Shown here one piece after another: positions 1-64,000 of a DNA stretch of 64,000 bases. The first letter of the stretch is position 1, and the number at the start of each line of letters is the position of its first letter. The notes under the pieces were generated by a model. It ran no database searches. It had not been told where the DNA came from and saw only the letters and a program-made list of their open reading frames with translations. The stretch is taken from NCBI GenBank assembly GCA_965242525.1, contig OZ251459.1:800001-864000 (forward strand), written 5' to 3'. The position numbers were made by a program, and so were the translations under genes. The stretch comes from an uncultured Candidatus Binatia bacterium. Its GTDB lineage: Bacteria; Desulfobacterota; Binatia; UBA9968; JAJDTQ01.

Positions 1-573
1 GAGGAGGCCGACCGCCTGGGCTGCTGCCTGGGCATCCACGGCGGCGCCCACGAGAACCTCGGCATGGACGACCTGCACCCGTATGCCCCGGTCCACGCCC
101 TGGGCCATCCCTTCGGACAGATGATCTCCTTCGGCGGCATCGTCTTCAACGGCATCTACGACAAGTACCCCAACGTGCGCATCGGTTTCCTGGAGGGCGG
201 GGTGGCTTGGCTGCTCATGTGCCTGGAGCGCTTCGACCGTTCCTACGAGACCCACATCCAGCACGACCCCCGGGGCGAGTTCCTGCAGCTCCGGGAAGGC
301 GAGAGCGTCAGCCAGTACGTGAAGCGGCACATCAGGGAAGGGCGCATCTTCGTGGGCTGCGAGGGGCACGAGCCGGACCTGGCCCACGCCATCGAGACCG
401 TGGGGAACGAGCCCTGGGTCTATTCCTCGGACTTCCCCCACGAAGTCAACAACGAGTTCTGCAAGGAAGAGCTGGGCGAGGTCATGGACAGCGGGGACCT
501 CACCGAAGAGGACAAGACCGCGGTGCTGTCCCGCAACGCGGAGCGTTTCTACAACCTGCCCGCGGGGCTGTAG
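1..573 (+). CDS. Amidohydrolase_2 family protein, 5'-truncated by the window edge
   Basis: Frame is open from the window start; motifs FLEGGVAWL, YSSDFPH and C-terminal NAERFY. Confidence 0.85.
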   Translation, partial: EEADRLGCCLGIHGGAHENLGMDDLHPYAPVHALGHPFGQMISFGGIVFNGIYDKYPNVRIGFLEGGVAWLLMCLERFDRSYETHIQHDPRGEFLQLREGESVSQYVKRHIREGRIFVGCEGHEPDLAHAIETVGNEPWVYSSDFPHEVNNEFCKEELGEVMDSGDLTEEDKTAVLSRNAERFYNLPAGL

Positions 574-610
574 GCCCGTAGCGGCCCGGGAGTGGGGGAG
601 GCCGCGGGAC

Positions 611-856
611 TCACCGGTCCTGGAGGATCTTCTCTAGCTCCTTCCGCTCCGCGTCGGTGATGCCGCCCGGGCTCGGGGGCGGGGACTCCTCCGGGGCCGG
701 GCGCCGGGTGAAGTCGATGCCGTCGAACCGGAAGGTTGCGAGGCCCACGATCTCGTCCCGATAGAGCCACCCGAGGATCACCGCCAGTATGACGAGGGGG
801 ATGAGCAGCCAGCTTCGGCGGCTCTTCTTCTTGCGCGTTCGTCGTTTCGCAGCCAT
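611..856 (-). CDS. Small hypothetical single-pass membrane protein
   Basis: Basic N-terminus (KRRTRKKKSRR) followed by one hydrophobic helix; fills the gap after the oxidoreductase. Confidence 0.6.
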   Translation of the reverse strand: MAAKRRTRKKKSRRSWLLIPLVILAVILGWLYRDEIVGLATFRFDGIDFTRRPAPEESPPPSPGGITDAERKELEKILQDR

Positions 857-878
857 TCCGTGAAGTCGCGCCCGGAGG

Positions 879-1814
879 TCAGTCCGTCAGCAGCGCCAGC
901 TTCCCTCTGGCATGGCCTTGCCGGCTGAGCTCGTGGGCCTTGCGGACCTCCCCAAGGGGGAACGCGGCGTCCACGTGGACCCGGAGGCGTCCGGCCTCCG
1001 CCAGTTCCGCGATCTCCCGAAGCTGGGTCCGGTCGGCGCGCACCGAGACGTGCTGCGCCCGAACCCCGCGGGCCGAAGCCTCATCTTCCCGCGGCCTCCC
1101 CCGGATGGAGGCCAGCGCGCCGCCGCGTTCGAGGACGCTCCAGGAGCGTTCCTGGGTCTCGCCGCCCACGCCGTCCAGCACCACGTCCACTTCCCCCGCC
1201 TCGTCCTCGAACCGGGTCTCGCGGTAGTCGATGAAGCCATCGACCCCCAGCTCGCGCAGGAACTCCCGGTTGCGGGCCGACGCCGTGCCGATGACGCGGG
1301 CGCCTTTCCACTTGGCGATCTGGACCGCCAGGTGGCCGACGCCCCCCGCGGCCGCGTGGATCAGGACCGTCTGTCCGGCCTTTAGGTCCGCGGCGTCGAA
1401 CAGGGCCTGCCACGCGGTCAGGGCCGCCAGCGGCAGCCCGGCCGCCTGCGGGTGGTCCAGGGGACCGGGCTTGGCCACGAGGTCCGCCACTGGCGCGGCC
1501 ACGTATTCCGCGTAGCCGCCGCCTCCCCAGGGCCACCGCACCATGCCGCAGACGGAGTCGCCGGTCTCGAACTCCGACACCCCGGGCCCCAGCGCCTCGA
1601 CCACGCCCGACACGTCCCACCCCGGAATGAAGGGGAACGGGTCCTCGAGCCGCTGCGCGATGGCCTCGCCCGCGCAGGTCTTCCAGTCCACGGGGTTCAC
1701 TCCCGCGGCGTGGATGCGCACCAGAACCTCGCCTTCCCCCGGCGCGGGCATCGGCGCGTCTTCGACCCTGAGGCTGTCGAGCCCGCCGAACTCGTGTATC
1801 CGTACCGCCTTCAT
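879..1814 (-). CDS. NADP-dependent oxidoreductase (MDR / quinone oxidoreductase family)
   Basis: MKAVRIHEFGG start, AAGVNPVDWK, IPGWDVSG, HAAAGGVG, GHARGK. Confidence 0.92.
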   Translation of the reverse strand: MKAVRIHEFGGLDSLRVEDAPMPAPGEGEVLVRIHAAGVNPVDWKTCAGEAIAQRLEDPFPFIPGWDVSGVVEALGPGVSEFETGDSVCGMVRWPWGGGGYAEYVAAPVADLVAKPGPLDHPQAAGLPLAALTAWQALFDAADLKAGQTVLIHAAAGGVGHLAVQIAKWKGARVIGTASARNREFLRELGVDGFIDYRETRFEDEAGEVDVVLDGVGGETQERSWSVLERGGALASIRGRPREDEASARGVRAQHVSVRADRTQLREIAELAEAGRLRVHVDAAFPLGEVRKAHELSRQGHARGKLALLTD

Positions 1815-1829
1815 GGTATTCCGGAACTC

Positions 1830-1962
1830 GGAACCTCTGAACGATCGAGACGGAGGCAAGAGCCCGTCCTTCGACTCCGCTTCGCTACGCTCAGGACGAA
1901 CGGGGACAGGACGGTCAGAGTGAGGGAATCCATCCCGGATTTCCCGATCGTTCAGATGTTCC
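1830..1962. mobile_element. MITE-like element, family A, complete copy
   Basis: 21-bp terminal inverted repeats GGAACCTCTGAACGATCGAGA / TCCCGATCGTTCAGATGTTCC enclosing the core GTCCTTCGACTCCGCTTCGCTACGCTCAGGACGAACGG. Confidence 0.75.
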
Positions 1963-2092
1963 TTCCACTATTGCCCGTAAGGGGCGTCCTTGGCAAGCCG
2001 ACGCCGGCGACCCGGGCGCCGGACCACTCCCGGCGCCGCGTCAGGACCGGCTCTCCTCGTCCCGGTCGAACATGCGCCGGCGCCGGGCGCGC

Positions 2093-3418
2093 TCAGTGCG
2101 CCCGGCAGGTCCAGTCCCGGCCGCCCCACAGGTCGGCGCCGCCCACGATGGCGTCCGCGGCGTCCAGGGTCATGGGGTCGAAGGCCGACACCACCGGGGC
2201 GCCCGGGTAGTTGAGGACCGGGAGCCGTTCGTACGCGCCCACCACCCGATCCGCGGCCGGCAACTCCAGGGCGCGGTCGCGGCTGCCGGTGCTCACCACC
2301 GCGTCCGCGGCTTCGTCGTAGAACAGGAGCGGCGAGTCCGCGCCGTCCTTGCCGCCGTACTCGTAGGTGACCAGCACGGTCTTGATGCCCCGCTGCTCGC
2401 AGGCGCGCACGGTCAGCATCACCTCCAGGAAGGCGTTGCCGGAGCCGAGCCACGTGAGCAGCGCGGCTTCCGCTCCCAGGGCATGGGCCACTTGCGCCGC
2501 GTTGTGGGCGGCCACTTCCTTTTCCCGGAAGCTCTCGAAGCGTATGCGCTGCAGGATGACGCCGGCGAAGTCGAGCCGGCGGCCGTGCTCCCGGGACAGT
2601 TGCAGGCACAGGGGCTGGTTCTGCCAGTCCCAGGTGGTGGGGTAGTAGGCCACGGTCTTCAGGGTGTTGCCGGTGACGGCGCCGTCGAGCAGCTCGTTGG
2701 GATGGACCACGGTGGAAAGGGACTCGCGCACCGGCAGTCCGTAGTACCCCAACCCCGAAGGCAGGTGCTCCGACTCGGTGATGCAGCCCACGATCACCAC
2801 CGCCCTGGGCAGGCCCGGGTTGCCGTGGGCCGCGCCGTGGGTGTCGATGCCCGCGGGCTCCGCGGCGAGGGTCGCCTCGGCAAGCCTCTGGGCCACCCGG
2901 TACTCCGCGGCCTGTATGGCTTGGTGGGCCTCGGCCTCCACGAGGCCCGGGGGGAGCCGCAAGGTCAGGACCAGGCCCGGCAACCGGCTGAACCCCGTCA
3001 ACTCCGCCCCTGGCCCCCACATGTCGAGCATGGCGCTCCGCTGGGAAGTGGTGCCGGTGCGGATGACGCCCTCGTACTCGGCGGTGGTGATGAGGGTCAT
3101 GCCCGACAGCCGGTGGGTGCGGCCGGCGCCCACGGGGACCACCGGATTGGTGACCCCCGGGAACACCTGGCCGGGGCCGTGGACCTTGACCCGGGGCTCG
3201 GCCACGTCCCGGACGCCGGTGACGCGGACGCGCTCCCCGGGCCGCACCGAGTCGAGCCGGGCGGAGAGTATCCGGGGGTCCTGCGAAGCGACCGCCGCCA
3301 GCTCCGCTTCGTCCGCTTCCAATGTGCGGCCGGCGTACCGCAACGGGCCGCCCAACCGAATCTCGTCCACCGGGAAGTGGGCCAGCTCCAGCGGGCCGGC
3401 GCGTCCGCCGCGGCTCAT
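2093..3418 (-). CDS. Glycine/sarcosine/betaine reductase component B subunit (GrdE/GrdI-like)
   Basis: DVAEPRVKV, VGAGRTHRLSG, LDMWGPGA, HPNELLDGAV, QNQP, EQRGIKTV, DAVVSTG; start overlaps the upstream gene's stop (ATGA). Confidence 0.88.
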   Translation of the reverse strand: MSRGGRAGPLELAHFPVDEIRLGGPLRYAGRTLEADEAELAAVASQDPRILSARLDSVRPGERVRVTGVRDVAEPRVKVHGPGQVFPGVTNPVVPVGAGRTHRLSGMTLITTAEYEGVIRTGTTSQRSAMLDMWGPGAELTGFSRLPGLVLTLRLPPGLVEAEAHQAIQAAEYRVAQRLAEATLAAEPAGIDTHGAAHGNPGLPRAVVIVGCITESEHLPSGLGYYGLPVRESLSTVVHPNELLDGAVTGNTLKTVAYYPTTWDWQNQPLCLQLSREHGRRLDFAGVILQRIRFESFREKEVAAHNAAQVAHALGAEAALLTWLGSGNAFLEVMLTVRACEQRGIKTVLVTYEYGGKDGADSPLLFYDEAADAVVSTGSRDRALELPAADRVVGAYERLPVLNYPGAPVVSAFDPMTLDAADAIVGGADLWGGRDWTCRAH

Positions 3419-4743
3419 GGCGCGGGGTCCGGGGTGAACACGGTGCTCTCCCGCACCTCTTCCCCGAGGGCCTTCAGGGCGGTCTCGACGATGGACTTGC
3501 GCAGTTTCTCGTCCACCTCCGGCGGCAGGCCCGGGTCGCCGCAGGGATGGGGGATCTTGACGCCCTTGACGATGCGGCTGGCGCCCACCTGCTCGGCCAG
3601 GGGGAACATGGCGCTGATCATCGACACGGGCACGCCGGCACGGTCCAGTTCCTTGCTGATCACAGCTCCGCTGCGACTGCACGTGCCTCACGTGCTCACC
3701 AACAGCGCCGCGTCCACGCTGTTGGCCTTGAGCTCCGCGGCGATCTCCCGGCCTACCCGCCGCATGGCCGAGGGCGACCCCTGGTTGCCGGGGATGACGT
3801 AGTAGGCGGGGTAGAGGTCGTCGTACTTCCCCTCCCGCTGCAACTCCCGCAGGGCGTCCAGGGGGACGCCGTAGAGGGGGTTGGCGTTCATGTGGGCCAC
3901 GTTGTAGCCGCCGTGGACCGCCTCCCACACGCCGGGGTCCATGGTCTTCAGCTCGGCCACCGGATACTTGCGCCAGAAGGTGTTGCGGAACGTCTTGAAG
4001 CCGTCCGGGTTGCCCCAGGGCACCACGCCGCTGGTGGTCACCAGCGCCACCCGCGCCTTGTCCACGTGCCGGACCGCGGCCGCGGGCGCCACCCGGTCCC
4101 AGGTCTGCATGGGGATCTCGGTGGCGAAGGGCCGGCCCTGGAGCTTGTCGAAGAGCATGTCCAGGGCCCGCTCGGCCCCGGTCCGGCCGGCCCGCTCCTG
4201 CACCCGGATGCCCCGGGGCAGGTAGCCCTCGTCCGCGGCGGCGCCCATGGGTTCGCCCCGCAGCAGCTTGAGGACGAACCGGCCCAGGCGGTCGAGGGCT
4301 TGGCCCATGCCCGCGGCGGTCTCCGCGGTGGGCAGCAGGAAGAGCCTCGGGTCGTGGAGCTCCCGGTAGGCGTCCACCGCGGGGTTGTCCGGGTGCATGG
4401 CGGTCACGCACGCGCAACCGAGTTCGGCCGCGGCCGCATGGCCCGCCTCCACGCAGGCCAGACCGTAACGGCCGGCGCCGAACGCCGGCCCGAGCATCAC
4501 CACGTGGGGATCCACCGCGGCCAGCTCCCGCAAGAGGACGGCCTTGGCCTCGTCGGGCCGTTGATGGAAATAGTCGTCGCCGAAATAGAGGGTGGGAGCC
4601 ACTTCGGCCCGGTCCTGCAACAGCCGCTGCAACCCGCGGGACGGCCCGGCAAGGGCCGCGAGTTTCCCTGCGGCAACGTCCGCCCGGTCCTCGCCGCCGA
4701 TTCCGGCAAAGAACTGGTTGACCACGTGCGCCACACGTTTCAT
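3415..4743 (-). CDS. Glycine/betaine/sarcosine reductase family selenoprotein B (GrdB/GrdH-like), Sec at UGA 3688-3690
   Basis: VNQFFAGIGGED, GPAFGAGRYG, ALVTTSGVVP, HGGY; reading through the TGA gives LVST-U-GTCSRSGA and joins the 3415..3663 ORF (IPHPCGDP) in frame. Confidence 0.93.
3637..3687 (-). promoter_or_regulatory. Putative bacterial SECIS element
   Basis: 17-nt hairpin TCGCAGC-GGA-GCTGTGA begins after an 11-nt spacer following the UGA; outer stem GGCACG/CGTGCC. Confidence 0.8.
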
Positions 4744-4938
4744 GGTCGGCCTCCTTGGCGTGCTGTTTCGCGTTCCACCGGAACACGGTAGCGAAGACCC
4801 GGATTCCGCGCAAGCGTTGCTCGTGCCCGGAACAAGCCGGGGCGGCTGGCCGGCTCCGCGCACGAGCCGGCCACGGAAGGGCCGAAGAGCACAGCAAGGG
4901 TCGTCCCGGTTGACGAAGCACCGCCCCCAAGTTATGGA

Positions 4939-5140
4939 AGAAACCCTGAACGATCGGGACAAGAGGGCATGAGCGCGTCCTTCGACTCCGCTTCGCTACG
5001 CTCAGGACGAACGGGGATAGGACGCTTCACTACGCCCGGGACGAACGGGGATAGGACGCTTCACTACGCCCGGGACGAATGGGGACGGGAGGGTCAGGGG
5101 AAGGGAACCCATCCTCGATGTCTCGATGGTCAGGCGTTCC
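4939..5140. mobile_element. MITE-like element, family A, with an internal 34-bp tandem repeat (about 3 copies, 4989-5085)
   Basis: Ends AAACCCTGAACGATCGGGA / TCTCGATGGTCAGGCGTTCC; unit CGCTTCRCTACGCYCRGGACGAACGGGGATAGGA. Confidence 0.7.
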
Positions 5141-5153
5141 GGAAATATCCAGC

Positions 5154-5240
5154 GCCGGGATGGTGGAACAGGTAGACACGCGGGACTTAAAATCCCGCGG
5201 GCGCAAGCCCGTGCCGGTTCAAGTCCGGCTCCCGGCACCA
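5154..5240 (+). tRNA. tRNA-Leu(TAA)
   Basis: GCCGGGA/TCCCGGC acceptor stem, anticodon arm CGGGA-CTTAAAA-TCCCG, long variable arm, GTTCAA T-loop, encoded CCA. Confidence 0.97.
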
Positions 5241-5366
5241 GCGCGGCGGCATCGATCTGGCACATGGACTCCGGTTCCTGCCCCAGCGCCGAAGGAAACT
5301 CTGAACAACCACTCCCCCGCACGCATGTGGATAGACCGGAGGCAAATGCCTGCACCGGCGCCCGAA

Positions 5367-5430
5367 GGAAACCCCGGACAACCACCCCGTTCGTCCTGAG
5401 CGTAGCGAAGCGAAGTCGAAGGACGCGCTT
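5367..5430. repeat. Family A repeat with inverted core; left-end motif also present near 5294
   Basis: GGAAACCCCGGACAA...CCGTTCGTCCTGAGCGTAGCGAAGCGAAGTCGAAGGACG. Confidence 0.75.
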
Positions 5431-5490
5431 TCCCGAGGGAGACCCGGCATCGATCGAACGTCCCCGAAGACGCCCGGTCGGTTCACGCCC

Positions 5491-6603
5491 TCAGCGCTGG
5501 GTCAGCGGCACGTTGCCGAACTTCTCGCGGATCTCCCGGGCGATGTGCTCCAGGGCCTGTTCGCGTCTGTCGTAGAGACGCTTCAGCGGGCGCGGCGGGT
5601 GTCGGTGGATGGCGTAGGCGGTCATCAGCGGCAGGGCGATGGTGCTGTCCACGTAGCACACCACGGAGTCGGGAAGCCGGTCGGGGTCGACCTTGCCCCA
5701 GCTCACCGCCTCCGCGGGCGTGGCCCCGGAAAGGCCCCCCGTGTCCACCCGCGCATCGGTGATCTGGACGAAGTAGTCGAAGCCCTTCTCCTCCAGCCCC
5801 AGCACCTCCTGGATGTGGGGCTCGGTCTGGAGCAGGAAGTTCTTGGGGGACCCGCCGCCGAGTATGACCGCGGCGCTCCGTCCTCCGGCGCGCTTGGCCT
5901 CCAGCACCAGGGCCGCGGACTCGTTCACGTCCCGGGACACGTCGAAGCGCAGCCCGTTGCCCTTGAGGGCCAGGGCGGCCACGTTCATGCCGATGGAGCT
6001 GTCGCCGGGCGACGACGTATAGACGGGCACCCCGCTGCGGTAGGCCGCGGCCAGCAGCGAGCGCCGTTCGAGCCCCAGGACCTGCTCCCGCTCGTGGAGG
6101 TACCGGCCCACCCGGTAGTGCATCTCCGCGGTCCCCATCTCCTTCTGGAACTCCGGGGCCTTCAGGACCTCGCGGAAGAAGTCGTCGGTGGAGATGAGCA
6201 CATCGTAGTCGAAGAAGATGTCGTAGATGCGCACCACGCCCTGTTCCCGCAGGTCCACGTCGTCGGCGTCGGGCTGGCCCCGGTGCATGGACAGGCCGAT
6301 GGCGAAGTGGGTGTCGTGGTACAGGTTCGCTCCGGTGCTGACGATCCAATCCACGAAGCCGTTCTCGATCAGCGGGATGAACGCGGTCATGCCGAGGCCG
6401 GCGGGCGTGAGCGCGCCGGTGATGCTCAGCCCCACGGTGACGTCGTCCGCCAGGATCTTCCGGGCGAAGAGTTGGCACGCCTCGCGCAGTCGTCCGCTGT
6501 TGTAGGAGACGAAGTTCTCGTCGATGAGGCCGGCGATGGTGGTGGCGGCGTCGATGGGCCTGGGGTCGATCTTCCGGCCCGAAAGGAGCGAGGGTTTGCT
6601 CAT
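5491..6603 (-). CDS. Deoxyhypusine synthase-like protein (probable homospermidine synthase type)
   Basis: [50 protein letters not shown] with the catalytic Lys. Confidence 0.92.
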
Positions 6604-7385
6604 GGCCGTTCCGGTCGGAGGACTTGGGGGGCCGACGCCCGGGCCTGCTCCAGCTTGCGCCGCCGGATTTGCAGGTAGGCGTTCCGCGCCGCGCCGTAGG
6701 GGTCGATGCTGCGCTCCAACTGCTCGAACGCTTCCCGGTTCAGGGCCCGGGCGTTCACGAGGCCGACGCCGCGGATGCTCAAGGGCACGTAGTAGGGAGT
6801 CAGCCACCTCATGGGGTTCATCAGGGAGTCCGCTACCGTTCCCACCCCGTCCCTTACGGTGGTCACCGGCAGCAGCGGCAGCACCAGGTAGGCGCCGTGG
6901 CCGAGGCCGTACAGGCCCAGGGTGGCGCCCATGTCCTGGTCGTCGGTCTCCAGTCCCAACCTCTCGGCCATGTCGAAGAACCCGGCCACGCCCAGGGTGC
7001 TGTTGACCACGAAACGGGCCGCCTCCCGGCCGGCCCCCACGGGTTTCCCCTGCAGCACGTTGTTGACCACTTTCCTCACCACGTCGAGGTTGCCGATGGC
7101 GTTGCGGATCCCGTTCTGCACCGGCGTGGGGACCACCGCGGCATAGCCCCGGGCCACGGGCTTCAGCAGGATCCGGTCGAACCCCCGGTTGAACTCGAAC
7201 ATCCTGTCGTTGAACGGCTCCAGCGGGTCGTAGGGGGCGTCCCGGGTCGTCGGCGCCGCGAAGCTCGGCCTATCGCCGTCCGGCGCTTGCGCGCCCGTGT
7301 TCCCCGACCCGTCCTGGGAATAGGCCGGTTGCAGCAGGGCCAAGTGGAACAGCAGGAACAGGAGCGGTAGAATCGGGGTTCGCAT
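6600..7385 (-). CDS. mlaA: VacJ/MlaA family protein
   Basis: [55 protein letters not shown]. Confidence 0.88.
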
Positions 7386-7452
7386 GGGTGTCGAGCGGTT
7401 CAAGGTTCCGCGCGGGATACCACCACAGCCCCGTGAAATCAACCGGCATCGT

Positions 7453-10610
<3,158 letters not shown>

Positions 10611-10614
<4 letters not shown>

Positions 10615-10793
10615 CGCGGTTCCTTACGGATACGGACGAACGGAATCTCGCGTCCGCGTCCGCGGCGATCGGGGATCTCGATTTCCGTTCCACGCGGGGC
10701 GTTTTCGACCAGCCACTTGCCCAGAGACTTGGGACGTGACTGCTCCTTCGTCTCCCGGACCTTGGGCGGGGAACACTTCGACGGTTTTCTCAT
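10611..10793 (-). pseudogene. Short ORF, probable C-terminal remnant of a Phd/YefM-type antitoxin
   Basis: LGKWLVENAPRGTEIEIPDR...REIPF resembles the tails of Phd-like proteins as recalled; stop overlaps the hsdR GTG. Confidence 0.4.
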
Positions 10794-10939
10794 TATGCTG
10801 AGCAATGTTACTCCGCATGGCGAGCAGCGCAACCATTCCGTTCCGACCATCCGATTTCCTCATCCCTTGAGGGGGAGGGTCAGCCGCCGTCCCTTCCTTT
10901 CGCATAGCTTCGGTGATGCCGGTCACCGCTCCTCTCCGG

Positions 10940-12148
10940 TCATGGTTTCAGCCAATCTCCAACCGGCTTCGACAGGAAAGTTTCCACGTCGATGCCGTCG
11001 CCGCCCACCAGCAGTTTCCGCGTCGGTCGAAACGCCTCGGAAAAAGCGCCCATGCCGGCCAGTGTGTCCGCGGCGCGTCCGCTCTTTACCTCGATGGCCA
11101 CCAGCCTGCCGCCGGCGCGCACGACGAAGTCCACCTCGCGGTTGCGCTCGCGCCAGTAATGGACAGCGCATTCGCCCACGGCCGCGGCATTGGCCAAGTG
11201 GGCGCCGATGGCCGACTCCACCAGCCGCCCCCAGAACGTGCGGTCTTCGCGGGCCTGTTCGAGGGTCGTTCCCGCCTGGGCGGTGATGAGGGCGGTGTTG
11301 AACACCTGGAGTTTGGGGCTCGACGCCCGTTGCCGCGCCGCGCCGCCGGAGTATTTCTGCAAGCCGGTGACCAGCCCCGCGCCGGACAGCATGTCGAGGT
11401 AGTGCGCCAACGTGGTGGCGTTGCCGGCGTCCTGAAGCTGCCCCAGCATCTTGTTGTAGGAAAGGATCTGGCCGGAATAGGCGCACCCCAACTCCAGCAC
11501 CCGGCGCAGCAAGGCGGGCTTGTCCACGCGGGAGAGGAGCAGCACGTCGCGGGAGATGATGGGTTCGATGAGCGAGTCGCGGACGTAGCGCGCCCAGCGG
11601 TCCGGCTGCCGGACCAGCGGCGCTGCCCCGGGATAGGCGCCGTAGAAGATGTACTGGTCGAGAGACCAGCCGAACGCCGCCCGCATCTCGACAAAGCTCC
11701 AGTGCGGCAGACGCAGCATCTCGAAACGCCCGGCCAGGCTCTCGCCCAGCCCGCGCTCCACCAGCAGGGGAGCGGAGCCAAGCAGGACCACCTTGAGCGG
11801 CCGGCCCGTGCGGGTGTCCGCATCCCACAGGCGCTTGACGGTCTCGGACCAGCCCGTGACCTTCTGCACTTCGTCGAGAACGAGGAGCGCCCCGTCCGCG
11901 TCCGCCTCGTCCGCGAGGCTCCGCGCCGCCTCCCACTGCTGCTCGATCCACTGGACCCCGCGCAAGGTCGGCTCGTCCGCGCTGGCATACCGCGTCGGCA
12001 GGCCGGATCGCCGCGCCGCCCGCTCCGCCAGCGTCGTCTTGCCCACCTGCCGCGACCCGGCAACCACCTGGATGAACCGCCGCGGCTCCCGCAGCCGCCC
12101 GGCCAACTCTTGGGTCTGTGGCCGGGAATAGGTTGACGATTTACTCAT
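10940..12148 (-). CDS. AAA+ ATPase (AAA_14 / DUF4143 type) with C-terminal PD-(D/E)XK-like domain
   Basis: GSRQVGKTT, LVLDEVQK, ESLAGR, GAYP, WRERNREVDFV...AIEVKS. Confidence 0.9.
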   Translation of the reverse strand: MSKSSTYSRPQTQELAGRLREPRRFIQVVAGSRQVGKTTLAERAARRSGLPTRYASADEPTLRGVQWIEQQWEAARSLADEADADGALLVLDEVQKVTGWSETVKRLWDADTRTGRPLKVVLLGSAPLLVERGLGESLAGRFEMLRLPHWSFVEMRAAFGWSLDQYIFYGAYPGAAPLVRQPDRWARYVRDSLIEPIISRDVLLLSRVDKPALLRRVLELGCAYSGQILSYNKMLGQLQDAGNATTLAHYLDMLSGAGLVTGLQKYSGGAARQRASSPKLQVFNTALITAQAGTTLEQAREDRTFWGRLVESAIGAHLANAAAVGECAVHYWRERNREVDFVVRAGGRLVAIEVKSGRAADTLAGMGAFSEAFRPTRKLLVGGDGIDVETFLSKPVGDWLKP

Positions 12149-12170
12149 TAGGTTGAGTAATTTTACTCAA
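12141..12170. promoter_or_regulatory. Three TTACTCA/TGAGTAA boxes over the ATPase start codon (putative operator)
   Basis: TTACTCA-TTAGGT-TGAGTAA-TT-TTACTCAA. Confidence 0.55.
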
Positions 12171-12351
12171 ACAGGTGGGAAGTTCAAGCCTCAGGGACAA
12201 CTTGAAGGCGGAACATGGGAACATGAGACCGCTGGCGGTTGCCTGCCCGGCATAGCTTCACCAGAAGCTACACGGTCTGCCTCCCTCGTCCCACGCCTGC
12301 TGCGGGTGCGCGGTCCATCTGGTAAACTGGCGAGGTTGAGATGGAAGACAA

Positions 12352-12477
12352 GGAAACTCGGAACAACGCCCCTCCCCCCGTTCGTCCTGAGCGTAGCGAA
12401 GCGAAGTCGAAGGACGCGCTTTTCCATAGGGAGAGGGAACGGGGAGGGAACTCAAGCCGGAATGGACCAGGAGTTCC
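12352..12477. mobile_element. MITE-like element, family A (inverted core)
   Basis: GGAAACTCGGAACAA left end, conserved core at about 12378-12416, degenerate right end CAGGAGTTCC. Confidence 0.7.
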
Positions 12478-12491
12478 ATAAGGAGGACGCC

Positions 12492-12860
12492 ATGGGGGAA
12501 CGACAGCCGCGTTACAGCAAAGAGGAGTTCGCCCGGCGCGGTCAGGCGATCTACGAGAAGCGCGTGAGGGCACGGGTGGAAGAAGGCAACCGCGGCAAGA
12601 TCGTGGCGATTGACGTGGAGACCGGGGAGTTCGAGGTGGGGGAGGACACGCTTACCGCCTGCGACCAACTCCTTGCGCGGTGTCCGGATGCACAGCCGTG
12701 GTTGGTCCGCATCGGGCGCCGTGCTGTACATCGGTTCGGGCACTCTCATGCCGGCAGCGCCGATAGGGAAGGGGTCAATCGCCGGCCGCTCGCGGTTGTT
12801 TGTGCTTACTCCAGATTTCCTCGATCTGCTCGTGCTCTAAGACCTTCTGGACTACCTTGA
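12492..12860 (+). CDS. Small DUF5678-like protein, 3' end probably rearranged
   Basis: AGGAGG RBS; YSKEEFARRGQAIYE, GKIVAIDVETGEFEV, WLVRIG...VHRFG; tail runs into the convergent gene. Confidence 0.7.
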   Translation: MGERQPRYSKEEFARRGQAIYEKRVRARVEEGNRGKIVAIDVETGEFEVGEDTLTACDQLLARCPDAQPWLVRIGRRAVHRFGHSHAGSADREGVNRRPLAVVCAYSRFPRSARALRPSGLP

Positions 12861-13849
12861 TTGCCTTCTGGGAGTACCGTTTGTGCACTGTTTTGCCAAT
12901 TTTGATTTCCTTGTAGTAGTCAGGTTGAGAGCGAAGTTTTATATGGTCAATCACGGCAAGAACTTTTGGCATCGTCAGACCAACATGGTCGGCAAGTTGC
13001 TTAGCCCCAAGGTTATAGTAGTCGAGTTCATTTACACGTTTCACGGCAACCACGGGAGCGCCTGGAGTCCCTTCCTCAACAACTTGGATCGGCATACCTT
13101 TCTTTTTTTTCGAATCGGAGGGAAAGTTTGGGAGCAACTCCATCAGTGGTGATTTCGACCGCGGCCACGCCAGAAAATATATCACTCCAAGCTTTTCCAG
13201 TCATGAGATTCTCACCCAGCCGTCTGAGCTCTCGGTCACTAGGCTGACTATTTTCCCCACGAATGGCGCTGTCTAGGATTGCGAGAGGGCGCAATCTGGC
13301 TAAGGCTTCAATTTGACGCCGTCGGCCCGGGCTTAACAGTTTCTTAACCTCAACAAGCTCGGATTCAAAGAGGGTTATGAGATCGGTCGGAGGTGACGTT
13401 GAAACCGGAAGTATGCGTGAGGGTAGGTGGCTGGCAAGCTCTTGATCGAAGACGCTCTTCAAGAGGTCTCGGAACAGCGTCACCCCCGATTGGATATGGA
13501 CATAGAGTTGTCCCTCGGAGATGTCCAACAGGTAGTGTTGGGCGGCATCTCGAAGACAACGGATCGTCTGAAGTACAAGGGCTTGCGAGTCGGATAGGTA
13601 CTTGATCTTACCGTCGGTTAAAGACCGTCGTACGCAAACGTTGAAAACAATGGTTTCTTTGGCTCGCTTATCGCGGATCCTACCGCCCCGTTGTAGAATT
13701 GCAGCCTTCATCAGCATCTCGAAGCCATGATCGAGTTGGATAAGTGTGCTGCTGACCCGTCCCTGGTCGTGTGGTCGGTTGAAGAGCTCGATCGACAAGA
13801 CAAGAGCATCGCATGCTTTCGCAAGAAGGAGTTTTACTTCTCGTTTCAT
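12775..13849 (-). pseudogene. DUF3644-like protein split by a +1 frameshift near 13099-13110
   Basis: SIELFNRP...FEMLMKA N-terminus and RDAAQH HEPN-like motif; protein-like sequence continues in the 12775..13185 frame (GMPIQVVEEG...) after an A8-G-A3 run. Confidence 0.75.
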
Positions 13850-14005
13850 ATGTGCACCCTCAGATATTTCCTTATTTTTACGGAGGCAAAGTTTGCAAGG
13901 TACTGATTTGCCCCATCTTTAACCGGACACCATTGATGGAACAACAAGTCATCAACAAGTCTTCGCCATCATCTAACCTTCAAAATGAGGAGGTATTTTG
14001 AGGTG

Positions 14006-14770
14006 TCATGCGGCAAGTTCCTCACGTGACTCATCCCGGGCTGACCATGGAATCGGATGCACGTCATAATTGCGCATGGCTGCGAGCACGTTTTCCGAAA
14101 TCGGGTTTTCCGTGTCGTTGAGGAGCGCATAGGCGCGGCAGTCCGGCGGACGCACCTCTTTCGTGTCAACCCATGAAAAGGCAAGCGCCTGTGCGGTATC
14201 GCGGCTTGGGCGGTTGATGGTCCGTAGAACCCGCTCCGGCTGGATCCTTGACTTGGGTATGACGAAGTCGAATCGATGATCGTAACCGCTCTTGCCGGAA
14301 AACTTGACGTTCGGCGCATATCGAATATCGGCAAGGTCCAGCCACGACACCACGTCTTCATAGAACAGGCTGGCGACGACGGGTGAAGCCAGGTAGAACA
14401 GGTCGCTGACGGCGAGCATCGCCTGTACCAGGTTGTGTTTGCGCAACGCAAAGTTGTCGGACGAAGCTCGAATTTCGAGGGTTTTTTCCCTCATCTGTAC
14501 GCCGAAACCGTTGAGGGTCGTTTTCAGCAGCTCGCGCCTCTTCCCGCCGTCGATCTTGCAGCCTGATTGCTCCATGTCGTTGACGATGTAGCCGTCGTCG
14601 GTCAATACGAATCCTCCATTGGAGCGTTTGGCGTAGATCTGGAGGCAATCGTTATGATGATCCAGGTACGGAGTGGTGATCTCGGTCCAGTCGCCGACCT
14701 CGCGGAGACTCGTTCGATCCCGCAGCCAGGCCCAATACCGATCCAGCAGGGATTGAATTTCGTCAGTCAT
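14006..14770 (-). CDS. DUF1828/DUF1829-like protein
   Basis: [52 protein letters not shown]. Confidence 0.85.
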
Positions 14771-15000
14771 GTGAAGAGACCTCGTCGAATCACGGGCGGT
14801 TCCACGACGTGACAATACCGCATGAAGTCCTGGAGGGTTTGCCACGCGTCATGCAGGTTTGGAAAATCATCGTCGGGCACCGGGAGCGCCCATCTATCGC
14901 CAAACCCCTCACGGTAAAGGTGCAGGTGGGGTGACCGGATTTTTTCGCCGTCGGGGTTGCGGTGCGACACCCGGCCGAAGTCCAGCCGGGCAAGCACCAC
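14767..15000 (-). pseudogene. C-terminal half of a DUF6978-like protein
   Basis: LARLDFG..HRNPDGE...[15 protein letters not shown]; 5' half replaced by repeat DNA; ATGA overlap with the next gene. Confidence 0.75.
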
Positions 15001-15017
15001 GATCTGCCGTCCCTGCC

Positions 15018-15241
15018 ATCATTCCCGCAGACGCCCACCCCCGTCATTCCCGCGAAAGCGGGAATCCAGCATCATCGCTCTCGTTGTACCAACCTCTCCA
15101 GTTTTCCATGCCCCTTCCGCTTCCTGATCGCCTTTTCTCTACGGACAGCGCTTCCATGGATTCAGGAACCTCGTGCCAAACCAACCGGTGCCTGGATTCC
15201 CGCCCCCGCTTCAGCGAGGACATGCTTTCGCGGGAATGACA
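15018..15241. repeat. Family B composite palindromic repeat (dRS3-like)
   Basis: GTCATTCCCGCGAAAGCGGGAATCCAG and inverted CTGGATTCCCGC...TTTCGCGGGAATGAC. Confidence 0.85.
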
Positions 15242-15272
15242 GGGCAAGTGTCCGCAACGCCTGCCTCCCGGC

Positions 15273-17132
15273 TTACTGTCTGCCTGCACCACGGCCGGAA
15301 GTTTCCTGTAGTTCTGCTCCCGGAATGCGGATTCGGCCGGAAACGAGCTCAGGCAGCAGGGTATCTCGCAGGGCGGCCAGAGTGCAGGACTCGCGTTGGT
15401 TTGCCTCTATTCGATCCAGAAACGGCCCGCATACCCTTCCGAAAGCGTCCCTTATTTTGCCAGAGGGCAGAGTGATCTCGGTTGCGCTCACAACCTGGGG
15501 CCGGACCGCGGGATACGCAGTCCCATCGGCCACATGGGCCAAGCGCCTGATGTTCTCAGGCGCCGTGGCGTAACCCCAAACCAGCGCTCGATCCCTCGGC
15601 AGGATCGGGCGTAGAACGGCGAAGCCCGTGCTTCCCGTCAGGCCATCCCTGCCGATGAAGGCATAAGACCCGTTTCCAGGTCGGACCGTCCCCAAGATCG
15701 TGTCCCCGGTTCTCAATACACGTTTCGCCCGGCTCGGGGCGTCTTGCCATTCATGGGTTTCGTACTTCTCTATGGTCCCCCATTTCGTGTTCGACAGATC
15801 GACGTAAACGATGGTTTCAGGGGCGTTTCGTGCGGTCCACGCTTCCGGATTCAGCAAAGCAACTGTACTGAGTGTCATCTCTTCCCATCCCTCCGGCATC
15901 ATCCTCCCCGACTCCGACGCCGCGAAGCTATCCGGGAACAGCGCCGCAATCTCCGGTTCCATCCGGTCCAGATACGCCCGAGCGCGCTCGGCTGTCCAGT
16001 CGCCCCCCTTGGGAAGGGGTAGTGGCGTCTGGTTTTCCCCCACCGGCTCAACTGCGGGCCGGCGCCCTTGTCTCGTTGACTCCCCCTCAAGGGATGAGTG
16101 ATCGGAGGGCGCAGCTTTTGTTGCTGGGGTGGAGTTTCCCCGAGGAGGGATCGGATCGGCGGCGTGACGTTTCAGGGCGGCCTTGGCTTGGACGGGATCG
16201 AAATCGACGAACCATGACTGGAACAGCGCCCGCGCCATGGATTCCAGTGTCTCGTTCATGCGCCGGTTCAACTCGATCTTGTCGTCCAGCGCGCCCAGGA
16301 TATGGGCGATGGCGCGCTGTTCGGGGAGAGGCGGAATCGTGACCACAAGATGGTCCAGGGCCTTGGTAGGTACTCTCTGGCGTCCAGATGTGCCGGTCAT
16401 CTGACCGATAGCGTAGTGGCGGACCTCTTCCCATTGTGTCAAATAGTAGGCAAACTCGTGGTCGGTAACGTCCGGGCGTCCTCGGATGACGATGAACTCC
16501 GTTGAGCCATGTGCAGGGTCCGTTGGATCAGGATCGCAGTAGCGGGCGATCTTGCCGTTCTCCAAGCAAGGTGTGATCCGGGCCATGAGGGTGTCGCCAC
16601 TCCGAAAGCGTGTCCCGCCGCCTGAGTAAACGCGTCGTTCCAGTGCATATGCAGACCGGGAACTTGCGTTGACGGTGGCCATGTCAACGAATGGATAGGC
16701 TTTCCCGCGTTCGAGACGGACCGGAGGATTGATCTGTACCGCGTCGCTAAACCGTATCATGGGCCACTCACTCGCGGCATCCCGCTTTTCCTTCTCTATC
16801 AACACCACATACCCCCGCTCGATCTCCGGATGAAAGCCCTTCGGCAGGCGTGCCCAGTCGTGGGCTTCCACCAGAAAGGGGATGTTGGACTCGCGCAGGG
16901 CTTCCCGGAAATCTGCCACCTGTCCGATTGGAATCTTTTGCAGGTCGGGGCTGCGCAAGACCAGGTCCAGGTCGCTTCCGTCATGGCTTTGGCCGTTCAC
17001 GCGGCTGCCGTAGGCCCATGCTTCGATGCCGGGCAGGTGTTCCCGCAGCAGGGCTACCAGCATTTCCCGATGCCGGGGCAATAGGTGCAGCCTGTCGGCT
17101 GGCAGGACCGGGTTGGTGTGCGGCTTACTCAT
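15273..17132 (-). CDS. hsdS: Type I R-M specificity subunit with N-terminal minimal nucleotidyltransferase domain
   Basis: N-terminal AYGSRVNG...SDLDLV; ARITPCLENGK, PPLPEQRAIAHILGALDDKIELN, second TRD, LRDTLLPELVSG. Confidence 0.92.
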   Translation of the reverse strand: MSKPHTNPVLPADRLHLLPRHREMLVALLREHLPGIEAWAYGSRVNGQSHDGSDLDLVLRSPDLQKIPIGQVADFREALRESNIPFLVEAHDWARLPKGFHPEIERGYVVLIEKEKRDAASEWPMIRFSDAVQINPPVRLERGKAYPFVDMATVNASSRSAYALERRVYSGGGTRFRSGDTLMARITPCLENGKIARYCDPDPTDPAHGSTEFIVIRGRPDVTDHEFAYYLTQWEEVRHYAIGQMTGTSGRQRVPTKALDHLVVTIPPLPEQRAIAHILGALDDKIELNRRMNETLESMARALFQSWFVDFDPVQAKAALKRHAADPIPPRGNSTPATKAAPSDHSSLEGESTRQGRRPAVEPVGENQTPLPLPKGGDWTAERARAYLDRMEPEIAALFPDSFAASESGRMMPEGWEEMTLSTVALLNPEAWTARNAPETIVYVDLSNTKWGTIEKYETHEWQDAPSRAKRVLRTGDTILGTVRPGNGSYAFIGRDGLTGSTGFAVLRPILPRDRALVWGYATAPENIRRLAHVADGTAYPAVRPQVVSATEITLPSGKIRDAFGRVCGPFLDRIEANQRESCTLAALRDTLLPELVSGRIRIPGAELQETSGRGAGRQ

Positions 17133-17258
17133 GGTCCGCTTCCTCGAGCGGGGCGGCAGATTTCGTAGGCGATCCCCTCTGCTTCGCCCCTTTCAAGGGG
17201 CTTGAAGGCGGCTTCCAGCGTGTCAATGCAGCGCCTCAGAGTCGGTGTCGATGGTCAT
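17129..17258 (-). pseudogene. Remnant of an HI0074-type HEPN (nucleotidyltransferase substrate-binding) gene
   Basis: With one frameshift it reads MTIDTD/LRRCIDTLEAAFKPLERGEAEGIAYEICR, then jumps to a stop overlapping the MNT-hsdS start (ATGA). Confidence 0.65.
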
Positions 17259-17371
17259 GGCCGGCGTCAGGGCGTCGGTATACGGCTCATGTGCAACTAA
17301 CGATTCCTCGAAGCCCGACATGTCTCCTCTCCAATCGACGATACCGGACAACGGGAACCAGTGGATGGCTG

Positions 17372-17593
17372 TTACGGACCGGTCGGTTTGCCCTGTTTCT
17401 GCTGTTCCTTCTCCCACTGCTCAGCCGCTTGGGGGGTGGTACGATAGCCAACTTGCTTGATGTGTCCCTTCTCCCAGCCTTTCTTGCTCCGATGTTCCGC
17501 TTCGCGGCGATCAATGTCGTTGGTGATGCCCGCTTGGACAATCTTGTTGCCCAACTTGAAGTAATACTTGTACATGATCCTGTCGGTCGCCAT
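17372..17593 (-). CDS. Minimal GIY-YIG-like protein (73 aa)
   Basis: YKY...IVQAGITNDIDRREAEH...AEQWE pattern; GGAGG RBS. Confidence 0.7.
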   Translation of the reverse strand: MATDRIMYKYYFKLGNKIVQAGITNDIDRREAEHRSKKGWEKGHIKQVGYRTTPQAAEQWEKEQQKQGKPTGP

Positions 17594-17604
17594 GCGACAC
17601 CTCC

Positions 17605-18081
17605 TTACTCAAGTTCTTTGCTCAAGGAATAACAACACCGTGCGAATCTGTCAAAGTCCAGTTCAGCACGGGTTGGCCGTGGATCAGTCTTTTGTTTTCG
17701 CGGTCTTCCTCGTATCGTGATCGTTCCTCTGTGGAACCCGTGGTCCGGGTCGTGCGGGACTATTTCCACAGCATGGATGATGGAATTACATGCCTGTCGA
17801 AACAGGAGGTTTTTTGCCTGCCCTGGATATGCCGGCCAGTATCGTCCACATCTTTCGTCGTTGATGAGGGCGGGTTTGAGGTCGAGAAACTGGCGTGTGG
17901 CGGTAGCGATCAAGATCAGTAGTCGGTTTACTTCCGTTTCATGGTTGATTTTCGATAGCTCTTTGAACTGTTCATCAGCGGCTACCTTTTCGTCAGCCAG
18001 TAACAAGACGATCAGTTGATACAGATCCCGGCGATAGGACAAGACGTTGACGAGTGTTTGCTCGTCATTGTGAACCGGCAT
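17605..18081 (-). CDS. Hypothetical protein with HEPN-like R...H motif
   Basis: Lower-GC ORF directly after hsdM; FRQACNSIIHA. Confidence 0.7.
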   Translation of the reverse strand: MPVHNDEQTLVNVLSYRRDLYQLIVLLLADEKVAADEQFKELSKINHETEVNRLLILIATATRQFLDLKPALINDERCGRYWPAYPGQAKNLLFRQACNSIIHAVEIVPHDPDHGFHRGTITIRGRPRKQKTDPRPTRAELDFDRFARCCYSLSKELE

Positions 18082-18091
18082 GGTGGTCCCT

Positions 18092-19669
18092 CTATCGTTG
18101 GCCGCCGAATCCGAGACGCTCCAGGTTCTCGGCGATGGCGGCGTCGAGCCGCGCGCCTTCGGGCTGCTGGGTGCGCAGGTCAACGGCCAGCCGCTTCATC
18201 TTTTCCTCGAACGGTTCGCCGTCGTCCTGCTGCGCTTCCGCGTCCACGTAGCGGCCCGGGGTGAGCACGTGGCCGTACCTGCGGACGTCCTCCAGGGAAG
18301 CGCTTTTGCAGAAGCCGGGGACGTCGGCGTAAGGGGGGATGTCGGCAGCCCCGCTGCGCCAGGCGTGGTAGGTGGCGGCGATGTGGGTGATGTCGTCGTC
18401 CGTCAGTTCCCGGTGGGTGCTATCGACCATGCGGCCGAGCTTGCGGGCGTCGATGAACAGGATTTCGCCCCGGCGGTCGCGGAACCGGCCGTTGCCGCGG
18501 TCCCGGGCCAGGAACCACAGGCAGGCAGGGATCTGGGTCGAGTAGAAGAGTTGGCCGGGTAGGTCGATCACGCAGTCCACCAAGTCGGCTTCGACCAGGT
18601 TCTTGCGGATCTCGCCTCCGCCGGGCTGTCCGGCCGACAGGGATCCCTTGGCGAGCACGAAGCCGGCCGTGCCCGCGGGCGCCAAGTGGTGGACCATGTG
18701 TTGCATCCAGGCGAAGTTGGCGTTGCCTATGGGAGGCGCGCCGTAACGCCAGCGCTTGTCGTCGGTGAGGCGCTCGCCGCCCCATTCCGAGACGTTGAAG
18801 GGCGGGTTGGCGAGGATGAAGTCGGCCTTGAGGTCGGGGTGGCGGTCGTCGTGGAAGCTGTCGCCGTGGGCGATCTGTCCCTCGATGCCGCGGATGGCGA
18901 GGTTCATCTTGGCTAGCCGCCAAGTCGTATAGTTGGACTCCTGGCCGTAGATGGAGATGTCGCTGTGTGTGCGGCCCCCGTTGCCGTTGCCGCTGGCGTG
19001 GGCGCGGATGAACTCCACCGACTGCACGAACATGCCGGACGAGCCGCAGCACGGGTCATAGACCCGGCCCCGGTAGGGCTCCAGCATCTCCACCAGCAGC
19101 TTGACCACGCAGCGCGGTGTGTAGAACTCGCCGGCCCTCTTGCCTTCGGCGCTGGCGAACTGGGACAGGAAATACTCGTACACGCGCCCGAGCACGTCCC
19201 TGGACCGGGCCTCCTGGTCGCCCACCCGGATGTTGCTGATGAGGTCGATCAACTGGCCGAGCCGCTGCTTGTCGAGGGCGGGCCGGGCGTAGTCCTTGGG
19301 CAGCACGTCCTTGAGAGCGGGATTGTCGCGCTCGATGCCGCTCATGGCCCGGTCCACGAGCTGGCCGACCGCGGCCTGCCGGGCCTGCGCCTTGAGTCGG
19401 GTCCAGCGCGCCTCGGGCGGCACCCAGAATATGTTCTCGGCGCGGTACTCGTCCGGGTCCTCCGGGTCGGCGCCCCCTGCCTTTTCGCCCACCAGGCGCG
19501 CGTGCATCTCCTCGAAGGCGTCGGAGATGTATTTCAGGAAGACCAGGCCGAGGACCACGTGCTTGTATTCCGCGGCGTCCATGTTGCCGCGCAAGGTGTC
19601 GGCCATGAGCCACAGCTCGGCCTCGTAGCCGGTGGTGGCGCCCTGGGTCGTGGTGTGCGTTTCCGCCAT
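18092..19669 (-). CDS. hsdM: Type I R-M methyltransferase subunit M
   Basis: [30 protein letters not shown]. Confidence 0.97.
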
Positions 19670-19771
19670 GGACAGTCCTTTCGCGTTCCGGGCCTTGCGG
19701 CAGCGGAGAAGAGGCTTCGAGTCGTCGGGCCTGCTCGCCGCATAGGGCAGGTGCTTCGTAATATAGACTAC

Positions 19772-19832
19772 GGGAGACTCTGTTCAAGGGCGCGTCCTTC
19801 GACTTCGCTTCGCTACGCTCAGGACGAACGGG
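19772..19832. repeat. Family A repeat
   Basis: CGTCCTTCGACTTCGCTTCGCTACGCTCAGGACGAACGG. Confidence 0.85.
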
Positions 19833-19878
19833 GATGGACTCCCGCACGTCGCGCTGGCGCGTCGCGCCGAATGGGGAT

Positions 19879-19960
19879 GGATTCCCGCTTTCGCGGGAAT
19901 GACGGAGTGGGCTTTTGCGGGAATGAGGGGGAATGACGGCGTGGGGTCTTGCGGGAATAA
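19879..19960. repeat. Family B repeat (inverted) with tandem half-sites
   Basis: GGATTCCCGCTTTCGCGGGAATGAC followed by three GGGAATRA half-sites. Confidence 0.8.
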
Positions 19961-19974
19961 GAGGGTGGACCTCC

Positions 19975-20031
19975 GCCCTTGCTGGTGCGGATTGCCCTTG
20001 CTGGTGCGGATTGAGCGTGCCGGTGCGGATT
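19975..20031. repeat. 19-bp tandem repeat, 3 copies
   Basis: GCCCTTGCTGGTGCGGATT twice plus GAGCGTGCCGGTGCGGATT. Confidence 0.9.
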
Positions 20032-20040
20032 GGGCGCGCA

Positions 20041-20069
20041 TTGAAAACCTTCGGTGGATCGGATAGTTT
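20041..20069 (+). promoter_or_regulatory. Putative sigma70 promoter of the coaBC operon
   Basis: TTGAAA-N17-TAGTTT. Confidence 0.5.
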
Positions 20070-20170
20070 CCGTGGCGTTCCGTCCACTAGGAGTCGGAGA
20101 GCGTTCGTGGTGAAGCTGACGTGGTGGAACAACGCCGTCGTTCCGTCCATGATGAGTCGGGGAGCGTTCT

Positions 20171-21379
20171 GTGGAGAAGCCGAAGGTCGTTCTGGGGGTC
20201 GCCGGGGGAATCGCCTGCTACAAGGCGCTGGAGGTCGTGAGGCTCCTGGTGCAGGAGCCTTGCTCCGTCCGGGTGGTGATGACCAGGGCGGCTGCGGAGT
20301 TCGTCACGCCCCTGAGCTTCCAGACCCTTTCGGGGGAGCCCGTGGCCACCGACCTCTTCAGCCTGACCCAGGAGTCCGAGATCGGCCACATCCACCTGGC
20401 GGACAGCGCCGACCTGCTGGTGGTGGCGCCGGCCACCGCCAACGTGGTGGCCAAGCTCGCCGCGGGCATTGCCGACGACGTCCTCACCACCGTGGCGCTG
20501 GCCACCCGGGCGCCCTTGCTGGTGGCGCCCTCCATGAACGTGCACATGCTGGCCCATCCCATGGTGCAGGCGAACCTGGAGAAGCTCCGGAGCGTCGGCT
20601 GCCACGTCATGGAGGCCGGGGCCGGCTACTTGGCGTGCGGCTACGAAGGCAAGGGCCGTCTCCCGGAGCCCGCGGCCATCGTCGAGGAGGTGCGCCGGCT
20701 GCTCCGGCCCGGGGACCTGGCCGGCGAGCGGGTCGTGGTCACCGCGGGCCCCAGCCGGGAGCCGTTGGACCCGGTGCGCTTCTTCTCCAACCGCTCCTCG
20801 GGGAAGATGGGTTACGCCCTGGCGCGGGCGGCCGCCCGGCGCGGCGCCCAGGTGGCGCTGGTGAGCGGCCCCACGGCGCTGGCGCCTCCCGCGGGCGTCC
20901 GCACGGTGCCGGTGGTGACGGCCGACGAGATGCGCGAGGCGGTGCTGGCGGAGTTCGACGCGGCCACCGCGGTCTTCATGGCCGCGGCGGTGGCGGACTA
21001 TCGTCCGCGTTCCGCGTCGAAGCACAAGATGAAGCGGGGCGGCGAAGCCATCCGCGTGGAGTTCGTCCCCAACCCCGACATCCTGGCGGAACTGGGAGCG
21101 CGGAAACGGGGCCAAGTGGTGGTGGGGTTCGCCGCGGAGACCGAGGCGCTGGTGGAGAACGCCCGCTCGAAGCTCCACCGGAAGAACCTCGACCTGCTGG
21201 TGGCCAACGACGTCACCCGGGAAGACAGCGGCTTCGACGTGGACACCAACGCGGTGACGCTGCTGGACCGGGACGGGACCGCGACCCCCTTGCCTCTCAT
21301 GAGCAAGGACGCCCTGGCCGACCGGCTCTGCGACTGGTTCGTCGAGTACCGGGGCGACGCCCGGCGCCGCGAGGCCTGA
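20171..21379 (+). CDS. coaBC: Phosphopantothenoylcysteine decarboxylase / phosphopantothenate-cysteine ligase
   Basis: GGIACYK, APATAN, PSMN, LACGYEGKGR, DPVRFFSNRSSGKMG, GFAAET. Confidence 0.97.
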   Translation: MEKPKVVLGVAGGIACYKALEVVRLLVQEPCSVRVVMTRAAAEFVTPLSFQTLSGEPVATDLFSLTQESEIGHIHLADSADLLVVAPATANVVAKLAAGIADDVLTTVALATRAPLLVAPSMNVHMLAHPMVQANLEKLRSVGCHVMEAGAGYLACGYEGKGRLPEPAAIVEEVRRLLRPGDLAGERVVVTAGPSREPLDPVRFFSNRSSGKMGYALARAAARRGAQVALVSGPTALAPPAGVRTVPVVTADEMREAVLAEFDAATAVFMAAAVADYRPRSASKHKMKRGGEAIRVEFVPNPDILAELGARKRGQVVVGFAAETEALVENARSKLHRKNLDLLVANDVTREDSGFDVDTNAVTLLDRDGTATPLPLMSKDALADRLCDWFVEYRGDARRREA

Positions 21380-21564
21380 CGCGGCCGCGGTCCTGGCGCC
21401 CTGACGAGGCGCGGCGTCCGGGATGCGGGCAGGATGCCCGCGCTCCCAGGGAACCCTGGGTCCCTGGCGAGGCGCGGCAGTCCGCAAGGGGTCGTGGCAG
21501 CGCCAGGGGCGGGTGCTTCCGTGCTCTTGGCCAGACGTTGCCATGCCGCCGGTATTGTCGTAAA

Positions 21565-21673
21565 GGAAACTCTGGGCAACGATCCTCCGTTCGTCCTGAG
21601 CGTAGCGAAGCGAAGTCGAAGGACGCGCTTTCCCGGGGGAGAGGGACTCGAGGCGGAATGGACCGGACGTTCC
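21565..21673. mobile_element. MITE-like element, family A (inverted core)
   Basis: GGAAACTCTGGGCAA left end, conserved core, right end CCGGACGTTCC. Confidence 0.7.
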
Positions 21674-21731
21674 TGAACGAGGATCATCGGAACGGGGATC
21701 ATCGGAATCGAAGTTCGATGGCGTTACCGGC

Positions 21732-22499
21732 ATGAACACGCTACGGCAGCAGTTGGCGGTTGCGGCCGCGTCACTGAGAAGTTGCCTGGAGCAGCAGCAG
21801 GCCGCGGGGATCCACGTGCTGCCACCGGGCAGCCGCACCGGGGGCGCCGGGGCGCTGGCCCCGGAGTCCGGGGCGCCGGCCCCGGACTCCACGGCGCCGG
21901 CCCTGGAGTCCGCGGCTCCGAGGGATGAGACCCGCGCCGCGGCGAGCCTTTCGGAGCTTCGGGACGTGCTCGGCGACTGCCGCCGCTGCAAGCTGTGGCA
22001 GGGGCGCAGCCGCATCGTTTACGGCGTGGGCAACGCGGACGCCGACGTCCTGTTCGTGGGAGAGGGGCCGGGCAGGGACGAGGACTTGCAGGGGGAGCCT
22101 TTCGTGGGACGCGCCGGACAGTTGCTCACCGACATCATCACCAAGGGAATGAAGCTGCGGCGCGAGGACGTCTATATCGCCAACGTGGTCAAGTGCCGTC
22201 CGCCGCAGAACCGCGACCCGGAGCCCGACGAGGTGGCGTCGTGCGAGCCTTTCCTGGTGCGGCAGATCGAGTTGGTGAAGCCGCGGGTGGTCATCGCGTT
22301 GGGGAGGTTCGCGGTGCAGACCCTGCTGCGCTCCGCGGAGCCGGTCTCCCGGCTGCGCGGAAAATGGCACGACTACCGCGGCATCCGGCTGATGCCCACC
22401 TACCATCCGGCTTACCTGCTGCGGAACCCCGGGGACAAGCGGCTCGTCTGGGAAGACATCAAGAGCGTCCTGCGGGAGATGGGGACGGCGGTTACGTAA
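21732..22499 (+). CDS. Uracil-DNA glycosylase, family 4
   Basis: [36 protein letters not shown]. Confidence 0.95.
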
Positions 22500-23834
22500 A
22501 TGGCGCGCATGCGGCCGAGGCCGGGCGTCCGGGTGTGGGCGCTGCTGCTCCTCATCGCGGGCGTCGGATGGGGGGCGTTCCACGCCGGCGGCTCGGTCCA
22601 ACCGTCCGGTCCCGGCTCCCACGTGAACCTCATCGTCGTGGACGGCGGCATCAACCCCGCGGTCAAGGACTACATCCGGGACAGCATACGGCAGGCCCGG
22701 GAGGGCAACGCCCGGGCCCTCATCATCCAGCTCGACACCCCCGGGGGACTCCTGTCCTCCACCCGCTCCATCGTCAAGGACCTGCTCAGCGCCCCGTTGC
22801 CGGTCATCGTCTATGTGGCGCCCAGCGGGGCCGGCGCGGGCTCCGCAGGGGTCTTCATCACCATGGCGGCCAACGTGGCGGCCATGGCGCCCGGCACCAA
22901 CATCGGGGCCGCCCACCCGGTGGCGGGCGGCGGCCAGGAAGTCGAGGGCGTCATGGGCGAGAAGATCGAGAACTTCACCGCTTCGTTCAGCGAGACCATC
23001 GCCGAACGGCGCGGGCGCAACACCGAGTTCGCCATCCAGGCGGTGCGCCGGAGCGTCTCCATCACCGACAAGGAGGCCCTGGAGAAGCGCGTGGTGGATA
23101 TCGTCGCGGTGAACCTGGGCGACCTGCTGAAGCAGGCGGACGGGCGCGAGGTGGACGTGGCCGGGGTCAAGCGCGTGCTCGACTTCGACGGGGTGTCGGT
23201 GGTGCGTTTCGAGATGGGGCTCAAGCTCAGGGTCCTCAACATCCTGGCGGACCCCAACATCGCCTACCTGCTGATGATGGCCGGCATCCTCGGACTCTAC
23301 ATGGAGTTCTCGAACCCGGGCGCGCTCTTCCCGGGCATCGCCGGCGGCATCGCGCTGCTGCTGGCCCTGGCGTCCTTCCAGGTGCTGCCCATCAACTATG
23401 CGGGCCTCCTGTTGATCGGCCTCGGCATGTGCCTGCTGGTGGCGGAGGCGTTCCTGCCGAGTTTCGGCATACTCGGCATCAGCGGGGCGGTGGCCCTGGG
23501 CCTCGGCTCGCTGCTGCTCTTCGACGCGGGGGAGACGGACCTGATGGTGGATCGGTCCATCGTGCTGGCCGCGGTGGGCACCTTGAGCGCGTTCGTGCTG
23601 GTGGTCACCTGGCTCGTGGTCAAGTCCCAGCGCAGGAAGGCGACCCTGGGGTTCGAGGGACTCGTGGGCGAGGTGGGCGAGGTGCGGGAGCGCCTGGACT
23701 TGAGGGGCAAGGTCTTCGTGCACGGCGAAGTGTGGAACGCGGAAGGGGCGGAGCCGTTGGAGCCGGGCGACCGGATCGAGGTGGTCGCACACGACGGGAT
23801 GACGCTCAAGGTCAAACGCGCGGCGGAGGTCTGA
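22500..23834 (+). CDS. NfeD family membrane-bound serine protease
   Basis: LDTPGG, SAGVFI, MAPGTNIGAAHPV, transmembrane region, C-terminal GEVW OB fold. Confidence 0.93.
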   Translation: MARMRPRPGVRVWALLLLIAGVGWGAFHAGGSVQPSGPGSHVNLIVVDGGINPAVKDYIRDSIRQAREGNARALIIQLDTPGGLLSSTRSIVKDLLSAPLPVIVYVAPSGAGAGSAGVFITMAANVAAMAPGTNIGAAHPVAGGGQEVEGVMGEKIENFTASFSETIAERRGRNTEFAIQAVRRSVSITDKEALEKRVVDIVAVNLGDLLKQADGREVDVAGVKRVLDFDGVSVVRFEMGLKLRVLNILADPNIAYLLMMAGILGLYMEFSNPGALFPGIAGGIALLLALASFQVLPINYAGLLLIGLGMCLLVAEAFLPSFGILGISGAVALGLGSLLLFDAGETDLMVDRSIVLAAVGTLSAFVLVVTWLVVKSQRRKATLGFEGLVGEVGEVRERLDLRGKVFVHGEVWNAEGAEPLEPGDRIEVVAHDGMTLKVKRAAEV

Positions 23835-23882
23835 CCGGAGGTCGAGACCCTCGGACCGGCCCCCGCGGCGCAGGAGAAACTC

Positions 23883-24650
23883 ATGCTGGAATTCGGACCC
23901 CCTGCCATCGTGATCATCATCGTCGTCGGGTTGGCCGTCAGCGGGATCAAGGTGCTCAAGGAATACGAGCGCGGAGTCATCTTCCGGTTGGGCCGCATGG
24001 TGAACTCCCGGGGGCCGGGGATCATCTACGTCATCCCCTTCATCGAGAAGATGGAGCGGGTGGAGCTCCGGACCGTCACCATGGACATCCCTTCCCAGGA
24101 CGTCATCACCCGGGACAACGTGTCGGTGAAGGTCAACGCGGTGCTCTACTTCCGGGTGCTGGACCCCAACCGCGCCATCCGGGAAGTGGCCAACTACCTG
24201 TTCGCCACGTCCCAACTGGCCCAGGTGACGCTGCGGAGCATCTGCGGCCAGGCGGAGCTCGACCAGCTCCTGTCCGAGCGGGAACGCATCAACGCCGACA
24301 TCCAGAAGATCCTCGACGAGCAGACCGACCCCTGGGGCATCAAGGTGGTGCTGACCGAGCTCAAGCACATCGACCTGCCCGAAGAGATGCAGCGCGCCAT
24401 GGCCCGGCAAGCCGAGGCCGAGCGCGAGCGGCGCGCCAAGATCATCCTGGCCGACGGCGAGTACCAGGCCTCCCAGAAACTCCAGGAAGCGGCTACGGTC
24501 ATCGCCAAGGAGCCCATGGCCATGCAGCTCCGGTTCCTGCAAAGCCTGCAGGAAGTGGCCAGCGACAAGAACTCCACCACCATATTCCCGGTGCCGGTGG
24601 ACCTCCTGACTCCGTTCCTCAAGAAGGCGGTCGGGGAGGAGGACGCTTAG
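23883..24650 (+). CDS. SPFH/slipin (stomatin) protein
   Basis: [32 protein letters not shown]. Confidence 0.95.
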
Positions 24651-24692
24651 GGGGACGCTTCCCCAGCGGCCTGCCCCCGGGCCTGCCTGTCC

Positions 24693-25730
24693 ATGCTGCT
24701 GGAAGAGCTGGCTTACGAACTTCCCGAAGCGCTGGTCTCCGCCTACCCCGCGGCGGATCGGACGTCGGCCCGTCTCATGGTGGTGGAGCGCCGCTCCGGG
24801 GACATGGCCCATTCCCGTTTCGCCTCCCTGGGGGAGTTCCTGGCGCCCGGGGACCTGCTGGTGCTCAACGACTCCCGGGTGATCCCGGCGCGCCTCGAAG
24901 GGCGCAAGGAGAGCGGCGGCAGGGCCGCGGTGCTGCTGGTGGAGCCCTTCGACGTCGAGCGCGGCCTCTGGCTCGCGTTGGCGGAGACCTCCGGCAGGCT
25001 GCGGGCGGGGGCGCGCCTCGCGTTCTCCCCGGAGCTCTCGGCCACGGTGGTGGGGGAGCTCGGGCAGGGCCGCTACGGACTCCGGTTCGAGCATCGGGGG
25101 GGCTTCCTGGAGCGGCTGGAGGAGCTCGGGGCGCCGCCCCTGCCCGGCTACATCCGGCGGGTGCGCGGAGTGGAGGAGGGGGACCGCGACCGCTACCAGA
25201 CGGTGTACGCCTCCGCGCCCGGTTCGGTGGCGGCGCCCACCGCGGGCCTCCACTTCACCGAGGCGCTGCTGGACGAGCTCGCGGGGCAGGGCGTGGACAG
25301 CGTGCGCGTCACCCTGCACGTGGGTCCGGGGACGTTCCGCCCGGTGCGGGAGGAGGTGGTGGAGGACCACCGCATGGACGGCGAGTGGTATTCGTTGACC
25401 GAGGCCGCGGCCGAGCGCATCCGCGGTGCCCGGGAGAGGGGAGGGCGGGTGGTGGCCGTAGGCTCTACGGTCACCCGCACGCTGGAGAGCATCGCCCGGC
25501 GCAGGGGCAGGGTGGCGGCCGACTCCGGCATCACCCGGCTGTTCATCGCCCCCGGCTACCGCTTCCGCGCGGTGGACGCACTCATCACCAACTTCCACCT
25601 GCCGCGATCGACCCCGCTGGCCATGGTGGCCGCCCTGGCCGGCCTCGACCTGGTGCGCCGCGCCTACGCCGAGGCCATCGAACGGGGCTACCGGTTCTAC
25701 AGCTACGGCGACGCCATGCTGATCCGGTAG
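24693..25730 (+). CDS. queA: S-adenosylmethionine:tRNA ribosyltransferase-isomerase
   Basis: YQTVYA..PGSVAAPTAGLHFT, LHVGPGTF, TNFHLP, YSYGDAM. Confidence 0.97.
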   Translation: MLLEELAYELPEALVSAYPAADRTSARLMVVERRSGDMAHSRFASLGEFLAPGDLLVLNDSRVIPARLEGRKESGGRAAVLLVEPFDVERGLWLALAETSGRLRAGARLAFSPELSATVVGELGQGRYGLRFEHRGGFLERLEELGAPPLPGYIRRVRGVEEGDRDRYQTVYASAPGSVAAPTAGLHFTEALLDELAGQGVDSVRVTLHVGPGTFRPVREEVVEDHRMDGEWYSLTEAAAERIRGARERGGRVVAVGSTVTRTLESIARRRGRVAADSGITRLFIAPGYRFRAVDALITNFHLPRSTPLAMVAALAGLDLVRRAYAEAIERGYRFYSYGDAMLIR

Positions 25731-25758
25731 GGACCCACGGGACCGCGGCCGCCAAGCC

Positions 25759-26913
25759 ATGAAGTTCACGGTTACCCGCAAGGACCCGGACAGCCGCGCG
25801 CGGACGGGCCGGCTGGAGACCGCCCACGGAGCGGTGGAGACCCCGGCGTTCATGCCGGTGGGGACCCGGGGCGCGGTCAAGGGGTTGTCGCCCCGGGACC
25901 TCCGGGAGGTCTCGGCCCGGATGGTCCTGTGCAACACCTACCACCTCTACCTGCGGCCCGGGGAGGAGCTCATCAGGGACCTGGGGGGCCTGCACGCGTT
26001 CATGGGCTGGCAAGGGCCGATCCTCACCGACAGCGGCGGTTACCAAGTGTTGAGCCTCGCGGCCATGCGGAAGATCTCCGAAGAGGGGGTCTCCTTCCGC
26101 TCCCACCTGGACGGCTCGTCCCACTTCCTAACCCCGGAGAAGGTGGTGGGCATCCAGCAGGCCCTGGGCGTGGACGTGGCCATGGTGCTGGACGAGTGCA
26201 TCCCCTACCCGTCGGACCGGGACTACGTGGAGCGCTCCACCCGCCGCACCGTGCGCTGGGCGCGCCGGTCGCTGGAGGCCCCCCGGAACCGCGACTGCGC
26301 CCTGTTCGGCATCGTCCAGGGAGGCGTGTTCGAGGACCTGCGCGAGGAATGCGCGGCCCGGCTGCGGGACCTCCCTTTCGACGGTTTCGCCGCCGGAGGC
26401 CTGGGCGTGGGCGAGGGGCCGGCGCTGCTGGCGCAGGTGGGGAGCTTCACCGCGGGGTTGATGCCCGAGGACCGGCCGCGTTACCTCATGGGCCTGGGGA
26501 AGCCCGAAGACTTGATACGAGGGGTCCGTTCCGGCTATGATCTGTTCGATTGCGTTCTGCCGACCAGGAACGCGAGGAACGGTACGTTATACACTGCCGC
26601 GGGGAAGCTCAGCATCAAGAACGCAGCGTTCGCCCGGGACCCGCGTCCCGTGGACGAAGGCTGCCCATGCTACGGTTGCCGGCATTTTTCGCGTGCCTAC
26701 CTTCGCCACCTCTACATGGCTGGCGAAATCCTTGCGGCCCATCTGAACACGCTGCACAACGTCTGCTATTACCAGCGGTTGATGGCGGAGTTGCGCAGGG
26801 CCATCGGGGACGGGTCGAGCCTGGAGGACGCGGCCGGGGGCGGTCGGCGGCCCGCGGATGCGGCCGGCCGGGACGCGGGGGTTCCCGACGCAGGGCGTCG
26901 GGAGCGTGGTTGA
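25759..26913 (+). CDS. tgt: Queuine tRNA-ribosyltransferase
   Basis: TPAFMPVGT, NTYHL, TDSGGYQ, DCVLPTRNARNG, CxCxxC. Confidence 0.97.
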   Translation: MKFTVTRKDPDSRARTGRLETAHGAVETPAFMPVGTRGAVKGLSPRDLREVSARMVLCNTYHLYLRPGEELIRDLGGLHAFMGWQGPILTDSGGYQVLSLAAMRKISEEGVSFRSHLDGSSHFLTPEKVVGIQQALGVDVAMVLDECIPYPSDRDYVERSTRRTVRWARRSLEAPRNRDCALFGIVQGGVFEDLREECAARLRDLPFDGFAAGGLGVGEGPALLAQVGSFTAGLMPEDRPRYLMGLGKPEDLIRGVRSGYDLFDCVLPTRNARNGTLYTAAGKLSIKNAAFARDPRPVDEGCPCYGCRHFSRAYLRHLYMAGEILAAHLNTLHNVCYYQRLMAELRRAIGDGSSLEDAAGGGRRPADAAGRDAGVPDAGRRERG

Positions 26914-26946
26914 CGAGTTTCGAGCGTCGGAGTTTCGGAGGATAAA

Positions 26947-27279
26947 ATGTGGGACGTAGCCTACGCCCAGGCCGGGGGAGGCCCCAGCACCTTCATCAGC
27001 ATGTTGCCGCTGGTGCTCATCTTCGCGGTCTTCTACTTCCTCCTGATCCGGCCGCAGCAGCGCAAGGCCAGGGACCACAGGAACATGCTGGCCCAGCTCA
27101 AGCGCAACGACGAGGTCATGACCACCGGCGGCGTGTTCGGCAAGGTCCTGGGGTTGACCGAGACCGAAGTGACCCTGGAGGTGGCCCCCAACGTGAAGAT
27201 CCGGGTGAGCCGGAGCTACATCGCGCAGCTCTTCCGGCCGGACAAGCCCGGCGGGGCCAAGGAGGTCAAGGGCAAGTAG
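26947..27279 (+). CDS. yajC: Preprotein translocase subunit YajC
   Basis: FYFLLIRPQQ, VMTTGG; tgt-yajC-secD synteny. Confidence 0.95.
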   Translation: MWDVAYAQAGGGPSTFISMLPLVLIFAVFYFLLIRPQQRKARDHRNMLAQLKRNDEVMTTGGVFGKVLGLTETEVTLEVAPNVKIRVSRSYIAQLFRPDKPGGAKEVKGK

Positions 27280-27345
27280 GCGCCGCGGACGGCGCGGCCG
27301 GGAGGACCCGCCGCGGGTCCGGCGAACCGGTTCGGGAAACGAGTC

Positions 27346-28935
27346 ATGCGTCAAAGCCTGGTCATACGTCTGGTGCTCCTGGTGGTCTGCACCGCGGCGG
27401 CAGGGTTCTACCTTGCCCCGAGCTTCGTGTCCGGCCTGTGGTTCCTGCCCGAGGTGGGCATCCGCCTGGGCCTGGACCTGCAGGGCGGCTCCCACCTGGT
27501 GCTGGAAGTGGAGGTGGAGAAGGCGGTGGAGAACCGCCTGCGGCGGGTGCGGAGCGCCCTCCGCGACGAATTGCGGGAGCGCGGCATCGCCTTCGGCCGG
27601 CTGGAGATCGAGGACGCCCGGGAACTGGTGGTCACCGCGTCCCAGGACCAAATGCAACGGATCCGGGACCTGCTGTCCACCGAGTTCCCGCAACTGGAGG
27701 TTTCCGGATCCGGCGCGGCGGGTCAGGACGGGGCCGAGTTGCGGGCGGTTTTCAGCGCGCGGGAGCTGGAGGAGATCAGCGACTTCGCGGTGGACCAGAC
27801 CCTGGAGACCATCCGCAACCGCATCGACCAGTTCGGGGTCACCGAGCCGACCATCCAGCGCCAGGGCCGGCGGGACATACTCGTCCAGCTTCCCGGCATC
27901 CAGGACCCGGAGCGGGCCAAGGCGCTCATCGGCAAGACCGCGCTGCTGGAGTTCAAGCTGGTGGACGAGCGCGGCGACGTGGAGCAGGCGGTGCGGGCCG
28001 GCGCGCCCCCGGGCCGGGAGGTGCTGTTCGGCTACCAGAGCACGGACTCGCCCGGGCTGCGCCGGGACAAGATACCCTACCTGCTGGAAGCGCGCACGCT
28101 GATGACCGGCGACGCCATCGCCGACGCCAACGTGCGCCGGGGCGATCAACTCGAAGGGGTGTACGTGGAGCTCGCCCTGAACTCCGTGGGCAGCACCGCG
28201 TTCGACCGCCTGACCGCGGAGAACGTCGGGCGGCTGCTGGCCATCGTGCTGGACGGCCGGGTCTATTCCGCGCCGCAGATCCGCGAGCGGATCTCCGGCG
28301 GCGTGGCCTCCATCACCGGCAGCTTCAGCTTCCAGGAGGCCCGGGACCTGGCCATCGTGCTGCGGGCCGGCGCCTTGCCCGCGCCCGTGGAGATCCTCGA
28401 AGAGCGCACGGTGGGGCCGTCCCTGGGGCGGGACTCGGTGCGCCAGGGGGTGACGTCGTTCATCCTCGGCAGCATCCTCGTGCTCGTCTTCATGGCCGCC
28501 TACTACCGGGGCGCGGGCCTTCTGGCGGACGTGGCGCTGGTCCTCAACGTCTTCTTCATGATGGCGGTCCTCGCGGGCTTCGAGGCGGTGCTCACGCTCC
28601 CCGGCATCGCCGGCGTCATCCTGACCCTGGGCATGGCGGTGGACGCCAACGTCCTCATCAACGAGCGCATCCGCGAGGAGGTGCGGAACGGGAAGACCGC
28701 CCGGTCCGCGGTGGACACGGGCTACGAGCGCGCCATACCGGCCATACTCGACTCGAACCTGACGACGTTCCTGGCGGGCGTCATCCTGTTCCAGTTCGGC
28801 ACCGGTCCGGTGCGCGGCTTCGCCGTGACCCTGTGCGTGGGAATCCTGACCACGGTGGTGTCCGCGGTCTATGGGACCCGCATCTACTACGATTACCGCC
28901 TGGCTCGGCGGAACCTCGCCAGGCTGTCCCTGTGA
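27346..28935 (+). CDS. secD: Protein translocase subunit SecD
   Basis: LGLDLQGG, RIDQFGVTEP, LRAGALP, GMAVDANVLINERI. Confidence 0.97.
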   Translation: MRQSLVIRLVLLVVCTAAAGFYLAPSFVSGLWFLPEVGIRLGLDLQGGSHLVLEVEVEKAVENRLRRVRSALRDELRERGIAFGRLEIEDARELVVTASQDQMQRIRDLLSTEFPQLEVSGSGAAGQDGAELRAVFSARELEEISDFAVDQTLETIRNRIDQFGVTEPTIQRQGRRDILVQLPGIQDPERAKALIGKTALLEFKLVDERGDVEQAVRAGAPPGREVLFGYQSTDSPGLRRDKIPYLLEARTLMTGDAIADANVRRGDQLEGVYVELALNSVGSTAFDRLTAENVGRLLAIVLDGRVYSAPQIRERISGGVASITGSFSFQEARDLAIVLRAGALPAPVEILEERTVGPSLGRDSVRQGVTSFILGSILVLVFMAAYYRGAGLLADVALVLNVFFMMAVLAGFEAVLTLPGIAGVILTLGMAVDANVLINERIREEVRNGKTARSAVDTGYERAIPAILDSNLTTFLAGVILFQFGTGPVRGFAVTLCVGILTTVVSAVYGTRIYYDYRLARRNLARLSL

Positions 28936-28994
28936 GCGGGGCCGCGGCGCGAGACCCGGGGCGCTGACCCGCCGCGGACCGGACTGCGAAAGAC

Positions 28995-29891
28995 ATGGAA
29001 ATCATCAAGCCGGGAACCCGGATACCTTTTCTGAGCTATCGCCGATGGGGCTTCGTGCTGTCGTCGGCGCTCATGGTCGGCGTGGCGCTGTTGCTGTTCA
29101 CCAAGGGGCCGAACCTGGGCGTCGATTTCGAGGGCGGCACCATGGTCCACGTGAAGTTCACCGAGCCGGTGACCATCGGGCAACTGCGCGGCGCCCTCGC
29201 CCAATCCACCCTGGGCGGGGTGGTGCAGGACTTCGGCGGGGGCGGCTCGGGCGAGTACCTGATCCGCATGGAGAAGTCGGCCGCCCGCATCGGCACGGTG
29301 GGCCGGGACATCCGGGAGGTCCTGGACGGGGCCTTCGGCGCGGGCGGCTACGAAGTGCTGCGAGTGGAGTCCGTGGGTCCCAAGGTCGGCGACGACCTCC
29401 GCCGCAGAGGCATCTTGTCGGTGATCTTCGCCACCATCATGATGGGCGCCTACATCTGGATCCGGTTCGAGCTGCGCTTCGGCCTGGGCGCCATCGTGGC
29501 CCTGATCCACGACGTGCTCGTGACCGTGGGGGCGCTGGTCATCGCCGGCTTCGAGTTCGACCTCCCCATCGTGGCCGCGCTCCTCACCATCGCCGGCTAC
29601 TCGGTCAACGACACGGTGGTGATCTGCGACCGCATACGCGAGAACATGCGCAAGCGCCGCCGGGACTCCATGGAGACCATCATCGACACCAGCATCAACG
29701 AGACCCTGGGGCGGACCATCCTGACCACCGTGACCTCGCTGCTGGTGTTGACGGCGTTGCTGGTGCTGGGCGGCGGGGTGATCCGGCCCTTCGCCTTCAC
29801 GCTGTTCGTGGGCTTCCTGTCGGGGCTCTATTCCACCATCTTCGTGGCCACGCCCACCATCCTCCTGTTCGAGAGGGGCAGGCGGCGATAG
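28995..29891 (+). CDS. secF: Protein translocase subunit SecF
   Basis: GVDFEGG, VGPKVG, HDV, GYSVNDTVV..DRIRE. Confidence 0.97.
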   Translation: MEIIKPGTRIPFLSYRRWGFVLSSALMVGVALLLFTKGPNLGVDFEGGTMVHVKFTEPVTIGQLRGALAQSTLGGVVQDFGGGGSGEYLIRMEKSAARIGTVGRDIREVLDGAFGAGGYEVLRVESVGPKVGDDLRRRGILSVIFATIMMGAYIWIRFELRFGLGAIVALIHDVLVTVGALVIAGFEFDLPIVAALLTIAGYSVNDTVVICDRIRENMRKRRRDSMETIIDTSINETLGRTILTTVTSLLVLTALLVLGGGVIRPFAFTLFVGFLSGLYSTIFVATPTILLFERGRRR

Positions 29892-30006
29892 ACGGCCGTC
29901 CGCATACGGCGCCGGTGCGGCGGCGCGTCCGGGGCCGACGGGTCCTTCCCCGCCGACCGCGGGGCCGAGGGGGGCGAGGCTCCCGAGGGCTGACGGAAGG
30001 CTGACC

Positions 30007-31737
30007 ATGCCGCGCGACGTTCCCAGGCGCTGGGTCCTGCGAGAGGCCGACGAGACCGCGGCGGCCCGCCTGTCGCGGGAGCTGGAGCTCCCGCGGCTGT
30101 TGGCCCGCATCCTCGTGCAACGGGGCTTCGCCGACGCGGACGCGGCCCGGAGCTTCCTTTCCTCCAGCCTGGGCTCGGACCTGCCGCCGCCCCACCTGCT
30201 CGCCGGGATGGAGGACGCGGTGGGGCGCCTCCGCCACGCCCTCGACCGCCGGGAGCGGGTGGGCGTGTGGGGCGACTACGACGTGGACGGCACCACCGGG
30301 GCCGCGGTCCTGGTCTCGTTCCTGCGCGAGCTCGGCTGCGAGGCCACGTTCTACATCCCCCACCGCATCGACGAGGGCTACGGCATGAGCCGGCAGGGGA
30401 TCGAAGAGCTGCATTCCCGGCGGGTGACGCTCATCGTCACCGTCGATTGCGGCATCTCCAACGCCGAAGAGGTCGCTTTCGCGCGCACCCTGGGCATGGA
30501 CGTGGTCATCGTCGACCACCACCAGTTGCCCGGGCGCCTGCCGGACGCGGCGGTCGCGGTCATCAACCCCCAGCGGGCGGACTGCGCCTTCCCGGACAAG
30601 GGCCTCTGCGCCGCGGGGCTCGCCTTCTACCTGGTCATCGGGCTGCGGGCGAGCCTCAGGGAGTCGGGCCGGTTCGAGGCGGACGGCGTGCCCGACATCC
30701 GGCGCCACCTGGACATCGTGACCCTGGGCACCATCGCCGACATGGTGCCGCTGCGGGGCGCCAACCGGGTGCTGACCCGGAGGGGCCTGGTGGAGCTCGG
30801 GGATTCCACCCGCCCGGGCATCGTCGCCCTGCGGGAAGTGGCGGGGCTGCCCCCGGGCCCGGTGGACGCACGCGCGGTGGCCTTCCAGCTCGGACCGCGC
30901 ATCAACGCCGCGGGCCGCATGGACGCCGCGCGCAAGGTGGTGGAGATGCTGACCACCGACTCCCGGGAGACCGCGGACGAGATCGCCCGGGAGCTCGACG
31001 CCCACAACCGGGAGCGGCGGGAGACCGAGGCGCAGGTGCTCGCCGAGGCCCTGGCCCGGATCGAGGAGGGGCGCCTGCAGGAGCGCTGGTCCATCGTGGT
31101 GGGGGGTCGGGGCTGGCACCCGGGGGTGGTGGGCATCGTCGCCTCGCGCATCGTGGAGAGGTTCCACCGCCCCACCGTCGTGGTGGCGCTGGACCAGGGC
31201 GAGGGCAAGGGTTCCGGGCGCAGCATCCGCGGGTTCCACATGGTGCGGGCCATGGACCGCTGCGCCGCGCTGCTGGAGCGCTTCGGCGGCCACGAGCACG
31301 CCGGGGGCCTGAGCATCCGGGAAGAGAACCTGGAGCCCTTTGCCGAGGGGTTCGAGGCCGCGGCGCGGGAGTTCCTGAGCGAACGGGACCTGACGCCGTT
31401 CCTCGACGTGGACGCCGAGGTGGACTTCGGGCAGTTGAACCTGGGGCTCGCCCGGCGGATGCGGCTCCTGGGCCCCTTCGGCGTGGGCAACCCCGAGCCG
31501 GTGCTCCAGACCCGCGGGGTCGAGGTATGCGAGCGCCGGGACTTCGGCTCGGTGTCGCGTTTCCGGCTGAGGCAGGACGAGCACTCGGTGACCGCGGTGG
31601 CCTTTGGCGCGCCCGAAGGATACCCCGGCCAAGTGAACGACCGGGTGGACGCGGCCTACCGGGTGAGGGAGAACCAGTGGCGGGGGACCTGCGCCATGGA
31701 GCTCCGCCTGCTGGAGACGCGGCCCGCGGCCGTTTGA
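30007..31737 (+). CDS. recJ: Single-stranded DNA exonuclease RecJ
   Basis: GDYDVDG, TVDCGI, DHH, PRINAAGR, GGH. Confidence 0.96.
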   Translation: MPRDVPRRWVLREADETAAARLSRELELPRLLARILVQRGFADADAARSFLSSSLGSDLPPPHLLAGMEDAVGRLRHALDRRERVGVWGDYDVDGTTGAAVLVSFLRELGCEATFYIPHRIDEGYGMSRQGIEELHSRRVTLIVTVDCGISNAEEVAFARTLGMDVVIVDHHQLPGRLPDAAVAVINPQRADCAFPDKGLCAAGLAFYLVIGLRASLRESGRFEADGVPDIRRHLDIVTLGTIADMVPLRGANRVLTRRGLVELGDSTRPGIVALREVAGLPPGPVDARAVAFQLGPRINAAGRMDAARKVVEMLTTDSRETADEIARELDAHNRERRETEAQVLAEALARIEEGRLQERWSIVVGGRGWHPGVVGIVASRIVERFHRPTVVVALDQGEGKGSGRSIRGFHMVRAMDRCAALLERFGGHEHAGGLSIREENLEPFAEGFEAAAREFLSERDLTPFLDVDAEVDFGQLNLGLARRMRLLGPFGVGNPEPVLQTRGVEVCERRDFGSVSRFRLRQDEHSVTAVAFGAPEGYPGQVNDRVDAAYRVRENQWRGTCAMELRLLETRPAAV

Positions 31738-31762
31738 CACGGACGGCGTTCTCGGGTACAAA
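31734..31762 (+). promoter_or_regulatory. Putative sigma70 promoter of rplU-rpmA
   Basis: TTGACA-N17-TACAAA. Confidence 0.55.
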
Positions 31763-31773
31763 ATAACGCAGCC

Positions 31774-32100
31774 ATGGGACGTTATGCTGTCGTCAAGACG
31801 GGCGGGAAACAGTACCGGGTGGCCGAGGGCGAGTTGCTCGAGGTCGAGCGCCTGGGTGGGGAAGTGGGCGCCACCGTAACCTTGGACCAGGTGTTGCTGG
31901 TGAGCGGCGACGGCGACGACGGGGAGGCCAGGATCGGCACTCCGGTGGTGGAGCAGGCCCAGGTCACCGCGGAGATCGTCAAGCAGGGACTCGACCGGAA
32001 GATCGTCGTGTTCAAGAAGAAGCGGCGGAAGGGCTACAAGCGCAAGCAGGGCCACCGCCAACCGCAGACGACCTTGAGGATCGTCGCAATCCGGGCGTGA
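31774..32100 (+). CDS. rplU: 50S ribosomal protein L21
   Basis: [26 protein letters not shown]. Confidence 0.97.
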
Positions 32101-32114
32101 CCCCGGAGGGACCG

Positions 32115-32375
32115 ATGGCGCACAAGAAGTCAGGCGGAAGCTCCCGCAACGGCCGCGACAGCCAGGGCCAACGCCGCGGCGTCAAACGCTACGGAGGCCA
32201 GCACGTCAAGGCGGGCAACATCCTGGTCCGCCAGTTGGGCACGAGGATCCACCCGGGCCAGAACGTCGGCATGGGCCGGGACTACACGCTGTTCGCCCTG
32301 GTGGAGGGCACCGTGGAGTACCAACGCTGGGGCCGGTCGCGCAAGAGGGTGACCATCGTACCCGCCACCGCCTGA
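32115..32375 (+). CDS. rpmA: 50S ribosomal protein L27
   Basis: [16 protein letters not shown]. Confidence 0.98.
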
Positions 32376-32586
32376 GAGGCTTCCCCGCTCGCATGAACGC
32401 GCGCCTCCGCGGCCTCCGCCTGCGCGGCCCTGCCGCGTTTTCCTGTCCCGTACCTCGCTGCTCCGTACCTCACAGCCCTCTTCCGTTCCGTAACCGTTCC
32501 CTGGCCGGGGGTTCCCCGGCCGGCGCCGGGAAGCGCCCGGAGTCGGCCTCCACGTCGGCCTCCATCGGCCCCAAGGTCCATGCGCC

Positions 32587-33654
32587 ATGAAGTTCGTGGA
32601 CGAGGTGGAGATCACGGTGAAGGCCGGCGACGGCGGGCGCGGCTGCATGAGCTTCCGCCGCGAGAAGTTCGTCCCCAGGGGAGGACCGGACGGCGGCGAC
32701 GGCGGCGATGGCGGGCACGTCCGGGTGGCCGCGGACCCGCACCTCTCGACCCTGCTCGACCTCCGCTACCGGAGGCTCTACCGCGGCGGCCGCGGCCAGC
32801 ACGGGCGCGGCAAGGACCAGCACGGCAGGAACGGCGAGGACCGGGTGGTCCGGACGCCGGTGGGGACCCTGGTGCGGGACGCGGGGACCGGCGACCTCAT
32901 CGCCGACATCGACTCGCTTTCGTGCGACGTGGTGGTGGCCCGGGGCGGCAAGGGGGGCAAGGGCAACGGCCGCTTCGCCACGCCCGCGCGCCAGGCGCCG
33001 CGTTACGCCCAGCCCGGACTGCCGGGGGAGGAGCGCGAACTCCGCCTGGAGTTGCGGCTCCTGGCCGACGTGGGGCTCGTGGGCCTGCCCAACGCGGGCA
33101 AGTCCACGCTCATATCGGTCCTCTCCGCGGCGCGCCCCAAGATCGCGGACTACCCCTTCACCACCCTGGCGCCCAACCTGGGGGTAGCGCGCCGGGACGA
33201 CCGCAGTTTCGTGGTGGCGGACATCCCCGGGCTCATCGAGGGGGCCCATCGCGGCGAGGGTCTGGGGCACCGCTTCCTCAAGCACGTGATGCGCACCCGG
33301 CTGCTGGTCCACGTGCTGGACGCGTTCCGGCCCGAGGACGGGGACCCCAGGACCGACTTCGAGACCGTGAACCGCGAGTTGGCGCTGTTCGACCACGAGT
33401 TGCCGCGGAAGCCCCAGATCGTCGCCGCAAGCAAAGTCGATCTGCTGCCGGACCGGGGGGCGCTGCGCGCCCTCGAAGAGTTCTTCGGCTCCCGCGGCTA
33501 CCGGTTCTGCGCGGTGTCGGCCGTCACCGGAGAGGGGCTGGAGCGGCTCAAGACCCTGATGGTCCAGGGCTTGGCGGCCCAGGATGCGCCCGCGGCCCCG
33601 CGTGAACCGGCCCCGCCCGGGCCGGCCGCGCGCGGCATGGAGTCCCATGGCTGA
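32587..33654 (+). CDS. obgE: GTPase ObgE
   Basis: FRREKFVPRGGPDGG, GLPNAGKST, YPFTT, DIPG. Confidence 0.97.
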   Translation: MKFVDEVEITVKAGDGGRGCMSFRREKFVPRGGPDGGDGGDGGHVRVAADPHLSTLLDLRYRRLYRGGRGQHGRGKDQHGRNGEDRVVRTPVGTLVRDAGTGDLIADIDSLSCDVVVARGGKGGKGNGRFATPARQAPRYAQPGLPGEERELRLELRLLADVGLVGLPNAGKSTLISVLSAARPKIADYPFTTLAPNLGVARRDDRSFVVADIPGLIEGAHRGEGLGHRFLKHVMRTRLLVHVLDAFRPEDGDPRTDFETVNRELALFDHELPRKPQIVAASKVDLLPDRGALRALEEFFGSRGYRFCAVSAVTGEGLERLKTLMVQGLAAQDAPAAPREPAPPGPAARGMESHG

Positions 33655-34777
33655 CCTGCGGCGCAAACACGTCCGCCGGGCGAAACGGGTGGTGGTCAAG
33701 ATCGGCAGCCGCATCCTGTCGTCCGAGCGCGGGCTGCACCAACGGCGCATCCGCCGGATCGTGCGCGAACTGGCCGCCCTGCACGACCGGGTGAAGAACC
33801 TCCTGGTGGTGAGCTCGGGCGCCATCGCGTCCGGGATCAGCCGGCTGGGCCTCACCGAACGTCCCAGGGAACTGCCCCAGGAACAGGCGTTGGCCGCGGT
33901 GGGGCAGATCCGGCTCATGGCCCTCTACGAGAACTGCTTCCGCGGTTTCGGGAAGCATATCGCCCAGGTGCTGCTGACCCACGAGGACCTGGCCGACCGC
34001 AGGCGCTACCTCAACGCCAAGCACACCCTCAAGACACTGCTGGCCTGGAACATCATCCCCATCGTCAACGAGAACGACACGGTGGCGGTGGAGGAGGTGC
34101 GGTTCGGCGACAACGACCACCTGTCCGCGCTGGTGGCCACCCTCATGGAGATGGACCTGCTGGTCATACTCAGCGACGTGGACGGCGTCTTCGACCGGGA
34201 CCCCCGGTCCGACCCCGACGCCCGCCTCCTCCCCGTGGTCACCGACATCGACGAGGCCAAGGAGGCGGCCCGGGACGCCCGGCCGTCCGAGCTCGGACGA
34301 GGGGGGATGTTCTCGAAGCTCTGCGCCGCGGAAGAGGCGAGGCGCGCCGGCATCCCTACGGTCATCGCCAGCGGGCAGCGGGAGGGGGTATTGAGCGGGC
34401 TGCTCGACGGGAGCTGCGAGTCGGGCACCCTGGTGCTGCCCGACGAGCGCCGCCTGACCAGCCGCAAGCACTGGATCCTCTACAACCTCAAGCCTTCGGG
34501 CGATGTGACGGTGGACGGGGGCGCCCGCGCCGCGGTGACGGTGAAGGGCAAGAGCCTGTTGCCGTCGGGCCTGCGGGAGGTGCGCGGCTCCTTCGGCGCG
34601 GGGGCGTGCGTCCGGTGCATGGACCACGAGGGCCGCGAGTTCGCCCGGGGGCTGGTGAACTACAGCGCGCAGGAGTTGCGGAAGATCAAGGGTGCGCACT
34701 CGGGCAGGATCGAGGCTATCCTGGGGTACAAGGCATACGACGAGATCATACACCGCGACGATCTCGTGGTGCTGTAG
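33647..34777 (+). CDS. proB: Glutamate 5-kinase
   Basis: VVKIGS, SSGA, NENDTV, GDND, PUA domain. Confidence 0.96.
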   Translation: MADLRRKHVRRAKRVVVKIGSRILSSERGLHQRRIRRIVRELAALHDRVKNLLVVSSGAIASGISRLGLTERPRELPQEQALAAVGQIRLMALYENCFRGFGKHIAQVLLTHEDLADRRRYLNAKHTLKTLLAWNIIPIVNENDTVAVEEVRFGDNDHLSALVATLMEMDLLVILSDVDGVFDRDPRSDPDARLLPVVTDIDEAKEAARDARPSELGRGGMFSKLCAAEEARRAGIPTVIASGQREGVLSGLLDGSCESGTLVLPDERRLTSRKHWILYNLKPSGDVTVDGGARAAVTVKGKSLLPSGLREVRGSFGAGACVRCMDHEGREFARGLVNYSAQELRKIKGAHSGRIEAILGYKAYDEIIHRDDLVVL

Positions 34778-34798
34778 CGGTTCGAACGGGGGGTCGTC

Positions 34799-36055
34799 AT
34801 GGGAGCAGCCGAGGAAGCGAGGGCGGTGGGCCGGCAGGCCAGGGAGGCGGCCGGCGCGCTGGCCAACCTTTCCACCGACTCGAAGGACCGGGCCCTGCTG
34901 GCCATGGCCGACGGCCTCCTGGAACGCCAAGCGGAGATCCTGGAGGAGAACGCAAGGGACGTGGGGCAGGCGGAGGCCAAAGGGCTGTCGAAGGCGGTGA
35001 TCGACCGCATCGCGCTGGACCCCGGGCGGGTGGCGGCCATGGCCGCGGGGATACGGGACGTCGTGGCCCTGCCGGACCCGGTGCGGCAGGTCACCCGGAA
35101 GTGGCGCCGGCCCAACGGCCTGGAAGTGGGCAGGATGCGCATCCCCCTGGGGGTCGTCGCCATCATCTACGAGGCCCGGCCCAACGTCACCGCGGACGCC
35201 GCGTCCCTGTGCCTCAAGTCCGGCAACGCGGTCATCCTCAAGGGCGGCAGCGAAGCCAAGTTCTCCAACCAGGCCATCGGCGGGGTGCTGCGGGAGGCGT
35301 GCTCCCGGGCCGGCGCGCCCGCGGACGCGGTGCAGGTGGTGGCTTCCACCGACCGGGCCATGGTCCACGAGCTGCTCAAGCTGGAGCAGTACGTGGACCT
35401 GGTCATACCCCGGGGCGGCGAGGACCTGATCAGGTTCGTGGCCGCCAACTCCTCCGTGCCCGTGGTCAAGCACTACAAGGGGGTGTGCCACGTCTATGTG
35501 GACGGCGCCGCGGACCTGGAGATGGCGGAGCGCATCGCGCTCAACGCCAAGGTCCAGCGCCCGTCCGTGTGCAACGCCATGGAGACCCTGCTGGTGCACC
35601 GGGCCGCGGCGCCGCGGTTCCTGCCCGGGGCGGTGGAGAAGTTGCGGGAGAGCGGGGTGGAGGTGCGCGGCTGCGACCGGACCAGGGCGTTGGCCCCGGG
35701 GGTCGCCCCGGCTCGGGAGTCGGACTGGAGCGAAGAGTACCTGGACTTGGTGCTGTCGGTGCGCGTGGTGGAGGACATGGACGAGGCCATCGAGCACATC
35801 CGGCGCTACGGCTCGGACCACACCGAGACCATAGTGACCGCGGACCGGGGCAAGGCCGAGGAATTCGTGGCGCGGGTCAATTCCTCCGCGGTCCTGGTCA
35901 ACGCTTCCACCCGCTTCAACGACGGCGGCGAGCTCGGCCTGGGCGCGGAGATCGGCATCAGCACCAGCAAGATCCACGCCTTCGGCCCCATGGGGCTGGA
36001 AGAGCTCACCAGCACCAAGTTCTTCGTGTTCGGCGATGGACAGGTCCGCACCTAG
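34799..36055 (+). CDS. proA: Glutamate-5-semialdehyde dehydrogenase
   Basis: IYEARPNVT, KSGNA, CNAMETLL, NASTRF.DG. Confidence 0.97.
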   Translation: MGAAEEARAVGRQAREAAGALANLSTDSKDRALLAMADGLLERQAEILEENARDVGQAEAKGLSKAVIDRIALDPGRVAAMAAGIRDVVALPDPVRQVTRKWRRPNGLEVGRMRIPLGVVAIIYEARPNVTADAASLCLKSGNAVILKGGSEAKFSNQAIGGVLREACSRAGAPADAVQVVASTDRAMVHELLKLEQYVDLVIPRGGEDLIRFVAANSSVPVVKHYKGVCHVYVDGAADLEMAERIALNAKVQRPSVCNAMETLLVHRAAAPRFLPGAVEKLRESGVEVRGCDRTRALAPGVAPARESDWSEEYLDLVLSVRVVEDMDEAIEHIRRYGSDHTETIVTADRGKAEEFVARVNSSAVLVNASTRFNDGGELGLGAEIGISTSKIHAFGPMGLEELTSTKFFVFGDGQVRT

Positions 36056-36079
36056 GGCCCCGGAGGGGAGAGGGACCCG

Positions 36080-36736
36080 GTGAGGCTGGGGCTGTTCGGC
36101 GGCACCTTCGACCCGGTCCACTGGGGGCATCTCAGGAGCGCCGAAGAGGTGCGGGAAGCCTGCGCCCTGGACGAGGTCTGCTTCGTCCCGTGCGGCGTCC
36201 CGCCCCACAGGAGCGCCAGGCCCGCGGCCTCGGCGCGCCAGCGCCTGGAGATGGTGCGGCTCGCGGTGGAGGGCAACCCGGCCTTGGGCGTCTCCGACGT
36301 GGAGGTTGTCCGTCCGGGAAACTCCTACTCCATCGACACCGTGCGCCATTTCCTGGGGACCCTCGCGCCCGCGGACAGCCTCCACCTCATCCTGGGACTC
36401 GACGCGTTCCTGCTCATCGACGGCTGGAAGGACTGGCGCGAGCTGTTGCGGCTCACGCACGTGGTCGTTACTTCGCGTCCGGGCTTTGGCGACGCCCTGT
36501 CCTACGACGAGATCCCCGTTGTCGTGCGGGAGGCCTTTTGCTATGCTCCGGTGCGGTCCGGCTTCCGCAACGAGTACGGCAAGGAAATCCGGTTCGAGAG
36601 GCTGACGGACCTGTTCGTGTCCGCCTCCGCCATCCGGGACCTGCTTGGAAAGGGGATGTCCATTCGCTACCTGGTCCCTTCGGCAGTGCGGCGCTACGTG
36701 GAAGAACGGCGCCTCTACCGGGGGTGGCCGGGGTGA
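36080..36736 (+). CDS. nadD: Nicotinate-nucleotide adenylyltransferase
   Basis: GGTFDPVHWGH, SYSIDT, VSASAIR. Confidence 0.95.
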   Translation: MRLGLFGGTFDPVHWGHLRSAEEVREACALDEVCFVPCGVPPHRSARPAASARQRLEMVRLAVEGNPALGVSDVEVVRPGNSYSIDTVRHFLGTLAPADSLHLILGLDAFLLIDGWKDWRELLRLTHVVVTSRPGFGDALSYDEIPVVVREAFCYAPVRSGFRNEYGKEIRFERLTDLFVSASAIRDLLGKGMSIRYLVPSAVRRYVEERRLYRGWPG

Positions 36737-37227
36737 CCGCCACCCTCGACGCCGGGTCCCCGGCCGTGGACGCCAGGGCCAAGGCCCTGCTGCTCTGCGG
36801 TTTCGCGCTGGAAAAGAAGGCCCAGGACCTCGTGCTGCTGGAAGTCGGCCAGCTCACCACCATCGCCGACTTCTTCCTCATCTGCTCGGGCCGCTCCGAC
36901 CGCCACGTCCAGAGCATCGCCGAAGGGATCAGGGAAGACGCCCGCCCCCACAAGCTGCGTCCCCTCTCCAGTGAGGGGGTCTCGCTGGGCCAGTGGGTGT
37001 TGATGGACTTCTCGGACGTGCTGGTGCACGTCTTCTACGAGCCCGTGCGCCGGTTCTACGACCTCGACGGCATCTGGGGCGGCGCCCCGGCAGTGGAGTT
37101 GCCCGAACCCCACGCGACCCTCGCCGCGCAGTTCCGCGCCGACCCGTCCGAAGCCGAGCCGTGGAGCGAACGGGCGGGAGGCGGAAATACAGGGAGTGCG
37201 GGCGATCCGGCAGGGGTTGTGGATTGA
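36733..37227 (+). CDS. rsfS: Ribosome silencing factor
   Basis: EKKAQD, ADFFLICSG, WVLMDFSDVLVHVF...RFYDL; GTGA overlap with nadD. Confidence 0.92.
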   Translation: MTATLDAGSPAVDARAKALLLCGFALEKKAQDLVLLEVGQLTTIADFFLICSGRSDRHVQSIAEGIREDARPHKLRPLSSEGVSLGQWVLMDFSDVLVHVFYEPVRRFYDLDGIWGGAPAVELPEPHATLAAQFRADPSEAEPWSERAGGGNTGSAGDPAGVVD

Positions 37228-37296
37228 TCCCAACGGGACTCGAACCCGTGTTTCTGGCGTGAGAGGCCAGCGTCCTAACCGCTAGACGATGGGACC
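37225..37296 (-). tRNA. tRNA-Glu(CTC), CCA not encoded
   Basis: GGTCCCATCGTCTAGCGGTTAGGAC, anticodon arm CTGGC-CTCTCAC-GCCAG, GGTTCGAGTCC. Confidence 0.96.
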
Positions 37297-37297
37297 G

Positions 37298-37373
37298 TGG
37301 CTGAGGAGGTAGGACTCGAACCTACAATCGCCTGATCCAGAGTCAGGTGGCTTACCAATTAGCCGACTCCTCA
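37298..37373 (-). tRNA. tRNA-Gln(CTG)
   Basis: TGAGGAG/CTCCTCA stem, anticodon arm CCTGA-CTCTGGA-TCAGG, encoded CCA. Confidence 0.96.
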
Positions 37374-37384
37374 AGGTGGCTCCA

Positions 37385-37413
37385 AGGATAGAGGAAACCG
37401 GGCCGGGCGTCAA
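37385..37413 (-). promoter_or_regulatory. Putative promoter of the tRNA-Gln/Glu pair
   Basis: TTGACG-N17-TATCCT on the minus strand. Confidence 0.6.
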
Positions 37414-37548
37414 GCTGGCCGGATCCGCCGCCGGAGGGAAGGGGACCTCGTTGAAGCCTCCGAGAAATCAGGTTAGATTGGGCATGGAAGCGCAAGCGGG
37501 AAGCGTCCGATTTTTTCTCCCGTGAACCGCACGGAAGGTCAAGACCTG

Positions 37549-40152
37549 ATGGCGGACTCCTTTCTTTTCGATTCTCTCAAGAGCGCCGCGGGCGAATGGC
37601 GGCGGAGCGGATACCCTTGCGGCGGCTACCCGCTGATCGGCGAGATACTCGCCTGGCAGACGGAGAAGCAGGAAGACCGCTCGGTTCCCAAATATCTGCG
37701 CGAGCCTCAACTCCTCGCCATGGAAGTGTACTGGTATGTCCGCCTCGTGCTGAAAACCCCCCACATCCTCGACATTTACAGGCATTTCTACGGGACGGAC
37801 AAGAAGGTCTTCTTCGAGGCGCTTGGCGTTTCCATATCGAGGGATGCTCTGGAGTGGGCGGACATCGACGGGGTTATCCGAAGGGTCAAGGAGGACGAGG
37901 GTTTCGTGAGGGACAAGAGGATACAGGCCCTGCACGAAGCCGCGAAACTGGACTACCCCAGCTACATCCTCGCCCTGGCGATGGGGGCGGGCAAGACCGT
38001 GCTGATCGGCGCGATCGTCGCCACCGAGTTCGCCATGTCCATGCGGTATCCCGACGGCGAAACCAGGTTCATGAAGAACGCCCTCGTTTTCGCCCCCGGC
38101 ACCACCATCATCGAAAGCCTGCGGGAGCTCAGCGGAATGCCTTACGACAAGGTTTTGCCGCCCGGGCTGAACCGGGACTTTCTCGCCAATCTGAAAATCG
38201 AGTTTCCGGGCCACGAGAAGGACATCCAGGCGCAGAAGGGAAGCAGCTACAACCTGATCGTCACGAACACCGAAAAAATCAGCCTGCGCGCGGTTCCGAG
38301 AAAAAACCAGCCGACCCTGATCGCAGAACGCAAGAGAGTGCAGGCGAACCTGCGGCTCCAGAAGATAGCGAGCCTGCCGAATCTCGGCGTGTTTTCGGAC
38401 GAGGCGCATCACACCTACGGCAACACCTTCGACCAGCTAAAGCGGGTGCGGGAGACCATAAACTACATCCACGAGGAGCGGCCCATCGTGGCGGTGGTCA
38501 ATACGACAGGAACGCCGTACTACGAGAAGCAGCTCCTGAAGGAGGTCGTCATCTGGTACGGGCTTGGGGACGGCATCAGGGACAACATCCTCAAGGACCT
38601 CAACAACGGAGTTCATCAATACGACATCGGCAGGGAGTCGGACGAGGATGTGTTCCGGGACATCGTCGAGGAGTTTTTCCGCGGCTACGGCGCTGTCGCC
38701 CTCCCCGACGGCGCGAAGGCGAAGATCGCCTTCTACTTCAAGACGCAGGCGCACCTGGAGGCTTCCCGGGCCTTTATCGAGCGGGCGATGACGGGGATAG
38801 GCGAGGAGGTTTCCCAAGTCCTGGTGAACACGCAGAAGTCCGCCGTCGCCGAGGTGGACGACTTCAAGAGGCTGAACAATCCCGACAACCGGAAACGAGT
38901 CATCCTGCTCATCGGCAAGGGCGTGGAGGGCTGGAACTGCCCGAGCCTGTTCGCCTGCGCCCTCATCAAGGAGCAGACGACCAGCAGCAACTACGTCTTG
39001 CAGGCGGCGACCCGGTGCTTGCGGCAGGTTCCCGGAAACACGCGGTCGGCGAAAATTTTCCTGGACTACGGCAACGCGAGGATCCTCGACAAGCAGCTAC
39101 AGGACAACTTCCGCACCGACCTCGGCCGGCTGAGCGCCGGGGCCGGGGAGAAGGCAACCGTCACCCTGCGCATCCTCAAGACGCGGCTGCCCGAACTGGA
39201 AATCACCCGCACCGTGAAAAGAGCGGTCCGGAAGAGGACGCCGGGCGCGGACATTCTCCTTGCAAAGCCGGACGCGGCGGCTCCGCCTCCCATTCTGCGC
39301 AGCGTGTTCACCCCCGACTTCAGCGGACCGGGAGAAATCCTGACGCCGACCGGCGAAATGGAGGAGCTGCCTGTGGCAGAGGGGATCGTGAGCCGCCACG
39401 CCGCCGCCTGGAGAATCGCGTCGAGATACCACCTGCCGATCCTCCCGATTCTCAAAAGCCTCGAAAGCCTTTACCCGGAAGGGACAGTGCCCCAAAGCCA
39501 CTTGTACGGGCTGTTCCGGCAAGTGGAGGAGCAGCAGGCGAACTACGGTACGGTGGAGGAAAAGGTAACCGAGGCCATGGCGCTGATCCGGGTTTGGGAC
39601 GAGAACGGAAAAGACCTTTTCGAGAGGGACGAGGACGGCTGCTTCGTCCATCGTCTGCGGCTGCTGAAGCGCACTCATGAGCGGATGAAGGATCCTGGCC
39701 TGTTGGCCGAAAGCGGGAGCTACGAGGACAAGGGGGATTTGAGTTTCCACTACACGCCTTACAATTTCGACTCCACGCCCGAGCGGTCCTTCTTCGGTGG
39801 GATTCTGTCCGCCCTCGATGCGGAACCGGACGACGTGGAGGCGTTCCTGTTCACGGGCGGCCTCACGGATCCGAAGAAGACCGACTTCCATTTCGAGTAT
39901 CTCGGCGAGGATCGTCGCTACCACCGCTATTTCCCCGACTTCGTGATCGTGAAGAAAACGGGGGAGTTCCATATCGTCGAGGTGAAGGCGGAGAGCGAGC
40001 GGGGCAACGTCATTGTGGAAGCGAAGAAGAAGGCAATGGAGCGGATTCAAGGGTTGCAGCCGGAGCGGTTCAAGTATCAGATCGTCTATGCGCCTGAATC
40101 GACGATAGGTCCACGGGAAGCCAAGCCCGTGCTGGATTGGATAAACGCATAG
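37549..40152 (+). CDS. Type III-like restriction subunit (SF2 helicase + PD-(D/E)XK nuclease)
   Basis: LAMGAGKT, DEAHH, TGTP, EGW; C-terminal YFPDFVI...IVEVK. Confidence 0.88.
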   Translation: MADSFLFDSLKSAAGEWRRSGYPCGGYPLIGEILAWQTEKQEDRSVPKYLREPQLLAMEVYWYVRLVLKTPHILDIYRHFYGTDKKVFFEALGVSISRDALEWADIDGVIRRVKEDEGFVRDKRIQALHEAAKLDYPSYILALAMGAGKTVLIGAIVATEFAMSMRYPDGETRFMKNALVFAPGTTIIESLRELSGMPYDKVLPPGLNRDFLANLKIEFPGHEKDIQAQKGSSYNLIVTNTEKISLRAVPRKNQPTLIAERKRVQANLRLQKIASLPNLGVFSDEAHHTYGNTFDQLKRVRETINYIHEERPIVAVVNTTGTPYYEKQLLKEVVIWYGLGDGIRDNILKDLNNGVHQYDIGRESDEDVFRDIVEEFFRGYGAVALPDGAKAKIAFYFKTQAHLEASRAFIERAMTGIGEEVSQVLVNTQKSAVAEVDDFKRLNNPDNRKRVILLIGKGVEGWNCPSLFACALIKEQTTSSNYVLQAATRCLRQVPGNTRSAKIFLDYGNARILDKQLQDNFRTDLGRLSAGAGEKATVTLRILKTRLPELEITRTVKRAVRKRTPGADILLAKPDAAAPPPILRSVFTPDFSGPGEILTPTGEMEELPVAEGIVSRHAAAWRIASRYHLPILPILKSLESLYPEGTVPQSHLYGLFRQVEEQQANYGTVEEKVTEAMALIRVWDENGKDLFERDEDGCFVHRLRLLKRTHERMKDPGLLAESGSYEDKGDLSFHYTPYNFDSTPERSFFGGILSALDAEPDDVEAFLFTGGLTDPKKTDFHFEYLGEDRRYHRYFPDFVIVKKTGEFHIVEVKAESERGNVIVEAKKKAMERIQGLQPERFKYQIVYAPESTIGPREAKPVLDWINA

Positions 40153-40163
40153 GAGAACGAAAC

Positions 40164-40229
40164 ATGAGAACCTTCAATGTGTTCATCAGCCATTCTTGGA
40201 CTTGCCAATGGAGATCGATCACTCCCTGA
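40164..40229 (+). pseudogene. 5' stub of a TIR-domain (ThsB/MTH538-like) gene
   Basis: AGGAGA RBS, then MRTFNVFISHSWT and a stop after 21 codons. Confidence 0.6.
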
Positions 40230-40233
40230 TCCA

Positions 40234-42003
40234 ATGACCGCTTCCCTCGAAATCACCCCGATCAAGGGACGCCCGATGCTGCACTGGGTCGGGAAGAAGC
40301 CGCTCGACCTCGTGCGCCACTATCCGGCGCAGGTCTGCGAGGGCGTCGGCGTCAGGAACCCGCCTGCAGAGCCCTCGTGGGAGGACTTCATCGAGAGCGG
40401 GACGAACCTGCTCTTTCACGGCGACAACAAGGAGGTCCTCTCATCCCTGCTGGTCGCCGGCTTCCGGGGCCGAGTGGACCTCATCTATATCGATCCGCCC
40501 TTCGATTCCGGCGCGGATTACGTCCGCAAGGTAAGGCTGCGCGGGGAGACGGGGACTCTCGAAGGCCGAGGCCATACCCTGCTGGAGCGGGTGCAGTACG
40601 AGGACATATGGGCGAACGACAACTACCTGCAATTCGTGTATGAGCGGCTGATTCTGATGCGCGAATTGCTGAGCAACCGGGGAAATATCTACCTCCATTG
40701 CGACTGGCACAAGAGCCACCATCTACGCTTTCTGCTGGACGAGGTGTTCGGCGCGGAGAATTTCGTCAACGAAGTGATTTGGCACTACAAGCGATGGACC
40801 GCTCCCAGTGACAATTTTCAGGCATTGCACGACTCCATTTTCTGGTATGCAAAGAACAAGACCAGCAGGATCTACAATACGGTATGGGTCGTTCCGGCAA
40901 ACGTAGAGAAGGGAAGGAAGGAAAACTACCAGGAAGACGAAGAGGGAAGGCTGTATCGCTGGCAAACTGCGAATGGGGAAAGGTACAAGATTTATCGAGA
41001 CCAGAAGGGCGTACAGGCCGGGGACGTCTGGGAGATCGCTTTCGTTCATCCTTCAGGGCAGGAAAGGAAGGATTTTCCCACACAAAAGCCCGAAGCCCTT
41101 CTCGAACGCATCATCAAGGCTTCGAGCCACGAGGATTCCATCGTCCTGGACTGTTTCTGCGGCTCAGGCACGGCGGCCGCGGTCGCGGAGAGGCTGGGCC
41201 GGCGCTGGATCATGGCGGACATCAACAAGGGCGCGATCCAGACGACCATGAAGCGTTTGCAAGGCGTCGTCGGTGAAAAGAACGGTGACTTCCTTGAGAA
41301 GGGGCGCGGGTTCGTCCACTACCGGGTGAACGACTACGACGCCGCCAACCACAACGACCTCAAGCGCGTCATCCTCTCCAGATACGGGGTTCAGACGGAC
41401 GCCAAGGATCTGTTTTTCGACGGAACCACCGCCGATGGCCTGCTGGCGAAAATCGTGGATTTGAACAGGCCCCTCACCCGACTGGACGTGCAGATCGTCA
41501 AGGACGAGATCACGGACAACCGGCCGGACGAGACCCGGGACGTTTGCGTGTTCTGCAACGGCTCCGAACTGGGGATCATCGAAGAGCTCGACCGCGAAAA
41601 GAGCCCCATCAACAGAATCTCCGTATGCGACGTTCAACAGGAGGGGGTGATTACCAACCGGCCCGCCGAGGCGGAGGTGGAGATCGAAAGGAGCGGCGCG
41701 AAGGCCCGGATCAGGGTTCTCGACTACATCAGCCCCTCCATCCTGGCGCGGATGGAGATGGACCGCACTATATTCGATGAGCGGATCGACGACTTTCGCG
41801 CGCAGATCGACTGCGTGCTCATCGACGCCGACTACGACGGCGAATGCTTCAAGATCGCGGAAAGCGATTTGCCCAAGAGGCGGACCGACTTCATCAAGAG
41901 CGATTATGAGTTGGAACTGCCGCGAACCGACGCCAAAGTCGCCGTCAAGATCGTGGACATGCTCGGCGAGGAGGTTCTGGTGGTCGAATCCGACGATAGC
42001 TGA
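40234..42003 (+). CDS. Type III-like DNA methyltransferase (Mod, beta class)
   Basis: IYIDPPF, FPTQKPEALLERII, LDCFCGSGT. Confidence 0.92.
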   Translation: MTASLEITPIKGRPMLHWVGKKPLDLVRHYPAQVCEGVGVRNPPAEPSWEDFIESGTNLLFHGDNKEVLSSLLVAGFRGRVDLIYIDPPFDSGADYVRKVRLRGETGTLEGRGHTLLERVQYEDIWANDNYLQFVYERLILMRELLSNRGNIYLHCDWHKSHHLRFLLDEVFGAENFVNEVIWHYKRWTAPSDNFQALHDSIFWYAKNKTSRIYNTVWVVPANVEKGRKENYQEDEEGRLYRWQTANGERYKIYRDQKGVQAGDVWEIAFVHPSGQERKDFPTQKPEALLERIIKASSHEDSIVLDCFCGSGTAAAVAERLGRRWIMADINKGAIQTTMKRLQGVVGEKNGDFLEKGRGFVHYRVNDYDAANHNDLKRVILSRYGVQTDAKDLFFDGTTADGLLAKIVDLNRPLTRLDVQIVKDEITDNRPDETRDVCVFCNGSELGIIEELDREKSPINRISVCDVQQEGVITNRPAEAEVEIERSGAKARIRVLDYISPSILARMEMDRTIFDERIDDFRAQIDCVLIDADYDGECFKIAESDLPKRRTDFIKSDYELELPRTDAKVAVKIVDMLGEEVLVVESDDS

Positions 42004-42101
42004 AGGATCAGGAAGCGCTTCGGGTAGCCCGGATTCCACCGCACTTTCTTTTCAACGCTCTCAAACGCGCCGCAGGCGAGTATCCTGGATAAAAATCTGA
42101 A

Positions 42102-42599
42102 ATGCTGACGGACCCGGAGATTCAAGCCCTGGTAACGTCCCCGAAAAGGATCGCCCGCAGGAATCCGGCCAGAGGGTATGTCGAAGAAAACGGCCACAGG
42201 CGATGCTCGTTGGTGATGGAATGCGTTGAGGGAGAAGGAGAATCCTTCACCGTCTTTGTTCGCCAGAACAGCCAGTTCATAGAAAACTACTCTATCGGAC
42301 TGCGCTGGCAAACCGGAAACAGGGATTGGGGGTCCATAACGCTCGTTCGCTACAACGGTCCGCATGGAGAGGTCAGTCGTGATGAAGACGGTCATTATGC
42401 CAAGCCGCACATACACCGCATGACGGCTGAGGAAATGCAGGCCGGAAGTGTAAGACCACCGGAGAGGCAGAGGGAAATTACCGATAGATACAGCACGCTC
42501 GAAAGCGCTCTCGAAGTTTTCTTCGGTGACGCGGGCGTGACGAATTGGCGGGAGTATTTTCCCGAGTTGAGCCAAGGGAGTCTTTTCAATGAATCCTGA
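42102..42599 (+). CDS. DUF6978-like hypothetical protein
   Basis: MLTDPEIQAL, LVRYNGPH, PHIH, C-terminal QGSLF. Confidence 0.75.
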   Translation: MLTDPEIQALVTSPKRIARRNPARGYVEENGHRRCSLVMECVEGEGESFTVFVRQNSQFIENYSIGLRWQTGNRDWGSITLVRYNGPHGEVSRDEDGHYAKPHIHRMTAEEMQAGSVRPPERQREITDRYSTLESALEVFFGDAGVTNWREYFPELSQGSLFNES

Positions 42600-43356
42600 C
42601 AAGGCGAGCAGCTTGCTCCGGGAGAGGGCGCGAAACGGCTTTGACCTCTATGAACGCAGGCCGGGGAAGCACCAGCTCATCGTCCCTATCCTTCACGAGG
42701 ACGGGGATATGGTGGATATCTACCTGCAAGACAGCCCCAAGGGTGAGGACTACGTGCGCATCTGCGATTTCGGCATGGCGCTCATGCGCCTTTCCTGTAC
42801 CTACGAGATAAACAGCTCGGCGCGTGAAAGGATCTTTGACAGCATTCTCGTCAACAACGGGGTTTCCAATGATGAGGGAAACCTGTACCTGGATATCTCG
42901 CCCGAGATGCTCTACGAGGGTGTATTGCAATTCGCGGGCTGCGTTCAAAAGGTATGCAATATGCGCTATTGGAGCAGGGAGATTGTCCGAAGCGCGTTTT
43001 ACGACGACCTGAAGAATTACACCGCGACGGAACTGGCCCCGTTCCATCCGCAACCGGATGTATCTCCTCTGCCGAGTTATGAAATTATCAAGGTGGACTG
43101 GTCTTTGACACACCACGAACGCCATTTCTATCTCTTCGGGATAGGAAGCGGCGACAAGGCGAAGAACGTGGCCATTTCGTTGCTGGAGTTTCAAAAGGCG
43201 AAACTGCGGTTCATCAGCCTCGTGGTGTACGAGGACATGGAGGAGCTCGGAAGAAAGGAAAGGCAGTATCTCACCAAGAACGCGGATACCCAGTACCCGA
43301 CCCTGGCGGATTTTCGGGAGAAGGCGCATTCGGACATCCCCAGGTTGGCGGCATGA
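42589..43356 (+). CDS. DUF1828-like protein
   Basis: IVPILHEDGDMVDIYL...RICDFG; 11-bp overlap with the upstream gene. Confidence 0.8.
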   Translation: MNPDKASSLLRERARNGFDLYERRPGKHQLIVPILHEDGDMVDIYLQDSPKGEDYVRICDFGMALMRLSCTYEINSSARERIFDSILVNNGVSNDEGNLYLDISPEMLYEGVLQFAGCVQKVCNMRYWSREIVRSAFYDDLKNYTATELAPFHPQPDVSPLPSYEIIKVDWSLTHHERHFYLFGIGSGDKAKNVAISLLEFQKAKLRFISLVVYEDMEELGRKERQYLTKNADTQYPTLADFREKAHSDIPRLAA

Positions 43357-43385
43357 AGAAAAATCCCGCAAGGAAGGAGTCCTGA

Positions 43386-44111
43386 ATGGCGTACACGAGT
43401 TGGCGCGGCACCGTCGGCATCATCAAGCCGACCATGAGGCCCGGTTCCCTGGAGGAGTTCATCCGCATGATGCCCGAGGGCATCGGCGTCATTCCCCTGT
43501 TCATCGGTTTCCGGCGCGGCACCGCGGACGAGTTCCAGCAGGCCATGAAGGCCTATGAGGAACGGGTGGCCGAGCTCGCCGGTTATGAGGTGGACCTGAT
43601 CCACCCCGAAGGGGCGCCGCCGTTCATGTTGCAGGGGGTCAAGGGCGAGCGCCGTATCGTTCGGGCCTGGGAACGGAAGTACAAGGTTCCCGTCGTGACC
43701 GCGGGCATGACCCAGGTCGAAGCCCTCAAGGCGCTCAAGTGCAAGAAGATCGTCGGGGTTACCTACTTCACCGGCAAGATCAACGAGACCTTCGCGCGGT
43801 ACTTCGTGGAGGCGGGGTTCGACGTCCTGGCCATGGAGGGCATACCCGTGGAGTTCGAGGACGTGGGCAAGCTCGCCGGGCAGGAAGTCTATGCCCACAC
43901 CCGCAACGCCTTCCTGCGCCACCGGCAGGCGGACGCCATCTACATGCTGGGCTCGGGGTGGCGCACCCTGGACATCATCGAGTTGCTGGAGCAGGACCTC
44001 CAGGTGCCGGTGGTGCACCCGGTCCCGGCCAGGGTGTGGGCGGTCCAGAAACGGCTGCACGTGAACGAGTCGGTCATGGGCTACGGGCGCCTGCTGGAGG
44101 AGATGGTCTAG
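43386..44111 (+). CDS. Maleate isomerase / Asp-Glu racemase superfamily protein
   Basis: GIIKP, PVVT...VEALKAL, YFVEAGFDVL, IELLEQDLQVPVV, GYGRLL. Confidence 0.85.
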   Translation: MAYTSWRGTVGIIKPTMRPGSLEEFIRMMPEGIGVIPLFIGFRRGTADEFQQAMKAYEERVAELAGYEVDLIHPEGAPPFMLQGVKGERRIVRAWERKYKVPVVTAGMTQVEALKALKCKKIVGVTYFTGKINETFARYFVEAGFDVLAMEGIPVEFEDVGKLAGQEVYAHTRNAFLRHRQADAIYMLGSGWRTLDIIELLEQDLQVPVVHPVPARVWAVQKRLHVNESVMGYGRLLEEMV

Positions 44112-44148
44112 GCGCCGGTCCGGGACGGCGACGTGCGGGTCCTGGCGC

Positions 44149-46068
44149 TCAACCGCGGGCGCGGCCCAGTCCGCGGAGTTGCAGCAACCCCCCTGCGGCC
44201 ACCAGCACCGAGCCCGCCAACAGCATGTTCCACCCGGGCAGGATGAGCAGCACGCCGCCGACGATGAGCACGGCGCGCACGGGCCACGTGAGCACGCGCA
44301 GGCCGTAGCCGATGGTCCCCGCGGACAGGCTCACCGCCCCCACCAGGGCGGACACGGCCGCCAGCGCCACCGAGTCCCACGAGCCCCGCAGCAGCAGGGC
44401 GGGGTGGAGCGCGAAAGAGAACGGCAACAGGTACTTGCCGATGGCCAGGCGCACCGCGTGCTTGCCGGTCTCCCATATGCCGGCGCCGCTGATGCTGCAT
44501 GTGACGAAGACGGTGACGCACACCGGCGGCGTGATGTGGGACGCCAACCCCCAGTAAACCACGAACAGGTGGGCGGCGATGTCCGGCACCCCCATGAGCA
44601 CCAGCGCCGGTGCGCACAGGGTGGCCACGGTGATGTACGCCGGCAGGGAGTCCATGCCCATGCCCAGGATGAGGCTGGCGACCCCCACCAGGGCCAGGGC
44701 GATGGGCAGGTTCCCGCCGCTCAGGTCCACCAGCGCGCGGGAGAACTTCGTCCCCAGCCCGCTGAGACCCAGGGCGGCCACCAGCATCCCCACGGCCGCG
44801 GTGAGTATCGCCAGCGGCACCCATGCCTTCACCGCGGACACCAGGGCCGAGCGCACGTCGTCGGGGTACAGGCGCTTGCCCCGGTCCTTGGACAGGAAGC
44901 TGACCGCCACCAGCAGGGGCAGGCTGAAGATGCCGGCCATGTCGGGGTCGAACTTCTGCACCAGCATCAGGTAGATCATGGCGCCGATGGGCAGCAGGAA
45001 GAACCAGCCTTTCCGGAAGGTGGCGCCCAGGGACGGCAGTTCGTTGCGGGGTAGTCCGGCCAGACCTTGCCGGGCGGCTTCGAAGTCCACCCCCATGAAG
45101 ACGATGACGAAGTAGAGCAGGGCCGGCAGGGCCGCGGCCAGCGCCACCTGGTAATAGGGCGCGCCCAGGAAGTCCGCCATGACGAAGGCGATGGCGCCCA
45201 TGACCGGCGGCAGTATCTGTCCGCCCGCGGACGAGGCGGCCTCCACGCCTCCGGCGAACCCGGGCCGGTATCCCGCCCGCACCATGAGGGGGATGGTCAC
45301 CGCTCCGGTGGTGGCGGCGTTGGCCGACGGCGAGCCGGAGATGGTGCCGAAGAAGGCCGAGGCCAGCACAGCGGTCTTGGCGGCGCCGCCCCGGGTCCAG
45401 CCGGCCAGGGCCAGGGCCAGCTCGCTGAACCACTCGCCCACCCCGGCCTTCTGCAGCAGGTGGGCGAAGATCAGGAACACGATGACGATGGTGGAGGCCA
45501 CCCCCAGGGGGACGCCGAAGATGCCCTCTCCGGGCACGTACACCGCGTAGGACAGCCGGTCCCAGGCGTAGCCCTTGCCGAACAGCAGGCCCGGCAGGAT
45601 GTTCTGGAAGCGCGCCACGAAGAGGAACAGGCAGATGATGGTCACCAGCACCCAGCCCACGGCCCGCTTGAGCGCCACCAGCAGGGAGAAGGCCAGGGCG
45701 AACGCCAGGATCATGCCCGGCGGGTCCAGGAACCCGTACTCGTCGTAGTCGGTGACCCGTTCGTAGAAGAGGAGGATGAAACCCAGGGGCGCCATGCCCA
45801 GCGCCAGCAGCGCCGCGTCCCACCACAGGCCCCGGTTGGCCGGGCCCCGGCGGCGCATGTGGACGAGGTAGGCCAGGAGCAGGGCGCAGGTGAGGCTCAC
45901 CGCCCGGTGGAAGGGGGTGGGGAAGAAGACCCCCAGGTAGATGAACGTCCGTCCCACCACCACCAGGTGGTAGAGGGCGGTGAGCAGGGCGATCCCGTCG
46001 ATGACCCGGTCCCAGGCCGGGGAGGGTCCCGCGTCCCGGACCGACTGCGGCGTGGCGATGTCAGGCAT
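44149..46068 (-). CDS. TRAP transporter fused permease (4TM/12TM)
   Basis: GIFGVPLG, GTISGSPSAN..TTG..TIP, SAGGQILPPVMGA, ITPPV. Confidence 0.93.
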   Translation of the reverse strand: MPDIATPQSVRDAGPSPAWDRVIDGIALLTALYHLVVVGRTFIYLGVFFPTPFHRAVSLTCALLLAYLVHMRRRGPANRGLWWDAALLALGMAPLGFILLFYERVTDYDEYGFLDPPGMILAFALAFSLLVALKRAVGWVLVTIICLFLFVARFQNILPGLLFGKGYAWDRLSYAVYVPGEGIFGVPLGVASTIVIVFLIFAHLLQKAGVGEWFSELALALAGWTRGGAAKTAVLASAFFGTISGSPSANAATTGAVTIPLMVRAGYRPGFAGGVEAASSAGGQILPPVMGAIAFVMADFLGAPYYQVALAAALPALLYFVIVFMGVDFEAARQGLAGLPRNELPSLGATFRKGWFFLLPIGAMIYLMLVQKFDPDMAGIFSLPLLVAVSFLSKDRGKRLYPDDVRSALVSAVKAWVPLAILTAAVGMLVAALGLSGLGTKFSRALVDLSGGNLPIALALVGVASLILGMGMDSLPAYITVATLCAPALVLMGVPDIAAHLFVVYWGLASHITPPVCVTVFVTCSISGAGIWETGKHAVRLAIGKYLLPFSFALHPALLLRGSWDSVALAAVSALVGAVSLSAGTIGYGLRVLTWPVRAVLIVGGVLLILPGWNMLLAGSVLVAAGGLLQLRGLGRARG

Positions 46069-46131
46069 CCCGTTCCCGGTCCGGGGCGCGGCGCCCCGGA
46101 CCCCGTGCGAGGAGCGCGGCCCCGGTCACGG

Positions 46132-47145
46132 TCACTGGTTGTCGAGCAGCGCCTGCTGCGTCTTCGCCAGCGCGTCGGTCCACTCGCCGACCTCCCGGTA
46201 GTAGCGGACGGCGCCGGGATGGAAGGGGATGGTGGGGTTGGCCAGGCTGTCCTTCAGTGTGTACTGCTTGGCCGACGCGTGCACCGGGTAGAACTGCTTC
46301 AGGTTCTCGAAGAACGTCTTGGCGACCGTGTAGATGACGTCCTCCGGCACGTCCGCACGGGTGGCGGCAAAGGTGCCCACGGCCAGCGAGTCCACGTCGC
46401 TGTCCAGGCCCTTGATGGCGCCCTTGGCGATCTTGGCGCGCCGGTAGCCCTTCAGCCGCGGGTCCTCCAGGATCTCCGCGGCCTTGTCCCCGGGGATGGC
46501 GATGACCTTTAGGTCGATGGCCTGGGCCAGGCGCCGGAGCGGAGGCGAGGAGGTGCGGGGGCTGCCGAAGGGCATGACCACGGCGTCCGCGGCCCCCAGC
46601 TTCAGGGACTCGAGCTGCTCGTTGGTGTTGCCGTGCCTGAGTATCTTCACCGACGCTTCCGGGATGCCGTAGGCCCGCATCAACGCCCGGGCGAACGCCT
46701 CCAGGTCCGCCAGCGACTTCCGTTTGGCCTGCACGGTCTTGCCCTCCAGGTCCGCGGGGGTGCGGATGCCCCGGTCGGCCCGGGCGACCAGGGCCCGGGC
46801 TCCCAGGCCGCCCTGGAAGACCAGCCGGAGCGGCGCCTTCCCGTCCTTCCGGAACGAGCCGATGCCGTGGTACCCGTGGGTGCCGGCCAGGGAGTTCAGC
46901 AGCGCCAGCTCGATGCGCTTGGCCGCCAGCGCGCGCACGTTGGCGTCGCTGCCGCCGATGGGCTCCACGGTGACGCTCACGTCGGAGTTGCGGCTGACCG
47001 TATCGCCGATGCCCACGGCGAGGATGTGGAAGCGCGCGCCCACGGTCGAGGTGCCCAGCGACAGGGCCGTCTGGGAGTGCGCCGAGGTTGCGAAACAGAG
47101 GACGCCGGCGAGTAACGCGAGATGGAAACGTATCGAGGTCTTCAT
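46132..47145 (-). CDS. TAXI family TRAP solute-binding protein
   Basis: Signal peptide, LGTSTVG, GGSDANV, IPFHPGAVRYYRE. Confidence 0.92.
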   Translation of the reverse strand: MKTSIRFHLALLAGVLCFATSAHSQTALSLGTSTVGARFHILAVGIGDTVSRNSDVSVTVEPIGGSDANVRALAAKRIELALLNSLAGTHGYHGIGSFRKDGKAPLRLVFQGGLGARALVARADRGIRTPADLEGKTVQAKRKSLADLEAFARALMRAYGIPEASVKILRHGNTNEQLESLKLGAADAVVMPFGSPRTSSPPLRRLAQAIDLKVIAIPGDKAAEILEDPRLKGYRRAKIAKGAIKGLDSDVDSLAVGTFAATRADVPEDVIYTVAKTFFENLKQFYPVHASAKQYTLKDSLANPTIPFHPGAVRYYREVGEWTDALAKTQQALLDNQ

Positions 47146-47194
47146 GCCCCCCTCCTTGAAAGTAGCGGAACCAATACGTTGCAAGGGTGGGCAA

Positions 47195-47223
47195 GCACTA
47201 ACACCGTTGACACGGGGTGTCAA
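47195..47223 (-). promoter_or_regulatory. Putative promoter with an overlapping palindrome
   Basis: TTGACA-N17-TAGTGC; TTGACAC-GGG-GTGTCAA at 47207-47223. Confidence 0.55.
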
Positions 47224-47290
47224 TTCCGACAAGCGCGCGCCGAGCGCCGGCGCAGGGCTTCGGCGGGTTGGCGTGCGGTGCCGGCATCGG

Positions 47291-47357
47291 GGAAACCCTG
47301 AACGATCCCGGAGGAAGAGAGCGTCCTTCGACTTCGCTTCGCTCAGGACGAACGGGG
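47291..47357. repeat. Family A repeat (core with 5-bp deletion)
   Basis: GGAAACCCTGAACGATC...GTCCTTCGACTTCGCTTCGCTCAGGACGAACGGGGA. Confidence 0.8.
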
Positions 47358-47411
47358 ACAGGAAGGTCGCGTGAGGGAGTATCCTCCATCCACGGCTCGA
47401 TTGCCCCGAGT

Positions 47412-47522
47412 GGCTCTTCAGGAATTCGTGTGGGTAAGGTAGGAGGGAAAGGGGTGAGACGGGGCCAGGCCATCGTTCCCGCAGATGTCCCTCCCCGTCA
47501 TTCCCGCGAAAGCGGGAATCCA
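47412..47522. repeat. Family B repeat with conserved terminal segment (inverted)
   Basis: GGCTCTTCAGG...GGAGGGAAAG...GTCATTCCCGCGAAAGCGGGAATCCA. Confidence 0.8.
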
Positions 47523-47607
47523 CTTTCATCATCTCGGCTCTTCCTGCTTCCCGCTCACCCTCGCTTCCCGGTCTCCCTGACGCGGCTATCCGCCCCTCGT
47601 GCGGCCC

Positions 47608-48741
47608 TCAGGCCGCGTCCATCAGCGGCGCCACGTTCAGGTTGTACAGGCGGGCCACGTTGGAGTTGAGCAGCTTGGTGCGGTCGCCGGCGTCGAGGCT
47701 GCCCAGGTCCCGGGCGATGACTTCCCGGGAGCGGGGCCAGGTGGAGTTCTGGTGCGGGTAGTCGTTGGACCACATGCAGTTGTCGGAGCCCCACCAGGAG
47801 AACAGCCGTCCGCCGATGTGGTCGTTGAAGAACGTGGCATAGACCTGACGGGCGAAGTATTCGCCGGGTTCCTTGGGGATGGGCAGGGACTCCGCGTGGC
47901 GGTGGCGGCGGAAGTTCTTGTCGCACTGCCCCAGCCAGAAGGGGATCCAGCCCACCTCGTTTTCCACGGACACGATCTTGAGCGAGGGATAGCGCTCCAG
48001 CACCCCGGAGAAGATGATGTCGAACAAGGCGTCCTCGATCTCGCGGGTCTGGCGGACGCCGATGCGGTAGCGCCCCATGCCGTGGGTGGTCTGGCGGCGC
48101 ATGCTGTCGCCGAAGCCCGTGAGGATATGCAGGTGCACGGGCATGTCGAGATCCTGGGACGCGGCCCAGTAGCGTTCATAGTGGTCCGAGGTAAACGGCA
48201 GGTCCTTGTGGGGCACTTGCCAGACCAGGGTCCCCACCATCCCCTGCCGCTTGCAGCGCTCCATCTCCGCCACTGCCAAGTCCACGTCGAAGGCGGAGAT
48301 CAGCGCCACCCCGAACAGCCGGTCCGGCGCTCCCTGGCAGTATTCGATGAGCCAGTCGTTGTAGGTGCGGAACAGGGCCTGCTGGAACGCGGGGTCCTCG
48401 ACGCAGAAGAAACCGAGTCCCAGGCTGGGGTAGAGCACTTCGCCGGACACGCCGTCCTGGGCCATGTCCTTGATGCGCTCCGCCGGGTCCCAACCCCCGG
48501 GACGCGCCACCGAGAAGCCCGCCCGGCGGTAGTCCTCCACGTTCTCGGGGCGCTGGCCCGCCATGAACAGACCGCCCACGGCCTGGGGCGCCACGTCCGG
48601 CGACCCGAACATCCAGGCGTCGCGTCCTTCGTCGAAATAGGCCTTGGGCGCCCGGTCACGGAAGGCCGCGGGCAGCCCCTTTTCCCACAGGTCCGGGACC
48701 TCGATGACGTGCGAGTCTGCCGAGATGATGGTCTCTTCCAT
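47608..48741 (-). CDS. Amidohydrolase_2 family protein
   Basis: ISADSHVIE, VLYPS, VHLHI, ENEVGW, WSNDYPH. Confidence 0.92.
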   Translation of the reverse strand: MEETIISADSHVIEVPDLWEKGLPAAFRDRAPKAYFDEGRDAWMFGSPDVAPQAVGGLFMAGQRPENVEDYRRAGFSVARPGGWDPAERIKDMAQDGVSGEVLYPSLGLGFFCVEDPAFQQALFRTYNDWLIEYCQGAPDRLFGVALISAFDVDLAVAEMERCKRQGMVGTLVWQVPHKDLPFTSDHYERYWAASQDLDMPVHLHILTGFGDSMRRQTTHGMGRYRIGVRQTREIEDALFDIIFSGVLERYPSLKIVSVENEVGWIPFWLGQCDKNFRRHRHAESLPIPKEPGEYFARQVYATFFNDHIGGRLFSWWGSDNCMWSNDYPHQNSTWPRSREVIARDLGSLDAGDRTKLLNSNVARLYNLNVAPLMDAA

Positions 48742-48804
48742 GACGGTTCCTCCTCTCCTGCGGAACGACGGAAACGAAGGTTCGCGCCGCGCGGGCGTGG
48801 CGTG

Positions 48805-48833
48805 ACACTAACGCCAACGTCCGCGGTTGTCAA
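48805..48833 (-). promoter_or_regulatory. Putative sigma70 promoter
   Basis: TTGACA-N17-TAGTGT. Confidence 0.55.
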
Positions 48834-48851
48834 AGGACTTGGCGGGCGCGG

Positions 48852-49583
48852 TTATTCCGTGGTCCAGCGGAGTTCGCGCTCCATGAAATCCGCCACCAGG
48901 GGCCACGCCAGGTCCGCGGCGTGGGGGTGGTAGCCCGCCGCGCCGGGGTCCACGAAACCGTGCCCGCCGAAGGGAAAGGAGTGCCACTCCAGGGGCTGGC
49001 CGTTCTCCCGGAACGCGTACATCATCCGGTCCTGCACCGGCGTCACGGTGGTGACGTCGTCCGCGCCGTAGAGGACGATGGACGGACAGCGGATGCGCCG
49101 GGCCTTGTCCCAGGGCGGGACGGGCCGCATGTCGGTGGGGGGCTCGTCCCGGACCGTGGGATAGTAGCCCACGAAGGCCCGCACCTGCGGGGTCTCGGCC
49201 ACGAAGTTGATGGCGATGCGGCCCCCCATGCAGTAACCGCACACCGCCACCCGCTCGCCGTCCACGTGCGGCCGGGCGAGCAGGAAACGCCAGCTCTCGG
49301 TGAGCGCCCGGGTGAACTCCTCGTCGGACGTCCGGGCCTGGATCTCCGCCCCGGTCTCGATGTGGGTGGCCGCGGGATGCCCCAGGAGCTCGAAGACGTT
49401 GGCCGCAAAGGTGCTGTAGCCCAGGGCGGCGAACTTGCGCGCCTCGGTCTTGATGTAGTCGGTCACCCCGGACTTGGGATGGATGAGCAGCAGCCCCGGT
49501 CCGGGCTCGGTCCGTTGCGGATGGGCCAGGTAGCCGGCGATGCCGTGTTCCCGGCTGTTGAGCGTGCGTTCGATGATCTGCAT
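48852..49583 (-). CDS. Dienelactone hydrolase family protein
   Basis: GYCMGG nucleophile, YGADD, GHGF. Confidence 0.9.
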   Translation of the reverse strand: MQIIERTLNSREHGIAGYLAHPQRTEPGPGLLLIHPKSGVTDYIKTEARKFAALGYSTFAANVFELLGHPAATHIETGAEIQARTSDEEFTRALTESWRFLLARPHVDGERVAVCGYCMGGRIAINFVAETPQVRAFVGYYPTVRDEPPTDMRPVPPWDKARRIRCPSIVLYGADDVTTVTPVQDRMMYAFRENGQPLEWHSFPFGGHGFVDPGAAGYHPHAADLAWPLVADFMERELRWTTE

Positions 49584-49702
49584 GGTTCCTCCCCGCGGCG
49601 GCGTTGCCGAGCGCGGAGCCTAACACGCTGGCGTCACCCGGCAAAGGGCGCACGGGCCGATTCCGGCTTGACTTGGAAACCCAAATCGTTCATGGAGGAC
49701 CC

Positions 49703-50860
49703 ATGCGCATCATCGACGCCGACGGCCACGTCAACGAGTGTCCCGCGACCTTCGACGACAAGTACATGGACCCGGAGTTCCGTTCCCGGCGGCCGGTCAT
49801 CGTGGGTTCGTCGGGGATGTACTACTGGATGATCGGCGAGCAGCTCGTGCCCCGGCGGGCCGGGGTCGGGTGCAACAACTTCAGCACCCCCGCCCGGGTG
49901 GACGGCAAGCCCACCCGGCACGGCGCGCTCATCGAGGGGCGCAACCGGGACAGCCTGGAGAGCCAGGAGTTGACCGACCTCACGGCGCGCCTGGAGGCCC
50001 TGGACGCGGAGGACATCCACCTGCAGGTCATCTATCCGACCCTCTTCCTCGCCTATCCGCTGACCAGCGACCCCGCCCTGATGACCGCGTTGTGCGCCTC
50101 CTACAACCGCTGGATGGGGGACCGGACGTCGGGCAGCGAGCGTCTCAAGTGGGCGGGAGTGGTCAACCTCGAAGACGTGTCCGGGGCCGTGCGCGGGGTC
50201 CATGAAGCCAGGAGCCTCGGCGCCTCCGCCATCATGGTCCTGGGGACCGCGGGGGACCGCACCCTCGACCACCCCTCGCTGCTGCCGTTCTACGAGGCCC
50301 TGGCCGAGACCGACCTGACCCTGGGCGTACACGTGGGCTGGTCCTGTCCGTCCCTGAACAACCTCTACAGCGACCTCTACCCCTCGTGGTTGACCGCTTT
50401 CCTCATGCCCGTGCTCATGGGGTTCGTGGCCTTCATGACCGGGGGCCTGCTGGACCGCTTCCCGAGCTTGCGGGTGGTGTTCCTGGAGGCGGGCTGCCTG
50501 TGGATCCCCTTCGTCATCGACCGCCTGAACCACAGGTTCCCCCACGCGCAGCGTCTGGCGAACCTCTACCCGCAAGTGGCCATCCGCGCCGCGGAAGCGC
50601 CTGCGGAATACCTCGAGCGGGGCAACCTGTACTGGAGCGCCGAGGTGGAGGACGCCATGCTGCCCCAGGTCATGGACCTGGTGGGGGAGGGGCAGATCGT
50701 CTTCGGCTCCGACATGCCCCACTCGGACCGGGAGCGCTTTGCCGCGCGCACGCTGCTGGCCCGGGACGACGTGGACGAGTCGGGCAAGAGCGCCATCCTG
50801 GAGCGGAACCCGGCGCGGCTCTACGGGTTCCCGATCGACGGCGCAGACACGGGGAGGTAG
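49703..50860 (+). CDS. Amidohydrolase_2 family protein
   Basis: IIDADGHVNE, VIYPT, FLEAGCLW, FGSDMPH. Confidence 0.92.
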   Translation: MRIIDADGHVNECPATFDDKYMDPEFRSRRPVIVGSSGMYYWMIGEQLVPRRAGVGCNNFSTPARVDGKPTRHGALIEGRNRDSLESQELTDLTARLEALDAEDIHLQVIYPTLFLAYPLTSDPALMTALCASYNRWMGDRTSGSERLKWAGVVNLEDVSGAVRGVHEARSLGASAIMVLGTAGDRTLDHPSLLPFYEALAETDLTLGVHVGWSCPSLNNLYSDLYPSWLTAFLMPVLMGFVAFMTGGLLDRFPSLRVVFLEAGCLWIPFVIDRLNHRFPHAQRLANLYPQVAIRAAEAPAEYLERGNLYWSAEVEDAMLPQVMDLVGEGQIVFGSDMPHSDRERFAARTLLARDDVDESGKSAILERNPARLYGFPIDGADTGR

Positions 50861-50863
50861 GAA

Positions 50864-51271
50864 ATGGCCGAGCAGGCGCTTCGAGGCAGTTGCCTCTGCC
50901 AAGCCGTCCGTTACCGGGTGACGCCCCCGTTCCTGCGGTTCGCCCACTGCTACTGCAAGCGCTGCCGCAAGGCCACCGGCGGTCTGCGCTCCACCAACAT
51001 CGCGGTGCCCCCGGAGCAGTTCCGCTGGCTCTCCGGGGAAGACCTCGTCTCCCGGTACGACCTGCCCGAGGCCAGGAGCTTCGCCACCGCGGTCTGCACA
51101 CGGTGCAACGGTCCGGTGCCCCGTCCCACCCGGGACCGCTCGCGCATGACCGTTCCTTCGGGCACCCTGGACGACGAGCCGTCCACCGAGCGCCCGTCGG
51201 CCCACCGCTTCTGGAGCAGCCGCGCGGGCTGGGCGGCCATCGACGAGTCCCATTTGCCGTGCGAGGACTGA
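50864..51271 (+). CDS. GFA family (CENP-V-like) Zn protein
   Basis: GSCLC..VRY, HCYCKRCRK, CTRC. Confidence 0.9.
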   Translation: MAEQALRGSCLCQAVRYRVTPPFLRFAHCYCKRCRKATGGLRSTNIAVPPEQFRWLSGEDLVSRYDLPEARSFATAVCTRCNGPVPRPTRDRSRMTVPSGTLDDEPSTERPSAHRFWSSRAGWAAIDESHLPCED

Positions 51272-51329
51272 CCCGCACGCGCTCCAAGGCGCGGGCGCTC
51301 GGCTCCACGGCGCCCGCACGCGGCAGGCC

Positions 51330-52088
51330 ATGACGCAAGGCCAACGTCTGGTGGGCTCCGTCTGGCCCACCAACCGCTCAGGGACCCTGGGAGACGGGGA
51401 GTTGGACCAAAAGCTCCCTTCGGCCATCCGGCTGGTCCACACCACCATGGACTTCCAGGAGGGCACCGAGGAGGAGTTCTCCCGCTCCATACCGGGCTAC
51501 GAGGCCAAGGCCGCGGAGTTGGCCCGGCAGGGGCCCGCCCTCATCCGCGTGCTGGGGGCGCCGCCCTTCATGCTGCTGGGGTTCGCCGGCGAAGGCCGGG
51601 TCGTCTCGGACTGGGAACGGAAGTACGGCGCGCCCATGTTCACGTCGGGACAGAACCACGTGCGCGCGCTCCGGGCCCTGGGCGCCCACCGGGTGCTGGG
51701 CGCCACCTACCTGCCGGACAACCTGAACGCCGTCTTCGCCAACTACCTGCGAGACGCAGGCTTCGACGTCCTGGCCATGGAAGGCATGGACGCGCCCTTC
51801 CACCAAGTGCCGCAAGTCCCGGCCGCGGCCATCTTCGACCATCTCAAGGCCTTGTTCCAACGCCATCCGGGCGCCGAAGCCCTCTACCTGCTGGGCTCCG
51901 CCTGGAAGGTCCTGGAGATCCTCTCGCCGCTGGAACGGGCGTTGGGCGCGCCCGTGGTCTATCCCCTCACCGCCCGCAACTGGGAAACCCAGCTCCGCCT
52001 GGGTTTCCGCCAACCCATCCCCGGCTACGGCCGCCTCCTCTCCGAAATGCCCGACGCCGGCCCTCCGGTGCTGGAACCGGGAGCGTAG
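51330..52088 (+). CDS. Maleate isomerase / Asp-Glu racemase superfamily protein
   Basis: Paralog of 43386..44111 (GAPPFML, WERKY, AGFDVLAMEG, GYGRLL). Confidence 0.85.
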   Translation: MTQGQRLVGSVWPTNRSGTLGDGELDQKLPSAIRLVHTTMDFQEGTEEEFSRSIPGYEAKAAELARQGPALIRVLGAPPFMLLGFAGEGRVVSDWERKYGAPMFTSGQNHVRALRALGAHRVLGATYLPDNLNAVFANYLRDAGFDVLAMEGMDAPFHQVPQVPAAAIFDHLKALFQRHPGAEALYLLGSAWKVLEILSPLERALGAPVVYPLTARNWETQLRLGFRQPIPGYGRLLSEMPDAGPPVLEPGA

Positions 52089-52105
52089 CGCCCGTTGCGA
52101 CCGGA

Positions 52106-52369
52106 ATGAACCAACTCACCATAAGAGGGTTCGATGACGAATTGACGGCTCGCATCCGTCAGTTGGCGAACAGGGAAGGCATTTCGCTCAACCGAGCCGT
52201 GTTGCGGTTGCTGCGTCGAGGGGCCGGCCTCGGCGAACGTCAGGGTGAGACCGGTACCGTGGGATCTTCGCTGGATCATCTGATCGGCACTTGGACGGAA
52301 GATGACGCGGCCGAGATGGACCGTGCCCTCGAAGACCTTTCCCGGGTCGATGAAGGAATGTGGCGATGA
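52106..52369 (+). CDS. Ribbon-helix-helix antitoxin-like protein (orphan)
   Basis: MNQLTIRG...LANREGISLN, LDHLIGTW. Confidence 0.75.
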   Translation: MNQLTIRGFDDELTARIRQLANREGISLNRAVLRLLRRGAGLGERQGETGTVGSSLDHLIGTWTEDDAAEMDRALEDLSRVDEGMWR

Positions 52370-52403
52370 GGGTCATATTCGTGTGGGTTGCGACACTCCC
52401 CAC

Positions 52404-52630
52404 CCCGTCATCCCCGCGAAAGCCCTGTCTCGTCATTCCCGCGAAAGCGGGAATCCAGACCTTGCGAGAAAACCCCATGGGCACCCTGTATGAGAGGTTT
52501 GTACAACGAGGGCGAGGAAAGCGGATTCCTGCCCTCGCTTCCGCGAGGACATGCTTTCGCGGGAATGACGGCCTGACCTCTGTCGCTCCCCTTTCCCTCC
52601 TGCATTACCACACGAAAGCCTGAAGATCCG
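52404..52630. repeat. Family B composite repeat
   Basis: GTCATTCCCGCGAAAGCGGGAATCCAG...TTTCGCGGGAATGAC...CGAAAGCCTGAAGA; closely matches 56571-56802. Confidence 0.88.
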
Positions 52631-52633
52631 TAT

Positions 52634-53029
52634 TTACAACGTGGGCACGACAGCGGATTCGATGATACGCCGGTCGTGCGTCATCACCGTTGCGCCGAGA
52701 AGTTGGGCCGAGGCGACGATGATGCGGTCGGCTGGGTCACGCGGAAAGAACGCTGGAAGGTTGGCTACGGCAGCCGCGATGGCGGGTGAGATGCCGACCC
52801 GCTGCATCAGCGGTGGCGCGGTCGCAGCTTCGAGCCATTCCCTCAGAGGCAGCGGCAGGGAGATACGTTTGAGATGATGCAGCGTCGCTATCTCCCACAA
52901 CGTGATATCGGACACCCACAACGGATTCTCCGTACTTGCTTGTCCGAGAACCTCTTTCTGTTCCGGGGACAGGCGTTGCTCTGTCCCCAGCCAGTAAACC
53001 AGGACATGCGTATCGAGGAGGAACTTCAC
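52634..53029 (-). CDS. VapC family PIN-domain toxin
   Basis: FLLDTHVLV, TLWEI, DPADRII, THD. Confidence 0.92.
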   Translation of the reverse strand: MKFLLDTHVLVYWLGTEQRLSPEQKEVLGQASTENPLWVSDITLWEIATLHHLKRISLPLPLREWLEAATAPPLMQRVGISPAIAAAVANLPAFFPRDPADRIIVASAQLLGATVMTHDRRIIESAVVPTL

Positions 53030-53274
53030 TCGATTTGGTCTTGTTCCGCACCCCCAAGGTCGGCTTCCAGCACCGGACTGACGATATCCCCGTGGATTTC
53101 CACGGTTCCGAACAGGGCCTCCTGCGGGTAGCGATACTGTTCGGGAACCGGTGGAACGAGCCGGGCGACCGGCTTGCCGCGTTTCGTGATCGTTACGGCC
53201 TGTCCGGACTGCGCGACCTGCTCAAGGATTGCCAGGCACTTGGCCTTGAATTCCGAAGCGTTGATTTCCTTCAT
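53026..53274 (-). CDS. Phd/YefM family antitoxin
   Basis: ASEFKAKCL, ITKRGKPVARLVP; 4-bp overlap with the toxin gene. Confidence 0.92.
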   Translation of the reverse strand: MKEINASEFKAKCLAILEQVAQSGQAVTITKRGKPVARLVPPVPEQYRYPQEALFGTVEIHGDIVSPVLEADLGGAEQDQIE

Positions 53275-53334
53275 GGGACTACCCTATAGGACCGATCTCG
53301 ATAATCAACATCGCTTCCCGGCCCCGACCCCGCC

Positions 53335-54654
53335 TCACGCATACCGCGACATGGTCACCGGCGTGTACTCGTCCGGGGCCTGGGTGACGACGAGTCGGGG
53401 TTCGATGCCGTAGAGGCGGCGGGCGTTGCCGCCGAGCATCTTTTCCTGGGCTTGGCGGGGGACTTTCCACTTGTTCATGTTGTCCATGGCCTCCCACACG
53501 TCCGCGGCGTCCAGGTGGGGCATGTCGGAGGACCACAGGCCGATGTCCTCGTACAGGTCCCAGAGCCGGAAGGTGATCTCCTCGTCGCCTTCGAAGGCGA
53601 TGAAGCAGCTCTTGTAGAAGACCTCCTTTGGGTCGCCGATGTTCTCGTTGGTGTGCCGGTAGAGCTCCAGGTAGCCTTCGGCCTTTTCCAGCACCAGCGG
53701 CAGCCAACTGGAGTTGGATTCCAGGATGGCCACCTTGAGGCGCGGGAACTTCTCCAGCCATCCGGTCATCAGCACCACGCCGGTCCAGGTCATGGCCTCG
53801 GCGATGAAGCCGTAGGCGGCGTCGCCGGCCTGCCGGGACCCCATGGCCTGCATGATGTTGGCCACGAACTGGCCGGGCGAATAGACGAGGATGTCCTCGT
53901 CGCCGAAGAGCCGCTTCCGGTCCGCGCCCATGCGTTCCGCCAGCCCCTGCGACATGGCCTCCCCCCGGGACGGGAACGTGTGCATGCCCAGCACCACCCC
54001 CAGCTCCTCGAACTCCTTCCACAGGGGGTCGAACTCGGGGAAGGTGGGGTAGCGGCCGAGGGCGATGATGGGCCGCACCAGGGCGGACTTGAAGCCCCGC
54101 TTGGCGACCCGCCGCAGCTCGTCGATGGCCCGGTCCACGTCCTGCAGGGGCAGGACCGCGGCCGGGTACATTCTCTTCCGGTCGGCGCCGCAGTAGTCGT
54201 AAACCCAGTCGTTGTAGGCCCGGGCGCACAGGTGGGCCGCCTCGGCGTTCTCCACCAGCGGCAGATAGACGAACGTCGAGGGGAAGATCATGACCTGGTC
54301 GATGCCGGACGCATCCATGTCCTTGAGCCTGACGTGCGGGTCCCGGGCGCTGGCGTTGCGTCCGATCTTCTCGTCCCATTCCCTGGTGCCGGGCCGGGTG
54401 TTGCCGATCTCCTGCTTGGTCAGTCCCGGGTGCCAGGTCTCCGCGGGATACTTCCACTCGTTGGGACTCCGGAAACTGATGCGGGAGTTTCGCACCAGCA
54501 CCAGGCGGTCCGCGTCCCGGTAGAAGTGCGTCTTGGCGAGCTCCCGGTGGCGTTCGGGAATGTACTTGTCCCAGACCTCGGGGGGTTCGTAGATATGGCT
54601 GTCACAATCGAACACCGGGAAATCCTTGGTGCGGCCCTTTGCGCTGTACGCCAT
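53335..54654 (-). CDS. Amidohydrolase_2 family protein
   Basis: FDCDSHIYE, RAYNDW, ILESNSSWL, WSSDMPH. Confidence 0.9.
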   Translation of the reverse strand: MAYSAKGRTKDFPVFDCDSHIYEPPEVWDKYIPERHRELAKTHFYRDADRLVLVRNSRISFRSPNEWKYPAETWHPGLTKQEIGNTRPGTREWDEKIGRNASARDPHVRLKDMDASGIDQVMIFPSTFVYLPLVENAEAAHLCARAYNDWVYDYCGADRKRMYPAAVLPLQDVDRAIDELRRVAKRGFKSALVRPIIALGRYPTFPEFDPLWKEFEELGVVLGMHTFPSRGEAMSQGLAERMGADRKRLFGDEDILVYSPGQFVANIMQAMGSRQAGDAAYGFIAEAMTWTGVVLMTGWLEKFPRLKVAILESNSSWLPLVLEKAEGYLELYRHTNENIGDPKEVFYKSCFIAFEGDEEITFRLWDLYEDIGLWSSDMPHLDAADVWEAMDNMNKWKVPRQAQEKMLGGNARRLYGIEPRLVVTQAPDEYTPVTMSRYA

Positions 54655-54733
54655 GATGACCTCCTGCAAGGCGGGTTATGGATCGAATTGTAGCGAGTGG
54701 GGCGAATGTACGTATGAACGCCGTTCCCGGAAG

Positions 54734-55582
54734 CTACTTCCGGTCGGGCCAGGCCGCCCGGGAAGCAAGGTCCTGCCAAGCCGCGGGCCGGCAGACGGCC
54801 TTGGCGGCTTCGTCGGGCGCCAGGGTCGTGTCCCAGTCGTTGCCCACGAAGCGGCAGCCGGTGACGCCCCGGGAGGCGTCGGAGACCAGCCACCGGATGG
54901 GCGCGGCCATGACCTCGGGTTGCACCAGCCTGGCCCGGTCGAAGGGCGCGTTCTCGGGGATGAAGGAAGTGTTGGTAGGGCCGCCGGGCACCAGCACGTT
55001 GACGGTGACGCCGGCGCCTTCCAGGTCCCGGGCCCAGCTTGCGGACGCGGCCTCCAGCGCGGCCTTGGACATGCCGTAAGGGGTGTAGGCGCCCCGGAAC
55101 ATGGTGTCGAGGCTCGTGGTCACGTTGACGATGCGTCCGGACCCCTGTTCCACCAAGTGCGGGGCCACGGCCCGGGCCATGAGGAAGGCCCCTTTCCAGT
55201 TCACGTCCATGACCGCCTGCCAGCGGTCGGGCTCCACTTCCCAGAAGCGTACCGGCTCGCTCATGTAGTCGGGGCTCACGGTCTGCATGCCGATGCCGGC
55301 CGCGTTGACCAGCGCGTCCACGCGCCCGAACCGCTCCAGCACGGCGCAGACCACCCGCTCGCAGTCGTCCGCCTCCGTGATGTCCGCGGCGAGGGTGGCG
55401 AGCGCCCCTTCGTGGGCCAAGCCCGCGGTGCGCCGCGCCACGGCCTCCAATCGCTCCTCCCGGTTGTCCACCACCGCCACCCGGGCGCCGTCCTCCAGCA
55501 GGGCCAGGGTCATGACCGTGCCCATGCCGCCGGCGCCGCCGGTGATGATCACGACCTTGTGGCTCAGGGGTCTTTCCGGCAT
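54734..55582 (-). CDS. Short-chain dehydrogenase/reductase
   Basis: TGGAGGMG, VNAAG, YGMSK. Confidence 0.92.
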   Translation of the reverse strand: MPERPLSHKVVIITGGAGGMGTVMTLALLEDGARVAVVDNREERLEAVARRTAGLAHEGALATLAADITEADDCERVVCAVLERFGRVDALVNAAGIGMQTVSPDYMSEPVRFWEVEPDRWQAVMDVNWKGAFLMARAVAPHLVEQGSGRIVNVTTSLDTMFRGAYTPYGMSKAALEAASASWARDLEGAGVTVNVLVPGGPTNTSFIPENAPFDRARLVQPEVMAAPIRWLVSDASRGVTGCRFVGNDWDTTLAPDEAAKAVCRPAAWQDLASRAAWPDRK

Positions 55583-55667
55583 CCTGCGGCTCCCTTCCTC
55601 CAATCCCCATGAGGCCGCGGGCCGCACGCGGGCAGGGCCGCGGCCCCTCGGTGCGGCGCCGGGGGCG

Positions 55668-56477
55668 TCATCCCGCCTGCTCGTTGGCCTTGTACTGCCG
55701 GTGGTTCCGGTCCAGGGCCGCGAGACATTCCGGGTCGAAGTCCCGCTGCGCCACGGGCTCGGGTTCCCAGTAGCCGTGCGTGTCCTCGCCCCGCAGCAGC
55801 GCCGCGGTGGCGTGGTCGAACAGGGTCTGGCGCACGTGCGGCGCGATGAAATGGATCGAGTAGCCCAGCCGCCGGTGGTCCGAGTCGTTGGGGTTGGAGC
55901 CGTGGACCACGGTCTCGCTGTGGAACGAGATCTCGCCGGCTTCCAGCACCACGTCCACCGCCCGGGACTCGTCCACATCCTCCACGGTCTGGCCCCTGGA
56001 CAGGAGGTTGTCCTTCTCGAAGGTCTCCACGTGCTTTCGGGCGCCCCGTGCGTGGGAGCCGGGCAGCACCCGCATGCAGCCGCTCTCCACCGTGCTGTCG
56101 GTAAAGGCGAACCACGCGGTCAGGGTCTCCCGGGGCTCCAGGCCGTAGTAGGTGGTGTCCTGGTGCCAGGAGACGAAGCGGGGGTCCCGGGCGTTCTTGG
56201 TGAAGAAGCTGGATCCCCAGCACAGGATGTTCGGGCCGATGACGTCCTCCACCGCGTCGAGCATCCAGGGATGGCGGATGAGCTCGTTGAGCCAGGGGAA
56301 GGGGAGGTGGGCCTTGATGCGGTACCGCTGCTGTATCTCCCCGCCGATGGTCCGCTCCACCTCCTCCAGTTTCCGCCGCAACTCGCCCGCGGATCCCCGG
56401 TCCATCACCCGGACCGGGAACAGGAACCCGTCCCGGCGGTAGGCGTCCACCTGCTCTTGCGTCAGCACCCTGGGCAT
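55668..56477 (-). CDS. Phytanoyl-CoA dioxygenase (PhyH) family protein
   Basis: WHQD, GCMRVLPGSH, HGSNPN, RR. Confidence 0.92.
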   Translation of the reverse strand: MPRVLTQEQVDAYRRDGFLFPVRVMDRGSAGELRRKLEEVERTIGGEIQQRYRIKAHLPFPWLNELIRHPWMLDAVEDVIGPNILCWGSSFFTKNARDPRFVSWHQDTTYYGLEPRETLTAWFAFTDSTVESGCMRVLPGSHARGARKHVETFEKDNLLSRGQTVEDVDESRAVDVVLEAGEISFHSETVVHGSNPNDSDHRRLGYSIHFIAPHVRQTLFDHATAALLRGEDTHGYWEPEPVAQRDFDPECLAALDRNHRQYKANEQAG

Positions 56478-56570
56478 TTCCTCCTCCGCTGGCGGCGCCG
56501 GTCCCCCGGTCCGCGCCAGCCTACCGGCCAATCTGACCCCGGCAGCGCCGTCTGTCAACCCGCGCCAACT

Positions 56571-56802
56571 CCGTCATTCCCGCAGACGCCCGCCTCGTCA
56601 TTCCGGCAGAGTCCGCTTCGTCATTCCCGCGAAGGCGGGAATCCAGACCTTGCGAGCAAACCCCATGGGCCCTCCCTGTATGAGCGATGAAAGTGGATTC
56701 CTGCCCCCGCTTCCGCGAGGACATGCTTTCGCGGGAATGACGGCATGACTCCCGTCGCTCCGCTTTCCCTCCTGCCTTACCCATACGAAAGCCTGAAGAG
56801 CC
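56571..56802. repeat. Family B composite repeat
   Basis: Three GTCATTCC half-sites, a full palindrome, an inverted partner and terminal CCTGAAGAGCC. Confidence 0.88.
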
Positions 56803-56870
56803 TTCGTTGATAATGGGCTCCGATTGTGGCACAGTCCACGAAAATCAACGGTGTCCGGTCAAGCATGGAA

Positions 56871-56972
56871 CGAATCAAGCTCTCCAACGCTCCTTTCTTC
56901 GTCGAAAAGGTCCGTGGCATCGTAGCCCCCCCCCCGGCCGGGAGACTGATCCAGGCCCTCGACCGCACCGGC
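56871..56972 (+). mobile_element. Degenerate IS630-family transposase fragment
   Basis: KLSNAPFFVEKVRGIV...IQALDRT resembles the IS630 segment KLSxDPxFVEKVRDIVGLY...QIQALDRT with an internal deletion. Confidence 0.65.
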
Positions 56973-57176
56973 ACAGAGCGCCGTCGCGCCGCTCACCGGT
57001 TTGCGAAACCCCATGTGGTAGATCTGCGCTGTCCGTGCCCGGAGACGGCTTCCGTGTCGCCCTGCCATGATACGGCGGCGTCGGGAAGGGCGCTTCCTTG
57101 TTACGATCAATGGGTCGGGGAGGATTCGACCCCCTTCGCCCAGGAAACTTCGATCTCGCCGGAGAGGAGACTTCAC

Positions 57177-58910
57177 ATGAGGAAACCCTGGACAATCATC
57201 CCCGTTCGTCCCGAGCGTAGCGGAGCGAAGTCGAAGGACGCCCTTTTCGTCCTCGCAACCGTCCTGATGATCGCGGCCCTGGCCGGTTGCGGCGGGGGCG
57301 GAGGCGGCAAGACCGCGGCGCTGCCCACGCCTGTGCCCATAGGGGAACTGCCCCAGGGTAGTATGCTGGAACCGGGCACGATCCTTCCGGGTATCAGCCG
57401 GACGCTTCAGAACCCCGACGGCACGAGGACCGTCGTTACGTGCCCGCCTGACGGCCCTGCCTGCGTAGTCACCCTTGGCCCGGACGGCGCCCCCCAATCC
57501 ACCGGCGGTACGCCCACTGTAGAGACCTTTTCGACCATCGAACTGCCTGACGGTCACGATCTGATGGCGGGCACGATCCGTGCGGGTGGCCCCCCTCGAA
57601 CGGTTCACCGAACCTTCGACACGAGGACGGTGGTCACCTGCCCGGCCGACGGCGAAGACTGCGTCGTCACCACCGTTACGGGGAACGGCGCCGAATCCAG
57701 GGGCGGTGCGCTCACGGTAACGACCTACACCACCCTGTACCTGCCGAGTCGTCATACGTTGACGGAGGCTACGACGATCCCTGCGGGTGAGGTCCGGGCG
57801 ATAGGCTATTCCAAGGGCAGGAGCCACGCCCTCGAGTGCCCGTTCGACGGCGAAGCCTGTGTGGTCACCCTTGGAGAGGACGGCGCCGCCGAATCCACGG
57901 GCGGCACGCCCTATGTCTTGATCACGATCACCAACAAGACGGTCTGGCAGGCCAACAACGGCCCTGACGGGACTTCGAACGGAGCCCATGCCAGGGGCCT
58001 CGTCGAAGAGAGGCTGCTGTCGAGCGGCGCCCTCAACAACGTGTTCACGGACGATCCCGTAAGGAGTGGCGCCAACGTGCAGAGCACTGCGAGCTCCGAG
58101 CCGTCAGTGGGCCTCACCGCTAGCTGGGCCAGCAGCGACACGGCGCCGACGTTGGGGTATGACCGGGGGTCCGGCAGCTACCCGGTTGACGAGGACAGTG
58201 AGACCCCAGCCTTGGGAGAGGGTTGGAACGGCGCCGCGCTGACCCGCAGTGCCAGTAGGGGAAGGACCGGGGTCGTCATCTACTCGAACATCGCGAAGCA
58301 GCCTGACGGGGGAAGTGTGGACCAATACTACCTGACCTTCGGAGCGTGGCTGGAGACGCCCGTCGATCCCACGGACGCTATTTGGTACAGCATGGGAGCC
58401 TTTGCGGACGGCAGCTCGGATAGTCGGATCACCAGGGCCTCGCTCAATACTAATGTCGATACGGCCACTTACGAAGGTCCGGCAACCGGTTTCTATACGA
58501 AGGCGACCTACCGCGGCTCGGGCGGCTCGCGTGCGCTGGCGAGCGCAGAGGTCGGTTCCTTCACCGCGTTGGCCAACCTGTCCGCGGACTTCGGCCTGAC
58601 CGCCAACGCCATTACCGGGTTTGGCGGAAGCGTCACCAATTTCAGGGAGAACGGCGAATCCCTCGGTGATTGGGAGTTGTCCCTGACGGAGACCTCCGAC
58701 AACATAACCGGCAACGACCAGATCTTCGTAGGCAACACTTCCGGTAGTGCGCAGGGTCGCAGCTTGACGGGCAGATGGGCAGTCGAGTTTTACCGGAACA
58801 CCGCAGGCGCAATCGCAGACCACGCTTCGGGGACGTTCAGCGCCTCCACCGCTGCTGCGAACAACGATGCCCTGTTCCTCGTCGGCGCGTTCGGCGTCGA
58901 GAAGCAATGA
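57177..58910 (+). CDS. Surface lipoprotein with three Cys-containing repeats and a TbpB-like C-terminal barrel
   Basis: AGGAGA RBS, lipobox LAGC plus poly-Gly, three CPxDGxxCVVT repeats, YLTFGAWL, ATYEGPATG, terminal GAFGVEKQ. Confidence 0.8.
   Translation: MRKPWTIIPVRPERSGAKSKDALFVLATVLMIAALAGCGGGGGGKTAALPTPVPIGELPQGSMLEPGTILPGISRTLQNPDGTRTVVTCPPDGPACVVTLGPDGAPQSTGGTPTVETFSTIELPDGHDLMAGTIRAGGPPRTVHRTFDTRTVVTCPADGEDCVVTTVTGNGAESRGGALTVTTYTTLYLPSRHTLTEATTIPAGEVRAIGYSKGRSHALECPFDGEACVVTLGEDGAAESTGGTPYVLITITNKTVWQANNGPDGTSNGAHARGLVEERLLSSGALNNVFTDDPVRSGANVQSTASSEPSVGLTASWASSDTAPTLGYDRGSGSYPVDEDSETPALGEGWNGAALTRSASRGRTGVVIYSNIAKQPDGGSVDQYYLTFGAWLETPVDPTDAIWYSMGAFADGSSDSRITRASLNTNVDTATYEGPATGFYTKATYRGSGGSRALASAEVGSFTALANLSADFGLTANAITGFGGSVTNFRENGESLGDWELSLTETSDNITGNDQIFVGNTSGSAQGRSLTGRWAVEFYRNTAGAIADHASGTFSASTAAANNDALFLVGAFGVEKQ
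57181..57243. repeat. Family A repeat translated in frame within the lipoprotein signal peptide
   Basis: GGAAACCCTGGACAA...CCGTTCGTCCCGAGCGTAGCGGAGCGAAGTCGAAGGACG. Confidence 0.8.
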
Positions 58911-58911
58911 A

Positions 58912-59056
58912 GGAACGCCTGATCGATGCGGCTTTCCCTCGGGAAAGGGCGTCCTTCGACTTCGCTTCGCTACGCTCAGGACGAACGGGGAGGGTTGCTA
59001 CGCTCGGTACGGAGAGGGGTGCTGCTCGGTACGGGGAGGGGTGCTGCGCTCGGGCA
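58912..59056. repeat. Family A repeat followed by a degenerate ~22-bp tandem repeat (about 3 copies)
   Basis: GGAACGCCTGA end, full core at about 58950-58988, then GGAGGGGTGCTGCTCGGTAC-like units. Confidence 0.75.
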
Positions 59057-59061
59057 GGCCG

Positions 59062-60252
59062 CTACAGCCGGGCCGCGGCTCGGAGGCTGGCGATCATGGA
59101 GATCCGTAGCAGGTAGTCGTAGGACTTCTTCGGGTCCGCGGCGGTCTCCCGCAGGGTTCGGCGGAACCACTCCTGCCGTCGGGGGTCCCGGGTCTCCAGG
59201 TCCAGCTTGTTGCGGGTGGAGTGCACGTTGGCGTACTCCAGCGCGATGGGACGGCGCTGGCGCTCGTAGCGGTCGAGCTCCGAGGCCGGCGCGCGCCCGC
59301 GCCAGACCCGCGCCAGTTTCTCCGCGAGGTTGCAGCCGTCGTGGATGCCGCCGTTCATGCCCATGCCGCCCAGGGGGTTGTTGATGTGGGCGGCGTCGCC
59401 GGCGAGGAACGCCCGCCCCTTCCGGTAGCGCGCGGCCACCCGCTGGTGCACCGGGTAGAGGGTCCGGTGCCGGACCGGGTAGGGCCGCCCGGTTTCCACC
59501 ACCCGCTGGAGCCGGGCCTCCACGCTGGCGTCGCCGAGCACCGCGGCGTCGCTCTCCTCCGGTCGGGCGGGGAACATCACCCGCCACAGTCCCGGCGCCC
59601 GCAGCAAGAAGAACCACTCCTCCGGGTCGGCGAAATAGCTCACCGGCGCCAGCCCGGGGATGTGCTCCTCGAACGGGAAGGGCGTGCTCACCACCAGGAA
59701 CCGTTCGGGCCAAGTGAACCCGTCGAAGGGGATGCCCAGGGCCTTGCGCACGTTGCTGCGGGCGCCGTCCGCGCCCACCAGGAAACGGCCCCGGAAGCGC
59801 CGGCGCGCGCCCCCCCGGGTCGCCACCGCGGTGACTCCCCCTGCGTCTTCCTCCACGTCCGTGACCTCGCAGGAGAAGACCACCTCGGCCCCGGGCAGGG
59901 TCGCGAGTTTTTCGTACAGCAGCCGGTTGAGCTTGAACTGCTCGCACTGGAACCGGTAGGGGTGCCCGGTGGCGTCGGCGATCTGCCCGAAGTCGAACTC
60001 CGCGATGCAGCCCGAGCGCTCCCGGTACTGGAGCCTGGGGGCCTTGATCCCCAGGGCCAGGAAGGCGTCCAGCACGCCGGTCTGCTCCAGCATGTCCAGT
60101 GTGGGGGGATGGAACGTGGAGGCGCGCAGGGTTTCCGGCAGCGCCGGCTCGGCCTCCAGGACGGTCACCGGCACGCGGCGCCGGGCCAGGTACAGGGCGG
60201 TCACCAGCCCCACGGGACCGGCCCCGGCAACGAGCACGCCCTCGGCGCCCAT
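59062..60252 (-). CDS. FAD-dependent monooxygenase (aromatic hydroxylase family)
   Basis: GAGPVG, GADGARS, AGDAAH..NPLGGMGMN. Confidence 0.93.
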   Translation of the reverse strand: MGAEGVLVAGAGPVGLVTALYLARRRVPVTVLEAEPALPETLRASTFHPPTLDMLEQTGVLDAFLALGIKAPRLQYRERSGCIAEFDFGQIADATGHPYRFQCEQFKLNRLLYEKLATLPGAEVVFSCEVTDVEEDAGGVTAVATRGGARRRFRGRFLVGADGARSNVRKALGIPFDGFTWPERFLVVSTPFPFEEHIPGLAPVSYFADPEEWFFLLRAPGLWRVMFPARPEESDAAVLGDASVEARLQRVVETGRPYPVRHRTLYPVHQRVAARYRKGRAFLAGDAAHINNPLGGMGMNGGIHDGCNLAEKLARVWRGRAPASELDRYERQRRPIALEYANVHSTRNKLDLETRDPRRQEWFRRTLRETAADPKKSYDYLLRISMIASLRAAARL

Positions 60253-60275
60253 CTCCCCCGTTCGCCCCGTCCCCG

Positions 60276-61241
60276 CTACCGGAAGTGGGGCATGACGTGC
60301 TCGTTGCACACGTCCAGGTGCTGGAACTGGTCCTTGGCCGCAAACCGGACGATGAAGGTCTGGATGCCGGCGTCGGCGTACTCGTTGATGAAGTCCACCA
60401 CCTCGCCGGTGCCGCCCGCCTTCACCACGAGCTGCCGGGACACCTCTTCGTAGGTCTTGTGGTAGTAGGCTTCCAGGAACGCGCCGCCCTCCCGGCGCGC
60501 CTTTTGGGCGTCCGGGTCCATGTGGATGGTCAGGTACAGGCAGCGGTGGATGTCGTCAGGGTTCCGTCCCGCCTCCACCGCGAAGTCTTCGAGCTTCTTC
60601 CGGGACTCCCGGAACACCGGGAGCGAGGGGATGTTGGTGATCCATGCGTCTCCGTAGCGCGCGGCCCGCCTGAGTCCCGTGTCCACGTCGTTGCTCGACA
60701 CCCAGATGGGGATCCCCGGCTTCTGCACCGGCTTGGGCAGCAGCGAGATGTCCTCGATAGTGTAGTACTTGTTGGGGCAGGTGACGTGGTCCTCGGCCCA
60801 CAGCAGCTTGAGTATGCGCAACACCTGGCTCAGGCGCCCGGCCTTCTGGTGGAACGGGACGCCGCAGGCCGTGTATTCGTCCTCGAACATCTTGTCGTTG
60901 CGGGAGACCCCGACCCCCGCCACCAGCCGTCCGCCGCACAGCACGTCCACGCTGGCCAGGGCCTGGGCCAGGACCACCGGGTTGCGCATGGCCGCCAGCA
61001 GCACCGCGGTGCCGATCCGGACCCGCTCGGTCTTCACCGCCAGCGCCCCCAGGGTGCTGATGACTTCGAGCCGCGGCTTGGCGGTGACGCTGTCGCCGAT
61101 CCAGACCGAGTCGTAGCCGGCCTTCTCCACCGCGTCGGCCAGGTGGAAGACCGGACTCAGGTCCGGGACCTCGGTTTTGGCCAGGATGACCCCGCGGGTG
61201 GGCAACAGGATGCCGAAACCGAGCTTTCCGGTAGTGGTCAT
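60276..61241 (-). CDS. LLM-class flavin-dependent oxidoreductase
   Basis: GYDSVWIGDS, IGTAVL, GGRLVAGVG, PKPVQ...PIW, RRAARYGDAW. Confidence 0.92.
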   Translation of the reverse strand: MTTTGKLGFGILLPTRGVILAKTEVPDLSPVFHLADAVEKAGYDSVWIGDSVTAKPRLEVISTLGALAVKTERVRIGTAVLLAAMRNPVVLAQALASVDVLCGGRLVAGVGVSRNDKMFEDEYTACGVPFHQKAGRLSQVLRILKLLWAEDHVTCPNKYYTIEDISLLPKPVQKPGIPIWVSSNDVDTGLRRAARYGDAWITNIPSLPVFRESRKKLEDFAVEAGRNPDDIHRCLYLTIHMDPDAQKARREGGAFLEAYYHKTYEEVSRQLVVKAGGTGEVVDFINEYADAGIQTFIVRFAAKDQFQHLDVCNEHVMPHFR

Positions 61242-61274
61242 GAGATTCCTCGCTGGCGCCGCGCCCGGGGCCTG

Positions 61275-62897
61275 CTACAGCCGGATGAACAGGTCGCTCG
61301 CGCCTTCGCTGGTGAGTTGCGTGATGGTGGTGATCCGGTCGCTGAACTCCTTCAGGCTGCCCGCGGAGCTCGCTCCCACGTCGATGAGGATGGAGAACAG
61401 GGAGAAACCCAACCGGTCCTTCTCCTTCCGGAACCGCTGCGACCACTCGGCCGAGACTTGGCATTCCCCATCCGTGATGAACACGATGTCCGCCTTCTTA
61501 TATCGGGATTTCGCCAGGCATTCCAGCGCGGCGTCCAGCGGTTTCTCGAAGTCGGTGCCGCCTCCGGGAAAATGTTCCGCCAAGTCCATGAGCTTGTCCG
61601 GCTCCACGTCGCCCCCGCGCCGCGCGGCCAGGTCCAGGACGTGCAACGGGGTCTCCCCGGAGGAGAAGCAGATGGAGCGGAAGGGCCGGCGCTGGCGGCG
61701 GGTCAGCTCCAGCAGGGTGAGGGCCACCGCCTTGGACCAGAGCTCCTTGTCTCCCGCCATGGAGGAGCTGCCGTCCAGGCAGACCACCACCGGTCCCTTG
61801 CGCTTCTCCTCCATGCCCCGGAGGGAGTATTGCAGCAGCTCGTTCTCCAGCAGCCGTCGCCGGAAGTCCCTGCACAGCACGGGATGGCGCAGGGCCGAGA
61901 GCTCCTGGGGCAGCAGGCGATCCAGCGCGCCTCCCTGGTCCACGGAATAGAGTTCCTCGTTGGCGCGCTCGAACGTGCGCTTGCGCAGGGCCAGGGCGTG
62001 GGACTTCATCCTTCCCACCATGCGGACGAGCTTCTTGAGCTTGTCGTTGCCGGCCAGCCGCCGGCCCAACTCCAGCCTCCGGTGGGCGGGGAGGCGTCCC
62101 CCCTGTCCCAGGGCGCTGCCCCACAACTCGGTCTCCTCCACCGCCTCGTCGAGTCGTCGGGCGGCGCGGACGGCCGCGGCCTGCATCCGGGCCCGGGCCT
62201 CGTCCCCGACCCTTTCCAGGTCCTCCCCATGCTGCCGCCGCTTGTGCCGGATGGACGCGGCGCCGCCCCGGAGTTTGCCGTCCAGCCGCTCCCGGACCCG
62301 CGCCAAGGCGTCCCGCTTGCGGGCGTCGTCCCCCTCGTCGCCCATTTCGTCGCCCGTTTCGTTGCTCAACTCGTCGCTCAACTCGCCGGCGTGCTCCAAC
62401 TCCTCGCGGGTCTTGTGGAACTCTTCCTCCTGCTGCCGCAGCTTCCACGTGTCGAGCATGTCGCCCCGGGTCCAGGGCTTCTCGGACTTGAGCATGGCGA
62501 GTATGCCTTCGCCCAGGAGCAGCGTGCATAGCCCCGCCCTGGCCTCGTCGAGCACCGTGCCCTCCCGCAGGATGCGGCTCGCCTCGCCGTCCCGCAGCGC
62601 GGCCAGCAGGGTGCGGTTGAGGGCCGCGCTGGGGAGCACTTCCGACTCCGGGGCGAAGACCACGTTGTACTTGAACAGCAGGCAGAAGACGTCCTGCATC
62701 AGCGGGGCGAAGTGGGGGAGCAGGGCTTCGCCCGCGCCCTCCATCTCCCGAAGGGACGCGGCGTCCCGCCGGAGGCGCCCGAAGGCGTGGCGGTCGTAGC
62801 GGTCGCTTTCGATCCAGTTGGCGTTGTCGGGCAGGCTCGGCGCCGGAGCCTTCCGGGCCGGCGCCGGGGCCTGTTTCTTCGGGTTGCCGCGGGCCAC
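61275..62897 (-). CDS. VWA (MIDAS) domain protein, ViaA-like
   Basis: LDRLLPQEL, VVCLDGSSSM, GGGTDFEKPL, FITDG; GTG start overlaps the ATPase stop. Confidence 0.88.
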   Translation of the reverse strand: MARGNPKKQAPAPARKAPAPSLPDNANWIESDRYDRHAFGRLRRDAASLREMEGAGEALLPHFAPLMQDVFCLLFKYNVVFAPESEVLPSAALNRTLLAALRDGEASRILREGTVLDEARAGLCTLLLGEGILAMLKSEKPWTRGDMLDTWKLRQQEEEFHKTREELEHAGELSDELSNETGDEMGDEGDDARKRDALARVRERLDGKLRGGAASIRHKRRQHGEDLERVGDEARARMQAAAVRAARRLDEAVEETELWGSALGQGGRLPAHRRLELGRRLAGNDKLKKLVRMVGRMKSHALALRKRTFERANEELYSVDQGGALDRLLPQELSALRHPVLCRDFRRRLLENELLQYSLRGMEEKRKGPVVVCLDGSSSMAGDKELWSKAVALTLLELTRRQRRPFRSICFSSGETPLHVLDLAARRGGDVEPDKLMDLAEHFPGGGTDFEKPLDAALECLAKSRYKKADIVFITDGECQVSAEWSQRFRKEKDRLGFSLFSILIDVGASSAGSLKEFSDRITTITQLTSEGASDLFIRL

Positions 62898-64000
62898 TAC
62901 CAGGCTTCCAGCATGCGCTTCTGGAGGGTGCGGATCTCGTCCCGCATGTCCTCCACCCGGGCCAGCGGGCGGTCCGCGTCGGAGGCGTCGTGGATGATCC
63001 GCTCGACCTTCGCGAGGATGTTGCGGAGCTTGGTATGGCCTTCGATGAGGGCCTGGGAGCGCAGCTCCTCGGTCTCCCAGGGGCGTTGCACGTAGGCTTC
63101 GATCTCCCGCGACTGGAACAGCATCTCCTGGACCTCCTGCTCGTAACCGAGCACGACCTCCCGGATGGTGGAGCGGACCTCGGCCTGCTCGGACGGTTCC
63201 CGCCACAGGGCGTGCTCCAGGAACAGGAGGCTCCGGTCCGTGACCTGGGGGTCGCCCGTCAAGTACGAATGGGCCTTCAGGAGCGCCAGGGACTGGCGGT
63301 AGCGCCGGTCCGAGGCCACGATCTGCTTCTTGCCGAGCTGCCTGCGCACCTCGCCCAGGGCCCGGCGCACGCGGGCGGGGACCTCCTGCCGGTCCGCGGC
63401 CTGCTGCAAGGCGGTGAGCTCTTCGAGGGTGAGGCGAACCTTGGCCTCCGGCGGCGGCGTCTCCAGCATGCGCAGGAACCGGAAGTCCTCCTCGATGTAG
63501 CCCACGGTGAACCGCAGCAGGAACCGGTCGTACAGGGCCGTGAGCTCGTCGTCCTCGGGGAGCTCGTTGCTCGCCCCGAACAGGGTGATGAGGGGCACGT
63601 GGTGGATGCGTTGGCCGTTGTGGAACCGGCGCTCGTTGATGATGGACAGGATCGAGTTGAGGATCGAGGAGTTGGCCTTGAACACTTCGTCCAGAAAGGC
63701 GATGTGGGCCTCCGGGAGCTTGTGGGTCGTCACCCGCCGGTAGTCGTCCTGCTCCAATCCCTTGAGGCTCACCGCGCCGAACAGCTCTTCGGGCGCGGTG
63801 AAACGGGTCAGCAGCCACTGGAAGTACCGGGCGCCTTCGATGCGCCGGCACAGCTCGTCCGCGAGCATGGACTTGGCGGTCCCCGGCGGTCCGACGATCA
63901 ACAGGTTCCGGGCCGCGAGCAGGGCCGACAGGGCGCCGTCGATGAGCTCGCCCCGTTCCAGGAACGTCTGTTGCAACTCGTCGCGGAGCGCCAGCAGTTT
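62897..64000 (-). CDS. MoxR/RavA-like AAA+ ATPase, 5'-truncated by the window edge
   Basis: GPPGTAKS, LLTRFT.PEELFG, FLDEVFKANSSILN, ASNELP, ALYDRF. Confidence 0.92.
   Translation of the reverse strand, partial: KLLALRDELQQTFLERGELIDGALSALLAARNLLIVGPPGTAKSMLADELCRRIEGARYFQWLLTRFTAPEELFGAVSLKGLEQDDYRRVTTHKLPEAHIAFLDEVFKANSSILNSILSIINERRFHNGQRIHHVPLITLFGASNELPEDDELTALYDRFLLRFTVGYIEEDFRFLRMLETPPPEAKVRLTLEELTALQQAADRQEVPARVRRALGEVRRQLGKKQIVASDRRYRQSLALLKAHSYLTGDPQVTDRSLLFLEHALWREPSEQAEVRSTIREVVLGYEQEVQEMLFQSREIEAYVQRPWETEELRSQALIEGHTKLRNILAKVERIIHDASDADRPLARVEDMRDEIRTLQKRMLEAW

What the first reader, a model, noticed from the sequence alone, without database searches (positions are those of the whole stretch)
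42102..43356. A two-gene module (DUF6978-like + DUF1828-like) occurs beside both R-M systems: candidate uncharacterised defence or TA system
Seen: overlapping gene pairs at 42102-43356 (after mod) and 14006-15000 (after hsdS). The small proteins share L-x-R-[YL]-[ND]...H...PH[IL]H. The partners, about 255 aa each, share P-x-L-x-x-x-x-D-x-x-x-IY...[TC]DxG and a degenerate nuclease-like C-terminal half. The copies are highly diverged, so they look like independent acquisitions rather than a local duplication. In the first locus the small gene is truncated while the partner is intact, the pattern expected if the small gene is the toxic component. Inference: a His-rich effector plus a chaperone/nuclease-fold regulator acting as an anti-phage system or R-M backup. 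I know of no function for this pair, but cannot exclude one having been published.
Basis: partly seen in the sequence, partly recalled or inferred. Interest (0 to 1): 0.85.

Follow-up and report, generated by a model that had tools for sequence, protein, structure and literature searches.

The report
Two diverged PDC-M24 defence-candidate gene pairs
Both restriction-modification loci in this window carry a copy of a two-gene module already listed, but never tested, as an anti-phage candidate (PADLOC PDC-M24), and across genomes its small gene is repeatedly broken while its partner stays whole.

Summary
A1/B1 (42102-42599 / 42589-43356, after a type III res-mod) and A2/B2 (14767-15000 / 14006-14770, inside a type I hsd operon) are two very diverged copies of one module: a DUF6978 small protein plus a DUF1828/DUF1829 protein. 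A2 is a 3' remnant; a MITE-like repeat lies where its 5' half should be. The pair is not uncatalogued. Locus 1 matches PADLOC PDC-M24A/B (3e-31, 3e-104), one of 145 untested candidates from Payne et al. 2024. Locus 2 belongs to a diverged clade: A1 has no PADLOC hit and B1 a weak one. New here: A-B adjacency in 79 of 80 species' loci; embedding as res-A-B-mod and hsdM-A-B..hsdR; the pair in the lysogeny module of Staphylococcus phages and on an IncP-1 plasmid. B models as a T3SS-chaperone/YbjN-like N domain plus a restriction-endonuclease-like C domain. A has no clear PDB fold and an invariant K/R/HxH core. A alone is disrupted in 14 loci, B alone in 1. Best reading: a mobile toxin-antitoxin-like defence module in which A is the costly effector and B its binder or regulator. 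Function remains untested.

The parts
42102..42599 (+). A1: intact 165-aa DUF6978-superfamily small protein of a diverged clade
   Evidence: ORF. Pfam DUF6978 is sub-threshold but full-length (E 0.028, positions 1-127 of 133). No PADLOC hit at E<=0.1. 380 relatives found. 23 of 33 clade members hit DUF6978. AF2 pLDDT 87.2, pTM 0.84.
42589..43356 (+). B1: intact 255-aa partner with a DUF1828 N domain and a diverged DUF1829-like C domain
   Evidence: Pfam DUF1828 8.7e-15. PADLOC PDC-M24B 2.2e-13 and 9.9e-10. hhalign to the B2 family E 1.1e-5. AF2 pLDDT 86.3, pTM 0.55. Fold matches.
37522..40152 (+). Type III restriction subunit (res), context of locus 2
   Evidence: Pfam ResIII 4.3e-05. 69-74% identical res genes flank A-B in L009, L025, L049 and L076.
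40177..42003 (+). Type III methyltransferase (mod), context of locus 2
   Evidence: Pfam N6_N4_Mtase 1.7e-50.
14767..15000 (-). A2: 3' remnant (77-aa ORF) of a canonical DUF6978 / PDC-M24A gene
   Evidence: Pfam DUF6978 1.8e-24, positions 70-133 of 133. PADLOC PDLC04538 3.2e-31, positions 70-145 of 146. Full-length relatives are 149 aa. In-frame stop upstream.
14006..14770 (-). B2: intact canonical DUF1828+DUF1829 / PDC-M24B protein (254 aa from the ATG at 14770; longest ORF runs to 14845)
   Evidence: Pfam DUF1828 1.1e-26 and DUF1829 3.4e-31. PADLOC PDLC04539 3.2e-104. Relatives are 254 aa at up to 94% identity.
15039..15244 (.). MITE-like repeat with 21-nt terminal inverted repeats, lying where the 5' half of A2 should be
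   Evidence: Inverted repeat arms 15039-15059 and 15224-15244 are 95% complementary. Its 24-nt core occurs 5 times in the window against 0 expected.
15273..17132 (-). hsdS (type I specificity subunit), context of locus 1
   Evidence: Pfam Methylase_S 1.6e-10.
18092..19669 (-). hsdM, context of locus 1
   Evidence: Pfam N6_Mtase 9.6e-105 and HsdM_N 8.3e-27.
7453..10614 (-). hsdR, context of locus 1
   Evidence: Pfam HSDR_N, SWI2_SNF2 and T1RH-like_C.

Best explanation
Both pairs are copies of one mobile two-gene module, the PADLOC candidate PDC-M24: a DUF6978 small protein A, translationally coupled to a DUF1828/DUF1829 protein B. Locus 1 is a canonical copy embedded in a type I R-M operon; its A gene has lost its 5' half, where a MITE-like repeat now lies. 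Locus 2 is an intact copy of a diverged clade attached to a type III R-M.

Most likely mechanism (inferred, not shown): a toxin-antitoxin-like anti-phage or anti-mobile-element module. A is the costly effector, an enzyme built on a beta-sheet with an invariant Lys/Arg/His-x-His core. B holds or regulates it through its chaperone-like N domain. B's restriction-endonuclease-like C domain serves as a nucleic-acid-binding or sensing part and, in the canonical clade, possibly as a nuclease. The module works on its own. R-M operons and prophage lysogeny modules are simply favoured landing sites.

Shown: identity, homology, conserved adjacency, genomic contexts, fold-level resemblances of B, and the asymmetry of decay. 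Inferred: defence function, toxicity of A, A-B binding, and any catalytic activity.
For: Identity: the PADLOC and Pfam hits, and the family links.

Conserved operon:
- A B1 homologue directly follows the A1 homologue in 79 of 80 loci, one per species.
- In a 401-genome sample of the window's phylum, all 13 DUF6978 places lie just upstream of a DUF1828 place on the same strand (coordinates compared by eye).

Defence-type contexts:
- 22 of 80 loci have hits to this window's R-M proteins within 10 kb, and 15 of 80 within 1.5 kb.
- The order is res-A-B-mod in L009, L025, L049, L075 and L076, and hsdM-A-B..hsdR in L014, L023, L035, L059 and L081.
- Of 79 upstream neighbours, 10 carry N6_Mtase, 3 Eco57I, 3 ResIII, 2 N6_N4_Mtase, 2 Mrr_cat_2 and 1 Type_ISP_C. 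Of 73 downstream neighbours, 4 carry Methylase_S and 3 N6_N4_Mtase.
- In Staphylococcus phages 37 and phiSP119-3 the pair lies between the repressor and the integrase, in their orientation.
- It also lies in the accessory region of IncP-1 plasmid pRSB223.

A is the costly part. Among the 80 loci:
- A alone is disrupted in 14: 5' truncation in L063; frameshift or nonsense in L025, L028, L062, L067, L073, L076, L077, L078, L080, L081 and L082; IS insertions in L071 and L079.
- B alone is disrupted in 1 (L020).
- Both are disrupted in 3 (L075, L083, L084).
- Both are intact in 58.
- 4 are cut by contig ends.
- Given gene lengths of 165 and 255 codons, the one-sided binomial p is 2e-5.
- The lesions sit at different sites and use different stop codons.
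- In the canonical clade, 4 of 13 A genes are truncated or hold a stop, and B's frame is open at full length in 3 of those 4. The window's own locus 1 is one of them.

B model:
- Residues 1-130 resemble YbjN and T3SS class I chaperones: 3cxj Z 10.1 (rmsd 3.1, 116 aligned), Spa15 2xga Z 9.4, SycN-YscB 1xkp Z 8.6.
- Residues about 135-255 resemble PD-(D/E)xK nucleases: Bax1 6p4w Z 9.8, PspGI 3bm3 Z 9.7, Can2 7bdv Z 9.7, BsaWI 4zsf Z 9.2.

Precedent: a DUF1829-containing partner (DS-6B) accompanies a HipA-like kinase in the validated defence pair DS-6/HipAD, which the authors hypothesise to be TA-like (PMC13092281, passages read).
Against: - No experiment exists for PDC-M24. It is one of 145 untested candidates.
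- 58 of 80 loci have no detected R-M nearby, and many immediate neighbours are housekeeping genes such as MFS transporters, transketolase, MoCo enzymes and SecA. The neighbour genes were called with my own heuristic.
- A has no recognisable fold or enzyme family: Foldseek finds nothing at E<=1e-3, the best VIA Z is 6.2, and a PDB profile search finds nothing. 'Effector' is therefore inferred only from conserved polar residues and the pattern of decay.
- B's fold matches (Z 8-10) are only a little above the usual best Z of 7-8 for models without a clear match. CheY-like receivers score Z 8-9 on the same C domain.
- In the B1 clade the position that aligns with the canonical clade's conserved Glu is not acidic (my reading of the alignment). 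B1 is therefore probably not a canonical PD-(D/E)xK enzyme.
- The direct A1-A2 profile comparison is weak.
- The pair is rare on plasmids: 3 of 72,556 records.
- A third B-like gene in this genome stands without any A, so B has a life of its own.
- Many of the genomes may carry a high general load of pseudogenes. The A/B asymmetry controls for that only partly.
Confidence: 0.5

Rival explanations
1. B is the effector, a restriction-endonuclease-fold nuclease. A is an accessory sensor, activator or specificity factor, so the module is a small restriction-like or Abi nuclease system and not TA-like.
For: - B's C domain resembles type II restriction enzymes, Bax1 and Can2.
- In the canonical clade, acidic residues are conserved in a helix and two strands (E138/D139, D168, E179). 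I read this by eye as a possible D...E motif.
- B is far more widespread than A: 6734 relatives against a few hundred. Those searches are not directly comparable.
- A B-like gene follows a 479-aa DNA methylase without any A, like a type II M+R pair.
Against: - The B1 clade lacks the Glu at the aligned strand.
- CheY-like folds score as well as nucleases.
- If A were merely an activator, its loss would leave B useless, and B should decay at least as often as A. Instead A alone is broken 14 times and B alone once.
Confidence: 0.2
2. The module is a guard of R-M systems, like PrrC: A is kept latent by the R-M complex through B and is released when a phage inhibits restriction.
For: The pair is embedded between R-M subunits in at least 10 of 80 loci and in both loci of this window. 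PDC-M24 itself was defined from genes embedded in BREX, DISARM or type I R-M systems.
Against: - 58 of 80 loci have no hit to the window's R-M proteins within 10 kb.
- The pair occurs in phage lysogeny modules and on an IncP-1 plasmid, and no R-M gene is annotated in the stretches shown.
- It accompanies unrelated R-M types: I, III, Eco57I-like and Mrr.
Confidence: 0.1
3. The module is not an immune module. It is a selfish addiction or stabilisation cassette, or a regulator pair of mobile elements, and it hitch-hikes in variable regions.
For: - It has a mobile, patchy distribution across many phyla, with low G+C relative to the host.
- It is present on plasmids and prophages.
- Many loci sit beside housekeeping genes.
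Against: It is very rare on plasmids: 3 of 72,556 records. Its position in R-M operons and between the repressor and integrase of temperate phages is typical of defence or exclusion genes; that generalisation is from established knowledge, not a call.
Confidence: 0.15

Closest known systems
PADLOC PDC-M24 (phage defence candidate, multi-gene no. 24; Payne et al. 2024, bioRxiv 10.1101/2024.01.29.577857)
   Same: Locus 1 matches both models (A2 3.2e-31, B2 3.2e-104). It lies embedded in a type I R-M operon, which is how the candidates were found. Locus 2 has the same two-gene architecture and is homologous by profiles.
   Different: A1 has no PADLOC hit at E<=0.1, and B1 has only a partial one (2.2e-13, positions 27-146 of 255). 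PADLOC would therefore probably not call locus 2 (inference). The B1 clade has no Pfam DUF1829 hit. It is found embedded in type III R-M systems, a context not used to define the PDCs. PDC-M24 has no tested function. I could not see the paper's supplementary tables, where its description would be.
DS-6 / HipAD (DefensePredictor, Science 2026, PMC13092281)
   Same: A validated two-gene defence pair whose second protein carries DUF1829. The authors hypothesise that it acts as the antitoxin-like, DNA-binding partner of the effector (passages read).
   Different: The effector there is a HipA-like kinase, not DUF6978. The partner's other domain is DUF3037, not DUF1828. I made no sequence comparison with DS-6B, because its sequence was not on hand.
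PrrC-EcoprrI (anticodon nuclease embedded in a type I R-M operon)
   Same: A non-R-M gene nested between R-M subunit genes. PrrC is named in Payne et al. as almost exclusively embedded in type I R-M systems.
   Different: No family in common with PrrC turned up. Most homologous loci here lack R-M neighbours. The PrrC mechanism is recalled from the literature and was not tested here.
Type II toxin-antitoxin pairs with the toxin gene first (higBA, hicAB, mqsRA; order recalled)
   Same: Two small overlapping genes that are mobile, with the upstream gene recurrently inactivated while the downstream one is kept.
   Different: There is no sequence or fold match of A to any known toxin. B is a 255-aa two-domain protein, not a small DNA-binding antitoxin. 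Neither toxicity nor neutralisation has been shown.
YbjN family / type III secretion class I chaperones (fold of B residues 1-130)
   Same: Fold-level resemblance: 3cxj Z 10.1, PA14_16140 8q8o Z 9.4, Spa15 Z 9.4, InvB Z 8.5, AmyR Z 7.8.
   Different: 7-15% sequence identity. B is fused to a nuclease-like domain. There is no secretion system in the context.

Membership tests
PADLOC PDC-M24 | Small protein matches a PDC-M24A model | tested here: inconclusive
   A2 matches: PDLC04538 3.2e-31, but only positions 70-145 of 146, because it is truncated. A1 has no hit at E<=0.1. However, 13 of 33 close A1 relatives hit PDLC04537 and 10 of 33 hit PDLC04538.
PADLOC PDC-M24 | Partner matches a PDC-M24B model | tested here: met
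   B2: PDLC04539 3.2e-104, full length. B1: PDLC04539 2.2e-13 (N domain) and PDLC04540 9.9e-10 (30-212 vs 27-219 of 256).
PADLOC PDC-M24 | The two genes are adjacent and on the same strand | tested here: met
   11-nt overlap in locus 2 and 4-nt overlap in locus 1. Adjacency holds in 79 of 80 related loci.
PADLOC PDC-M24 | Anti-phage activity | not testable with these tools
   The text of Payne et al. that I read reports it only as a candidate. No paper in the library names PDC-M24.
Pfam DUF6978 (PF22398) | Score above the gathering threshold of 29.6 bits | tested here: inconclusive
   A2 scores 86.9 bits and passes. A1 scores 15.1 bits and fails, although the alignment covers positions 1-127 of 133. 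23 of 33 clade members hit at E<=1e-3. 27 of the 42 proteins in the mixed scan hit.
Pfam DUF1828 + DUF1829 | Both domains above threshold | tested here: inconclusive
   B2 has both (93.4 and 108 bits). B1 has DUF1828 only (55.2 bits). hhalign extends the B1/B2 alignment to column 204 of 254, which lies inside the DUF1829 region.
PD-(D/E)xK nuclease superfamily (B C domain) | Restriction-endonuclease-like alpha/beta core | tested here: inconclusive
   Z 9-10 to Bax1, PspGI, Can2, BsaWI and BstEII. CheY-like receivers score Z 8-9 on the same residues. Foldseek finds nothing at E<=1e-3.
PD-(D/E)xK nuclease superfamily (B C domain) | Catalytic D ... (D/E)xK residues | tested here: inconclusive
   One Asp is shared by both clades (B1 D170, aligned with the Asp of the FDF motif in B2). 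The canonical clade's Glu aligns with a non-acidic residue in the B1 clade. The motif assignment is my reading of alignments, not a structural superposition.
Type II toxin-antitoxin system | Toxicity of one product, neutralised by direct binding of the other | not testable with these tools
   There is only indirect evidence: A alone is disrupted in 14 loci and B alone in 1.

The most novel reading that the evidence does not exclude
DUF6978 is a new kind of small enzymatic toxin built on an invariant K/R/HxH core. It is held inactive by a protein that joins a secretion-chaperone-like fold to a degenerate restriction-endonuclease fold. The pair forms a previously uncharacterised abortive-infection system that temperate phages, plasmids and R-M operons exchange across many phyla. 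Where it is nested in R-M operons, it fires when the R-M complex is disabled.
Probability: 0.12. Interest if true: 0.75.

Novelty: new member of a known kind. Interest (0 to 1): 0.45.

Why it matters
PDC-M24 is a name without a function. This window offers an intact, diverged copy next to a decayed canonical one. The comparative data give the candidate a testable shape: which gene to express alone (A), which residues to mutate (K15, R83, H103, H105 of A1; D170 of B1), and what B probably is (a chaperone-like binder fused to a nuclease-like fold).

The recurrent, independent knock-out of A with B retained is the kind of signature expected of a costly immune effector. It could be used as a general computational screen for toxic components. 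The A1/B1 clade also escapes current PADLOC models for A, so defence censuses of the lineages that carry it are likely to undercount it. If the module proves to be ordinary, the finding is simply another instance of a catalogued candidate.

Tried and rejected
- Pairwise BLASTP of A1/A2 and B1/B2 found nothing, so homology had to be shown through profiles.
- Foldseek against the PDB gave no match at E<=1e-3 for either model.
- VIA wide search for A1 gave only generic beta-sheet matches, best Z 6.2. I considered a His-Me-finger (beta-beta-alpha-metal) reading of the strand-loop-strand-helix around H88-E111. I dropped it because no such nuclease appeared among the 50 rows listed and I could not inspect coordinates.
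- Profile searches of PDB sequences found nothing for the A1 family and only chance-level rows (E about 0.1) for the B2 family.
- The protein atlas search only repeated DUF6978.
- The promoter/terminator scan around locus 2 gave no more than the shuffles.
- Complex prediction of B1 with A1 returned the verdict 'weak support'. The score was 0.52 (runs 0.52, 0.55, 0.51) and the best of 3 controls was 0.00. That mark was reached by 58 of 80 solved complexes and 2 of 110 mismatched pairs, but a score of 0.60 or under was reached by only 7 of those 80 solved complexes and by both mismatches that passed. The runs agree in at least 65% of their contacts, and the partner's pLDDT is at least 75. My own alignments were used, so the calibration holds only roughly. 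I do not count this as evidence either way.
- I first counted A as broken in 5 of 13 canonical places. On re-reading, G036 (open frame 154 aa) and G242 (171 aa) are probably whole but diverged at the N terminus. The count used in this report is 4 of 13. The p value for '4 vs 0' is not used.
- My first tally of 11 A-only disruptions missed in-frame stops. One search added L025, L028 and L062 to the A-only class and moved L075 to 'both disrupted'.
- The reading 'A is the antitoxin and B the toxin' is rejected, because A is broken with B intact in 14 loci.
- Literature searches for DUF6978, DUF1828, DUF1829, PDC-M24 and the Pfam/InterPro numbers found no functional study. Supplementary tables of Payne et al. 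and of DefensePredictor were not available and may hold descriptions or tests of this pair.
Full report
**What is there**

Locus 2 lies on the + strand. It holds a type III res (37522-40152) and mod (40177-42003), confirmed by Pfam. Then come A1 (42102-42599, 165 aa) and B1 (42589-43356, 255 aa), which overlap by 11 nt.

Locus 1 lies on the - strand and is a type I operon. In order it holds:
- hsdM (18092-19669);
- two unassigned ORFs;
- hsdS (15273-17132);
- A2 (14767-15000, 77 aa);
- B2 (14006-14770 from the ATG that overlaps the A2 stop; longest ORF to 14845);
- a split PDC-S19/DUF3644 gene;
- an AAA_14/DUF4143 ATPase;
- hsdR (7453-10614).

The backbone has G+C of 0.68-0.72. Locus 2 has 0.55-0.62, and the cassette between hsdM and hsdR has 0.50-0.61.

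**Family assignment**

| Protein | Pfam | PADLOC |
|---|---|---|
| A2 | DUF6978, 1.8e-24, model positions 70-133 only | PDC-M24A, 3.2e-31 |
| B2 | DUF1828 + DUF1829 | PDC-M24B, 3.2e-104 |
| B1 | DUF1828, 8.7e-15 | PDC-M24B, 2.2e-13 and 9.9e-10 |
| A1 | DUF6978, sub-threshold but full-length, E 0.028 | none |

PDC-M24 is one of 145 'phage defence candidates'. Payne et al. derived them from genes embedded in BREX, DISARM and type I R-M systems and added them to PADLOC without testing. The seven systems they confirmed are others (bioRxiv 10.1101/2024.01.29.577857; outline, sections 10 and 17 and passages read). No paper in the library names PDC-M24, DUF6978 with a function, or the Pfam/InterPro accessions. 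Supplements could not be read.

**Are the two pairs homologous?**

BLASTP says nothing.

For B:
- I aligned 31 B1-clade proteins taken from related loci, together with B1 and the genome's third copy, and separately 26 B2 relatives.
- hhalign gives probability 81.8%, E 1.1e-5 over 170 columns. That covers the DUF1828 domain and the first half of the DUF1829 region.

For A:
- The direct profile comparison is weak: E 0.017, probability 2.7%, though colinear over 124 columns.
- The link holds by transitivity. 23 of 33 A1-clade members hit DUF6978 (best 1.6e-8), and 13 of 33 hit PDC-M24A.
- An A1-clade HMM finds 871 cluster representatives at E<=1e-3 among 1.84 billion.
- I scanned 42 proteins: A1, 37 of the more distant hits and 4 canonical A2 relatives. 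27 of them are DUF6978 by Pfam.
- In that joint alignment the invariant residues are K15, R83, H103 and H105 in A1 numbering.

All 150 listed hits are 84-232 aa, so no informative fusion is visible. One A2 relative is annotated as fused to an HsdS domain.

**The truncation of A2**

Full-length relatives are 149 aa and up to 88% identical to the remnant. In frame upstream of the remnant there is a stop codon. Next comes a roughly 206-bp element with 21-nt terminal inverted repeats at 15039-15244. Its core occurs five times in the window against none expected. The 5' half of A2 was therefore lost at or beside a MITE-like insertion. B2 is whole and 94% identical to its nearest relative.

**Related loci**

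A scan of one genome per species found 99 relatives of A1, of which the best 80 were kept. By their record titles they are metagenome-assembled genomes. Most are labelled Dehalococcoidia/Chloroflexota (including Caldilineaceae) or Latescibacterota; a few carry other labels.
- A B1 homologue follows directly in 79 of 80 loci.
- The same type III R-M flanks the pair as res-A-B-mod in L009, L025, L049, L075 and L076, and lies nearby in L028 and L080.
- Type I genes flank it as hsdM-A-B..hsdR in L014, L023, L035, L059 and L081.
- In all, 22 of 80 loci have hits to this window's R-M proteins within 10 kb, and 15 within 1.5 kb.
- Pfam tallies of my heuristic gene calls agree and add other R-M kinds (Eco57I, Mrr, type ISP). 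They also show many housekeeping neighbours.

In a 401-genome sample of the window's phylum, DUF1828 occurs in 27 genomes (32 places) and DUF6978 in 12 genomes (13 places). Every DUF6978 place lies just upstream of a DUF1828 place. This genome has three DUF1828 genes. The third, B3, is 29% identical to B1 (7e-29). It follows a 479-aa DNA methylase and has no A gene.

Outside chromosomes, the pair lies in three kinds of place:
- in the accessory region of IncP-1 plasmid pRSB223 and on an Acetobacter plasmid (3 of 72,556 plasmid records hit);
- between the repressor and the integrase of Staphylococcus phages 37 and phiSP119-3;
- B-like genes also lie near the left end of Streptococcus prophages and in two satellite records.

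**Asymmetric decay**

I classified the 80 loci by tblastn pieces, open frames and in-frame stops.

| State | Loci | Which |
|---|---|---|
| Both genes intact | 58 | includes L072, whose A starts about 10 residues late |
| A alone disrupted | 14 | L063 (5' truncation); L025, L028, L062, L067, L073, L076, L077, L078, L080, L081, L082 (nonsense or frameshift); L071, L079 (IS insertions carrying transposase ORFs) |
| B alone disrupted | 1 | L020 |
| Both disrupted | 3 | L075, L083, L084 |
| Cut by contig ends | 4 | L041, L060, L066, L085 |

- The lesions are at different places and use TAA, TAG and TGA.
- Given 165 against 255 codons, 14 of 15 on the A side has a one-sided binomial p of 2e-5.
- The loci were found through A itself, and the 19 lowest-scoring hits were dropped. 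Both facts bias against finding broken A genes.
- Kin are not fully independent, and the genomes may be rich in pseudogenes in general, so the p value is indicative only.
- The canonical clade shows the same tendency: 4 of 13 A genes are disrupted, 3 of them with B open.

**Structure**

A1 folds confidently (pLDDT 87.2, pTM 0.84). The model has an N-terminal helix, a meander of seven or eight strands, a less confident loop that carries the PHGE...DGH motif, then the HIH strand and short helices. It has no convincing PDB counterpart.

B1 (pLDDT 86.3, pTM 0.55) has two domains:
- Residues 1-130 resemble YbjN proteins and type III secretion class I chaperones (Z 8-10).
- Residues about 135-255 resemble PD-(D/E)xK nucleases (Z 9-10), but CheY-like receivers score nearly as well.

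These Z values are only modestly above the usual background. One Asp is shared by both B clades. The canonical clade's conserved Glu has no acidic counterpart in the B1 clade (my reading).

**Interpretation**

The identity of both loci as PDC-M24-type modules is secure. A defence or exclusion role is likely from context. It rests on embedding in R-M operons of two types, on the lysogeny-module position in temperate phages, on mobility, and on the precedent of a DUF1829 partner in the validated DS-6/HipAD pair (PMC13092281, passages read). It is untested.

The decay pattern excludes 'A protects against B' and fits 'A is costly, and B is harmless or useful alone'. I therefore favour a toxin-antitoxin-like module with A as effector and B as binder or regulator, at about 50%. 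An obligate link to R-M is unlikely, since most loci have none nearby.

**Verdict**

The module is, however, already catalogued as an untested candidate.

The new points are:
- the diverged clade that current PADLOC models miss for A;
- the embedding in type III R-M;
- the fold assignment of B;
- the asymmetry of decay.

Noticed in passing
window 12775-13849 (-): A PDC-S19 / DUF3644 (HEPN-type) gene is split into two overlapping ORFs. ORF 13076-13849 matches PDLC04951 positions 1-250 of 357 (5.9e-111). ORF 12775-13185 matches positions 247-352 (4.1e-36). This looks like a frameshifted copy of another PADLOC candidate in the same type I operon. Payne et al. validated a DUF3644-bearing system, HEC-08.
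   Followed up: partly
window 15039-15244; further core copies at 19882-19905, 47495-47518, 52430-52453, 56618-56641: A MITE-like repeat with 21-nt terminal inverted repeats (95% complementary). Its 24-nt core occurs 5 times in the window against 0 expected. Its translation gives the recurring 'SRFRGNDG' peptides seen in spurious ORFs.
   Followed up: partly
G000:C1:2920827-2921609 (= L005:9328-10110, -) and L005:10225-11664 (-): A third, stand-alone B-like gene (260 aa; DUF1828 2.9e-14; 29% identical to B1). It lies directly downstream of a 479-aa DNA methylase with a partial N6_N4_Mtase match and has no DUF6978 gene. It could be an M+R-like pair.
   Followed up: partly
window 17605-18183 (-) and 17372-17593 (-): Two ORFs (192 aa and 73 aa) are nested between hsdM and hsdS and have no Pfam or PADLOC hit at E<=0.1. 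By eye, the 73-aa product has a GIY-YIG-like 'KIVQAGITNDIDRREAEH' stretch. This was not tested.
   Followed up: no
window 15273-17132 (-): The HsdS ORF is long (619 aa). By eye, its first 110 or so residues look like a nucleotidyltransferase (MNT-like) domain ('GSRVNG...SDLDLVL'). Pfam at E<=1e-4 reported only Methylase_S.
   Followed up: no
window 10940-12148 (-): An AAA_14 + DUF4143 ATPase (4.5e-22 and 7.8e-28) is also embedded between hsdS and hsdR. The type I operon thus holds at least four foreign cassettes.
   Followed up: no
L071:7498-10001 and L079:7269-9054: The A genes of two related genomes are interrupted by insertions of 2.5 kb and 1.8 kb. Both carry transposase-like ORFs, which I judged by eye to be IS1595-like and IS4/IS5-like.
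   Followed up: partly
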